Assembly (NCBI RefSeq): GCF_001677475.2
Contig: NZ_CP015229.1
Origin: Escherichia coli
GTDB taxonomy: Bacteria; Pseudomonadota; Gammaproteobacteria; Enterobacterales; Enterobacteriaceae
Length of the DNA: 64,000 nucleotides
Direction: 5' to 3' (one strand)
Part shown: positions 1 to 64,000 of the stretch, piece after piece
How positions within the stretch are numbered: the first letter of the stretch is position 1
Layout: each line of letters starts with the position of its first letter
Position numbers and translations under genes: made by a program
The notes under the pieces: model-generated
Database searches by the model: none
The model's input: only the letters and a program-made list of their open reading frames with translations
Told to the model about the DNA's origin: nothing

Positions 1-318
1 GCATGTAATTGCTGTTTCGTCCGGTTTATCGATAAGTTCGGTATGTTCGCATTCAGGATAGTTACTGCAACCAATAAACATACCAAAGCGTCCCTGGCGT
101 AATACCAGATTTGCGCCACATGCAGGGCAAACCTGCCCCTCCAGAACTTTGACGATATGTCCATCCGCTGAAGATTTCAGAGGACGGACGTAGTCACACG
201 CCGGATACTGTGAGCATCCAAGAAACGGACCGTGTTTCCCGGATCGAATAACCAGTTCAGCCCCGCACTTTGGGCAGGACTCATTATTACGCACCGTGAA
301 CAGTGCTGATTTTGCCAT
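1..318 (-). CDS. yrdD: YrdD, topoisomerase-like C4 zinc-ribbon DNA-binding protein (N-terminal 106 codons; gene continues past window start)
   Basis: Minus-strand ATG at 316-318; translation MAKSALFTVRNNESCPKCGAELV... with repeated CxxC zinc-ribbon motifs; open to position 1; lies upstream of smg as expected. Confidence 0.8.
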   Translation of the reverse strand, partial: MAKSALFTVRNNESCPKCGAELVIRSGKHGPFLGCSQYPACDYVRPLKSSADGHIVKVLEGQVCPACGANLVLRQGRFGMFIGCSNYPECEHTELIDKPDETAITC

Positions 319-346
319 AACAACTTATGCTGAATTAAAGAAATGA

Positions 347-820
347 TTAATGCAGCATACCTTCATTCACTTCAAAGAGTAATTCTTCCATTTGCTGGTA
401 CGCATTTTCGCAGCCCGGAATATTGAATAACACCATCAGGATTACCCATTTCAGGTCTTCCAGGTCGAACTCAGCGGTATCCAGCGCGAGCACTCGCTCT
501 ATCACCATTTCACGGGTTTCAAGGTTAAGCACCTGAATTTGCTCAAGGAAAAGCAAAAAACCACGACAGCTGGCATCCAGTCTTTCACACTCTTCAGGGG
601 TATAAATACGCATGGAGAGTGGATCAGAGGCCAGTTGCATCGGTTCTGCCAGTCCTTCCTGATAATCCGCAAGCTTTTCCAGCCAAAGCAGGGCATTGTA
701 GATATCTTCTCGATCAAATCCTGCGTCGGTAAGATCCTGTTCAAGTTTGTCTTGATCCACACGCAACTCAGCTTCTGTGTGAATATAGGTTTCAAACAAA
801 TACATTAGTACGTCGAACAT
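347..820 (-). CDS. smg: Smg protein (DUF494)
   Basis: 157-aa [17 protein letters not shown]...; overlaps dprA 3-prime end by 29 nt. Confidence 0.9.
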
Positions 821-1916
821 GGCATGCCCTCCTCAATCGGACATAGCCGCCGGGTACAGCTGCGATCCATCCTGCTAACTCCAGTTCGAGTAGTTGAGTA
901 ACTACCTCTGGCACAGGTTGGCCGGCACGTTCAGCGACGACGTCAACAGGTGTTACCTCATCTCCTACGTTAGCCAGGAGCTCAGGAAATGGCAATGCCA
1001 CGTCTTGCTGATCTGGTGAATAAAATGAATTTTCAGGGGCGTCTGGCAACCAGTGCAATCCAAATTGCAAGTTTTCCAGAATTTCTTCCGGTTCCGTCAC
1101 AAGAATCGCACCTTGTTTTATTAACCAGTGAGGCCCTTCGCTTCCCGGATTCCCTATTGGTCCTGGCAAAGCAAAAACTTCACGCCCCTGCTCAAGCGCA
1201 CAACGTGCTGTCACCAGCGAACCACTGCGCAAAGCCGCTTCCACCACCAGTACGCCTTTACTTAAACCACTGATAATGCGATTTCTTCGTGGGAAATTGT
1301 AAGCAAGGGGTGGAACATCGAGGGGAAATTCCGAGACAAGAGCCCCACCATGTTCAAGCAAACTGGTAGCCAGTCGGGCATGGCGACGCGGATGAATGGT
1401 ATTAAGTCCATTCCCCAATACAGCAATGCTGATGCCATTTACCTGTAAGGCCGCTTTATGCGCCACACCATCGATTCCACGCGCCAGTCCACTCGTAATT
1501 GTCACTCCACGGGTCGCCAGAGTTTCGCAAAATAATCGTCCCCATCGCTCGCCATACCATGAATGCGCCCGACTCCCCACTACGGCAAGCTGAAATGAAT
1601 GCAACGCGTGCAGTTCTCCTGCAACAAACAGTGCGCCGGGGTAATCTGTCGTCGCCAGAAGTTGAGGAGGATAAAATTCGCTGTCCGCAGGGATTAAATG
1701 ATGGTTGGGTTGCTCCAACCAACAAAGTGAGCTTTCGATACTCTTTCGCGGAAATGAAAGAAAGCGTTGTGCCTGCCGCAATGTAAGCCCTGTTTGCTGC
1801 AATACAACCGCATCAATATGCGACTGTTTTGCCAGCCAGTGAGCTATACGAACCATATCATCGCCGTACAAGCTGCTGATGCTCATTAAACGCAGCCAAA
1901 TTTCTGTATCGACCAT
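792..1916 (-). CDS. dprA: DNA-protecting protein DprA/Smf
   Basis: 374-aa ORF, length and sequence consistent with DprA; divergent from def-fmt. Confidence 0.9.
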
Positions 1917-2045
1917 CCTTATCTCCCTGCCATAAGCAGCCTTAGCAATCTTTGCGATTGGTCAGTGATGCTGTCAATCAGAGGGGGATTTGTCTAGAAT
2001 AGAAGAAATAATCTTTCTAACTCCTGAACACATCTCTGGAGATTT

Positions 2046-2555
2046 ATGTCAGTTTTGCAAGTGTTACATATTCCGGACGAGCGGCTTCGCAAAGTTGCTA
2101 AACCGGTAGAAGAAGTGAATGCAGAAATTCAGCGTATCGTCGATGATATGTTCGAGACGATGTACGCAGAAGAAGGTATTGGCCTGGCGGCAACCCAGGT
2201 TGATATCCATCAACGTATCATTGTTATTGATGTTTCGGAAAACCGTGACGAACGGCTGGTGTTAATAAATCCGGAGCTTTTAGAAAAAAGCGGCGAAACA
2301 GGCATTGAAGAAGGTTGCCTGTCGATCCCTGAACAACGTGCTTTAGTGCCACGCGCAGAGAAAGTTAAAATTCGCGCCCTGGACCGCGACGGTAAACCAT
2401 TTGAACTGGAAGCAGACGGTCTGTTAGCCATCTGTATTCAGCATGAGATGGATCACCTGGTCGGCAAACTGTTTATGGATTATCTGTCACCGCTGAAACA
2501 ACAACGTATTCGTCAGAAAGTTGAAAAACTGGATCGTCTGAAAGCCCGGGCTTAA
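2046..2555 (+). CDS. def: Peptide deformylase
   Basis: 169-aa ORF with deformylase motifs ([20 protein letters not shown]); ATG start. Confidence 0.97.
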
Positions 2556-2569
2556 GGATAAGAACTAAC

Positions 2570-3517
2570 GTGTCAGAATCACTACGTATTATTTTTGCGG
2601 GTACACCTGACTTTGCAGCGCGTCATCTCGACGCGCTGTTGTCTTCTGGTCATAACATCGTTGGCGTGTTCACCCAGCCAGACCGACCAGCAGGACGCGG
2701 TAAAAAACTGATGCCCAGCCCGGTTAAAGTTCTGGCTGAGGAAAAAGGTCTGCCCGTTTTTCAACCTGTTTCCCTGCGTCCACAAGAAAACCAGCAACTG
2801 GTCGCCGACCTGCAGGCTGATGTTATGGTCGTCGTCGCCTATGGTTTAATTCTGCCGAAAGCTGTGCTGGAGATGCCGCGTCTTGGCTGTATCAACGTTC
2901 ATGGTTCACTGTTGCCACGCTGGCGCGGTGCTGCACCAATCCAACGCTCACTATGGGCGGGTGATGCAGAAACTGGTGTGACCATTATGCAAATGGATGT
3001 TGGTTTAGACACCGGTGACATGCTCTATAAGCTCTCCTGCCCGATTACTGCAGAAGATACCAGTGGTACGCTGTACGACAAGCTGGCAGAGCTTGGCCCA
3101 CAAGGGCTTATCACCACATTGAAACAACTGGCAGACGGCACGGCGAAACCAGAAGTTCAGGACGAAACTCTTGTCACTTACGCCGAAAAGTTGAGTAAAG
3201 AAGAAGCGCGTATTGACTGGTCGCTTTCGGCAGCGCAGCTTGAACGCTGCATTCGCGCTTTCAATCCATGGCCAATGAGCTGGCTGGAAATTGAAGGACA
3301 GCCGGTTAAAGTCTGGAAAGCGTCGGTCATTGATACGGCAACCAACGCTGCACCAGGAACGATCCTTGAAGCCAATAAACAAGGCATTCAGGTTGCGACT
3401 GGTGATGGCATCCTGAACCTGCTCTCGTTACAACCTGCGGGTAAGAAAGCGATGAGCGCGCAAGACCTCCTGAACTCTCGTCGGGAATGGTTTGTTCCGG
3501 GCAACCGTCTGGTCTGA
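2570..3517 (+). CDS. fmt: Methionyl-tRNA formyltransferase
   Basis: 315-aa ORF 14 nt after def; start codon is GTG at 2570. Confidence 0.95.
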
Positions 3518-3562
3518 TAGTCCACTCTTCTAAGCCCGGTCTTGCCGGGCATTTTTATACTT

Positions 3563-4852
3563 ATGAAAAAACAACGTAATTTACGTAGCATGGCGGCCCA
3601 GGCCGTTGAACAAGTCGTCGAGCAAGGGCAATCATTAAGCAACATTCTGCCACCGCTCCAGCAAAAAGTTTCCGATAAAGACAAAGCACTTCTTCAAGAG
3701 TTGTGCTTTGGCGTACTGCGTACGCTTTCGCAGTTAGACTGGCTGATTAATAAGTTAATGGCCCGTCCGATGACCGGCAAACAGCGGACCGTGCATTACC
3801 TGATTATGGTTGGTTTGTATCAACTGCTTTATACCCGCATACCACCTCATGCTGCGCTGGCTGAAACGGTTGAAGGCGCTATCGCAATTAAGCGCCCGCA
3901 ACTTAAAGGGTTGATAAACGGTGTATTACGCCAGTTCCAGCGTCAGCAAGAAGAGTTATTAGCCGAGTTTAATGCCAGTGATGCACGTTATCTGCATCCT
4001 TCCTGGTTGCTGAAGCGTCTGCAAAAAGCGTATCCAGAGCAGTGGCAATCCATCGTCGAAGCTAATAACCAGCGTCCGCCAATGTGGCTGCGCGTTAATC
4101 GTACGCATCATTCCCGCGACAGCTGGCTTGCATTGCTGGATGAAGCAGGAATGAAAGGTTTCCCGCATGCGGATTACCCTGATGCTGTACGGCTGGAAAC
4201 ACCTGCACCTGTTCATGTGTTACCAGGTTTTGAAGAAGGATGGGTTACCGTTCAGGATGCATCAGCACAAGGTTGCATGGCCTGGCTTGCGCCACAAAAC
4301 GGTGAACACATTCTGGATCTTTGCGCTGCCCCCGGCGGTAAAACAACGCATATCCTTGAGGTGGCACCAGAAGCGCAGGTTGTTGCGGTTGATATCGACG
4401 AACAGCGCCTCTCTCGGGTTTACGACAATTTAAAACGCCTTGGTATGAAGGCGACCGTGAAACAAGGTGATGGCCGTTACCCTTCTCAATGGTGTGGCGA
4501 GCAACAGTTTGATCGCATTTTATTAGATGCGCCTTGTTCAGCAACCGGTGTGATTCGTCGCCATCCGGATATTAAATGGTTACGTCGCGATCGCGATATC
4601 CCAGAACTCGCGCAATTGCAGTCTGAAATTCTCGACGCCATTTGGCCACATTTAAAATCCGGTGGAACCCTGGTCTATGCCACCTGTTCGGTGTTACCGG
4701 AAGAGAATAGCCTGCAGATTAAAGCCTTTTTGCAACGTACCGCTGATGCCGAACTTTGCGAAACAGGAACACCAGAGCAACCGGGTAAACAAAATCTGCC
4801 TGGTGCCGAAGAGGGCGACGGCTTCTTTTACGCTAAGCTAATCAAAAAGTGA
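3563..4852 (+). CDS. rsmB: 16S rRNA (cytosine967-C5)-methyltransferase RsmB
   Basis: 429-aa ORF from ATG 3563 (MKKQRNLRS...); ORF track extends it 7 codons upstream; SAM-MTase motifs ([20 protein letters not shown]). Confidence 0.92.
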
Positions 4853-4873
4853 TGAGATAACGGGTCGCGACTG

Positions 4874-6250
4874 ATGAAAATTATCATTCTGGGTGCCGGC
4901 CAGGTTGGCGGCACACTGGCGGAAAACCTGGTTGGCGAGAACAACGATATTACTGTTGTCGATACCAACGGTGAGCGTCTGCGGACCTTACAGGATAAAT
5001 TTGACCTGCGGGTCGTGCAGGGGCATGGCTCTCATCCACGCGTATTGCGGGAGGCAGGTGCCGACGACGCCGATATGCTGGTTGCTGTAACCAGTTCAGA
5101 TGAAACCAATATGGTTGCCTGCCAGGTAGCCTACTCACTTTTCAACACCCCTAATCGCATCGCTCGTATCCGCTCACCAGACTACGTGCGCGATGCCGAT
5201 AAGCTATTTCATTCAGATGCTGTGCCGATTGATCATCTGATCGCACCAGAGCAGTTGGTTATCGATAATATTTACCGACTGATTGAGTATCCCGGCGCAT
5301 TGCAGGTGGTGAACTTCGCTGAGGGTAAAGTCAGCCTGGCTGTGGTTAAAGCCTATTATGGCGGCCCGCTGATTGGTAATGCACTTTCGACCATGCGCGA
5401 ACATATGCCACATATCGATACTCGTGTGGCAGCAATTTTCCGCCACGATCGCCCCATTCGTCCGCAAGGTTCGACCATTGTTGAAGCTGGTGATGAAGTG
5501 TTCTTTATTGCCGCTTCACAGCATATCCGCGCGGTGATGAGTGAATTACAGCGACTGGAAAAACCGTATAAGCGGATCATGCTGGTTGGTGGCGGTAATA
5601 TCGGTGCAGGGCTGGCGCGTCGTCTGGAAAAAGATTACAGCGTTAAACTCATCGAACGTAATCAGCAGCGCGCTGCTGAACTGGCGGAAAAGTTGCAGAA
5701 TACGATCGTCTTTTTTGGTGATGCGTCGGATCAAGAACTGCTGGCTGAAGAACATATCGATCAAGTTGATCTGTTTATTGCCGTCACCAACGATGACGAG
5801 GCCAATATCATGTCCGCCATGCTTGCCAAACGTATGGGTGCGAAAAAGGTGATGGTATTGATCCAGCGTCGCGCTTATGTGGATCTGGTTCAGGGGAGCG
5901 TGATCGATATTGCGATTTCACCACAACAAGCAACTATTTCTGCGTTGCTTAGCCATGTGCGAAAAGCAGATATTGTTGGTGTTTCCTCATTGCGCCGCGG
6001 CGTAGCAGAAGCTATTGAAGCCGTTGCTCACGGTGATGAAAGCACCTCACGCGTTGTCGGCAGAGTCATTGACGAAATCAAGCTACCGCCAGGAACGATT
6101 ATTGGAGCGGTGGTACGTGGAAACGACGTGATGATTGCCAATGACAATCTGCGCATTGAGCAAGGCGATCACGTAATTATGTTCCTCACAGATAAAAAGT
6201 TTATTACCGACGTCGAAAGACTGTTCCAGCCAAGTCCTTTCTTCTTGTAA
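4874..6250 (+). CDS. trkA: Trk potassium uptake protein TrkA (tandem NAD-binding domains)
   Basis: 458-aa ORF with two Rossmann GxGxxG motifs ([19 protein letters not shown]). Confidence 0.96.
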
Positions 6251-6253
6251 TTA

Positions 6254-6285
6254 ATAAGGCGTCTAATGACGCCTTATTATTTCCC
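6254..6285 (+). terminator. Probable intrinsic terminator after trkA
   Basis: Stem ATAAGGCGTC (6254-6263), loop TAAT, stem GACGCCTTAT (6268-6277), then T-rich tract. Confidence 0.6.
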
Positions 6286-6379
6286 TTTGATTATCAAGGA
6301 TTAATTAAATTCATTCCTGGCAGGAAAATGGCTTAACATTTGTTAGACTTATGGTTGTCGGCTTCATAGGGAGAATAAC

Positions 6380-6790
6380 ATGAGCATTATTAAAGAATTT
6401 CGCGAATTTGCGATGCGCGGGAACGTGGTGGATTTGGCGGTGGGTGTCATTATCGGTGCGGCATTCGGGAAGATTGTATCTTCACTGGTTGCCGATATCA
6501 TTATGCCACCTCTGGGCTTATTAATTGGCGGGATCGACTTTAAACAATTTGCTGTCACGCTACGCGATGCGCAGGGGGATATCCCTGCTGTTGTGATGCA
6601 TTACGGTGTCTTCATTCAAAACGTCTTTGATTTTCTGATTGTGGCCTTTGCCATCTTTATGGCGATTAAGCTAATCAACAAACTGAATCGGAAAAAAGAA
6701 GAACCAGCAGCCGCACCAGCACCAACTAAGGAAGAAGTATTACTGACAGAAATTCGTGATTTGCTGAAAGAGCAGAATAACCGCTCTTAA
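6380..6790 (+). CDS. mscL: Large-conductance mechanosensitive channel MscL
   Basis: 136-aa [36 protein letters not shown]... Confidence 0.97.
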
Positions 6791-7005
6791 CAAACGCCTG
6801 AAAGCAGAAGGCCAGTGGTAAAAAAGTGATTTACTTTCTTGCCACTGGCCTCCCAGTTCCCCCGATTGCCATGTTTTCCTTTTCGCATGTAACTGCCTTT
6901 CCCTTTCTTATTTTTCTCTACTCGCTGTCGGAATAAGGGATCATGTAGTAATGCTTCTATCGCATTATCCTTTATCTGCCCTTTAGTATGCTGATATCGG
7001 CTCAT
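6787..7005 (-). CDS. arfA: Alternative ribosome-rescue factor ArfA (YhdL)
   Basis: 72-aa [54 protein letters not shown]...; convergent with mscL, overlapping its stop by 4 nt. Confidence 0.9.
6810..6850 (-). ncRNA. arfA 3-prime stem-loop (RNase III cleavage hairpin inside the coding sequence; probable terminator for convergent mscL/arfA)
   Basis: Perfect 9-bp arms GGCCAGTGG (6810-6818) and CCACTGGCC (6842-6850) with partly paired interior; covers arfA codons about 53-66. Confidence 0.6.
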
Positions 7006-7060
7006 AAAAACTCCAGTTGGTTATTTAACGGCGCGAGTGTAATCCTGTCAGTGCAAAAAA

Positions 7061-7486
7061 TCAACAGCCACTCTTAACGCCACTCGCCCCTTGTTCAAGA
7101 GCTTCAAGAATCGAGCAATAAACACTGCTATGGGCGGTCCCACAACAGGCATCGTTAAGGCGTTGCAAGGAACGCTGCATACTCTGCAACTCGGCTATCC
7201 GTGCTTCGACTTCCTGCAATCTTTCCTGCACAATGCCTTTTGACTCCTGACAGGTATGGTGTTCAGGATCGATACGGATCGACAGCAACTCGCGGATCGA
7301 CTCTAGACTGAAACCTAGTTGTCTGGCATGGCGGATAAATTTCAATCGCTGGAGATCGCTTTCGGTATACAGGCGAAACCCACCTTCAGTACGCACTTCA
7401 TGCTCCATCATCTGCTGTTTTTCGTAATAACGAATCGTGTCGGGTGTTACTTCCGCCATTTTTGCCAGCTCACCAATGCGATACAT
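7061..7486 (-). CDS. zntR: MerR-family Zn(II)-responsive regulator ZntR
   Basis: 141-aa ORF MYRIGELAKMAEVTPDTIRYYEKQ... (MerR HTH) with C-terminal Cys/His metal ligands. Confidence 0.95.
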   Translation of the reverse strand: MYRIGELAKMAEVTPDTIRYYEKQQMMEHEVRTEGGFRLYTESDLQRLKFIRHARQLGFSLESIRELLSIRIDPEHHTCQESKGIVQERLQEVEARIAELQSMQRSLQRLNDACCGTAHSSVYCSILEALEQGASGVKSGC

Positions 7487-7496
7487 ACATACTCCA

Positions 7497-7865
7497 CTAG
7501 TTATCGTTGATTTTATTCAACAACTTGTCAGCATAATCGCCGCGTAAAAAATCGGTACTCAGTCCAGCTTGTCGCAGCTTCAATTCCAGTAATGACAATC
7601 GACGGCTAACCTCTTGATATTGCGGATCATCGTGACGGATACCTCTCAGGATATCCAGAAGCTGAATTGCTTCCCTCCGCTGCTCAAGTTCTGGCGGTAA
7701 GCAACCGGCATTCTTCAGCAAGCGATACCCCGCACGTAATTCCGGTGGCACATGAGAATCATCATCCAGTATCAATGGTTCGCCGCTACCTGCCAGGTTA
7801 TCAAACTCACCTTTCGCTTGCGCTTCTGCTATATGACGCTCTGCCCACTGGTCAAGTAACCACAT
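7497..7865 (-). CDS. yhdN: DUF1992 protein YhdN
   Basis: 122-aa ORF in conserved position between rplQ and zntR. Confidence 0.85.
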   Translation of the reverse strand: MWLLDQWAERHIAEAQAKGEFDNLAGSGEPLILDDDSHVPPELRAGYRLLKNAGCLPPELEQRREAIQLLDILRGIRHDDPQYQEVSRRLSLLELKLRQAGLSTDFLRGDYADKLLNKINDN

Positions 7866-7930
7866 ATATACTCCAGGGGATGAACAAAAAGAGTACAGCT
7901 ATTGTAGATAAGTGGGGATGCTACGGGTAT

Positions 7931-7958
7931 AAAAAAACCCGCCGGGGCGGGTTTTTTT
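7931..7958 (-). terminator. Intrinsic terminator at end of alpha operon (after rplQ)
   Basis: A7-CCCGCC-GGGG-CGGG-T7 palindrome; reads as GC stem plus T-run on the minus strand 14 nt after the rplQ stop. Confidence 0.8.
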
Positions 7959-7971
7959 ACGTTGCTTCAGA

Positions 7972-8379
<408 letters not shown>

Positions 8380-8395
8380 TTAACCTGTGATCCGG

Positions 8396-9385
8396 TTACT
8401 CGTCAGCGATGCTTGCCGGTGGCCAGTTTTCCAGGCGCATGCCCAGAGACAGTCCACGGGAAGCCAGCACGTCTTTAATCTCAGTAAGAGATTTTTTACC
8501 AAGGTTAGGCGTTTTAAGGAGCTCAACCTCGGTACGCTGTACCAGATCACCGATATAGTGGATAGCTTCTGCTTTAAGGCAGTTAGCAGAGCGGACAGTC
8601 AATTCCAGATCGTCAACAGGGCGCAGCAGGATCGGATCGAACTCTGGTTTCTCTTCTTTCACTTCAGGCTGACGTACATCACGTAAGTCAACGAAAGCTT
8701 CCAGTTGTTCAGCCAGAATGGTTGCCGCACGACGAATCGCCTCTTCAGGATCGATTGTGCCGTTGGTTTCCATTTCGATGACCAGCTTGTCCAGGTCGGT
8801 ACGCTGTTCTACACGCGCTGCTTCAACATTGTAGGCAATACGCTCCACAGGGCTGTAGCATGCGTCGACCAGCAGACGGCCGATTGGGCGCTCATCTTCT
8901 TCCGAATGAATTCGGGTAGAAGCCGGCACATAACCACGACCGCGCTGAACTTTGATACGCATGCTAATAGACGCGTTCTCATCGGTCAGGTGGCAGATCA
9001 CGTGCTGCGGCTTGACGATTTCGACATCACCGTCGTGGGTGATATCGGCTGCAGTCACAGGGCCAATGCCAGATTTATTCAAGGTAAGAATAACTTCATC
9101 TTTGCCCTGAACTCTCACCGCCAGCCCTTTCAGGTTGAGCAGGATTTCCAGGATATCTTCCTGAACGCCTTCTTTGGTGCTGTACTCATGTAGTACACCA
9201 TCAATCTCAACCTCGGTCACCGCGCAACCCGGCATCGATGAGAGCAGAATACGGCGCAGTGCGTTACCCAGAGTATGGCCAAAGCCACGCTCTAAAGGCT
9301 CAAGGGTCACCTTGGCGTGCGTCGAACTCACTTGCTCGATATCAACCAGGCGCGGTTTTAGAAACTCTGTCACAGAACCCTGCAT
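8396..9385 (-). CDS. rpoA: RNA polymerase alpha subunit
   Basis: 329-aa [29 protein letters not shown]... Confidence 0.98.
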
Positions 9386-9410
9386 TGTGTCCTCTCTTTG
9401 GTACTAAGCT

Positions 9411-10457
<1,047 letters not shown>

Positions 10458-10470
10458 TCAATCACCCCGA

Positions 10471-10836
<366 letters not shown>

Positions 10837-10926
10837 CTACTATTTAATATGTACGTTCCATGCTGAAAAGCCCGTTTTCAGGATACTCAAATGGAAACGC
10901 ACAGACATACAAAAGATTGGCTGGCT

Positions 10927-10955
10927 AATCTAGCCAGCTCAACCCAACTTTGCAA
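10927..10955 (-). promoter_or_regulatory. Alpha-operon promoter (sigma70 type)
   Basis: Minus-strand TTGCAA (10950-10955), 17-nt spacer, TAGATT (10927-10932), about 100 nt upstream of the rpsM ATG. Confidence 0.6.
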
Positions 10956-10973
10956 GAAAAATATGCGAAAAAA

Positions 10974-12453
<1,480 letters not shown>

Positions 12454-12460
12454 CTGCTAC

Positions 12461-13594
<1,134 letters not shown>

Positions 13595-13599
13595 CTACC

Positions 13600-14907
<1,308 letters not shown>

Positions 14908-14934
14908 TTACTCCCGTGATTCAATTGGTGACAA

Positions 14935-15243
<309 letters not shown>

Positions 15244-15254
15244 GTAACCCTACC

Positions 15255-16517
<1,263 letters not shown>

Positions 16518-16583
16518 CTAATGTCAACTACTACTGAGACCCGAAAATCAGGTCGTTAAAAATCCCCATATCGAGGGCGCGGC

Positions 16584-16612
16584 ATTATAACACCGCTTCA
16601 AGGATATGGGTA
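16584..16612 (-). promoter_or_regulatory. Candidate spc-operon promoter (extended -10)
   Basis: Minus-strand TGtTATAAT (-10 hexamer 16584-16589) about 80 nt upstream of rplN and just downstream of the S10 terminator; -35 region is weak (TACCCA). Confidence 0.4.
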
Positions 16613-16613
16613 G

Positions 16614-16644
16614 AAAAAATAAACGGCTCATTTCTGAGCCGTTT
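16614..16644 (-). terminator. Intrinsic terminator at end of S10 operon (after rpsQ)
   Basis: Minus-strand AAACGGCTC-AGAAAT-GAGCCGTTT stem-loop followed by ATTTTTT, 26 nt after the rpsQ stop. Confidence 0.8.
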
Positions 16645-16669
16645 ATTCGTATCGAGAGAGTGTACTGTA

Positions 16670-18598
<1,929 letters not shown>

Positions 18599-18603
18599 CT
18601 ACC

Positions 18604-18885
<282 letters not shown>

Positions 18886-18898
18886 TTATCCTCTAAAA

Positions 18899-21294
<2,396 letters not shown>

Positions 21295-21314
21295 TCAATC
21301 GCTCAATGACCTGA

Positions 21315-21797
<483 letters not shown>

Positions 21798-21803
21798 CCG
21801 CGC

Positions 21804-21831
21804 ATTATACATACTTAACCACCGAACGCAA
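21804..21831 (-). promoter_or_regulatory. S10 operon promoter (sigma70 type)
   Basis: Minus-strand TTGCGT (21826-21831), 16-nt spacer, consensus TATAAT (21804-21809). Confidence 0.65.
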
Positions 21832-21863
21832 GCGTATTGCTAGTAAAGTAAACAGCCTTTGGG

Positions 21864-22283
21864 TTATCTCTCAAGTTCGTTCAGCGCATTTTTGACACGC
21901 TCTCTTAAACCGGCTTTCTCGTCACTTTCTTCTACAGTATTTTCTTCGTCTTCAGAAGAAGAGGGAGCATTCTCAACCGCGACGCCTTGGTCATCTTCCT
22001 CCTCGACGGATTCGACGACGGGGAGTGGCTGTTTTTTGAAGAAATAGTGTTGTGTTGATTGTTTAAAAGCGGGCGTTTCAGCATCTACAGTGACTTCGGC
22101 TTTTACTATCCAAAGCGCCCATAGCTGCCTGGCATACCCACCAACCAGCACCATTCCTGCAAACCACAGGCAAATCAGTAATAAACAAATGACATATATT
22201 ATGGTGCTGTGTTTTTGTCGGGAGAAGATACCAGGTTGACCTGATTCTTTCTGCTCACGCGCGGCGATATAGAATTCAAACAT
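21864..22283 (-). CDS. gspB: GspB, T2SS accessory protein (ExeB-like single-pass membrane protein with acidic C-terminal tail)
   Basis: 139-aa ORF with hydrophobic segment and Glu/Asp/Ser-rich C-terminus; directly downstream of gspA with 1-nt spacing. Confidence 0.85.
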   Translation of the reverse strand: MFEFYIAAREQKESGQPGIFSRQKHSTIIYVICLLLICLWFAGMVLVGGYARQLWALWIVKAEVTVDAETPAFKQSTQHYFFKKQPLPVVESVEEEDDQGVAVENAPSSSEDEENTVEESDEKAGLRERVKNALNELER

Positions 22284-22284
22284 G

Positions 22285-23754
22285 TCATTTCCCCTTCACT
22301 GTTGTTTCCGGGGAAATATTTGCTTCATCCCGATATAAGTAGGCACTCTCCCCTGCCACCTGCCAGAGATGTACTAACGTTGAAAAGCCAACAACACCGT
22401 CAGTTTTCAAGTGGTGGCTTTTTTGAAATTGCTTTATTTTTTCTACCAACAAGGGCCGCCACTCTGCCGAAGGTTCTGTCGAAATGTGCAATGCGCGGTT
22501 TAACATCGTTTCCAGCCAGAGAATCTCTTCCTCGCTGCTATCACGCGTAATGGTACTCTCCCCTTCCGGCGACATTTTCCATAACAGAAGATAATCACCC
22601 GTCCATACCGACTCAAACCATTGATGTGTCAGCGTCCAGGTTTGCTGCCCTACGAGGACATCAACGGTAGCATCACCTACGCGAACGATCACAACAGGCA
22701 ATTTTTTGTCCCCGACTTTAAGCGATGCGATCCAGGGCAAATTCTGATCTACCAATGTTTGTAAAGAAGCATTCCCACTTTTACATGCCAGCCCCGCTCT
22801 TACTGCCTGATCGCACCAGGCCGAATCGGCTGGGACCTCGTACCCCCATACGCCGTATAACACGCTTAGCGCCTCACTATCGCGCATCACCATATGGGCA
22901 ATATCCATAGTCATATCTTGTTTAACTTCTGGCGTTACGGGTACCAGCCACGCAGGAACGGGTAACGGAGCTGTAAAAGAGGACAGCAGTAGCCAACCAC
23001 AGGTAAGAGCGATAATGGTTCCACTCATCACCACGGCAAGCTGCATTTTCCGGGGACGGTTATCACCCAATATGCGGTAAATCATTCGCCATTGTTTTGC
23101 TGTGAAAACGCTGGTCTGCTCGGCTTGCTGTAATAAGCGAATTGTTTCGCCGGCAAGCGCCAGCTTTCTGCGATCGCCCCGACATAATAAAGCTATCCGT
23201 TTCAGAACTCTGGCGGTTAAAAGGAGATCGGGTTGGTCAATATTCTGACCTTCAAGGATACTAGCCTTAATTTCGTGCTCCGTCAGACGTCCTGTCGAGA
23301 CAAGTTCAATGCCCTGTTTTTTAAAATCACGTTCGACTTTTCGATCGGGTCTGCCGAGCAGCAAAAATTGACCGTCAGGAATAAGAGATATCGCGCGTTG
23401 GAGATCATCAAGTATGCGGCGGTGATTCAGGTGAGCATTTTCAATAATAATAAGAGGGCAGCGACTATCAGTTCGATGAAGCGCATGCAGTAATTGCCCC
23501 GCCATCTCATCTCGCGTCCAGGCGCTGTCACGGCAGCCCTGTTCAGCCGCGTTATCGTCGGTAACAATCCATGCGGCCTTACCTTGCCAGGAAACAACGA
23601 GGCTTAAAGTAATCACACGGCGATGTTTATCTTTTTGTAATTGCTGCGCCAGCCAGGTTTTTCCACTTCCAGCCTCACCCAACAAATAGCACAGACGCCA
23701 GGTCTGACGTTTCTCACGCAACCAGGAAAGAATAACTTCTCTTCTCGTAGACAT
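22285..23754 (-). CDS. gspA: GspA, T2SS accessory ATPase-like protein (ExeA-like; P-loop NTPase plus peptidoglycan-binding region)
   Basis: 489-aa ORF with Walker A GEAGSGKT; divergent from gspC across an AT-rich gap. Confidence 0.88.
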   Translation of the reverse strand: MSTRREVILSWLREKRQTWRLCYLLGEAGSGKTWLAQQLQKDKHRRVITLSLVVSWQGKAAWIVTDDNAAEQGCRDSAWTRDEMAGQLLHALHRTDSRCPLIIIENAHLNHRRILDDLQRAISLIPDGQFLLLGRPDRKVERDFKKQGIELVSTGRLTEHEIKASILEGQNIDQPDLLLTARVLKRIALLCRGDRRKLALAGETIRLLQQAEQTSVFTAKQWRMIYRILGDNRPRKMQLAVVMSGTIIALTCGWLLLSSFTAPLPVPAWLVPVTPEVKQDMTMDIAHMVMRDSEALSVLYGVWGYEVPADSAWCDQAVRAGLACKSGNASLQTLVDQNLPWIASLKVGDKKLPVVIVRVGDATVDVLVGQQTWTLTHQWFESVWTGDYLLLWKMSPEGESTITRDSSEEEILWLETMLNRALHISTEPSAEWRPLLVEKIKQFQKSHHLKTDGVVGFSTLVHLWQVAGESAYLYRDEANISPETTVKGK

Positions 23755-49652: not shown

Positions 49653-51566
49653 ATGATTGTTTTCTCCTCGTTACAAATTCGTCGCGGCGTGCGCGTCCTG
49701 CTGGATAATGCCACCGCCACCATCAACCCCGGGCAGAAAGTCGGCCTGGTGGGTAAAAACGGCTGTGGTAAATCTACCCTGCTGGCATTGCTGAAAAATG
49801 AAATCAGCGCCGACGGCGGCAGCTACACCTTTCCGGGAAGCTGGCAACTGGCGTGGGTGAATCAGGAAACGCCGGCGTTACCGCAAGCGGCGCTGGAATA
49901 TGTCATTGACGGCGACCGTGAATATCGTCAACTGGAAGCGCAGCTGCACGACGCCAACGAACGTAACGACGGGCACGCCATTGCGACCATTCATGGCAAG
50001 CTGGATGCTATTGACGCATGGAGTATTCGCTCCCGTGCCGCCAGCCTGCTGCACGGCCTCGGTTTCAGCAATGAACAACTGGAGCGCCCGGTAAGTGATT
50101 TCTCCGGTGGCTGGCGTATGCGTCTTAACCTTGCCCAGGCGCTAATTTGCCGTTCAGACTTGCTGCTGCTCGACGAACCGACTAACCACCTCGATCTCGA
50201 TGCCGTTATCTGGCTGGAAAAATGGCTGAAGAGCTATCAGGGCACGCTGATCCTGATCTCTCACGACCGCGACTTCCTCGATCCGATCGTCGATAAAATT
50301 ATTCATATCGAACAACAAAGCATGTTCGAGTACACCGGCAACTACAGTTCGTTTGAAGTACAGCGCGCCACCCGTCTGGCGCAGCAACAAGCGATGTATG
50401 AAAGCCAGCAGGAACGCGTGGCACATCTGCAAAGTTATATCGATCGTTTCCGTGCCAAAGCCACCAAAGCGAAGCAGGCCCAGAGCCGCATTAAGATGCT
50501 GGAGCGTATGGAGCTGATTGCCCCCGCGCACGTCGACAATCCGTTCCGCTTTAGCTTCCGCGCGCCGGAAAGCCTGCCAAATCCGTTACTGAAGATGGAA
50601 AAGGTCAGCGCAGGCTATGGCGATCGCATTATTCTCGACTCGATTAAACTAAATCTGGTCCCCGGCTCGCGCATTGGTCTGCTAGGCCGCAACGGTGCGG
50701 GTAAATCGACATTAATCAAACTGTTAGCCGGTGAACTTGCGCCAGTCAGCGGTGAAATTGGTCTGGCGAAAGGGATCAAGCTCGGCTACTTCGCCCAGCA
50801 TCAACTGGAATACCTGCGCGCCGACGAATCGCCTATTCAACATCTGGCACGTTTAGCGCCGCAGGAGCTGGAGCAAAAACTGCGTGATTACCTCGGCGGC
50901 TTTGGTTTCCAGGGCGATAAAGTAACCGAAGAAACGCGCCGCTTTTCCGGTGGGGAAAAAGCCCGCCTGGTGCTGGCATTAATTGTCTGGCAGCGTCCGA
51001 ATCTGCTGCTGCTCGACGAACCGACTAACCACCTTGACCTCGACATGCGTCAGGCACTCACCGAAGCATTAATCGAGTTCGAAGGCGCGCTGGTTGTCGT
51101 CTCGCACGACCGTCATTTGCTGCGTTCCACCACTGACGATCTCTACCTGGTTCACGATCGTAAAGTCGAACCGTTCGACGGCGATCTGGAAGATTATCAA
51201 CAGTGGTTGAGCGACGTACAAAAGCAGGAAAACCAGACCGACGAAGCGCCAAAAGAGAACGCAAACAGCGCCCAGGCACGTAAAGATCAGAAGCGTCGGG
51301 AAGCGGAGCTGCGTGCGCAAACCCAACCGCTGCGTAAAGAGATCGCCCGTCTGGAAAAAGAGATGGAAAAGCTGAACGCACAGCTGGCGCAGGCGGAAGA
51401 GAAACTCGGCGACAGCGAACTGTATGACCAGAGCCGTAAAGCGGAGTTGACCGCCTGCCTGCAACAGCAAGCCAGCGCCAAATCCGGCCTGGAAGAGTGC
51501 GAAATGGCATGGCTGGAAGCCCAGGAGCAGCTTGAGCAGATGCTGCTGGAAGGCCAAAGCAACTGA
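49653..51566 (+). CDS. yheS: ABC-F family ATPase YheS (two tandem ABC cassettes, no membrane domain)
   Basis: 637-aa ORF with two Walker A (GKNGCGKST, GRNGAGKST), two signature and two Walker B motifs, and a charged coiled-coil C-terminus. Confidence 0.93.
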   Translation: MIVFSSLQIRRGVRVLLDNATATINPGQKVGLVGKNGCGKSTLLALLKNEISADGGSYTFPGSWQLAWVNQETPALPQAALEYVIDGDREYRQLEAQLHDANERNDGHAIATIHGKLDAIDAWSIRSRAASLLHGLGFSNEQLERPVSDFSGGWRMRLNLAQALICRSDLLLLDEPTNHLDLDAVIWLEKWLKSYQGTLILISHDRDFLDPIVDKIIHIEQQSMFEYTGNYSSFEVQRATRLAQQQAMYESQQERVAHLQSYIDRFRAKATKAKQAQSRIKMLERMELIAPAHVDNPFRFSFRAPESLPNPLLKMEKVSAGYGDRIILDSIKLNLVPGSRIGLLGRNGAGKSTLIKLLAGELAPVSGEIGLAKGIKLGYFAQHQLEYLRADESPIQHLARLAPQELEQKLRDYLGGFGFQGDKVTEETRRFSGGEKARLVLALIVWQRPNLLLLDEPTNHLDLDMRQALTEALIEFEGALVVVSHDRHLLRSTTDDLYLVHDRKVEPFDGDLEDYQQWLSDVQKQENQTDEAPKENANSAQARKDQKRREAELRAQTQPLRKEIARLEKEMEKLNAQLAQAEEKLGDSELYDQSRKAELTACLQQQASAKSGLEECEMAWLEAQEQLEQMLLEGQSN

Positions 51567-52588
51567 TGGCGCAGATAACGACGACCGAGGCCAATGAATT
51601 CAGCAGCAGCGCTGAATTCACCCCTATGCGCGGCTTTAGCAATTGTCATCTCCAAACCATGCTGCCGCGTCTGTTTCGTCGTCAGGTGAAATTCACCCCG
51701 TACTGGCAGCGACTGGAGTTGCCCGACGGCGATTTTGTCGATCTCGCGTGGAGTGAAGACCCTGCACAGGCGCGGCATAAACCGCGTTTAGTGGTGTTTC
51801 ACGGGCTGGAAGGCAGTCTCAATAGCCCTTACGCCCACGGTCTGGTTGAGGCGGCGCAAAAGCGCGGCTGGCTGGGCGTGGTGATGCATTTTCGCGGATG
51901 CAGCGGTGAACCAAACCGTATGCACCGCATTTACCATTCGGGCGAAACCGAAGACGCCAGCTGGTTTTTACGCTGGCTGCAACGCGAATTTGGTCATGCG
52001 CCAACGGCTGCCGTCGGCTATTCGCTCGGCGGTAATATGCTGGCCTGTTTGCTGGCAAAAGAAGGCAATGATCTCCCGGTTGATGCGGCGGTGATTGTCT
52101 CTGCGCCGTTTATGCTGGAAGCCTGTAGCTATCATATGGAAAAGGGCTTTTCCCGCGTTTATCAGCGTTACTTGCTGAACCTGTTAAAAGCCAATGCCGC
52201 GCGCAAGCTGGCAGCCTACCCCGGAACACTGCCGATTAATCTCGCGCAGTTAAAATCAGTACGTCGCATCCGTGAATTTGACGATCTAATCACCGCCAGA
52301 ATTCACGGCTACGCCGACGCTATCGACTATTATCGTCAGTGTAGCGCCATGCCGATGCTGAACCGGATCGCCAAACCGACGCTGATTATTCACGCCAAAG
52401 ACGATCCGTTTATGGATCATCAGGTGATCCCGAAACCGGAAAGTCTCCCCCCGCAGGTGGAGTATCAACTGACTGAACATGGCGGTCATGTTGGCTTTAT
52501 TGGCGGTACATTACTTCATCCGCAAATGTGGCTGGAGTCACGCATTCCTGACTGGTTAACAACGTATCTGGAGGCGAAATCATGTTGA
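51566..52588 (+). CDS. yheT: Putative alpha/beta-hydrolase YheT
   Basis: 340-aa ORF with hydrolase GxSxG-type motif (GYSLGG); start overlaps the yheS stop. Confidence 0.9.
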
Positions 52589-52800
52589 TTCCGTGGCAAG
52601 ACCTCTCCCCCGAAACGCTGGAAAATTTAATTGAAAGCTTTGTGTTACGTGAAGGCACCGATTATGGTGAACATGAGCGTACACTTGAACAGAAAGTCGC
52701 CGACGTCAAACGCCAGCTACAGTGCGGAGAAGCGGTGCTGGTATGGTCGGAGCTGCACGAAACGGTCAATATTATGCCGCGCAGTCAGTTTCGCGAATAG
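52582..52800 (+). CDS. yheU: UPF0270 protein YheU
   Basis: 72-aa ORF overlapping the yheT end by 7 nt. Confidence 0.85.
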
Positions 52801-52853
52801 CCTGCAACCGTCGGCGGACGAGATAATAATGATAGCTAAGTCATGGAGTTACT

Positions 52854-53723
52854 ATGTCTGCCAAACATCCGGTCATTGCGGTAACAGGATCCAGCGGCGC
52901 GGGGACCACCACCACCAGCCTCGCGTTTCGTAAAATATTCGCGCAGTTAAATCTGCATGCAGCTGAGGTGGAAGGCGACAGTTTTCACCGTTACACCCGC
53001 CCGGAAATGGACATGGCGATCCGCAAAGCGCGCGACGCCGGGCGGCATATCAGCTACTTCGGCCCCGAAGCGAACGACTTCGGCCTGCTGGAACAAACCT
53101 TCATTGAATACGGTCAGAGCGGCAAAGGGAAATCTCGCAAATATCTGCATACCTACGATGAAGCCGTACCGTGGAATCAGGTACCGGGGACATTCACCCC
53201 CTGGCAATCTTTACCGGAACCCACTGATGTACTGTTTTATGAAGGTTTACACGGCGGCGTAGTCACGCCACAGCATAACGTTGCGCAGCATGTGGACTTA
53301 CTGGTCGGCGTGGTGCCTATCGTTAACCTTGAGTGGATTCAAAAACTGATCCGCGACACCAGCGAGCGCGGGCACTCACGAGAAGCAGTGATGGACTCGG
53401 TAGTGCGTTCAATGGAAGACTATATCAACTACATCACGCCGCAGTTTTCCCGCACCCATCTTAACTTCCAGCGCGTTCCCACCGTCGACACCTCAAACCC
53501 GTTCGCGGCAAAAGGTATCCCGTCGCTGGATGAAAGCTTTGTGGTGATCCATTTTCGTAATCTGGAAGGGATCGATTTCCCCTGGCTGCTGGCGATGTTG
53601 CAAGGCTCATTCATTTCCCACATCAATACGTTAGTGGTGCCCGGCGGCAAAATGGGTCTGGCAATGGAATTAATTATGCTGCCGCTGGTGCAACGATTGA
53701 TGGAAGGAAAGAAAATCGAGTAA
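52854..53723 (+). CDS. prkB: Phosphoribulokinase homolog PrkB
   Basis: 289-aa ORF with P-loop GSSGAGTTT near the N-terminus. Confidence 0.92.
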   Translation: MSAKHPVIAVTGSSGAGTTTTSLAFRKIFAQLNLHAAEVEGDSFHRYTRPEMDMAIRKARDAGRHISYFGPEANDFGLLEQTFIEYGQSGKGKSRKYLHTYDEAVPWNQVPGTFTPWQSLPEPTDVLFYEGLHGGVVTPQHNVAQHVDLLVGVVPIVNLEWIQKLIRDTSERGHSREAVMDSVVRSMEDYINYITPQFSRTHLNFQRVPTVDTSNPFAAKGIPSLDESFVVIHFRNLEGIDFPWLLAMLQGSFISHINTLVVPGGKMGLAMELIMLPLVQRLMEGKKIE

Positions 53724-53735
53724 CTCTGCTATTAC

Positions 53736-53757
53736 GCCGGATAAAATACTATCCGGC
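53736..53757. terminator. Possible hairpin between convergent prkB and yhfA
   Basis: GCCGGAT-AAAATACT-ATCCGGC inverted repeat; no clear T-run. Confidence 0.35.
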
Positions 53758-53777
53758 TTCACAACGGGATAGTTAAA

Positions 53778-54182
53778 TCACGCGGCAACCACTTCATACG
53801 AGTGAGTAATATTCACCGCTTTTTCCAGCATCAACGCCACTGAACAATATTTCTCAGCAGAGAGATCAACCGCACGCGCAACCGCTGCGTCTTTCAGGTC
53901 GCGACCGGTGACGATAAAATGCAGATTAATGTGCGTAAACAGGCGTGGTGCATCTTCGCGGCGTTCAGAGGTCAATTTTACTTCACAATCGACCACATCC
54001 TGACGCCCTTTTTGCAAGATCGAAACCACATCGATGGCACTGCAACCACCCGCCGCCATCAACACCATTTCCATCGGACTTGGTGCTTTATCGCCTGAGT
54101 TGCCGTCCATTAAAATCTGGTGACCAGAGGCGGATTCGCCCAGAAAAGTTAACCCTTCGACCCACTTCACTCGCGCTTGCAT
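53778..54182 (-). CDS. yhfA: OsmC-family protein YhfA
   Basis: 134-aa ORF in conserved position upstream of crp on the opposite strand. Confidence 0.88.
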   Translation of the reverse strand: MQARVKWVEGLTFLGESASGHQILMDGNSGDKAPSPMEMVLMAAGGCSAIDVVSILQKGRQDVVDCEVKLTSERREDAPRLFTHINLHFIVTGRDLKDAAVARAVDLSAEKYCSVALMLEKAVNITHSYEVVAA

Positions 54183-54483
54183 TTTTGCTACTCCACTGCG
54201 TCAATTTTCCTGACAGAGTACGCGTACTAACCAAATCGCGCAACGGAAGGCGACCTGGGTCATGCTGAAGCGAGACACCAGGAGACACAAAGCGAAAGCT
54301 ATGCTAAAACAGTCAGGATGCTACAGTAATACATTGATGTACTGCATGTATGCAAAGGACGTCACATTACCGTGCAGTACAGTTGATAGCCCCTTCCCAG
54401 GTAGCGGGAAGCATATTTCGGCAATCCAGAGACAGCGGCGTTATCTGGCTCTGGAGAAAGCTTATAACAGAGGATAACCGCGC

Positions 54484-55116
54484 ATGGTGCTTGGCAAACC
54501 GCAAACAGACCCGACTCTCGAATGGTTCTTGTCTCATTGCCACATTCATAAGTACCCATCCAAGAGCACGCTTATTCACCAGGGTGAAAAAGCGGAAACG
54601 CTGTACTACATCGTTAAAGGCTCTGTGGCAGTGCTGATCAAAGACGAAGAGGGTAAAGAAATGATCCTCTCCTATCTGAATCAGGGTGATTTTATTGGCG
54701 AACTGGGCCTGTTTGAAGAGGGCCAGGAACGTAGCGCATGGGTACGTGCGAAAACCGCCTGTGAAGTGGCTGAAATTTCGTACAAAAAATTTCGCCAATT
54801 GATTCAGGTAAACCCGGACATTCTGATGCGTCTGTCTGCACAGATGGCGCGTCGTCTGCAAGTCACTTCAGAGAAAGTGGGCAACCTGGCGTTCCTCGAC
54901 GTGACGGGCCGCATTGCACAGACTCTGCTGAACCTGGCAAAACAACCAGATGCTATGACTCACCCGGACGGTATGCAAATCAAAATTACCCGTCAGGAAA
55001 TTGGTCAGATTGTCGGCTGTTCTCGTGAAACCGTGGGACGCATTCTGAAGATGCTGGAAGATCAGAACCTGATCTCTGCACACGGTAAAACCATCGTCGT
55101 TTACGGCACTCGTTAA
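54484..55116 (+). CDS. crp: cAMP receptor protein CRP
   Basis: 210-aa [109 protein letters not shown]... with C-terminal [23 protein letters not shown]. Confidence 0.98.
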
Positions 55117-55128
55117 TCCCGTCGGAGT

Positions 55129-55162
55129 GGCGCGTTACCTGGTAGCGCGCCATTTTGTTTCC
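55129..55162 (+). terminator. Intrinsic terminator after crp
   Basis: GC-rich hairpin GGCGCGTTACC / GGTAGCGCGCC 13 nt after the crp stop, followed by ATTTTGTTT. Confidence 0.7.
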
Positions 55163-55166
55163 CCCG

Positions 55167-57257
55167 ATGTGGCGCAGACTGATTTATCACCCCGATATCA
55201 ACTATGCACTGCGACAAACGCTGGTGCTATGTTTGCCCGTGGCCGTTGGGTTAATGCTTGGCGAATTGCGATTCGGTCTGCTCTTCTCCCTCGTTCCTGC
55301 CTGTTGCAATATTGCGGGCCTTGATACGCCTCATAAACGTTTTTTCAAACGCTTAATCATTGGTGCGTCGCTGTTTGCCACCTGTAGCTTACTGACACAG
55401 CTGCTACTGGCAAAAGATGTTCCCCTGCCCTTTTTGCTGACCGGATTAACGCTGGTACTTGGCGTCACTGCTGAGCTGGGGCCATTGCACGCAAAATTGC
55501 TTCCCGCATCCCTGCTCGCCGCCATTTTTACCCTCAGTCTGGCGGGATACATGCCGGTCTGGGAACCGTTGCTCATCTATGCGTTGGGCACTCTCTGGTA
55601 CGGATTGTTTAACTGGTTTTGGTTCTGGATCTGGCGCGAACAACCGCTGCGCGAGTCACTTAGCCTGCTGTACCGTGAACTGGCAGATTATTGTGAAGCC
55701 AAATACAGCCTGCTTACCCAGCACACCGACCCTGAAAAAGCGCTGCCGCCACTGCTGGTGCGCCAGCAAAAAGCGGTCGATCTAATTACCCAGTGCTATC
55801 AGCAAATGCATATGCTTTCCGCGCAAAATAATACTGACTACAAGCGGATGCTGCGTATTTTCCAGGAGGCGCTGGATTTACAGGAACATATTTCGGTCAG
55901 TTTGCATCAGCCGGAAGAGGTGCAAAAGCTGGTCGAGCGTAGCCATGCGGAAGAAGTTATCCGCTGGAATGCGCAAACCGTCGCCGCTCGCCTGCGCGTG
56001 CTGGCTGATGACATTCTTTACCATCGCCTGCCAACGCGTTTTACGATGGAAAAGCAAATTGGCGCGCTGGAAAAAATCGCCCGCCAGCATCCGGATAATC
56101 CGGTTGGGCAATTCTGCTACTGGCATTTCAGCCGCATCGCCCGCGTGCTGCGCACCCAAAAACCGCTCTATGCCCGTGACTTACTGGCCGATAAACAGCG
56201 GCGAATGCCATTACTTCCGGCGCTGAAAAGTTATCTGTCACTAAAGTCTCCGGCGCTACGCAATGCCGGACGACTCAGTGTGATGTTAAGCGTTGCCAGC
56301 CTGATGGGCACCGCGCTGCATCTGCCGAAGTCGTACTGGATCCTGATGACGGTATTGCTGGTGACGCAAAATGGCTATGGCGCAACCCGTCTGAGGATTG
56401 TGAATCGCTCCGTGGGAACCGTGGTCGGGTTAATCATTGCGGGCGTTGCCCTGCACTTTAAAATTCCCGAAGGTTACACCCTGACCTTGATGCTGATTAC
56501 CACCCTCGCCAGCTACCTGATATTGCGCAAAAACTACGGCTGGGCGACGGTCGGCTTTACCATTACCGCAGTGTATACCCTGCAACTGTTGTGGCTGAAC
56601 GGTGAGCAGTACATCCTTCCGCGTCTTATCGATACCATTATTGGCTGTTTAATTGCTTTCGGCGGTACCGTCTGGCTGTGGCCACAGTGGCAGAGCGGGT
56701 TATTGCGTAAAAACGCCCATGATGCTTTAGAAGCCTATCAGGAAGCGATTCGCTTGATTCTGAGCGAGGACCCGCAACCAACGCCACTGGCCTGGCAGAG
56801 AATGCGGGTAAATCAGGCGCATAACACTCTGTATAACTCATTGAATCAGGCGATGCAGGAACCGGCATTCAACAGCCATTATCTGGCAGATATGAAACTG
56901 TGGGTAACGCACAGTCAGTTTATTGTTGAACATATTAATGCCATGACCACGCTGGCACGGGAACACCGGGCATTGCCACCTGAACTGGCACAAGAGTATT
57001 TACAGTCTTGTGAAATCGCCATTCAGCGTTGTCAGCAGCGACTGGAGTATGACGAACCGGGGAGTTCTGGCGATGCCAATATCATGGATGCGCCGGAGAT
57101 GCAGCCGCACGAAGGCGCGGCAGGTACGCTGGAGCAGCATTTACAACGGGTTATTGGTCATCTGAACACCATGCACACCATTTCGTCGATGGCATGGCGG
57201 CAGCGACCGCATCACGGGATTTGGCTGAGTCGCAAGTTGCGGGATTCGAAGGCGTAA
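55167..57257 (+). CDS. yhfK: Inner-membrane protein YhfK (FUSC-like)
   Basis: 696 codons from ATG 55167 (MWRRLIYHPDINYALRQ...); the ORF-track start at 55155 is a TTG lying inside the crp terminator hairpin. Confidence 0.88.
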   Translation: MWRRLIYHPDINYALRQTLVLCLPVAVGLMLGELRFGLLFSLVPACCNIAGLDTPHKRFFKRLIIGASLFATCSLLTQLLLAKDVPLPFLLTGLTLVLGVTAELGPLHAKLLPASLLAAIFTLSLAGYMPVWEPLLIYALGTLWYGLFNWFWFWIWREQPLRESLSLLYRELADYCEAKYSLLTQHTDPEKALPPLLVRQQKAVDLITQCYQQMHMLSAQNNTDYKRMLRIFQEALDLQEHISVSLHQPEEVQKLVERSHAEEVIRWNAQTVAARLRVLADDILYHRLPTRFTMEKQIGALEKIARQHPDNPVGQFCYWHFSRIARVLRTQKPLYARDLLADKQRRMPLLPALKSYLSLKSPALRNAGRLSVMLSVASLMGTALHLPKSYWILMTVLLVTQNGYGATRLRIVNRSVGTVVGLIIAGVALHFKIPEGYTLTLMLITTLASYLILRKNYGWATVGFTITAVYTLQLLWLNGEQYILPRLIDTIIGCLIAFGGTVWLWPQWQSGLLRKNAHDALEAYQEAIRLILSEDPQPTPLAWQRMRVNQAHNTLYNSLNQAMQEPAFNSHYLADMKLWVTHSQFIVEHINAMTTLAREHRALPPELAQEYLQSCEIAIQRCQQRLEYDEPGSSGDANIMDAPEMQPHEGAAGTLEQHLQRVIGHLNTMHTISSMAWRQRPHHGIWLSRKLRDSKA

Positions 57258-57270
57258 TACAGGCTAAACC

Positions 57271-57300
57271 ATCGGATGAGGTGTTCACGCCGCATCCGAC
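57271..57300. repeat. REP (repetitive extragenic palindromic) element between convergent yhfK and argD
   Basis: TCGGATGAGGTGTTCACGCCGCATCCGA: 7-bp inverted arms TCGGATG/CATCCGA around a GTTCACGCCGC core typical of the enterobacterial REP consensus. Confidence 0.7.
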
Positions 57301-57323
57301 ATCTTTTGCCTGATGCGTCTTAT

Positions 57324-58559
<1,236 letters not shown>

Positions 58560-58629
58560 TTACGCATAAACCAATATGAAATTATAATCACAAAATATGC
58601 ATAAAAAATCACTGAATGGCAATCAGAAA

Positions 58630-59193
58630 TCAGCGATGCAGGAAATTAGCCAGCAGTTGATGTCCTTGTTCGCTAAGAATACTTTCTGGATGGAACTGCA
58701 CGCCTTCAAGATCCCACTGGCGATGGCGAATCCCCATAATCTCGCGGGTTTCGCTCCAGGCCGTCACTTCAAAGCACGCTGGTAATGAGTCAGGTTCCAC
58801 CACCAGCGAATGGTAGCGTGTCACGGTAAGTGGATTTGCCAGCCCCCGAAATACGCCCTCACCGCTATGTGTAATCGGTGAGGTTTTGCCGTGCATGACC
58901 TTTGCGGCGCGCACAACTTTGCCGCCAAATGCCTGCGCCATTGCCTGATGACCGAGGCAGACGCCAAGAAGCGGCAAGCGTCCGGCATAGTGACGAATAG
59001 TCTCAAGGGAGATCCCGGCTTCATTGGGCGTACAGGGGCCAGGTGAGATGACAATTTTCTGCGGTTTAAGGGCGTCGATATCCGCCAGCGTCAACGCATC
59101 GTTGCGCTTAACCAGCACATCCGCCCCCAGTTCACAAAAGTACTGGTAGAGGTTCCAGGTGAAAGAATCGTAGTTATCAATAAGCAGGATCAT
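58630..59193 (-). CDS. pabA: Aminodeoxychorismate synthase glutamine amidotransferase component PabA
   Basis: 187-aa class-I GATase [29 protein letters not shown]... with catalytic GVCLGHQ. Confidence 0.96.
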
Positions 59194-59224
59194 GGCGGCT
59201 CCGGTACGAAAGAACCGCGCTATT

Positions 59225-59827
59225 TTACTCAGATTCCCCGGCTTCGCTTACCACTTTGCTAAATATCGTCTGCAGCGCGGTGAGATCCCCCATTGCCCCA
59301 CTCTGATTTGCCTGATTCCAGGCCTCTTTTTCGATACCCTGCCAGCTCAGTTGGTAGCCCGCATGAATCGCCAGCTGCTCGAAGAAGATCCGCTGTGCCA
59401 GACCACTTCCCACCCGGAAGGGATGCAGCACGTTGATTTCACAATAGTAATGTGCCAGCCGCTCGACGAACTTCCCTTTCTCCAGGCCAACCAGATAACC
59501 TTCTTCCTCCAGATCCTGCATCAGGGCATTGCCCTCTTTTTCGATATAAGCAAAGTGGCAGAACGGCGTATCGCCCTGATAAATATCAACTTCACGCAGT
59601 TGCCCTGCCCAGTCGAAAATATCCTGATACAGCTGGCGATGGATAGTGCGCAAATGCGGTAAACCGCGCACCAGCGGACCAAGCTCAATGGTCGCAGCAC
59701 GCAGCGCCGTCATTTCGTAAGCGGCCTGTTCCAGCCGCTGTTGCTGGCGGATGTTCAGCCGGTTACGCATGATATCAAGGCCAGGATAAAGATACGGATC
59801 GCGCCCTTCGCCGAATTTATCGCTCAT
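59225..59827 (-). CDS. fic: Fic-domain protein (putative AMPylase)
   Basis: 200-aa ORF containing the Fic motif [18 protein letters not shown] Shine-Dalgarno lies inside the yhfG 3-prime end. Confidence 0.95.
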
Positions 59828-59984
59828 AGTGCCTCCTCAGCTCTTCAAGGCGCGCTAAAGCCTCTGCGGCAGTAAGAGTGACTAAAGGCATCTCGACGCC
59901 TTCAAGACGGCGACTGGCCTGGAAATTACGATTACGCTGAAGCTCCCAGAGACGGGACTTTTGCTTATCGGTGAGTTTCTTCAC
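59817..59984 (-). CDS. yhfG: YhfG, small protein encoded upstream of and overlapping fic (antitoxin-like partner)
   Basis: Hand translation from GTG 59982-59984 with GGAGG Shine-Dalgarno 7 nt upstream: [55 protein letters not shown] (55 aa); stop TAA 59817-59819 overlaps the fic start. Confidence 0.8.
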
Positions 59985-60057
59985 TTGATGCCTCCCTGAA
60001 CGTGTCCATTTGCCACAAGTATAAGCGGCAAATCCGGGTTACGCCGGGAGAGCAGAA

Positions 60058-60080
60058 GCGCGGGCAAGATTGCCCGCGCG
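60058..60080 (-). terminator. Probable terminator hairpin after ppiA
   Basis: GCGCGGGCAA-GA-TTGCCCGCGC inverted repeat 9 nt after the ppiA stop. Confidence 0.5.
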
Positions 60081-60088
60081 AGAAATCA

Positions 60089-60670
<582 letters not shown>

Positions 60671-60931
60671 TTAACAAACAGAGCAGAAAAAAAGCAAGTG
60701 AAGAGATTCTAAATAGCCTTCAAGAACAAGGCCATCCCTTTACCTAATTTTACGTATCTGAAATATATGTAACCTGACGATCACTTTTTATTCCGTGATC
60801 AAAATCACCTCTTAAAATGCAATTTAGCAACCGATTGCAATAAAACATTTAAACAGATCACAAAATCACCTAAAATCGCCCGCTCGCGGCATATCCCGCT
60901 ATGCCATTTTATTTTTGAACGCAGGCCAATC

Positions 60932-62113
60932 ATGACTAACAGCAATCGCATCAAGCTCACATGGATTAGCTTTCTCTCCTACGCACTGACCGGTGCGTTG
61001 GTTATTGTCACCGGGATGGTGATGGGAAATATCGCCGATTATTTCAATCTGCCTGTTTCCAGTATGAGTAACACCTTCACCTTCCTCAACGCCGGCATTT
61101 TAATCTCTATCTTCCTCAACGCCTGGCTGATGGAAATCGTCCCGTTGAAAACGCAGTTACGTTTTGGCTTTCTCCTGATGGTGCTGGCGGTTGCCGGTTT
61201 GATGTTCAGCCACAGCCTGGCGCTGTTCTCGGCGGCGATGTTCATTCTCGGGGTGGTCAGCGGCATCACCATGTCGATTGGTACATTCCTGATAACACAA
61301 ATGTATGAAGGGCGTCAGCGCGGTTCCCGCCTGTTATTTACCGACTCCTTCTTCAGTATGGCTGGGATGATTTTCCCAATGATCGCCGCGTTTCTACTGG
61401 CGCGCAGCATTGAGTGGTACTGGGTTTATGCCTGCATCGGGTTGGTGTATGTCGCTATTTTTATTCTGACCTTCGGCTGTGAGTTCCCGGCGCTGGGCAA
61501 ACATGCGCCAAAAACGGATGCTCCGGTAGAGAAAGAAAAGTGGGGGATCGGCGTACTGTTTCTCTCTATTGCGGCGCTGTGCTACATCCTCGGTCAGTTA
61601 GGTTTTATCTCCTGGGTGCCTGAGTATGCCAAAGGCCTGGGCATGAGCCTAAACGACGCGGGCACGCTGGTAAGTAACTTCTGGATGTCATACATGGTCG
61701 GTATGTGGGCGTTCAGCTTTATTCTTCGCTTCTTTGATTTGCAACGTATTCTGACCGTACTGGCTGGTCTGGCTGCGATTCTGATGTACGTCTTTAACAC
61801 CGGAACACCAGCACATATGGCGTGGTCAATTCTCGCTCTGGGCTTCTTCTCCAGCGCGATCTATACCACCATCATCACCCTGGGTTCACAGCAGACCAAA
61901 GTACCGTCGCCAAAACTGGTTAACTTTGTCCTGACCTGCGGGACCATCGGTACTATGTTGACCTTTGTGGTTACCGGCCCGATTGTTGAACATAGCGGTC
62001 CGCAGGCGGCACTGCTTACAGCAAACGGTCTGTACGCTGTCGTCTTTGTGATGTGCTTCCTGTTAGGTTTCGTCAGCCGTCACCGTCAGCATAACACCCT
62101 GACCTCTCATTAA
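60932..62113 (+). CDS. tsgA: MFS-type transporter TsgA
   Basis: 393-aa ORF with 12 predicted transmembrane segments. Confidence 0.92.
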
Positions 62114-62121
62114 TTGTTCAT

Positions 62122-64000: not shown

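What the first reader, a model, noticed from the sequence alone, without database searches (positions are those of the whole stretch)
6787..7005. arfA carries a strong stem-loop inside its own 3-prime coding region, convergent with and overlapping mscL
The 72-codon arfA ORF overlaps the mscL stop by 4 nt on the opposite strand. Its codons about 53-66 form a hairpin with perfect 9-bp arms (GGCCAGTGG/CCACTGGCC, 6810-6850). By established knowledge this hairpin is cut by RNase III, producing a non-stop mRNA whose truncated product is the active rescue factor, stabilised only when tmRNA trans-translation is limiting. The same hairpin likely terminates mscL transcription, coupling the two genes.
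Basis: partly seen in the sequence, partly recalled or inferred. Interest (0 to 1): 0.4.

Follow-up and report, generated by a model that had tools for sequence, protein, structure and literature searches.

The report
Known arfA non-stop hairpin in E. coli
This is the well-studied stem-loop inside the E. coli arfA gene, which truncates the arfA message so that the backup ribosome-rescue factor accumulates only when the main tmRNA system is overloaded. It is real and conserved but already described, and it is probably not a simple terminator for the neighbouring mscL gene.

Summary
The window carries E. coli trkA-mscL-arfA-zntR. arfA (6787-7005, minus strand) overlaps the mscL stop by 4 nt. A hairpin at 6805-6855 contains the perfect 9-bp arms GGCCAGTGG/CCACTGGCC (6810-6818/6842-6850). 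Its arfA-sense fold is the most stable 56-nt fold of 31,972 windows scanned across the 64 kb (z -4.96, 0/200 shuffles).

The hairpin sits at the same arfA position in all 80 related loci fetched, with 95.9% of pair cells paired. Four distant arfA homologs with no mscL neighbour also carry an ORF-internal hairpin.

The main interpretation is published knowledge (Garza-Sanchez 2011, Chadani 2011 and Schaub 2012, read here only through later papers). RNase III cuts the hairpin, the mRNA loses its stop codon, a truncated active ArfA is made, and tmRNA controls its level. The released 54-nt fragment is annotated in MG1655 as yrdG.

The added claim that the hairpin terminates mscL transcription is not supported in its simple form. 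The mscL-sense hairpin has no U-tract. Published maps place mscL 3' ends at 6852-6857, listed as RNase E-dependent and as PNPase/RNase II trimming stops, with a Rho-dependent region about 40 nt downstream. That fits Rho termination followed by trimming back to a protective stem-loop. Coupling between the two genes exists, but through antisense RNA and RNase III (Morra 2023).

Verdict: already known, low interest.

The parts
6787..7005 (-). arfA coding sequence: 72 codons plus stop, encoding alternative ribosome-rescue factor A.
   Evidence: ORF listed. Pfam ArfA PF03889 matches residues 4-45, E 1.1e-25. The sequence matches the PDB ArfA chain 5h5u_3 over residues 1-72, E 1.6e-46. RefSeq annotates arfA here in E. 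coli genomes.
6380..6790 (+). mscL coding sequence (136 aa). Its stop codon overlaps the arfA stop codon by 4 nt (6787-6790).
   Evidence: ORF. NCBIfam MscL equivalog NF001841 scores 284 bits against a cut-off of 225. Annotation.
6805..6855 (-). Full arfA-sense stem-loop (arfA nt 151-201, codons 51-67). It has a 14-bp lower stem, a C.A mismatch, an 8-bp upper stem and a 5-nt loop (6828-6832).
   Evidence: MFE structure. Inverted repeat. Ranked first of 31,972 windows. Conserved in 80 loci with 95.9% of cells paired.
6810..6850 (.). They form in either transcript.
   Evidence: Read directly from the sequence and found as an inverted repeat.
6840..6841 (-). Published RNase III cut 1, after arfA nt 165 (the end of codon 55). 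C165 (6841) faces A187 (6819) as a C.A mismatch. The upstream product is a non-stop mRNA encoding ArfA residues 1-55.
   Evidence: Cut sites quoted from Morra 2023. Coordinates mapped. An independent published 3' end lies at MG1655 3438485, which is window 6841. The C.A mismatch is present in 69 of 75 distinct sequences.
6816..6817 (-). Published RNase III cut 2, after arfA nt 189. It is staggered by about 2-3 nt across the stem from cut 1.
   Evidence: mapped.
6787..6840 (-). 54-nt arfA 3' fragment released by RNase III (yrdG, the arfA sRNA). It is further cut into pieces of about 24 and 30 nt and is antisense to the mscL 3' UTR.
   Evidence: MG1655 annotates ncRNA yrdG (b4846) at 3438431-3438484, which is window 6787-6840. 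Function according to Morra 2023.
6797..6809 (-). U-rich tail following the arfA-sense stem (UUCUGCUUUCAGG). A published arfA 3' end lies at 6803 (nt 203), upstream of the stop codon at nt 217-219.
   Evidence: T-score 1.82. Across 81 sequences, 4-7 U in the 10 nt after the stem. A fragment from 3438673 to 3438447 accumulates in the pnp mutant. The review states that the stem-loop can cause premature termination.
6791..6857 (+). mscL 3' UTR containing the mirror-image stem-loop (6809-6851). Mapped 3' ends lie at 6852, 6854 and 6857.
   Evidence: Term-seq 3' end at 3438498, which is window 6854. The 3' rne end is at 6857, the PNPase trimming stop at 6852 and the RNase II trimming stop at 6854. 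Morra 2023 gives the UTR as +1 to +64.
6852..6951 (+). C-rich, G-poor stretch downstream of the mscL-sense hairpin (antisense to arfA). It is the probable rut / Rho-termination region, with the published peak at 6892.
   Evidence: C/G ratio 1.75. Rho termination region at 3438536(+): Rho score 5.84, p 3.4e-28.
7029..7064 (-). Inferred arfA promoter: -35 TTGATT at 7064-7059, a 17-nt spacer, -10 TACACT at 7041-7036. A published 5' end lies at 7029.
   Evidence: Hexamers read from the sequence. The match is 8 of 12, below the 9 of 12 threshold of the scan. The 5' end at 3438673 maps to window 7029. The promoter assignment is inference.

Best explanation
The feature is the regulatory stem-loop of E. 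coli arfA. As arfA is transcribed from the minus strand, nt 151-201 of its own coding region fold into a very stable hairpin.

The message is then truncated upstream of its stop codon in one of two ways. RNase III can cut across the stem, after nt 165 and nt 189. Alternatively, the transcript can end at the U-rich tail just past the stem, around nt 203. Either way the mRNA has no stop codon.

Ribosomes stall at its 3' end. When tmRNA-SmpB is available, the nascent ArfA is tagged and degraded. When trans-translation is saturated or absent, untagged truncated ArfA (about 55 residues, containing the whole conserved domain at residues 4-45) accumulates and recruits RF2 to rescue stalled ribosomes.

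The hairpin lies in DNA shared with the 3' UTR of the convergent mscL gene, so the mscL mRNA carries the mirror-image hairpin. There it most likely works as a 3'-exonuclease barrier that fixes the mscL 3' end after Rho-dependent termination further downstream. It also serves as the target of the antisense 54-nt arfA fragment and of RNase III.

Shown here: the structure, its statistical strength, its conservation, the asymmetry between the two strands, and its presence without an mscL neighbour. Taken from the literature: the cleavage sites, tmRNA control, the 3' ends, Rho dependence and the antisense effect. Inferred: that the mscL 3' end arises by Rho termination plus trimming.
For: Identity of the locus:
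- The 801-bp query 6300-7100 matches 5425 of 5426 complete E. coli genomes, annotated mscL | arfA | zntR.
- Pfam ArfA matches at E 1.1e-25, and PDB ArfA chains match.
- The region has no indels against MG1655, which allowed direct coordinate transfer.

Structure:
- Searches give the fold and the inverted repeat.
- The arfA-sense hairpin is the most stable local fold in the 64 kb.

Conservation:
- In 80 loci from Enterobacteriaceae, Erwiniaceae and Providencia the hairpin starts at arfA nt 154, while the annotated ORF length varies from 66 to 105 aa. The stop codon position is therefore not what is conserved.
- 95.9% of pair cells are paired, against 42-64% when the 3' partners are slid by 1-3 columns.
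- Three pairs show double changes (28 cells), and 0 of 500 shuffles reach the observed covariation score.
- RNAalifold predicts the same stem independently.
- Third-codon positions in the 5' arm never vary.

Strand asymmetry:
- 232 cells are G.U, pairing only in the arfA sense. 84 cells are A.C, pairing only in the mscL sense.
- 69 of those 84 are the conserved C165.A187 mismatch at the published RNase III cut.
- Mean hairpin free energy is -32.1 kcal/mol in the arfA sense and -29.6 in the mscL sense.

Independence from mscL: four distant arfA homologs with other neighbours each carry an ORF-internal hairpin followed by a U-rich tail.

Literature:
- Mechanism.
- The yrdG sRNA is annotated.
- arfA 3' ends at window 6841, 6820 and 6803, and a 5' end at 7029.
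- mscL 3' ends and trimming stops, and a Term-seq end at 6854 with a Rho score of 5.84 at 6892.
- The general rule that Rho-dependent transcripts end just after stable stem-loops lacking U-tracts, are protected from PNPase and RNase II, and have rut sites immediately downstream.
Against: - No experiment was done on this exact sequence. It differs from K-12 at 13 of 691 aligned positions, one of them in the stem (6811, G here and A in K-12).
- The primary papers (Garza-Sanchez 2011, Chadani 2011, Schaub 2012, Ju 2019, Kawano 2005) were not held in the library. Their content is used only as quoted by later papers.
- The lower stem is almost invariant, so most pairs say nothing about covariation. 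The 80 loci are closely related, so the shuffle statistics overstate independence.
- The arfA-sense 3' end at 6803 was reported as a fragment that accumulates without PNPase. It could be a trimming stop rather than a termination site.
- The Rho score uses 800-nt windows, so 6892 is only an approximate position.
- A Rho region also scores on the arfA strand (2.49 at window 6843). This is not explained by the simple model.
Confidence: 0.9

Rival explanations
1. The hairpin is a Rho-independent (intrinsic) terminator for mscL, so one structure ends mscL transcription and processes arfA.
For: - A stable mscL-sense stem-loop starts 19 nt after the mscL stop.
- Dominant mscL-sense 3' ends map 1-6 nt after the stem.
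- Morra 2023 cites SEnd-seq for a UTR of +1 to +64.
Against: - There is no U-tract. The tail is CCCAGTTCCCCCGAT with T-score 0.13, against 1.82 on the arfA strand and 2.91 for the trkA terminator.
- Only 1-4 U occur in the 10 nt after the stem in all 81 sequences.
- The consensus terminator scan does not call it.
- The 3' ends are listed as RNase E-dependent and as PNPase and RNase II trimming stops.
- Bicyclomycin raises downstream coverage about 5.8-fold.
- The anatomy matches the protective stem-loops of Rho-dependent transcripts.
Confidence: 0.08
2. In vivo, the non-stop arfA mRNA arises mainly by ORF-internal intrinsic termination at the hairpin plus U-rich tail, with the 3' end near 6803. 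RNase III cleavage would be secondary.
For: - The U-rich tail is conserved, with 4-7 U in 10 nt across 81 sequences, and scores 1.82.
- A published transcript runs from 7029 to 6803.
- The review states that the stem-loop can cause premature termination.
- Distant homologs carry classic terminator-like hairpins inside the ORF, for example GGGCUUUUU in L086.
- B. subtilis BrfA uses exactly this route.
Against: - The U-tract is interrupted (UUCUGCUUUC) and weaker than a bona fide terminator in the same window.
- A 3' end at 6841 coincides exactly with the RNase III site.
- The 54-nt downstream fragment exists and is annotated, so transcription must often pass the hairpin.
- The 6803 end accumulates in the pnp mutant and may be a decay intermediate.
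- The two routes are not exclusive. Both yield non-stop mRNA.
Confidence: 0.3
3. The element is a bidirectional, collision-type terminator or excludon. The hairpin pauses RNA polymerases arriving from both genes, and head-on collisions set both 3' ends, so transcription of each gene limits the other.
For: - The genes are convergent with overlapping transcripts. mscL-arfA is listed among the 165 convergent excludons of MG1655.
- The Liu laboratory describes hairpin-encoding overlapping bidirectional terminators that are neither intrinsic nor Rho-dependent.
- Morra 2023 takes the mscL UTR end from that SEnd-seq study.
Against: - I could not read Ju 2019, so I do not know whether this pair is on their list.
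- That class is described as Rho-independent, whereas this site has a strong Rho score.
- Morra 2023 found no cross-regulation at the promoter level and placed the arfA effect at the level of mscL mRNA stability.
- The arfA hairpin is present in homologs without a convergent partner.
Confidence: 0.15
4. The inverted repeat is a chance or coding-driven feature with no RNA-level role.
For: The stem lies in coding sequence, and the peptide motifs EASGK and TTGL are conserved.
Against: - It is the most stable local fold in 64 kb, and 0 of 200 shuffles match it.
- Synonymous positions in the arm never vary.
- The conserved Pfam domain ends at residue 45, upstream of the stem.
- Published mutational work exists.
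Confidence: 0.01

Closest known systems
E. coli K-12 arfA (yhdL) 3' coding-region stem-loop with RNase III sites, and the yrdG sRNA (Garza-Sanchez 2011, Chadani 2011, Morra 2023)
   Same: Same locus, gene order, hairpin position (nt 146-206 in the papers), loop, C.A mismatch and 4-nt overlap with mscL. The two regions differ at 13 of 691 aligned positions and have no indels.
   Different: There is one substitution in the stem: 6811 is G here and A in K-12. It is synonymous (Gly65 GGC versus GGU). The arfA-sense pair is G-C here instead of G.U, and it removes an A.C mismatch from the mscL-sense hairpin. Residue 71 is Val here and Ala in the closest E. coli loci. It lies in the tail, which is not part of the active protein.
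ArfA homologs made from non-stop mRNAs in other proteobacteria (Schaub 2012, as quoted)
   Same: An ORF-internal hairpin lies upstream of the stop codon. I found it in all 80 enterobacterial loci and in 4 distant homologs.
   Different: The distant homologs have unrelated stem sequences and cleaner U-tracts, so they look like terminators. None of them has an mscL neighbour.
Bacillus subtilis BrfA (Shimokawa-Chiba 2019, quoted)
   Same: A small RF2-dependent rescue factor whose ORF contains a structure that truncates its own mRNA, placing it under tmRNA control.
   Different: The protein family is unrelated. Truncation is by a Rho-independent terminator only, and no RNase III step has been described.
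Protective 3' stem-loops of Rho-dependent transcripts (Dar and Sorek 2018)
   Same: For the mscL-sense copy: a stable stem-loop without a U-tract, a 3' end immediately downstream, PNPase and RNase II stops, a C-rich stretch just downstream, and bicyclomycin-sensitive read-through.
   Different: Here the protective stem-loop is encoded by the coding sequence of a convergent gene. It is also an RNase III substrate and an antisense target.
Convergent excludons and overlapping bidirectional terminators (ExcludonFinder 2025, Ju 2019, Wang 2022)
   Same: A convergent pair with overlapping transcripts and a hairpin in the overlap. The pair is listed as an MG1655 excludon.
   Different: The overlap lies inside one partner's coding region and has a dedicated function for that partner, namely generating the non-stop mRNA. 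The bidirectional-terminator class is described as Rho-independent, unlike this site.

Membership tests
ArfA (Pfam PF03889) gene | The protein matches the ArfA profile or known ArfA sequences. | tested here: met
   PF03889 matches residues 4-45, E 1.1e-25. PDB ArfA chains match, E 1.6e-46. The closest database homologs (96-100% identity over 88-100% of the query) carry PF03889. NCBIfam returned no family for this protein, which is not evidence against membership.
ArfA (Pfam PF03889) gene | Enterobacterial synteny: arfA lies between mscL and zntR, convergent with mscL. | tested here: met
   All 80 related loci have a convergent mscL. The literature states the same arrangement.
arfA non-stop regulatory stem-loop | A stable stem-loop inside the 3' coding region, upstream of the stop codon. 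| tested here: met
   The stem covers 6855-6805, which is nt 151-201 of a 219-nt ORF. MFE -38.2 kcal/mol, z -4.96. Ranked first of 31,972 windows.
arfA non-stop regulatory stem-loop | The structure is conserved across homologs beyond what the coding sequence requires. | tested here: met
   95.9% of cells paired against 42-64% for slid controls, and 28 double-change cells. Synonymous sites in the 5' arm are invariant. The stop codon position varies while the hairpin stays fixed. Caveat: the lower stem is nearly invariant and the taxa are closely related.
arfA non-stop regulatory stem-loop | RNase III cleavage within the stem, giving an mRNA without a stop codon. | not testable with these tools
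   Published for K-12 after nt 165 and nt 189. The cuts map to 6841|6840 and 6817|6816. A published in vivo 3' end coincides with 6841. This window differs from K-12 by one stem base.
arfA non-stop regulatory stem-loop | The product is tagged by tmRNA and accumulates only when trans-translation is limiting. | not testable with these tools
   Literature only.
Intrinsic (Rho-independent) terminator of mscL | A G+C-rich stem-loop directly downstream of the gene. | tested here: met
   The mscL-sense stem covers 6809-6851, -30.6 kcal/mol.
Intrinsic (Rho-independent) terminator of mscL | A U-tract immediately 3' of the stem. | tested here: not met
   The tail is CCCAGTTCCCCCGAT, T-score 0.13. Only 1-4 U occur in 10 nt in all 81 sequences. 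The terminator scan does not call it.
Intrinsic (Rho-independent) terminator of mscL | Termination is independent of Rho and the 3' end is not made by processing. | not testable with these tools
   Published data point the other way: Rho score 5.84 at window 6892, and the 3' ends are RNase E-dependent and are PNPase and RNase II trimming stops.
ORF-internal intrinsic terminator of arfA | A stem-loop followed by a U-rich tail, with a 3' end a few nucleotides after the stem. | tested here: inconclusive
   The tail UUCUGCUUUC scores 1.82, which is intermediate, and it is conserved. A published 3' end lies at 6803, but it comes from a fragment that accumulates in the pnp mutant. The review says termination can occur.
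Protective 3' stem-loop of a Rho-dependent transcript (mscL sense) | A stable stem without a U-tract, a 3' end immediately downstream, exonuclease stops, and a C-rich rut region just downstream. | tested here: met
   Sequence features were tested here (C/G ratio 1.75 over 6852-6951). The 3' ends, exonuclease stops and Rho score come from the literature.
Convergent excludon / overlapping bidirectional terminator | Convergent genes whose transcripts overlap across a hairpin-encoding region. | tested here: met
   Geometry. The pair is listed as an MG1655 convergent excludon. Whether it is on the Ju 2019 bidirectional-terminator list could not be checked, and the Rho independence described for that class conflicts.

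The most novel reading that the evidence does not exclude
The two mirror-image hairpins may not be equivalent. Selection appears to maintain pairing in the arfA-sense RNA: there are many G.U pairs, every tolerated change but one in the lower stem (10-21/45-56) is a C-to-U change that keeps a G.U pair, and a near-universal C.A mismatch sits exactly at the RNase III cut. The mscL-sense copy would then be a tolerated by-product that has been co-opted as a Rho-terminator 3' cap. If so, natural variants such as G or A at 6811 (this window versus K-12) would change mscL mRNA stability and RNase III susceptibility without affecting ArfA control. That would be a strain-level tuning knob for MscL abundance.
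Probability: 0.2. Interest if true: 0.3.

Novelty: already known. Interest (0 to 1): 0.1.

Why it matters
The element is a textbook case of a gene that deliberately makes a defective (non-stop) message, so that its protein reports the capacity of the tmRNA system. It also links ribosome rescue to the mechanosensitive channel MscL through antisense RNA.

Nothing here changes that picture. The useful outcome is a correction: the mscL 3' end at this hairpin is better explained by Rho termination plus exonuclease trimming than by hairpin-driven intrinsic termination. The hairpin also belongs to arfA rather than to the gene pair, because it occurs without an mscL neighbour and its pairing is better preserved in the arfA sense.

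Tried and rejected
- Rfam at E up to 1 over 5500-8500 found no family for the hairpin, only a noise hit (MIR408, 18.8 bits against a gathering score of 64).
- The consensus terminator scan called neither strand of the hairpin. This is probably because of the internal mismatch on the arfA strand and the missing U-tract on the mscL strand.
- NCBIfam returned no ArfA model, so Pfam was used instead.
- The primary papers were not held in the library: Schaub 2012, Garza-Sanchez 2011, Kawano 2005 and Ju 2019. No supplementary tables were held for Dar and Sorek 2018.
- A 47-sequence ArfA alignment was too diverse to seed the genome scan. A 17-sequence alignment worked, but it returned only Enterobacterales. 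Distant homologs were therefore fetched one at a time.
- My first strand comparison used only the 44-nt core and appeared to show the mscL-sense copy as more stable. With the full stem, including the outer G.U pairs, the arfA sense is more stable. The asymmetry is suggestive, not decisive.
- Chance origin was rejected.
Full report
**What is in the sequence**

Window 4874-9385 reads trkA (+), mscL (+, 6380-6790), arfA (-, 6787-7005), zntR (-, 7061-7486), yhdN, rplQ and rpoA. The 801 bp around the finding match 5425 of 5426 complete E. coli genomes, where they are annotated mscL | arfA | zntR. MscL and ZntR pass NCBIfam equivalog cut-offs. The 72-residue product matches Pfam ArfA over residues 4-45 (E 1.1e-25) and matches the ArfA chains of ribosome-rescue cryo-EM entries. 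The two stop codons overlap by 4 nt (6787-6790), as in MG1655.

**The hairpin is real and far beyond chance**

- They belong to 19-nt arms that are 89% complementary around a 5-nt loop.
- The arfA-sense RNA folds at -38.2 kcal/mol (z -4.96, 0/200 shuffles), with the stem extended by G.U pairs to 6855-6805.
- The mscL-sense RNA folds at -30.6 kcal/mol.
- Among 31,972 overlapping 56-nt windows on both strands of the 64 kb, the arfA-sense hairpin is the most stable.
- Rfam has no family for it.

**Mapping to the literature**

The region aligns to MG1655 without indels, so window coordinate = MG1655 coordinate - 3,431,644 and arfA nt n = 7006 - n.

Morra et al. 2023 summarise the earlier work as follows:
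- The stem-loop spans nt 146-206.
- RNase III cuts after nt 165 and nt 189. This yields a stop-less mRNA and a 54-nt fragment, which is further split into pieces of about 24 and 30 nt.

In the window the cuts fall at 6841|6840 and 6817|6816. The first cut follows the C of a C.A mismatch that interrupts the stem, at the end of codon 55.

MG1655 annotates the 54-nt fragment as ncRNA yrdG, 'arfA-derived small regulatory RNA'. [quoted passage not shown]

An independent end-mapping study lists arfA 3' ends at window 6841, 6820 and 6803 and a 5' end at 7029. It also lists the 7029-to-6803 fragment as accumulating without PNPase. All three 3' ends lie upstream of the stop codon. The 5' end sits 7 nt downstream of a TACACT -10 hexamer, with TTGATT 17 nt upstream of it (my reading, an inference).

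**Comparative evidence generated here**

A genome scan returned 80 loci from Escherichia, Citrobacter, Salmonella, Enterobacter, Klebsiella/Raoultella, Kluyvera, Buttiauxella, Erwiniaceae and Providencia.

- In every locus the hairpin starts at arfA nt 154 and mscL is convergent. The annotated arfA ORF ranges from 66 to 105 codons. The hairpin is conserved and the stop codon is not, as expected if the stop codon is rarely used.
- On 75 distinct sequences, 95.9% of pair cells are standard pairs, against 42-64% when partners are slid by 1-3 columns.
- Three pairs carry compensatory double changes (28 cells), and no shuffle of 500 reaches the covariation score.
- RNAalifold finds the same stem.
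- The lower stem is nearly invariant, including third-codon positions of the 5' arm. This is constraint without covariation. The taxa are closely related, so these statistics are supportive rather than decisive.

Four distant ArfA homologs whose neighbours are not mscL each carry an ORF-internal hairpin followed by a U-rich tail. The hairpin therefore belongs to arfA and not to the gene pair.

**Strand asymmetry**

Across the stem, 232 cells are G.U, which pairs only in the arfA sense. 84 cells are A.C, which pairs only in the mscL sense. Of those 84, 69 are the conserved C165.A187 mismatch at the RNase III site. Mean stability is -32.1 kcal/mol in the arfA sense and -29.6 in the mscL sense.

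Apart from one A.C cell, the variants seen in the lower stem (pairs 10-21/45-56) are C-to-U changes in the 3' arm that keep G.U pairs in arfA RNA. The window-versus-K-12 difference at 6811 is of this kind and is synonymous. The 10 nt after the stem hold 4-7 U on the arfA strand and 1-4 U on the mscL strand in all 81 sequences. T-stretch scores are 1.82 and 0.13, against 2.91 for the trkA terminator in the same window.

**Does the hairpin terminate mscL?**

mscL-sense 3' ends do map just after the stem. Term-seq places one at window 6854, and Morra 2023 cites SEnd-seq for a UTR of +1 to +64.

Several points argue against intrinsic termination:
- The stem has no U-tract.
- The ends are listed as an RNase E-dependent end (6857), a PNPase trimming stop (6852) and an RNase II trimming stop (6854).
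- Bicyclomycin raises downstream mscL-sense coverage 5.8-fold, with the peak at window 6892 (p 3e-28).
- The next 100 nt are C-rich and G-poor, with a C/G ratio of 1.75.

This is the anatomy Dar and Sorek describe for Rho-dependent transcripts: a stable stem-loop without U-tract that blocks PNPase and RNase II, with the rut site immediately downstream. I therefore read the mscL-sense hairpin as a 3' protective cap for a Rho-terminated transcript, not as an intrinsic terminator.

A collision-type bidirectional terminator is not excluded, but its described Rho independence does not fit. A weaker Rho signal on the arfA strand (2.49 at window 6843) remains unexplained.

**Coupling of the two genes**

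The coupling is published. The arfA 3' fragment acts as an antisense RNA that halves the mscL mRNA half-life. [quoted passage not shown] Promoter-level cross-talk was not seen.

**Verdict**

The core interpretation is established knowledge from 2011-2012, extended in 2023, and is reflected in RefSeq annotation. The one new element, termination of mscL by the hairpin, is not supported in its simple form. Novelty: already known. Interest: low.

Noticed in passing
window 6811: This window has G where K-12 MG1655 has A. The change is synonymous in arfA (Gly65 GGC versus GGU). The stem pair is G-C here and G.U in K-12 in the arfA sense. In the mscL sense, K-12 has an A.C mismatch that this strain lacks.
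   Followed up: partly
window 6843 (minus strand), from MG1655 3438487: Adams 2021 lists a Rho-termination region on the arfA-sense strand inside the hairpin (Rho score 2.49, p 1.7e-5). It suggests that some arfA-sense read-through into antisense mscL is normally stopped by Rho. No model above accounts for it.
   Followed up: no
window 6787-6790; Morra 2023 Fig 1: Morra et al. class E. coli as 'proximal' (non-overlapping) for mscL-arfA. Both this window and the MG1655 annotation show a 4-nt CDS overlap. The cause is probably an annotation difference in their reference set.
   Followed up: no
L002-L081, arfA ORF ends: The annotated arfA ORF length ranges from 66 to 105 codons across Enterobacterales (for example 89 in Salmonella arizonae and diarizonae, 105 in an Erwinia MAG), while the hairpin start is fixed at nt 154. 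In L063, L065 and L070 the codon at the position aligned to the E. coli ATG is AGC, so their start codon lies elsewhere.
   Followed up: partly
L030 (NZ_CACSJJ010000125.1, 383 bp): A 383-bp contig labelled Arthrobacter sp. 18067 carries an enterobacterial arfA and mscL 3' end that differs at one residue from the Raoultella terrigena ArfA (L031). It looks like contamination of that assembly.
   Followed up: no
L082 1636-1725: In a distant arfA homolog, the ORF overlaps a convergent 344-aa gene (not mscL) by 36 nt. The arfA hairpin abuts that gene's stop codon. Convergent overlap at the arfA 3' end may therefore recur with different partners, as Morra 2023 also remarks.
   Followed up: partly
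window 7030-7039 and 7081-7090: A 10-nt inverted repeat (GGCGCGAGTG / CACTCGCCCC, 90% complementary, 41 nt apart) brackets the inferred arfA promoter and the zntR stop codon. Its function is unknown and it may be chance.
   Followed up: no
hit H1, NZ_AP024582.1 (E. coli Ec387): The best-scoring genome hit aligns in two pieces, with an IS1A transposase annotated under the match, which indicates an IS1 insertion in the mscL-arfA-zntR region of that strain. One of 5426 genomes has no match, and one copy lies on a plasmid. Shigella flexneri is reported to have lost arfA through an insertion element at this locus.
   Followed up: no
window 48873-48928 (-), 60025-60080 (+), 46309-46364 (-), 55117-55172 (+), 24385-24440 (-): These are the next most stable 56-nt local folds in the window (-28.5 to -30.8 kcal/mol). 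I did not examine them.
   Followed up: no
window 6396-6409: A near-perfect palindrome, AATTTCGCGAATTT, lies within the first codons of mscL. It is probably incidental.
   Followed up: no

Follow-up and report, generated by a model that had tools for sequence, protein, structure and literature searches.

A 31-nt direct repeat in the Walker B regions of the two YheS cassettes of Escherichia coli, its probable origin without gene conversion, and an associated 843-bp deletion allele in public assemblies

Duplicated bacterial genes can evolve in concert by gene conversion, of which tufA/tufB are an example. The yheS gene of Escherichia coli resembles such pairs in that paralogous segments of one genome are identical at synonymous sites, but differs in that the identity spans only 31-40 nt within an invariant motif: flanking sequence shows ~33% identity at the protein level and no synonymous excess, and the identity is missing in sister species and matched by unlinked paralogues. 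A second related system is the RecA-independent deletion between direct repeats of <200 bp located no more than a few kb from each other, a process that drops off exponentially as the repeats lie farther apart (Lovett et al. 1994, cited in PMC7145654). The repeat in yheS falls within this range of length and spacing, and the deletion allele associated with it keeps one repeat copy, has an exact junction, and recurs on independent backgrounds. On the other hand, the repeats in the assays were of 101 bp while that of yheS is of 31 bp, and the natural alleles are known from assemblies alone.

YheS is one of the four ABC-F translation factors of E. coli (EttA, Uup, YbiT, and YheS). The window (the whole 64,000-nt, or 64-kb, stretch of E. 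coli DNA that was analyzed) encodes a protein identical to YheS of K-12 (b3352), with no difference at the protein level. This protein scored 1407 bits against NCBIfam PRK10636 (cutoff, 917), and was below the cutoffs (in parentheses) of the sister models: 361 (900) for Uup, 337 (599) for EttA, and 364 (762) for PRK15064. Pfam analysis detected ABC_tran twice (E = 2e-50), ABC_tran_Xtn at residues 217-299 (E = 2e-29), and ABC_tran_CTD, giving the architecture of an ABC-F ATPase: two ABC cassettes joined by a linker and followed by a C-terminal extension. The gene order kefG-yheS-yheT was kept among the ORFs of the window, in the K-12 annotation, and in 5425 annotated E. coli genomes, in all of which yheS was annotated. 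By domain content, score, and synteny, the gene is an ABC-F ATPase of the YheS subfamily. According to PMC11162784, E175 and E456 are the catalytic residues of the two cassettes, the linker helix is essential to activity, expression of the gene is repressed in general, and deleting yheS left SecM-induced arrest unaffected under the conditions tested. In the ABC-F literature, as far as the excerpts consulted extend, no discussion of the repeat at the DNA level or of its deletion allele was found. The features of the locus are as follows.

49653-51566, + strand: yheS CDS (637 aa plus stop), the ORF that holds both repeat copies
50161-50191, + strand: repeat copy 1, Walker B region of cassette 1 (E175 codon GAA at 50175-50177)
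51004-51034, + strand: repeat copy 2, Walker B region of cassette 2 (E456 codon GAA at 51018-51020)
50160-50201, + strand: 14 codons for LLLLDEPTNHLDLD in cassette 1 (residues 170-183; peptide invariant in 77 orthologues)
51003-51044, + strand: 14 codons for LLLLDEPTNHLDLD in cassette 2 (residues 451-464; peptide invariant in 77 orthologues)
51024-51026, + strand: Thr458 codon of the C copy, ACT here; its third base (51026) sets the perfect run at 31 or 22 nt
50192-51034 (equivalently 50161-51003), + strand: 843-bp interval lost in the deletion allele, which fuses residues 1-180 to 462-637

The sequence-only reading had described a 31-nt perfect direct repeat within yheS, 843 bp apart, encoding the Walker B region of each ABC cassette, and both copies were indeed found in one ORF and in the same phase. 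The sequence TGCTGCTGCTCGACGAACCGACTAACCACCT occurred at 50161-50191 and 51004-51034 on the + strand, the copies being 843 nt (281 codons) apart. The 64-kb window contained exactly two copies of this 31-mer (expected number from dinucleotide shuffles, 0) and no further site when up to 3 mismatches were allowed; it was also the sole perfect direct repeat of at least 26 nt in the window. Identity continued at 95% over 40 nt (50161-50200 versus 51004-51043). Since the 31-mer begins at the second base of Leu170/Leu451 and ends at that of Leu180/Leu461, nine whole codons (LLLDEPTNH) fall inside it. The peptide common to the two cassettes is longer: 14 residues, LLLLDEPTNHLDLD, including E175 and E456, invariant in both cassettes of all 77 orthologues.

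The identity had also been regarded as more than protein constraint requires. The probability of a run of at least 9 identical codons within the peptide was ~0.001-0.0025 when the null was E. coli codon usage, whether or not next-residue context was included, and ~0.01 once position-specific preferences from the 77 orthologues were added to the null; the excess of codon identity is therefore real, yet modest. Next-residue codon context was rejected as a sufficient null, since it raised this probability only from 0.0015 to 0.0025. Under the best null, 0.67 species with a run of at least 31 nt were expected, versus 7 observed among 77. The excess did not extend beyond the 14-codon motif: at identical residues elsewhere in the two halves the same codon was used in 24 of 53 cases (45%), versus 47% in cross-species N-versus-C comparisons, and no synonymous-identity excess between the halves was found outside the motif in this genome.

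Several codon preferences within the motif were common across species: AAC (94%), CAC (82%), GAA (~80%), and, for the Leu preceding Asp, CTY (~75%). Among about 64,000 E. coli codons, CTC accounted for 28% of Leu before Asp and 10% elsewhere, and seven of the nine whole codons were enriched in the genes for ribosomal proteins and elongation factors. Translational accuracy at conserved residues was considered gene-wide in yheS and rejected: optimal codons made up 46% of conserved and 45% of variable sites (Mantel-Haenszel odds ratio, 0.88), and accuracy at conserved sites is therefore no general explanation.

The same spelling was found at unlinked loci. The N-half of ettA in K-12 was identical to the 31-mer at 30 of 31 positions, and at all 31 to the C copy of yheS in its ACC allele (see below); a common uup allele showed a 28-nt match. 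The sequence-only reading had named two outcomes that would speak against conversion, namely the 31-mer in both halves of all ABC-F paralogues, or no excess of synonymous identity on alignment, and the results largely agree with these. Ectopic conversion from yheS to uup was rejected, because the 28-nt match lay inside a 109-nt segment with 14 synonymous differences, both toward and away from yheS. The alternative uup allele looks like an imported divergent segment, and the 28-nt match is probably coincidental.

Near-identical strings in three of the four E. coli ABC-F genes could also reflect motif-specific synonymous selection on the DEPTNH string, by which each species would converge on one spelling per cassette; decoding accuracy or speed at the catalytic motif, codon pairs, and local mRNA structure are candidate targets. 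Such selection would account for the retention of AAC and CAC even in AT-rich species (GC3 of 0.22-0.4). In K-12, the Leu preceding the Walker B Asp was spelled CTY in 7/7 ABC-F Leu codons and 5/7 of those in other ABC genes, and the Asp itself was GAC in 7/8 ABC-F cassettes but GAT in 13/14 other ABC cassettes (Fisher p = 3.5e-4). However, 7/8 GAC has a probability of ~0.025 given the higher gene-wide GAC fractions of ABC-F genes, and the bias to CTC before Asp is genome-wide rather than specific to the motif. Furthermore, synonymous change in the motif proceeds at an ordinary rate, 5 of 28 codons being different in E. coli and E. albertii; within E. coli the motif is polymorphic, its Thr codon flips freely between close relatives, and conservation and optimal codons are unlinked gene-wide. 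We regard motif-specific selection as an unlikely explanation.

The variation within E. coli and among its relatives points to a recent origin of the perfect run. The Thr458 codon of the C copy was ACC in 602 of the 5425 E. coli genomes, while the exact ACT 48-mer was present in 4448; the site is thus still polymorphic. The long run was missing from E. albertii (Thr codons ACA in the N copy and ACC in the C copy; longest run, 19 nt), Salmonella (ACC and ACT, respectively; 11 nt), and Klebsiella (ACT and ACC, respectively, in K. pneumoniae). In other E. coli strains, SNPs affected a single copy (CCA or CTA for N, CTT GAT for C), and none was mirrored in the other copy. These comparisons show that the perfect run is young and lineage-specific, and hinges on one still-polymorphic synonymous site.

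The repeat probably arose by constraint, codon preference, and drift, with no need for conversion, and then came to serve as a substrate for short-homology deletion yielding a probable null allele, and as a k-mer collision. The repeat would exist because both cassettes of YheS keep one 14-residue Walker B/D-loop peptide and spell it nearly alike. Most codons are those locally favored (CTG for Leu, CTC for the Leu preceding Asp, GAC, GAA, CCG, AAC, and CAC), which would be why the same spelling occurs in ettA and some uup alleles. The last step to the perfect 31-mer would have been a single synonymous change of Thr from ACC to ACT in the C-terminal copy; this change being still polymorphic, the perfect identity is of recent, lineage-specific origin, as expected from constraint, codon preference, and drift.

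The sequence-only reading had instead suggested gene conversion between the cassettes. As intragenic micro-conversion, short template switches between the Walker B segments would copy one onto the other, the change of ACC to ACT in the C copy being, for example, templated by the N copy, and occasional homogenization would occur in many lineages. N-versus-C codon identity of the motif was 0.55 between species, where conversion is impossible, and 0.61 within species; per 14 codons, within-species identity was 8.45 versus 7.70 for GC3-matched between-species comparisons (permutation p about 2e-4). Runs of at least 31 nt occurred in 7 of 77 species versus 1.5% of cross-species pairs, and shared non-modal codons numbered 126 versus 94 expected. 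The within-species excess was confined to codons in register (+0.069, versus +0.004 out of register), a pattern not predicted by plain drift, and species-specific codon-pair preference was not supported as its cause because the out-of-register control showed nearly no excess. Between independent species pairs, co-switches outnumbered anti-switches by 28 to 14 (p = 0.02), again not predicted by plain drift; examples were the Asp codon (motif position 5) in Photorhabdus and the Leu codon before it (position 4) in Aeromonas.

On the other hand, after a crude correction for relatedness, the difference between in-register and out-of-register excess was 0.056 +/- 0.028 (Wilcoxon p = 0.055 at the cluster level), and approximately half of the excess (+0.028) was also present at control sites where conversion cannot act. 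Sharing of ACT by both copies in the family was close to expectation (4 observed versus 3.3 expected). No linked multi-site transfer between the copies was seen, the E. coli 31-mer being one base (ACC or ACT) from the ancestral-type arrangement; the E. coli event, as a single base, is therefore indistinguishable from a point mutation. Before this change the longest identity was 22 nt, which is shorter than the minimal efficient processing segment (MEPS) of E. coli, 23-90 bp (PMC3758752). The single-copy SNPs of E. coli strains have no counterpart in the other copy, and the equal or better identity of unlinked ettA indicates that such runs arise without proximity. Overall, micro-conversion as the source of the E. 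coli repeat appears improbable, while the weak family-wide co-variation in register may reflect occasional events of this type. Codon-level alignment of the ABC halves for concerted evolution, which had been proposed as a check, gave a small, borderline in-register excess inside the motif across the family (p about 0.05) and, in this genome, none outside. Since there was no excess outside the motif, the string was shared with ettA and uup, and the perfect run was young, comparison showed that conversion between the cassettes would not be needed for the 31-nt identity, nor did it receive specific support.

Having 31 bp of identity at a spacing of 843 bp, the gene could undergo short-homology deletion, whether through slippage or template switching independent of RecA or through a minimal RecA-dependent exchange. 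The repeat had been proposed as a substrate for an in-frame 843-bp deletion, and the proposal was borne out: this exact allele was present in public assemblies from several backgrounds, some of the records possibly being assembler artefacts. The deletion product is an in-frame, 356-aa, single-cassette fusion ORF. The junction pattern was present on 2 metagenome contigs, and blastn showed the window from 51004 onward joined to 50200 and below, with a 40-nt overlap. NCBI assemblies encoded the exact 356-aa protein, which occurred on 111 contigs (174 index blocks), the longest of them 4.9 Mb; a Shigella flexneri variant of the fusion was present on 8 contigs. At the deletion loci, the gene order was kefB-kefG-[fusion]-yheT-yheU-prkB. 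Nine loci represented at least seven flanking haplotypes, 1-161 nt apart per 7 kb, and two lay within 2 nt of K-12. The deletion was also carried by a 4.9-Mb chromosome record, CP057354.1 of assembly GCA_013828815.1; NZ_CP057354.1 was not in the annotated collections, and 'CP057354' was not mentioned in the literature searched. None of the 5425 RefSeq complete E. coli genomes had the deletion, all of them keeping at least 80% of yheS in one place. The product of the reciprocal 843-bp tandem duplication (918 aa) was absent from the protein collection, a product that short reads could not show.

In repeat length and spacing, single-copy exact junction, and independent recurrence in assemblies, the allele agrees with short-homology deletion. 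The fusion product is thus found on several independent backgrounds in assemblies, while its mechanism and its reality at the read level are inferred. From cassette 1 the fusion retains the Walker A, Q-loop, and signature motifs, and from cassette 2 the D-loop and H-loop; the C-terminal extension is kept as well, but the interdomain linker is lost. Because the linker is reported as essential to YheS activity (PMC11162784), the fusion most likely represents loss of function in a gene that is dispensable and poorly expressed.

Short-read assemblies also break or are mis-joined at the 31-mer, through a k-mer collision. The 31-mer is as long as the k of Logan, the contigs of which hold any 31-mer only once by construction (PMC12424806). 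Contigs in many assemblies stopped exactly at the repeat, and a 179-aa fragment ending in ...DEPTNH at this point was found on 16 contigs. A biologically implausible ettA::yheS chimera joined at the same 31-mer was present on 29 contigs; the remaining three ettA/yheS chimeras (542, 650, and 823 aa), including the reciprocal product, were absent. The chimeras together with the single-31-mer rule of Logan mean that part of the deletion records must be artefacts. Taken further, every recorded 843-bp deletion may be an assembly artefact: at a k of no more than 31, de Bruijn assemblers would see the repeat as one looped node and skip the loop, and no natural deletion allele would exist. The lack of the deletion in RefSeq complete genomes is consistent with this, as are its thin scatter (K-12-like, O157-like, and S. 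flexneri) marking no clade, and one metagenome match with a coverage of 1.5 and 15 gap openings over 3.6 kb relative to the other metagenome contig; the missing 918-aa product is uninformative here. However, the deletion also occurred on isolate-assembly contigs of 100-220 kb and in the 4.9-Mb record, where a 31-nt repeat should not matter. On contigs of >20 kb the deletion was found in 53 of 174 index blocks, while the chimera was found in 2 of 37 and on none of >26 kb. Modern isolate assemblers end at a k well above 31, and the deletion was not confined to short, low-coverage, or k<=31 assemblies. We therefore consider it possible, although rather unlikely, that all records are artefactual.

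A broader alternative is an exchange of sequence, through template switches of very short length, among the Walker B segments of YheS and perhaps among those of other ABC-F paralogues. We consider this quite unlikely; if true, one mechanism would have two outcomes: a slow in-register synonymous homogenization across Gammaproteobacteria, and a recurrent 843-bp deletion once the identity reaches about 30 bp. The invariant catalytic motif would then be a self-reinforcing recombination hotspot inside two-cassette ATPases.

Overall, the phenomenon is ordinary and the biological point a small one; of more practical use is the caveat for databases. The largest public assembly resource is built with a k equal to the length of this repeat, and assemblies from short reads stop or are joined wrongly at it. 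As a consequence, public protein databases contain 356-aa 'ABC domain-containing' proteins and 369-aa EttA::YheS chimeras, which should not be taken for new single-cassette ABC-F families unless reads confirm them. The locus also illustrates that ancient paralogous motifs can share a long synonymous identity without this alone counting as evidence of gene conversion. For internally duplicated proteins, an invariant motif can drift into a repeat able to delete the intervening sequence, the outcome in yheS being a recurrent, in-frame, and probably null allele of a dispensable translation factor.

The sequence-only reading had placed a 31-nt perfect direct repeat in the Walker B regions of the two ABC cassettes of yheS, 843 bp apart, and this was accurate, with exact matches at both coordinates:

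50161-50191, + strand: repeat copy 1 (N copy, cassette 1), 31-mer TGCTGCTGCTCGACGAACCGACTAACCACCT, exact match
51004-51034, + strand: repeat copy 2 (C copy, cassette 2), 31-mer TGCTGCTGCTCGACGAACCGACTAACCACCT, exact match
49653-51566: yheS ORF containing both copies, with two ABC_tran domains, an ABC-F linker domain and a C-terminal domain

The ORF scored 1407 bits against the YheS equivalog model, and its protein was identical to K-12 YheS; nucleotide identities of 97.9% with K-12 and 92.4% with E. albertii indicated that the window is E. coli-like. The copies lie 843 nt (281 codons) apart and share one reading phase. Within the 14-residue peptide LLLLDEPTNHLDLD, which both cassettes carry, nine complete codons (LLLDEPTNH) match exactly, and identity stretches to 40 nt with two mismatches. 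E175 and E456, described as catalytic residues in a published study (PMC11162784), both lie within the repeat. This was the sole perfect direct repeat of at least 26 nt within the 64 kb, and no third site for TGCTGCTGCTCGACGAACCGACTAACCACCT was found in the window with up to 3 mismatches allowed (shuffles also expect none). Elsewhere in the window, four copies of about 207 nt (37003-38154; 64-71% identity, spaced 303-333 nt) are located inside a 900-aa ORF (35515-38217, - strand) at the position of chiA, and probably represent tandem repeated domains.

When the 14-residue peptide was spelled twice independently using codon frequencies from the window, 5.6 shared codons were expected vs 10 observed: P(>=10 matches) = 0.016 and P(run >=9) = 0.0012. 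Conditioning on the next residue changed the latter little (P = 0.0025), and when codon usage was taken from ribosomal-protein and EF genes, the nine-codon identity had a probability of 0.007. These low values indicated a real, moderate excess to be explained.

Gene conversion between the cassettes, which had been suggested as the cause, was largely refuted by the criteria that the sequence-only reading had itself set. The N-half of K-12 ettA (ATG CTG CTG CTC GAC GAA CCG ACC AAC CAC CTG) was identical to the yheS repeat at 30/31 positions. Using the C-copy 48-mer with ACC at Thr458 (ACT in the window) as a query, the best match in most genomes was an exact 31-nt match in ettA; therefore, the C copy of ACC strains shares a perfect 31-mer with ettA, which is unlinked to yheS (>1 Mb away), and not with the N copy. 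A common uup allele matched 28 nt of the yheS 31-mer exactly, in its N-half Walker B region. Essentially the same string is thus found in ABC-F paralogues, ettA (31 nt, ACC) and uup (28 nt), an outcome that the sequence-only reading had itself named as evidence against conversion. uup was dimorphic in E. coli: this alternative allele (L090, L091) carried 14 synonymous differences from K-12 (L081) in the 109-nt stretch holding the match (gene nt 518-626), against 2.8% across the gene. These differences go partly toward yheS and partly away, and the most plausible reading of the stretch is an import of divergent sequence.

In a scan of species-representative genomes, yheS was found at 80 loci (Escherichia through Vibrio, Aeromonas, and Psychromonas), of which 77 gave usable genes. 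[D/N]LLLLDEPTNHLDLD[A/M] was encoded by both cassettes in 77/77, while codon spelling varied freely. The longest identical run between the N and C copies had a median of 14 nt, and E. coli (31 nt) fell in the top tenth; runs of 42 nt were found in Pluralibacter gergoviae and Serratia plymuthica, and runs of 38 and 34 nt in two Aeromonas species. These and the other species with longer runs than E. coli each used their own codons. The closest relatives of E. coli had no long run: E. albertii (Thr codons ACA and ACC, plus a Leu difference; 19 nt), Salmonella (GAC..ACC against GAT..ACT; 11 nt), and K. pneumoniae (Thr codons ACT and ACC). Since 5/28 motif codons differed between E. coli and E. albertii, the synonymous rate at these sites is ordinary.

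Every RefSeq complete genome with a match (5425) carried yheS at full length, and of 5426 complete E. coli genomes one gave no yheS match. No genome exceeded 98.6% identity to the yheS of the window, in spite of the protein identity with K-12; the window may derive from Shigella or from a lineage with sparse sampling. The C-copy 48-mer with ACT was exact in 4448 of the 5425 genomes, and 602 (e.g., HB37 and CX08) carried ACC, the state in E. albertii, Klebsiella, and most Enterobacterales. With ACC, the run is 22 nt, followed by a mismatch and then 8 nt; the perfect 31-mer therefore rests on a single synonymous position, where E. coli still carries both alleles. Changes confined to one copy were found in other strains: CCA or CTA in the N copy, and CTT GAT in the C copy of O157:H7. 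The 22 nt of identity before the last change is under the minimal processing segment of E. coli (23-90 bp; PMC3758752). Conversion is not needed for the E. coli repeat, where it is indistinguishable from point mutation.

Across the family, N-vs-C motif codon identity was 0.55 between GC3-matched different species, a comparison in which conversion is impossible because the copies come from different species, and 0.61 within species; the within-species excess was 0.028 at control sites outside the motif vs 0.056 inside. Under a log-linear null built on both species codon usage and positional preference, 7.5 matches were expected vs 8.45 observed, and 0.67 vs 7 species with a run >=31 nt. For the same residue classes, the excess was +0.069 in register and +0.004 out of register, and independent species pairs showed 28 co-switches vs 14 anti-switches; with related species collapsed, the in-register minus out-of-register difference was 0.056 +/- 0.028 (p about 0.05). 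The Walker B Asp codon (motif position 5) showed the strongest within-species correlation between cassettes (L001-L080): GAC/GAC occurred in 10 species vs 3.8 expected, and a Photorhabdus species pair co-switched there (GAC/GAC against GAT/GAT). ACT/ACT sharing was not enriched across the family. Micro-conversion may occasionally have occurred in the yheS family; the E. coli repeat is an ordinary case of short homology arising from motif conservation combined with codon preference and drift.

The same position preferences held in the motif across species: AAC 94%, CAC 82%, GAA about 80%, and CTC or CTT about 75% for the Leu preceding the Walker B Asp. Among about 64,000 codons (window ORFs and K-12 loci L081-L083 and L094-L096), CTC accounted for 28% of Leu codons before Asp and 10% elsewhere, and CTC or CTT for 45% before Asp and 20% before other residues; the odd-looking CTC in the repeat is explained by this genome-wide context effect. 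CTY was used in 12/14 K-12 ABC cassettes at this Leu, the last hydrophobic Walker B position. The Walker B Asp was GAC in 7/8 ABC-F cassettes and GAT in 13/14 other ABC cassettes (K-12 loci L081-L084 and L094-L096; Fisher p = 3.5e-4). Since ABC-F genes use more GAC overall, 7/8 has a P of about 0.025, and this higher use explains the excess only partly. No gene-wide effect of optimal codons at conserved residues was found in yheS.

The 31-mer also affected public assemblies. In many E. coli assemblies, a contig breaks off precisely at the repeat (P0003, P0006-P0010, and P0012): 16 contigs carry a 179-aa N-terminal piece of YheS whose last residues are ...DLLLLDEPTNH, and other YheS fragments start at the C copy or a few codons ahead of it. 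A 369-aa chimera (P0031, e.g., HCT9300954.1; 29 contigs, including L108-L115) carries the N part of EttA followed by the part of YheS downstream of the C-copy repeat, with the junction at the ACC 31-mer, and links the rob-gpmB-yjjX-trpR-slt-ettA side to yheT-yheU-prkB-yhfA-crp. The chimera contigs were mostly from Logan, in which each 31-mer occurs only once by construction (PMC12424806), and all were <=25.6 kb; the reciprocal chimera was absent from the public protein records searched. The chimera is most likely a k=31 mis-join, and k=31 or low-coverage records are therefore uninformative on the deletion.

The in-frame 843-bp deletion fusing the two domains, also predicted from the repeat, was supported, with this artefact caveat. 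Its junction pattern matched two metagenome contigs, both joining window 51004 onward to 50200 and below with a 40-nt repeat overlap, and one contained the intact 356-aa fusion ORF. The exact 356-aa protein was found in 111 contigs in 174 index blocks. Among them were NCBI isolate assemblies with contigs of 100-220 kb and the 4.9-Mb chromosome record CP057354.1, and synteny was normal throughout (kefB-kefG-[fusion]-yheT-yheU-prkB); blocks with contigs >20 kb numbered 53/174 for the deletion vs 2/37 for the chimera. Nine fusion loci differed pairwise by 1 to 161 nt per 7 kb, indicating at least seven backgrounds; two were <=2 nt from K-12, and one had an O157-type flank. A Shigella flexneri variant was found in 8 contigs, and the reciprocal 918-aa duplication was not on record in the protein collection. 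RecA-independent deletion between short direct repeats lying close together is an established class of event in E. coli, one that declines exponentially with distance (PMC7145654). We consider it probable that at least some of the deletion records are real.

The fusion lacks residues 181-461 and with them the linker, which contains a helix that YheS requires for activity (PMC11162784); the same paper describes yheS expression as generally repressed and SecM-induced arrest as unaffected by yheS deletion under the conditions tested, and tolerance of a null allele is therefore expected. Whether spurious or real, truncated "ABC" proteins, together with chimeras, are seeded in public databases by this repeat.

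Follow-up and report, generated by a model that had tools for sequence, protein, structure and literature searches.

Gene content and layout of the locus

The window is a stretch of 64,000 nucleotides of Escherichia coli DNA, and the genes considered here follow one another on its plus strand. The first, yheS (49653-51566), encodes an ABC-F ATPase, as judged by its open reading frame, a match of 1407 bits to NCBIfam NF007921 and the Pfam domains ABC_tran (twice) and ABC_tran_Xtn. It is followed by yheT (51566-52588), which encodes an alpha/beta-hydrolase of 340 residues and whose ATG has one base in common with the yheS stop codon. The third gene, yheU (52582-52800), encodes a small UPF0270 protein of 72 residues; it overlaps yheT by 7 nt, reading ATGTTGA, and a GGAGG ribosome-binding site (52570-52574) lies upstream of its start. 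A spacer of 53 nt (52801-52853) separates yheU from prkB (52854-53723), which encodes a homologue of bacterial-type phosphoribulokinase (PRK) of 289 residues. The open reading frames and profile matches confirm the arrangement of yheT, yheU and prkB directly after yheS, with the 7-nt overlap, that was described in an earlier note on this DNA. The first ~14 residues of YheT are conserved in close relatives only, so that its exact start, and with it the 1-nt overlap of yheT and yheS, is less certain than the other features. Downstream, prkB converges with yhfA (53778-54182, minus strand), which was assigned to the OsmC family by its open reading frame and profile matches, and the next gene is crp (54484-55116, plus strand; open reading frame and RefSeq annotation), a context gene that is part of the same conserved backbone.

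The genes yheT, yheU and prkB are well known and already annotated in E. coli, and the annotation of the locus is textbook knowledge: the 2.5-kb segment is present, with identical annotation, in 5425 of 5426 complete E. coli genomes. They are real genes under purifying selection, and chance open reading frames are excluded. The dN/dS values were 0.02–0.04 for prkB, 0.06–0.14 for yheT and 0.06–0.12 for yheU, and PrkB ranked second in conservation in the gene set, after Crp. The low ratio for prkB implies that it is not in decay and is unlikely to be inactive. Essentially every E. coli genome has an intact prkB reading frame, as do 80 species from four orders. In RefSeq, no gene for RuBisCO and no other cbb-specific gene is annotated in the collinear E. 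coli stretch that runs from acrF to tsgA. A PADLOC search for anti-phage defence gave no match for YheT, YheU, PrkB or YhfA.

Family and active site of PrkB

PrkB matched the Pfam PRK model PF00485 (E = 1.8e-76, 256.8 bits, cut-off 22) and the NCBIfam phosphoribulokinase equivalog NF011997 (523.9 bits, cut-off 362, residues 1–288 of 290), whereas uridine-kinase models scored far under their cut-offs (27.8 versus 180). The P-loop GSSGAGTTT, which had been recognized earlier, was located at residues 12–20 (nt 52887-52913). The residues D42-S-F-H45 conform to the motif D-x-[FY]-H, with the Asp42 codon at nt 52977-52979. In an alignment with a cyanobacterial PRK, Asp42, His45 and Arg49 fall on its DDYHRYDR motif. 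The roles of this aspartate as catalytic base and of the P-loop in PRKs have been described (PMC9978339). The conservation of these elements was assessed in 81 PrkB orthologues from Enterobacterales, Vibrionales, Aeromonas and Alteromonadales-like genomes, which are 63–99% identical in pairwise comparisons. The invariant positions number 111 of 289 and include G12–T18, D42, H45, R49, E130, K164, R167, D168 and R172. In the PRK of Rhodobacter sphaeroides, we take His45, Arg49, Lys165, Arg168, Arg173, Asp169 and Glu131 to be the residues that bind ribulose 5-phosphate (Ru5P) or belong to the lid, following mutagenesis in the Miziorko laboratory. All of these presumed Ru5P-binding residues are kept in PrkB and are invariant across the four orders of its clade, which we call the orphan clade. 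Because they and the catalytic aspartate are invariant, the substrate expected from sequence is Ru5P or a very close analogue, and the earlier statement that the substrate is not evident was too strong.

Other positions distinguish the orphan clade from the comparison PRKs of Calvin type, which were taken from a representative library; clustering at 50% had merged the orphan clade there, so that the search of this library gave mostly fragments. Residue 186 is invariably Ser in the orphan clade, compared with Arg in 8 of the 10 comparison PRKs; Tyr68 stands in place of their His; position 31 is never Arg and is non-basic; and positions 233 and 256, which are mostly Arg in the comparison PRKs, are variable. 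These changes could mean that the substrate, the phosphoryl donor or the regulation is altered. A homologue search with PrkB returned, among the matches listed, only Enterobacterales proteins of at least 82% identity. In the open-access literature we found no enzymology or functional study of E. coli PrkB, and no phenotype or transcript map for prkB, yheT or yheU beyond the operon statement of one preprint (bioRxiv 10.1101/2023.06.11.543863). The PrkB protein has been detected by proteomics in Salmonella.

YheT and YheU

YheT matched PF00561 (E = 1.4e-41) and NF008218 (648 bits, cut-off 267). Its predicted catalytic triad consists of Ser153 in the sequence GYSLG (nt 52022-52024), Asp280 (nt 52403-52405) and His308 (nt 52487-52489), and all three residues are invariant in an alignment of 19 sequences. 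No solved structure was matched by the YheT sequence at E<1e-3. When the AF2 model (pLDDT 89.6) was compared with solved folds by Foldseek, monoglyceride lipases and aryl esterases were nearest, with probability 1.0. Rv0183 (6EIC), a P. fluorescens esterase and human ABHD6 (7OTS) have the alpha/beta-hydrolase core and the helical cap in common with YheT, and enzymes of this monoacylglycerol-lipase/aryl-esterase type likewise have the GxSxG nucleophile elbow, with Asp and His in the expected order; identity to these structures is ~15% and TM is about 0.5. Unlike the named lipases and esterases, YheT belongs to a family of its own (NF008218), which presumably groups with ABHD1-3 and yeast Eht1/Eeb1. 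On the evidence of the model, YheT looks like a Ser-Asp-His alpha/beta-hydrolase of esterase or lipase type, unlike sugar-phosphate enzymes.

YheU matched the UPF0270 model PF06794 (E = 1.1e-35, 122 bits, cut-off 25.6) and NF003438 (146.6 bits, cut-off 86). Among solved structures it matched PA3463 of Pseudomonas aeruginosa (1Y0N; E = 5.5e-9), which is, like YheU, a full-length PF06794 protein. Unlike E. coli yheU, genes of the PA3463 type in Pseudomonas and Stutzerimonas have neither a YheT gene nor a PRK gene alongside.

Gene order across Gammaproteobacteria

We compared 80 orthologous prkB loci with flanks of 10 kb (37 from Enterobacterales, 16 from Vibrionales, 3 from the Aeromonas group and 24 Alteromonadales-like). 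RuBisCO was absent within 10 kb of prkB in all 80 loci and, together with the annotation from acrF to tsgA, this bears out the earlier remark that the PRK homologue has no other Calvin-cycle gene nearby. The order yheT-yheU-prkB was found in 34–36 of 37 loci in Enterobacterales, 15–16 of 16 in Vibrionales and all 3 of the Aeromonas group (52–55 of 56 in total), with gaps between yheU and prkB of mostly 18–170 nt. An overlap of yheT and yheU (-7/-8 nt) is kept in most Enterobacterales. The tight junction between yheS and yheT, on the other hand, occurs in two Escherichia loci only and is nearly tight (19–21 nt) in two Photobacterium loci.

The linkage is not universal. In 21 of the 24 Alteromonadales-like loci, which retain prkB with all catalytic residues, neither yheT nor yheU lies within 10 kb. 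Insertions of 2 kb (locus L025) and 9 kb (L019) split yheU from prkB, and in locus L030 yheTU are missing within 10 kb; by species, insertions interrupt the linkage in Erwinia endophytica and Hafnia paralvei, and it is absent in Rahnella inusitata. The commonest lasting neighbour of prkB outside Enterobacterales is yhfA, which is paired with it in 14 of the 24 Alteromonadales-like loci, and crp lies beside prkB/yhfA in every locus of Enterobacterales (37/37), Vibrionales (16/16) and the Aeromonas group (3/3). These genes belong to a conserved backbone in the order fkpA-slyX-slyD, kefGB, yheS, prkB, yhfA, crp, argD-pabA. Loci of Idiomarina type have slyX...prkB-yhfA...argD-pabA without kefGB, yheSTU or crp. 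Since the adjacency of yheT, yheU and prkB falls inside this much longer syntenic backbone, it carries little functional information. Across the 80 loci and Pseudomonas, we found no linkage beyond general synteny in distant lineages of the kind that would mark a dedicated prkB-yheT-yheU operon. The earlier note had also proposed to follow the co-occurrence of the three genes; at the level of the locus, three orders keep the gene order and most Alteromonadales-like loci do not. The syntenic positions of prkB in the four gammaproteobacterial groups suggest vertical descent of the orphan clade.

Transcription signals and non-coding elements

The co-directional genes yheT, yheU and prkB, with their 7-nt overlap, 53-nt gap and terminator-free spacer, are spaced as in an operon. 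Both a terminator scan and the fold z-score (+0.59) showed no terminator-like structure between yheU and prkB. This spacer contains a Shine-Dalgarno sequence, GGAG (52845-52848), and a -10-like GATAAT (52822-52827); in the cross-species alignment the Shine-Dalgarno sequence alone is conserved, and a TATAAT/TATACT-like box is present in many species. A scan for promoters and terminators gave a number of matches not above shuffled expectation and nothing convincing between yheU and prkB. A yheS-yheT-yheU operon has been reported, and in the same preprint prkB counts as a co-cistronic gene downstream of yheS (bioRxiv 10.1101/2023.06.11.543863). Between the convergent prkB and yhfA genes lies a hairpin, GCCGGATA-N6-TATCCGGC (53736-53757), with fold z-scores of -4.2 on the plus strand and -4.9 on the minus strand and no U-tract; it is a possible weak bidirectional terminator, as predicted from its sequence.

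Control of prkB by CRP was considered and rejected: the only consensus-like site nearby (52527-52542, 2 mismatches) is ~310 bp upstream, inside yheT, and CRP-consensus-like sites occur at chance level in the window as a whole (30 observed, 28 expected). No riboswitch or other known RNA was matched in Rfam at E<=1 between 49000 and 55500. An antisense RNA of prkB with a TadA editing site has been reported; we found no TACG loop with a stem of at least 3 bp on either strand between 52800 and 53800.

Interpretation

We consider it probable that PrkB is a functional-looking PRK without RuBisCO, and that its neighbours lie beside it through old gene order and do not form a dedicated three-step pathway. 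PrkB is an orthologue of the bacterial-type, R. sphaeroides-like PRK and belongs to an orphan clade of Enterobacterales, Vibrionales, Aeromonadales and Alteromonadales-like Gammaproteobacteria. MgATP bound at the P-loop would phosphorylate the C1 hydroxyl of D-ribulose 5-phosphate, or of a very close ketose phosphate, and with Asp42 acting as the base the product would be ribulose 1,5-bisphosphate (RuBP). Transcription of prkB in E. coli probably has two sources, read-through from yheSTU and a weak promoter belonging to prkB itself, and yheU appears to be translationally coupled to yheT. The position of prkB beside yheT-yheU, and in Escherichia after yheS, would follow from the inclusion of all of these genes in one old conserved stretch of the chromosome.

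The earlier note had instead seen in the cluster of prkB, yheT and yheU a candidate for a small-molecule phosphorylation or salvage function. As one functional unit, possibly with yheS, the kinase, the esterase-type hydrolase and a small accessory protein would act on the same small molecule. In favour of this, the genes share a strand and have operon-like spacing, the preprint places prkB in a transcript with yheS, and the retention of the order with short gaps across three orders exceeds the expectation for unrelated genes in a freely rearranged backbone. That adjacency in Enterobacterales, Vibrionales and Aeromonas stands. However, it is lost in most Alteromonadales-like loci, is broken by insertions and lies within the long backbone, and YheU occurs in Pseudomonas and Stutzerimonas away from YheT and PRK. 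Moreover, the three genes are under strongly differing selective constraint, the fold of YheT is closest to lipid and aryl esterases, and yheT has been described as functionally unrelated to its conserved neighbour crp (Price et al. 2008). A shared pathway is thus improbable in our judgement, and the three proteins are presumably not functionally coupled.

A different possibility is that PrkB is active but has departed from the classical phosphorylation of Ru5P by ATP in its physiological substrate, its phosphoryl donor or its control. Its substrate might be another ketose phosphate, or the bisphosphate that it makes might have a regulatory role or be an overflow metabolite in the pentose-phosphate pool. 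The substitutions at positions 186, 68, 31, 233 and 256 and the lack of a RuBisCO gene near prkB to consume RuBP would fit such a shift, as would strong purifying selection, which implies a real function. Downstream of prkB in Pseudoalteromonas lie same-strand genes for a YjjX-type NTPase and a HAD phosphatase, but this context was seen in one genus only. The presumed Ru5P contacts are all invariant, the overall identity of PrkB to a bona fide PRK is 50%, and its score exceeds the equivalog cut-off, which makes a shifted enzyme rather unlikely. Least probable by far is that prkB is a non-functional relic or dead pseudo-enzyme from an autotrophic ancestor. The absence of RuBisCO from the genome neighbourhood and the lack of a reported phenotype or activity in the open-access literature are compatible with a relic, but the intact reading frame across four orders, the dN/dS values, the invariance of the whole catalytic apparatus and the detection of the protein in Salmonella bring this reading close to refuted. 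As a tentative suggestion, the orphan clade, which is strongly constrained in heterotrophic bacteria, may make RuBP or a related ketose bisphosphate for an undescribed RuBisCO-independent purpose, for example as a regulatory metabolite or for entry to a pentose-bisphosphate route.

The role of a PRK without RuBisCO is a genuine and long-recognized question at a known locus. A bona fide-looking PRK is under tight selection in many Gammaproteobacteria that lack RuBisCO, including essentially every E. coli genome. The presence of a PRK homologue does not show that a Calvin cycle exists. According to a 2023 review PRK is restricted to phototrophs and methanogens, and a 2026 preprint takes the presence of PRK as a marker of the CBB cycle. 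The argument for a prkB-yheT-yheU pathway from gene neighbourhood is weak and unfit to guide annotation. A caution also applies to engineering, in that CO2-fixing E. coli strains have a native PRK-like gene.

Comparison with Calvin-type phosphoribulokinases

CO2-fixing engineered strains of E. coli require a heterologous PRK, which implies that the native PrkB gives little RuBP under laboratory conditions and counts against the activity favoured above. The known enzyme to which PrkB was compared is the R. sphaeroides PRK (1A7J), an octameric bacterial type encoded in cbb operons, with which it aligns from end to end at 50% identity (E = 5.7e-94; 289 versus 290 residues). The two proteins have in common the P-loop, Asp42, His45, Arg49, Glu131, Lys165, Arg168, Asp169 and Arg173 (1A7J numbering). 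They differ at residues that we take to be the arginines of the NADH allosteric site, R31, R234 and R257, where PrkB has Gln31, His233 and His256, and at what we take to be the lid arginine, Arg187, which is replaced by Ser186. Because residues 31, 186, 233 and 256 are altered, the regulation of the orphan PrkB is probably unlike that of the NADH-activated Calvin-cycle enzymes. The genomic setting differs as well: relatives at 51–54% identity are found in a cbb operon (P0007) or beside RuBisCO (P0008), whereas no genes for RuBisCO, FBPase, transketolase or aldolase accompany prkB itself.

Gene content of the prkB locus

The ORF table places prkB (52854-53723, plus strand) behind kefB (47166-48971, minus), kefG (48971-49525, minus), yheS (49653-51566, plus), yheT (51566-52588, plus) and yheU (52582-52800, plus), and ahead of yhfA (53778-54182, minus) and crp (54484-55116, plus), with yhfK and argD lying beyond crp. 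YheS (ABC-F), YheU (UPF0270) and YhfA (OsmC family) scored above the curated cut-offs of Pfam and NCBIfam. YheT, an alpha/beta-hydrolase, matched NF008218 (648 bits; cut-off 267), and PrkB, of the PRK family, matched the NCBI phosphoribulokinase equivalog (523.9 bits; cut-off 362). yheT, yheU and prkB are real genes and are annotated already. The 7-nt overlap of yheT and yheU, the PrkB P-loop (GSSGAGTTT, residues 12-20) and the position of the cluster after yheS, all described in the earlier note, were confirmed in the ORF table and the sequence; the overlap reads ATGTTGA, and GGAGG lies 5' of yheU. Its description of a phosphoribulokinase homologue without any other Calvin-cycle gene also holds, given the profile matches and the RefSeq annotation, in which the collinear E. 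coli stretch between acrF and tsgA, ribosomal-protein operons included, has no RuBisCO or other cbb-specific gene.

All but one of the 5426 complete E. coli genomes carried the segment 51400-53900 (best identity 99.1%), and the matches were always annotated as yheS, yheT, yheU, prkB and yhfA. Identity reached at least 99% in only 426 of the 5425 genomes and was 95-99% in the remainder; the window YheT is only 96% identical to that of L006, an E. coli genome from our species scan. At the yheT-prkB locus, the allele or lineage represented by the window is thus one of the less common. No Rfam family matched within 49000-55500, and no PADLOC defence model matched YheT, YheU, PrkB or YhfA. A 71-aa ORF between yhfA and crp (54262-54477, plus strand), found also in both Escherichia loci of the scan (L005 and L006; cluster c113), overlaps the crp promoter/5' region and is probably not a gene.

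The yheS stop codon and the yheT ATG have one base in common. Apart from the two Escherichia loci (-1 nt), only two Photobacterium loci (19-21 nt) have a tight junction. Elsewhere yheS and yheT are split by an opposite-strand LysE exporter gene, by a DUF2390 gene (Vibrio) or by islands. One island was read as NadV (NAMPT)-Prs-Nudix, with Pfam support for NadV and with Prs and Nudix assigned by sequence reading; another was read from its sequence as putative malonate decarboxylase (mdc) genes. The junction is an insertion hotspot in other Enterobacteriaceae, with insertions between the genes in loci L008, L018 and L064 and upstream of yheT in L009-L017. The annotated N-terminus of YheT (residues 1-20, 51566-51625) is conserved in close relatives only. 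The family model and distant orthologues begin at about residue 15-18, and residues 1-15 are disordered in the AlphaFold model, which leaves the true yheT start, and with it the 1-nt overlap with yheS, in doubt.

Genomic neighbourhood and transcription of prkB

With a PRK alignment as query, we scanned the GTDB species, each represented by a single genome, and retained the best 80 loci, at 67-99% identity to the window PrkB, counting as neighbours the genes within 10 kb of prkB. The earlier note had proposed prkB-yheT-yheU as a unit with a possible role in small-molecule phosphorylation or salvage. The adjacency itself is conserved in three groups: yheT, yheU and yhfA were found in 34, 36 and 35 of the 37 Enterobacterales loci, in 15, 16 and 5 of the 16 Vibrionales loci, and in all 3 loci of the Aeromonas group. 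Where present, yheT and yheU lie 5' of prkB on the same strand, the yheU-prkB gap being mostly 18-170 nt, and the yheT/yheU overlap of 7 or 8 nt is kept in most Enterobacterales. Against a dedicated unit stand the 24 Alteromonadales-like loci, of which only 3 have yheT and 2 have yheU, with yhfA present in 14; prkB is usually alone there or accompanied by a convergent yhfA. Insertions between yheU and prkB (9.2 kb in Erwinia endophytica, L019; 2 kb in Hafnia paralvei, L025) argue the same way. In Rahnella inusitata (L030) yheTU do not occur within 10 kb of prkB, and in Pseudomonas and Stutzerimonas no YheT or PRK gene lies within 8 kb of YheU.

Gene-cluster maps resolve these arrangements into one old syntenic backbone, fkpA-slyX-slyD, kefGB, yheS, yheT, yheU, prkB, yhfA, crp, (astA/astD), argD, pabA. 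The Idiomarina-type order is slyX-prkB-(rlmJ)-yhfA-astD-astA-argD-pabA, at a site without kefGB, yheSTU or crp, and in Colwellia prkB directly follows rplQ. Price et al. (2008) had classed yheT among the neighbours of crp that are conserved but unrelated to it in function. On the best-supported reading, prkB stands beside yheT-yheU, and in Escherichia also yheS, through backbone synteny and incidental co-transcription and not as part of a three-gene pathway. In Pseudoalteromonas (L074, L075, L077, L080 and L084, at about 10950-12200), two same-strand genes come after prkB, one for a YjjX-type NTPase (PF01931) and one for a YjjG-like HAD hydrolase; this pair, of the nucleotide "house-cleaning" kind, was found 3' of prkB in no other genus of the scan.

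A preprint (bioRxiv 10.1101/2023.06.11.543863) reports a co-transcribed yheS-yheT-yheU operon, with prkB among the downstream co-cistronic genes. A terminator scan found no terminator-like structure in the yheU-prkB spacer, whose fold was no better than that of shuffled sequences (z +0.59). Across Enterobacteriaceae, only a GGAG ribosome-binding site is conserved in the spacer. Many species carry a TATAAT/TATACT-like box 25-35 nt 5' of the prkB ATG, and the window has GATAAT (52822-52827); in other species the spacer is only 26-37 nt long. The most economical reading of this sequence is that prkB would be transcribed by read-through from yheSTU and from a weak promoter of its own. The stable hairpin in the convergent prkB/yhfA gap (53724-53777) lies at 53736-53757 (z -4.2 and -4.9). 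It lacks a U-tract, which makes antisense read-through into prkB plausible. An antisense RNA, prkB-as, with a TadA-dependent A-to-I edit is described in a 2026 mBio paper; a search of both strands of 52800-53800 for tRNA-Arg2-like TACG loops (stem of at least 3 bp) gave no candidate for the edit site.

The nucleophile elbow GYS153LG, Asp280 and His308 of YheT are invariant in 19 orthologues. Searching solved structures by sequence gave only insignificant matches and no PDB relative. The AlphaFold model is confident outside residues 1-15 (pLDDT 89.6, pTM 0.89), and among solved structures it comes closest to monoglyceride lipases (Rv0183, yeast and human MGL, ABHD6) and to aryl esterases, at about 15% identity and a TM of about 0.5. 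This points to an esterase for hydrophobic esters, with nothing to connect YheT to sugar-phosphate chemistry. YheU matches PA3463 (1Y0N), a structural-genomics protein.

Selection on prkB

Pairwise dN/dS between the window genes and nine other Enterobacterales was lowest for prkB (0.02-0.04), followed by yheS (0.04-0.08), yheU (0.06-0.12) and yheT (0.06-0.14); only this ranking is trustworthy, because dS is partly saturated. Protein identities to Vibrionales agree with it: about 74% for PrkB, 66% for YheS, 62% for YhfA, 60% for YheU, 58% for KefB and 50% for YheT. The low dN/dS and the high identity across orders rule out prkB as a decaying relic. In Salmonella, a PRK homologue has been detected at the protein level (PMC4507180).

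PrkB and the phosphoribulokinases of the Calvin cycle

PrkB aligns end to end with the Rhodobacter sphaeroides PRK (1A7J) at 50% identity (E 5.7e-94). The two share the P-loop, Asp42, His45, Arg49, Glu131, Lys165, Arg168, Asp169 and Arg173 (R. sphaeroides numbering), which we take to be the catalytic base, MgATP ligands and Ru5P-binding residues; these roles were reportedly defined by mutagenesis in the Miziorko laboratory and by the structure of Harrison in 1998. The D-x-[FY]-H-R-x-x-R motif of PrkB also aligns with a cyanobacterial PRK, and the roles of the catalytic-base Asp and the P-loop are reviewed in PMC9978339. In an alignment of 81 orthologues drawn from four orders, all of these active-site residues are among the 111 positions, out of 289, that never vary. 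Other positions differ from the comparison PRKs. At R31, R234 and R257, presumably the NADH allosteric site of the R. sphaeroides enzyme, the window PrkB has Gln31, His233 and His256, and position 31 is never Arg across this orphan clade. Ser186 is invariant in the clade where 8 of 10 comparison PRKs have a lid arginine, and Tyr68 replaces their His. Because the active-site residues are kept, the chemistry of PrkB is predicted to be retained; because residues 31, 68, 186, 233 and 256 are changed, its regulation, and possibly its donor handling, is predicted to be altered.

On this sequence evidence, PrkB is best read as a phosphoribulokinase that is under tight constraint and probably competent in catalysis. 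It belongs to an orphan clade of heterotrophs and most likely still phosphorylates Ru5P, under a regulation unlike that of the Calvin-cycle enzymes. E. coli strains engineered to fix CO2 depend on a foreign PRK. This need suggests a low native PrkB flux, as would follow from low activity or from expression under specific conditions, and is the main uncertainty on our reading. What role the product has without RuBisCO is a genuine but long-standing and modest question.

The best 80 loci comprise 37 from Enterobacterales, 3 from the Aeromonas group, 16 from Vibrionales and 24 Alteromonadales-like (Idiomarina, Pseudidiomarina, Aliidiomarina, Pseudoalteromonas, Colwellia, Rheinheimera, Alishewanella, Arsukibacterium and others), and none has RuBisCO within 10 kb of prkB. 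Unlike these, relatives at 51-54% identity are Calvin-cycle enzymes. Of these relatives, P0007 lies in a cbbR-FBPase-PRK-transketolase-aldolase-RuBisCO operon and P0008 adjoins a form II RuBisCO; for P0006 and P0012, no RuBisCO was found in the surrounding 6 kb. Members of the orphan set (the best 80 loci and the window) are at least 63% identical in pairwise comparison, and the maximum to any comparison PRK is 58%; as these loci are the best 80 of the scan, the clade may extend to lower identities. A 2023 review restricts PRK to phototrophs and methanogens (PMC9978339), and a 2026 preprint infers an active CBB cycle from the presence of a PRK homologue (bioRxiv 10.64898/2026.03.18.712719); the orphan PrkB clade contradicts the former restriction and weakens the latter inference.

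Follow-up and report, generated by a model that had tools for sequence, protein, structure and literature searches.

The 55-codon reading frame yhfG, carried on the minus strand of a 64,000-nucleotide stretch of Escherichia coli DNA (the window), is very probably ecficA, the first cistron of a stationary-phase, σ38-dependent yhfG–fic mRNA whose 55-residue, two-helix product plugs Fic and whose junction with fic ties the synthesis of the two proteins together. The identity of the gene, its inhibition motif, the complex with Fic, the conservation of the overlap and of the embedded Shine–Dalgarno (SD) sequence, and the position of the promoter are established either by the data presented here or by the cited structures. 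The finding of yhfG is itself already known: gene, product, partner, structure and FicA/FicT class were published between 2009 and 2016.

Identity of yhfG

All features described here lie on the minus strand. The coding sequence of yhfG occupies 59817–59984, with a GTG start at 59984–59982 and a TAA stop at 59819–59817 (from a reading of the minus strand and from pattern coordinates), and is preceded by a GGAGG SD sequence (59991–59995) located 6 nt 5′ of the GTG. The same 55-aa frame appears in the ORF listing, and no in-frame start is found upstream of the GTG; the earlier note, which had described a 55-codon GTG frame with GGAGG and this stop codon, was correct to the base. For comparative analysis, 80 species-level Enterobacteriaceae loci were fetched using the Fic protein, and nearly all of them keep GGGAGG 5′ of the yhfG start.

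The NCBIfam equivalog NF007573 matches YhfG over residues 1–55 of 55 with 128.4 bits (cutoff 77), Pfam YhfG (PF10832) matches the product with E = 1.8e-24, and 54 of 55 residues are identical to the crystallised chain of PDB 5JFF/5JFZ. EcFicA/EcFicT of K-12 (PDB 5JFF, 5JFZ; Stanger et al. 2016, PMC5033356) is therefore the same gene pair. Gene order, the 11-nt overlap with fic and the upstream region all match in the K-12 locus, with 2 mismatches in 311 nt; the differences are S51 (AGT) in K-12 versus R51 (AGG) in the window and a few Fic substitutions away from the signature loop.

The locus was matched in 5425 of 5426 complete E. coli genomes. A suspicion that the ORF could escape automatic annotation proved unfounded: it is yhfG/b3362 in the K-12 annotation, is annotated in all 60 E. 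coli genomes of an even sample down the ranking of the 5425 matching ones, and has its own NCBIfam model. Newer records label it “ficA: FicA/YhfG family antitoxin.” Rfam returned no match in or near the locus. Evidence for expression of yhfG consists of RpoS dependence at the transcript level and of purified protein; among the publications listed for ribosome profiling or small proteins, none names yhfG.

The inhibition motif and the YhfG–Fic complex

YhfG was predicted to be a Fic-associated antitoxin in 2009 (PMC2701414). EcFicA (YhfG) and EcFicT (Fic) form a stable 1:1 complex with a Tm of 63 °C, which drops by 10 °C upon E28G mutation (PMC5033356). The SRRLEG sequence of EcFicA conforms to [S/T]xxxE[G/N] and inserts into the Fic active site (PMC5033356), and in the crystal S24 and E28 of YhfG contact Arg146 (R2) of the Fic signature loop (PMC5033356; PDB 5JFF/5JFZ). 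A regular-expression search with [S/T]xxxE[G/N] located this motif in the window as S24-R-R-L-E28-G29 of the α-inh helix (yhfG codons 24–29; 59898–59915), and both E28 and R146 are present in the window proteins. A motif of the SRRLEG type is kept in 76 of 80 sequences (window plus 79 loci), and S24 is invariant in the YhfG family alignment.

The arrangement is that of a FicA gene, namely a small separate protein carrying the motif, encoded directly upstream of, and co-oriented with, a motif-free fic, and it is the same in the 80 loci. The resemblance to toxin–antitoxin or Fic-inhibitor arrangements that had been noticed from the sequence is thus well founded, as yhfG is the published EcFicA, which sits in a 1:1 complex with SRRLEG in the active site (PMC5033356). 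[quoted passage not shown] YhfG would thereby inhibit a catalytic activity of Fic. As no enzymatic activity was detected for EcFicT even when the motif is mutated (PMC5033356), the label “inhibitor” is a structural rather than a functional one.

The signature loop and class of E. coli Fic

The fic gene (ecficT; 59225–59827, 200 codons) encodes a class I Fic protein that matches NCBIfam NF007672 above cutoff, with 427.6 bits, and is near-identical (about 196/200, ~98%) to PDB 5JFZ_A/5JFF_A. Its signature loop, H135–R146 (59390–59425), is a degenerate form of HxFx[D/E]GNGRxxR: Val replaces D/E, Ser replaces Asn and Leu replaces R1, and the window Fic accordingly fails a regular-expression match to the canonical AMPylase signature. 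Across the window and the 80 loci, the His and R2 (H135 and R146) are invariant (81/81), whereas just 8 sequences have R1 and a single one has the complete canonical motif. Because H135 and R146 are kept throughout in spite of this near-complete loss of the canonical motif, Fic must still do something for which the YhfG-contacted Arg146 matters.

A search for [S/T]xxxE[G/N] found no match in the 200-aa Fic protein. With the inhibition motif provided in trans on YhfG and none in Fic, E. coli Fic is assigned to class I. Class II and class III, both defined by intramolecular inhibition, are ruled out, as the motif is absent from the Fic polypeptide. This overturns a caveat of the earlier note, which held the motif to be usually intramolecular in this class: class I is defined by a motif in trans, here residues 24–29 of YhfG.

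The residues with which AMP-handling Fic enzymes bind nucleotide phosphates and Mg2+ are missing from EcFicT, and neither auto- nor target adenylylation could be detected, not even after mutation of the inhibition motif (PMC5033356). Given this result and the non-canonical Fic loop, the AMPylation assays with and without YhfG that had been suggested as a check are unlikely to be informative.

Promoter, transcript and gene order

The order of genes is ppiA–yhfG–fic–pabA–argD, with ppiA upstream in 80/80 species loci and pabA downstream on the same strand in 78/80. Directly after the ppiA stop, a GC-rich hairpin, GCGCGGGCA-AUCU-UGCCCGCGC (60058–60079), can be read from the sequence. It is likely the ppiA terminator and would form the upstream boundary of the yhfG–fic unit; a consensus terminator scan did not flag it, and its T-tract is weak.

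A published PCR fragment bears a “strictly Eσ38-dependent” fic promoter (PMC3089606), and its primers map to 60190, in ppiA, and to 59914, inside yhfG. After BanI cleavage a 256-bp fragment spans −157 to 99 (PMC3089606; we took the printed “-99” as +99). In the window, the distance from the BanI site GGTGCC (60170–60165) to the primer end at 59914 is exactly 256 bp. Because the cut reproduces the stated length, +1 can be placed at about 60012 (±1–2 nt), so that the yhfG GTG follows a leader of 28 nt, and TATACT (60018–60023), upstream of yhfG, becomes the −10 hexamer of this σ38-dependent “fic promoter.” Of 81 sequences (window plus 80 loci), 66 contain the exact 13-mer CTTATACTTGTGG and 75 contain TATACT. 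A σ70 consensus scan of 59100–60200 found no promoter; such an absence is consistent with a σ38-type promoter that has no −35 element.

Since the fic promoter maps upstream of yhfG, yhfG is the first cistron of what has been called the “fic” transcript. The two genes have been listed jointly as RpoS-dependent and are co-induced under stress. At the distal end, pabA (58630–59193) is co-oriented with fic and starts 31 nt beyond its stop, and a consensus scan found no terminator between the two, so that pabA is likely the distal gene of the yhfG–fic transcript; co-transcription of fic and pabA is something we presume from older literature.

The yhfG–fic junction

The two reading frames share the 11 nt ATGAGCGATAA (59817–59827), which encode M1-S2-D3 of Fic and Y53-E54-R55-stop of YhfG; the fic ATG is at 59827–59825 and fic is in the +1 frame relative to yhfG. 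The fic SD sequence AGGAGG (59832–59837) consists of yhfG codons R50-R51 and lies 4 nt before the fic ATG. Both the 11-nt overlap and the placement of the AGGAGG within the last yhfG codons had been claimed in the earlier note and hold exactly. The overlap is found in 79 of the 80 species loci, the exception being Shimwellia, in which use of an upstream ATG would make the overlap 8 nt and preserve the AGGAGG-N4-ATG geometry.

Codon usage at these two positions departs from that of the rest of the locus. Among 80 sequences (window plus 79 loci), codon 50 of yhfG is AGG in 59, CGG (Arg) in 19 and GGG (Gly) in 2, and codon 51 is AGG in 58. AGG accounts for 117 of the 137 Arg codons at positions 50 and 51 (85%) versus 36 of 1673 (~2%) elsewhere in the same loci; taken separately, its share of Arg codons is 1.5% in fic and 3.6% in the remainder of yhfG. 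Synonymous sites of yhfG have a pS of 0.56–0.83 between genera. The persistence of AGG at codons 50 and 51 despite saturated synonymous sites therefore points to selection on the nucleotides, that is, on the fic SD, and this comparison identifies the embedded SD as itself under selection. Both genes have a strong predicted SD:anti-SD duplex, of −11.1 kcal/mol in the case of yhfG and −12.1 kcal/mol in that of fic, compared with −3.9 to −6.1 kcal/mol for the neighbors ppiA, pabA and argD.

Two alleles of the junction are common in E. coli. The window allele, AGG-AGG (Arg51), is present as an exact 30-mer in 2138 of 5426 genomes, and the K-12 allele, AGG-AGT (Ser51), in 1721. With R51 in place of the S51 of K-12, the fic SD is GAGGAGG rather than GAGGAG, and the predicted pairing strengthens from −8.7 to −12.1 kcal/mol.

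Proposed coupling of fic translation to yhfG

The yhfG stop lies near the fic start on one mRNA, with a spacing of −11 and the promoter 5′ of yhfG. We propose that ribosomes ending yhfG would terminate 8–11 nt past the fic ATG, over a strong SD made of two rare AGG codons, and would reinitiate at, or pass on to, the adjacent SD and ATG. Fic would then be made only with its partner: its synthesis would be bound in place and time to that of YhfG, free Fic would stay low, and translation of fic would depend on translation of yhfG. Since a ribosome at 59817–59819 covers the fic start, termination and fic initiation are not spatially independent.

RNA structure masking the fic ribosome-binding site (RBS) was rejected as a basis for coupling, because folds of 121 nt and 256 nt over the RBS did not exceed shuffled sequences in stability (z = +1.54 and +0.57, respectively). 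Coupling of the RNA-unfolding type is thus unsupported, with no stable structure occluding the fic RBS. Enriched spacings for coupling are −4, −1 and −8, and efficiency drops with longer overlap (PMC12548453). The spacing of −11 falls outside this set, and an SD of this strength could drive initiation by itself, both of which speak against strong coupling.

The overlap might instead be mere genome compaction, with fic initiating independently at its own SD. The predicted strength of that SD (−12.1 kcal/mol), an RBS free of masking structure and a spacing beyond the optimal range for coupling all favor such a reading, and the last two make independent initiation a serious alternative. It is nevertheless difficult to reconcile with the exact 11-nt layout and SD being held across genera in which synonymous sites are saturated. 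Efficient coupled reinitiation, too, is known to need an SD (work cited in PMC12548453). We therefore consider compaction possible but the less probable account, and prefer coupling by reinitiation or transfer at the junction. Independent initiation would leave the identity and role of yhfG unaffected.

Toxin–antitoxin status and relation to known systems

Operon layout, motif and complex all fit a toxin–antitoxin (TA) pair. The patchy occurrence and variable context that typically, though not by definition, mark type II TA modules as mobile are not found, the yhfG–fic locus being syntenic, and vertical inheritance was inferred by the authors of the structural study (PMC5033356). Two genomes carry a broken yhfG and an intact fic: E. 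albertii NBRC 107761, in which W13 of yhfG is replaced by TGA, and E. coli PCN061, in which IS1A is inserted in yhfG, although polarity or a sequencing error may play a part. Because both keep an intact fic, free Fic may be harmless, which weakens the TA logic. Published reports conflict on this point: growth inhibition by ectopic EcFicT is stated in a review, whereas the structure paper found no activity (PMC5033356).

The prototype of type II FicTA modules, VbhA/VbhT of Bartonella schoenbuchensis, likewise has a small antitoxin encoded upstream, which carries [S/T]xxxE[G/N] and whose motif Glu forms a salt bridge with R2; the Fic folds are similar, and the window Fic matches VbhT with E = 3e-33. 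It differs in that VbhT has the canonical motif and AMPylates gyrase and topoisomerase IV, whereas the motif of EcFicT is degenerate; in that VbhA has three helices and YhfG two (PMC5033356); and in that VbhTA is plasmid-borne and mobile, whereas yhfG–fic is chromosomal and syntenic. A YhfG family profile built from 28 orthologues did not reach VbhA at E values up to 10, and the link between YhfG and VbhA rests on structure and motif in the literature. The same profile reached the experimentally characterised Pseudomonas antitoxin AntF (8WT0_B) at E = 0.0046, in an alignment that pairs the two motifs.

The Pseudomonas bijieensis pair AntF/Fic-1 (PDB 8WT0; PMC13327609) resembles the E. coli one in that AntF belongs to the DUF2559/YhfG family and is encoded directly upstream of its partner, and Fic-1 matches the window Fic with E = 1e-48. 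Fic-1 AMPylates GyrB and the AntF–Fic-1 complex deAMPylates it (PMC13327609), two activities known from the Pseudomonas pair. Class II and III Fic proteins (FICD/HYPE, EfFic, NmFic) share the motif and the Glu-to-R2 obstruction, but carry the motif in the Fic polypeptide itself, N- or C-terminally, unlike the window Fic. Phd/Doc of phage P1 also pairs a small antitoxin helix with a Fic-fold toxin, the toxin gene following in the operon, and the Phd and YhfG helices have a kink at the same position (PMC5033356). Doc differs in being a kinase acting on EF-Tu (PMC5033356), and Phd in being an autoregulatory DNA-binding protein, whereas YhfG is known as a Fic-binding protein.

The behavior of AntF raises another reading, in which YhfG would be an obligate subunit and the YhfG–Fic complex the working enzyme, with E28 as a catalytic residue in a de-modifying or other non-AMPylating reaction. 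The model for this is the AntF–Fic-1 deAMPylase, together with class II Fic enzymes that need the inhibitory glutamate for deAMPylation. In the Pseudomonas complex, deAMPylation depends on E28 of AntF (PMC13327609), and the YhfG profile picks up AntF with the motifs in register. The motif and H135/R146 of Fic are kept despite the loss of R1 and D/E, which serve AMPylation; the complex has high stability (PMC5033356), the locus is strictly syntenic and vertically inherited, the junction favors co-synthesis, and loss of yhfG is tolerated in the two natural genomes. If true, this reading would explain both the invariant motif and His135/Arg146 despite the lost AMPylation residues and the tolerated knock-outs. 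It is, however, pure analogy, and the EcFicT/EcFicA complex has no reported activity (PMC5033356); a strict deAMPylase is doubtful because EcFicT lacks the phosphate- and Mg2+-binding residues of AMP-handling Fic enzymes. We regard a catalytic role for YhfG as improbable and retain the assignment of YhfG as the FicA partner that plugs Fic.

A possible frameshift and the coding status of yhfG

Tandem AGG-AGG codons have been reported to provoke +1 frameshifting under overexpression. A +1 frameshift at codons 50–51 would fuse YhfG 1–50 to full-length Fic, giving a class II-like protein with an N-terminal inhibitory helix. The fic frame is indeed +1 and has no stop between the GGA within AGG-AGG and the fic ATG; most species have AGG-AGG, as do 2138 of 5426 E. 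coli genomes; and class I Fic proteins have been proposed to arise from class II by gene fission (PMC13327609). The AGG codons are nevertheless fully explained by their SD function, K-12 and 1721 other genomes have AGG-AGT, and in many genera one of the two codons is CGG or GGG. No natural YhfG–Fic fusion was found among the matches listed (120 of 332 homologues), all of which are 55–90 aa with PF10832 only, and the purified complex consists of two chains at 1:1 (PMC5033356). A frameshifted fusion is therefore very improbable.

The six frames of the window contain 302 ORFs that are 55 aa or longer, so the length of yhfG is not significant on its own. The dN/dS of yhfG versus other genera is 0.04–0.15 where dS can be estimated, synonymous sites being near saturation, and this pattern of substitution marks yhfG as a genuine protein-coding gene under purifying selection. 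That such frames are frequent is the one point in favor of a chance ORF, or of a regulatory uORF with a functionless peptide, and this reading can be set aside in view of the dN/dS values, the match to the curated family models NF007573 and PF10832 and, decisively, the solved crystal of YhfG in complex with Fic.

Implications

The FicA/FicT pair is built into current annotation pipelines, and its recognition here has no discovery value. The value that is left is small and lies in the reassignment of E. coli Fic to class I, against the intramolecular caveat. Two comparative observations add to what we found in the literature covered: the fic RBS is fixed by two rare AGG Arg codons inside yhfG, and the 11-nt overlap between the two genes is nearly invariant across Enterobacteriaceae.

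Setting of the yhfG–fic locus in the window

The only Rfam match in the window is an ordinary one: Alpha_RBS (RF00140; 10795–10906, − strand; 102.7 bits), the leader by which the alpha operon of ribosomal proteins is known to control its own expression. Over the 1 kb around yhfG and fic (59150–60150), just 29 of 5425 E. coli genomes reach at least 99% identity to the window (best 99.2%), the majority being 95–99% identical. The yhfG gene alone (59817–59984, − strand) is 100% identical in many E. coli genomes, so the divergence sits to either side of it, in the portions of fic, pabA, and ppiA within this 1 kb. At this locus, the window appears to represent a lineage that is uncommon in E. coli. 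In PADLOC, Fic (59228–59827, − strand) matches PDC-S04 (PDLC04838, E = 5.6e-75), a candidate model for phage defence, and YhfG has no match; a role in defence would be putative for this fic copy, which is chromosomal and syntenic.

Gene overlap, codon pair, and inhibition motif

Among the 80 species loci compared, that of Shimwellia pseudoproteus (L079:1440–1515) is the only one without the 11-nt yhfG/fic overlap. Its sequence, AGGAGGCGTTATGGATGA, suggests that fic starts at an upstream ATG, which would give an 8-nt overlap (ATGGATGA); the proposed start preserves the SD-N4-ATG geometry. The 11-nt overlap is retained where the inhibition motif [S/T]xxxE[G/N] at yhfG codons 24–29 is departed from, namely in three Trabulsiella genomes (L037, L047, L081; SRRLER, Gly to Arg) and in Edaphovirga cremea (L080; STALDG, Glu to Asp).

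Within the window, two rare AGG codons in tandem (AGG-AGG; 59832–59837, − strand) are placed exactly where a +1 slip would enter the open fic frame and join YhfG(1–50) to Fic. No YhfG-Fic fusion proteins occur among the homologue matches listed. E. coli is polymorphic at this codon pair, with AGG-AGG in 2138 genomes versus AGG-AGT (K-12 type) in 1721.

Interrupted yhfG reading frames beside intact fic

The literature on the E. coli Fic protein, EcFicT, is inconsistent: a 2024 review (PMC10886550) names it among the FicT toxins that strongly inhibit growth on ectopic expression, whereas the 2016 structure paper (PMC5033356) describes no detectable activity. Loci in which the yhfG reading frame is interrupted and fic is not were found in two genomes. 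In E. coli PCN061 (NZ_CP006636.1; L083:1654–2598), yhfG is interrupted near codon 26 by an IS1A element, on either side of which a yhfG pseudogene fragment is annotated, with fic, pabA, and argD all intact downstream. In the type strain Escherichia albertii NBRC 107761 (L005:1344–1511), codon 13 of yhfG reads TGA in place of TGG (Trp13 to stop), and the fic gene 3′ of it is intact at 95% identity. An assembly error could account for this stop instead; otherwise, the E. albertii yhfG is possibly a natural antitoxin pseudogene next to an intact “toxin.”
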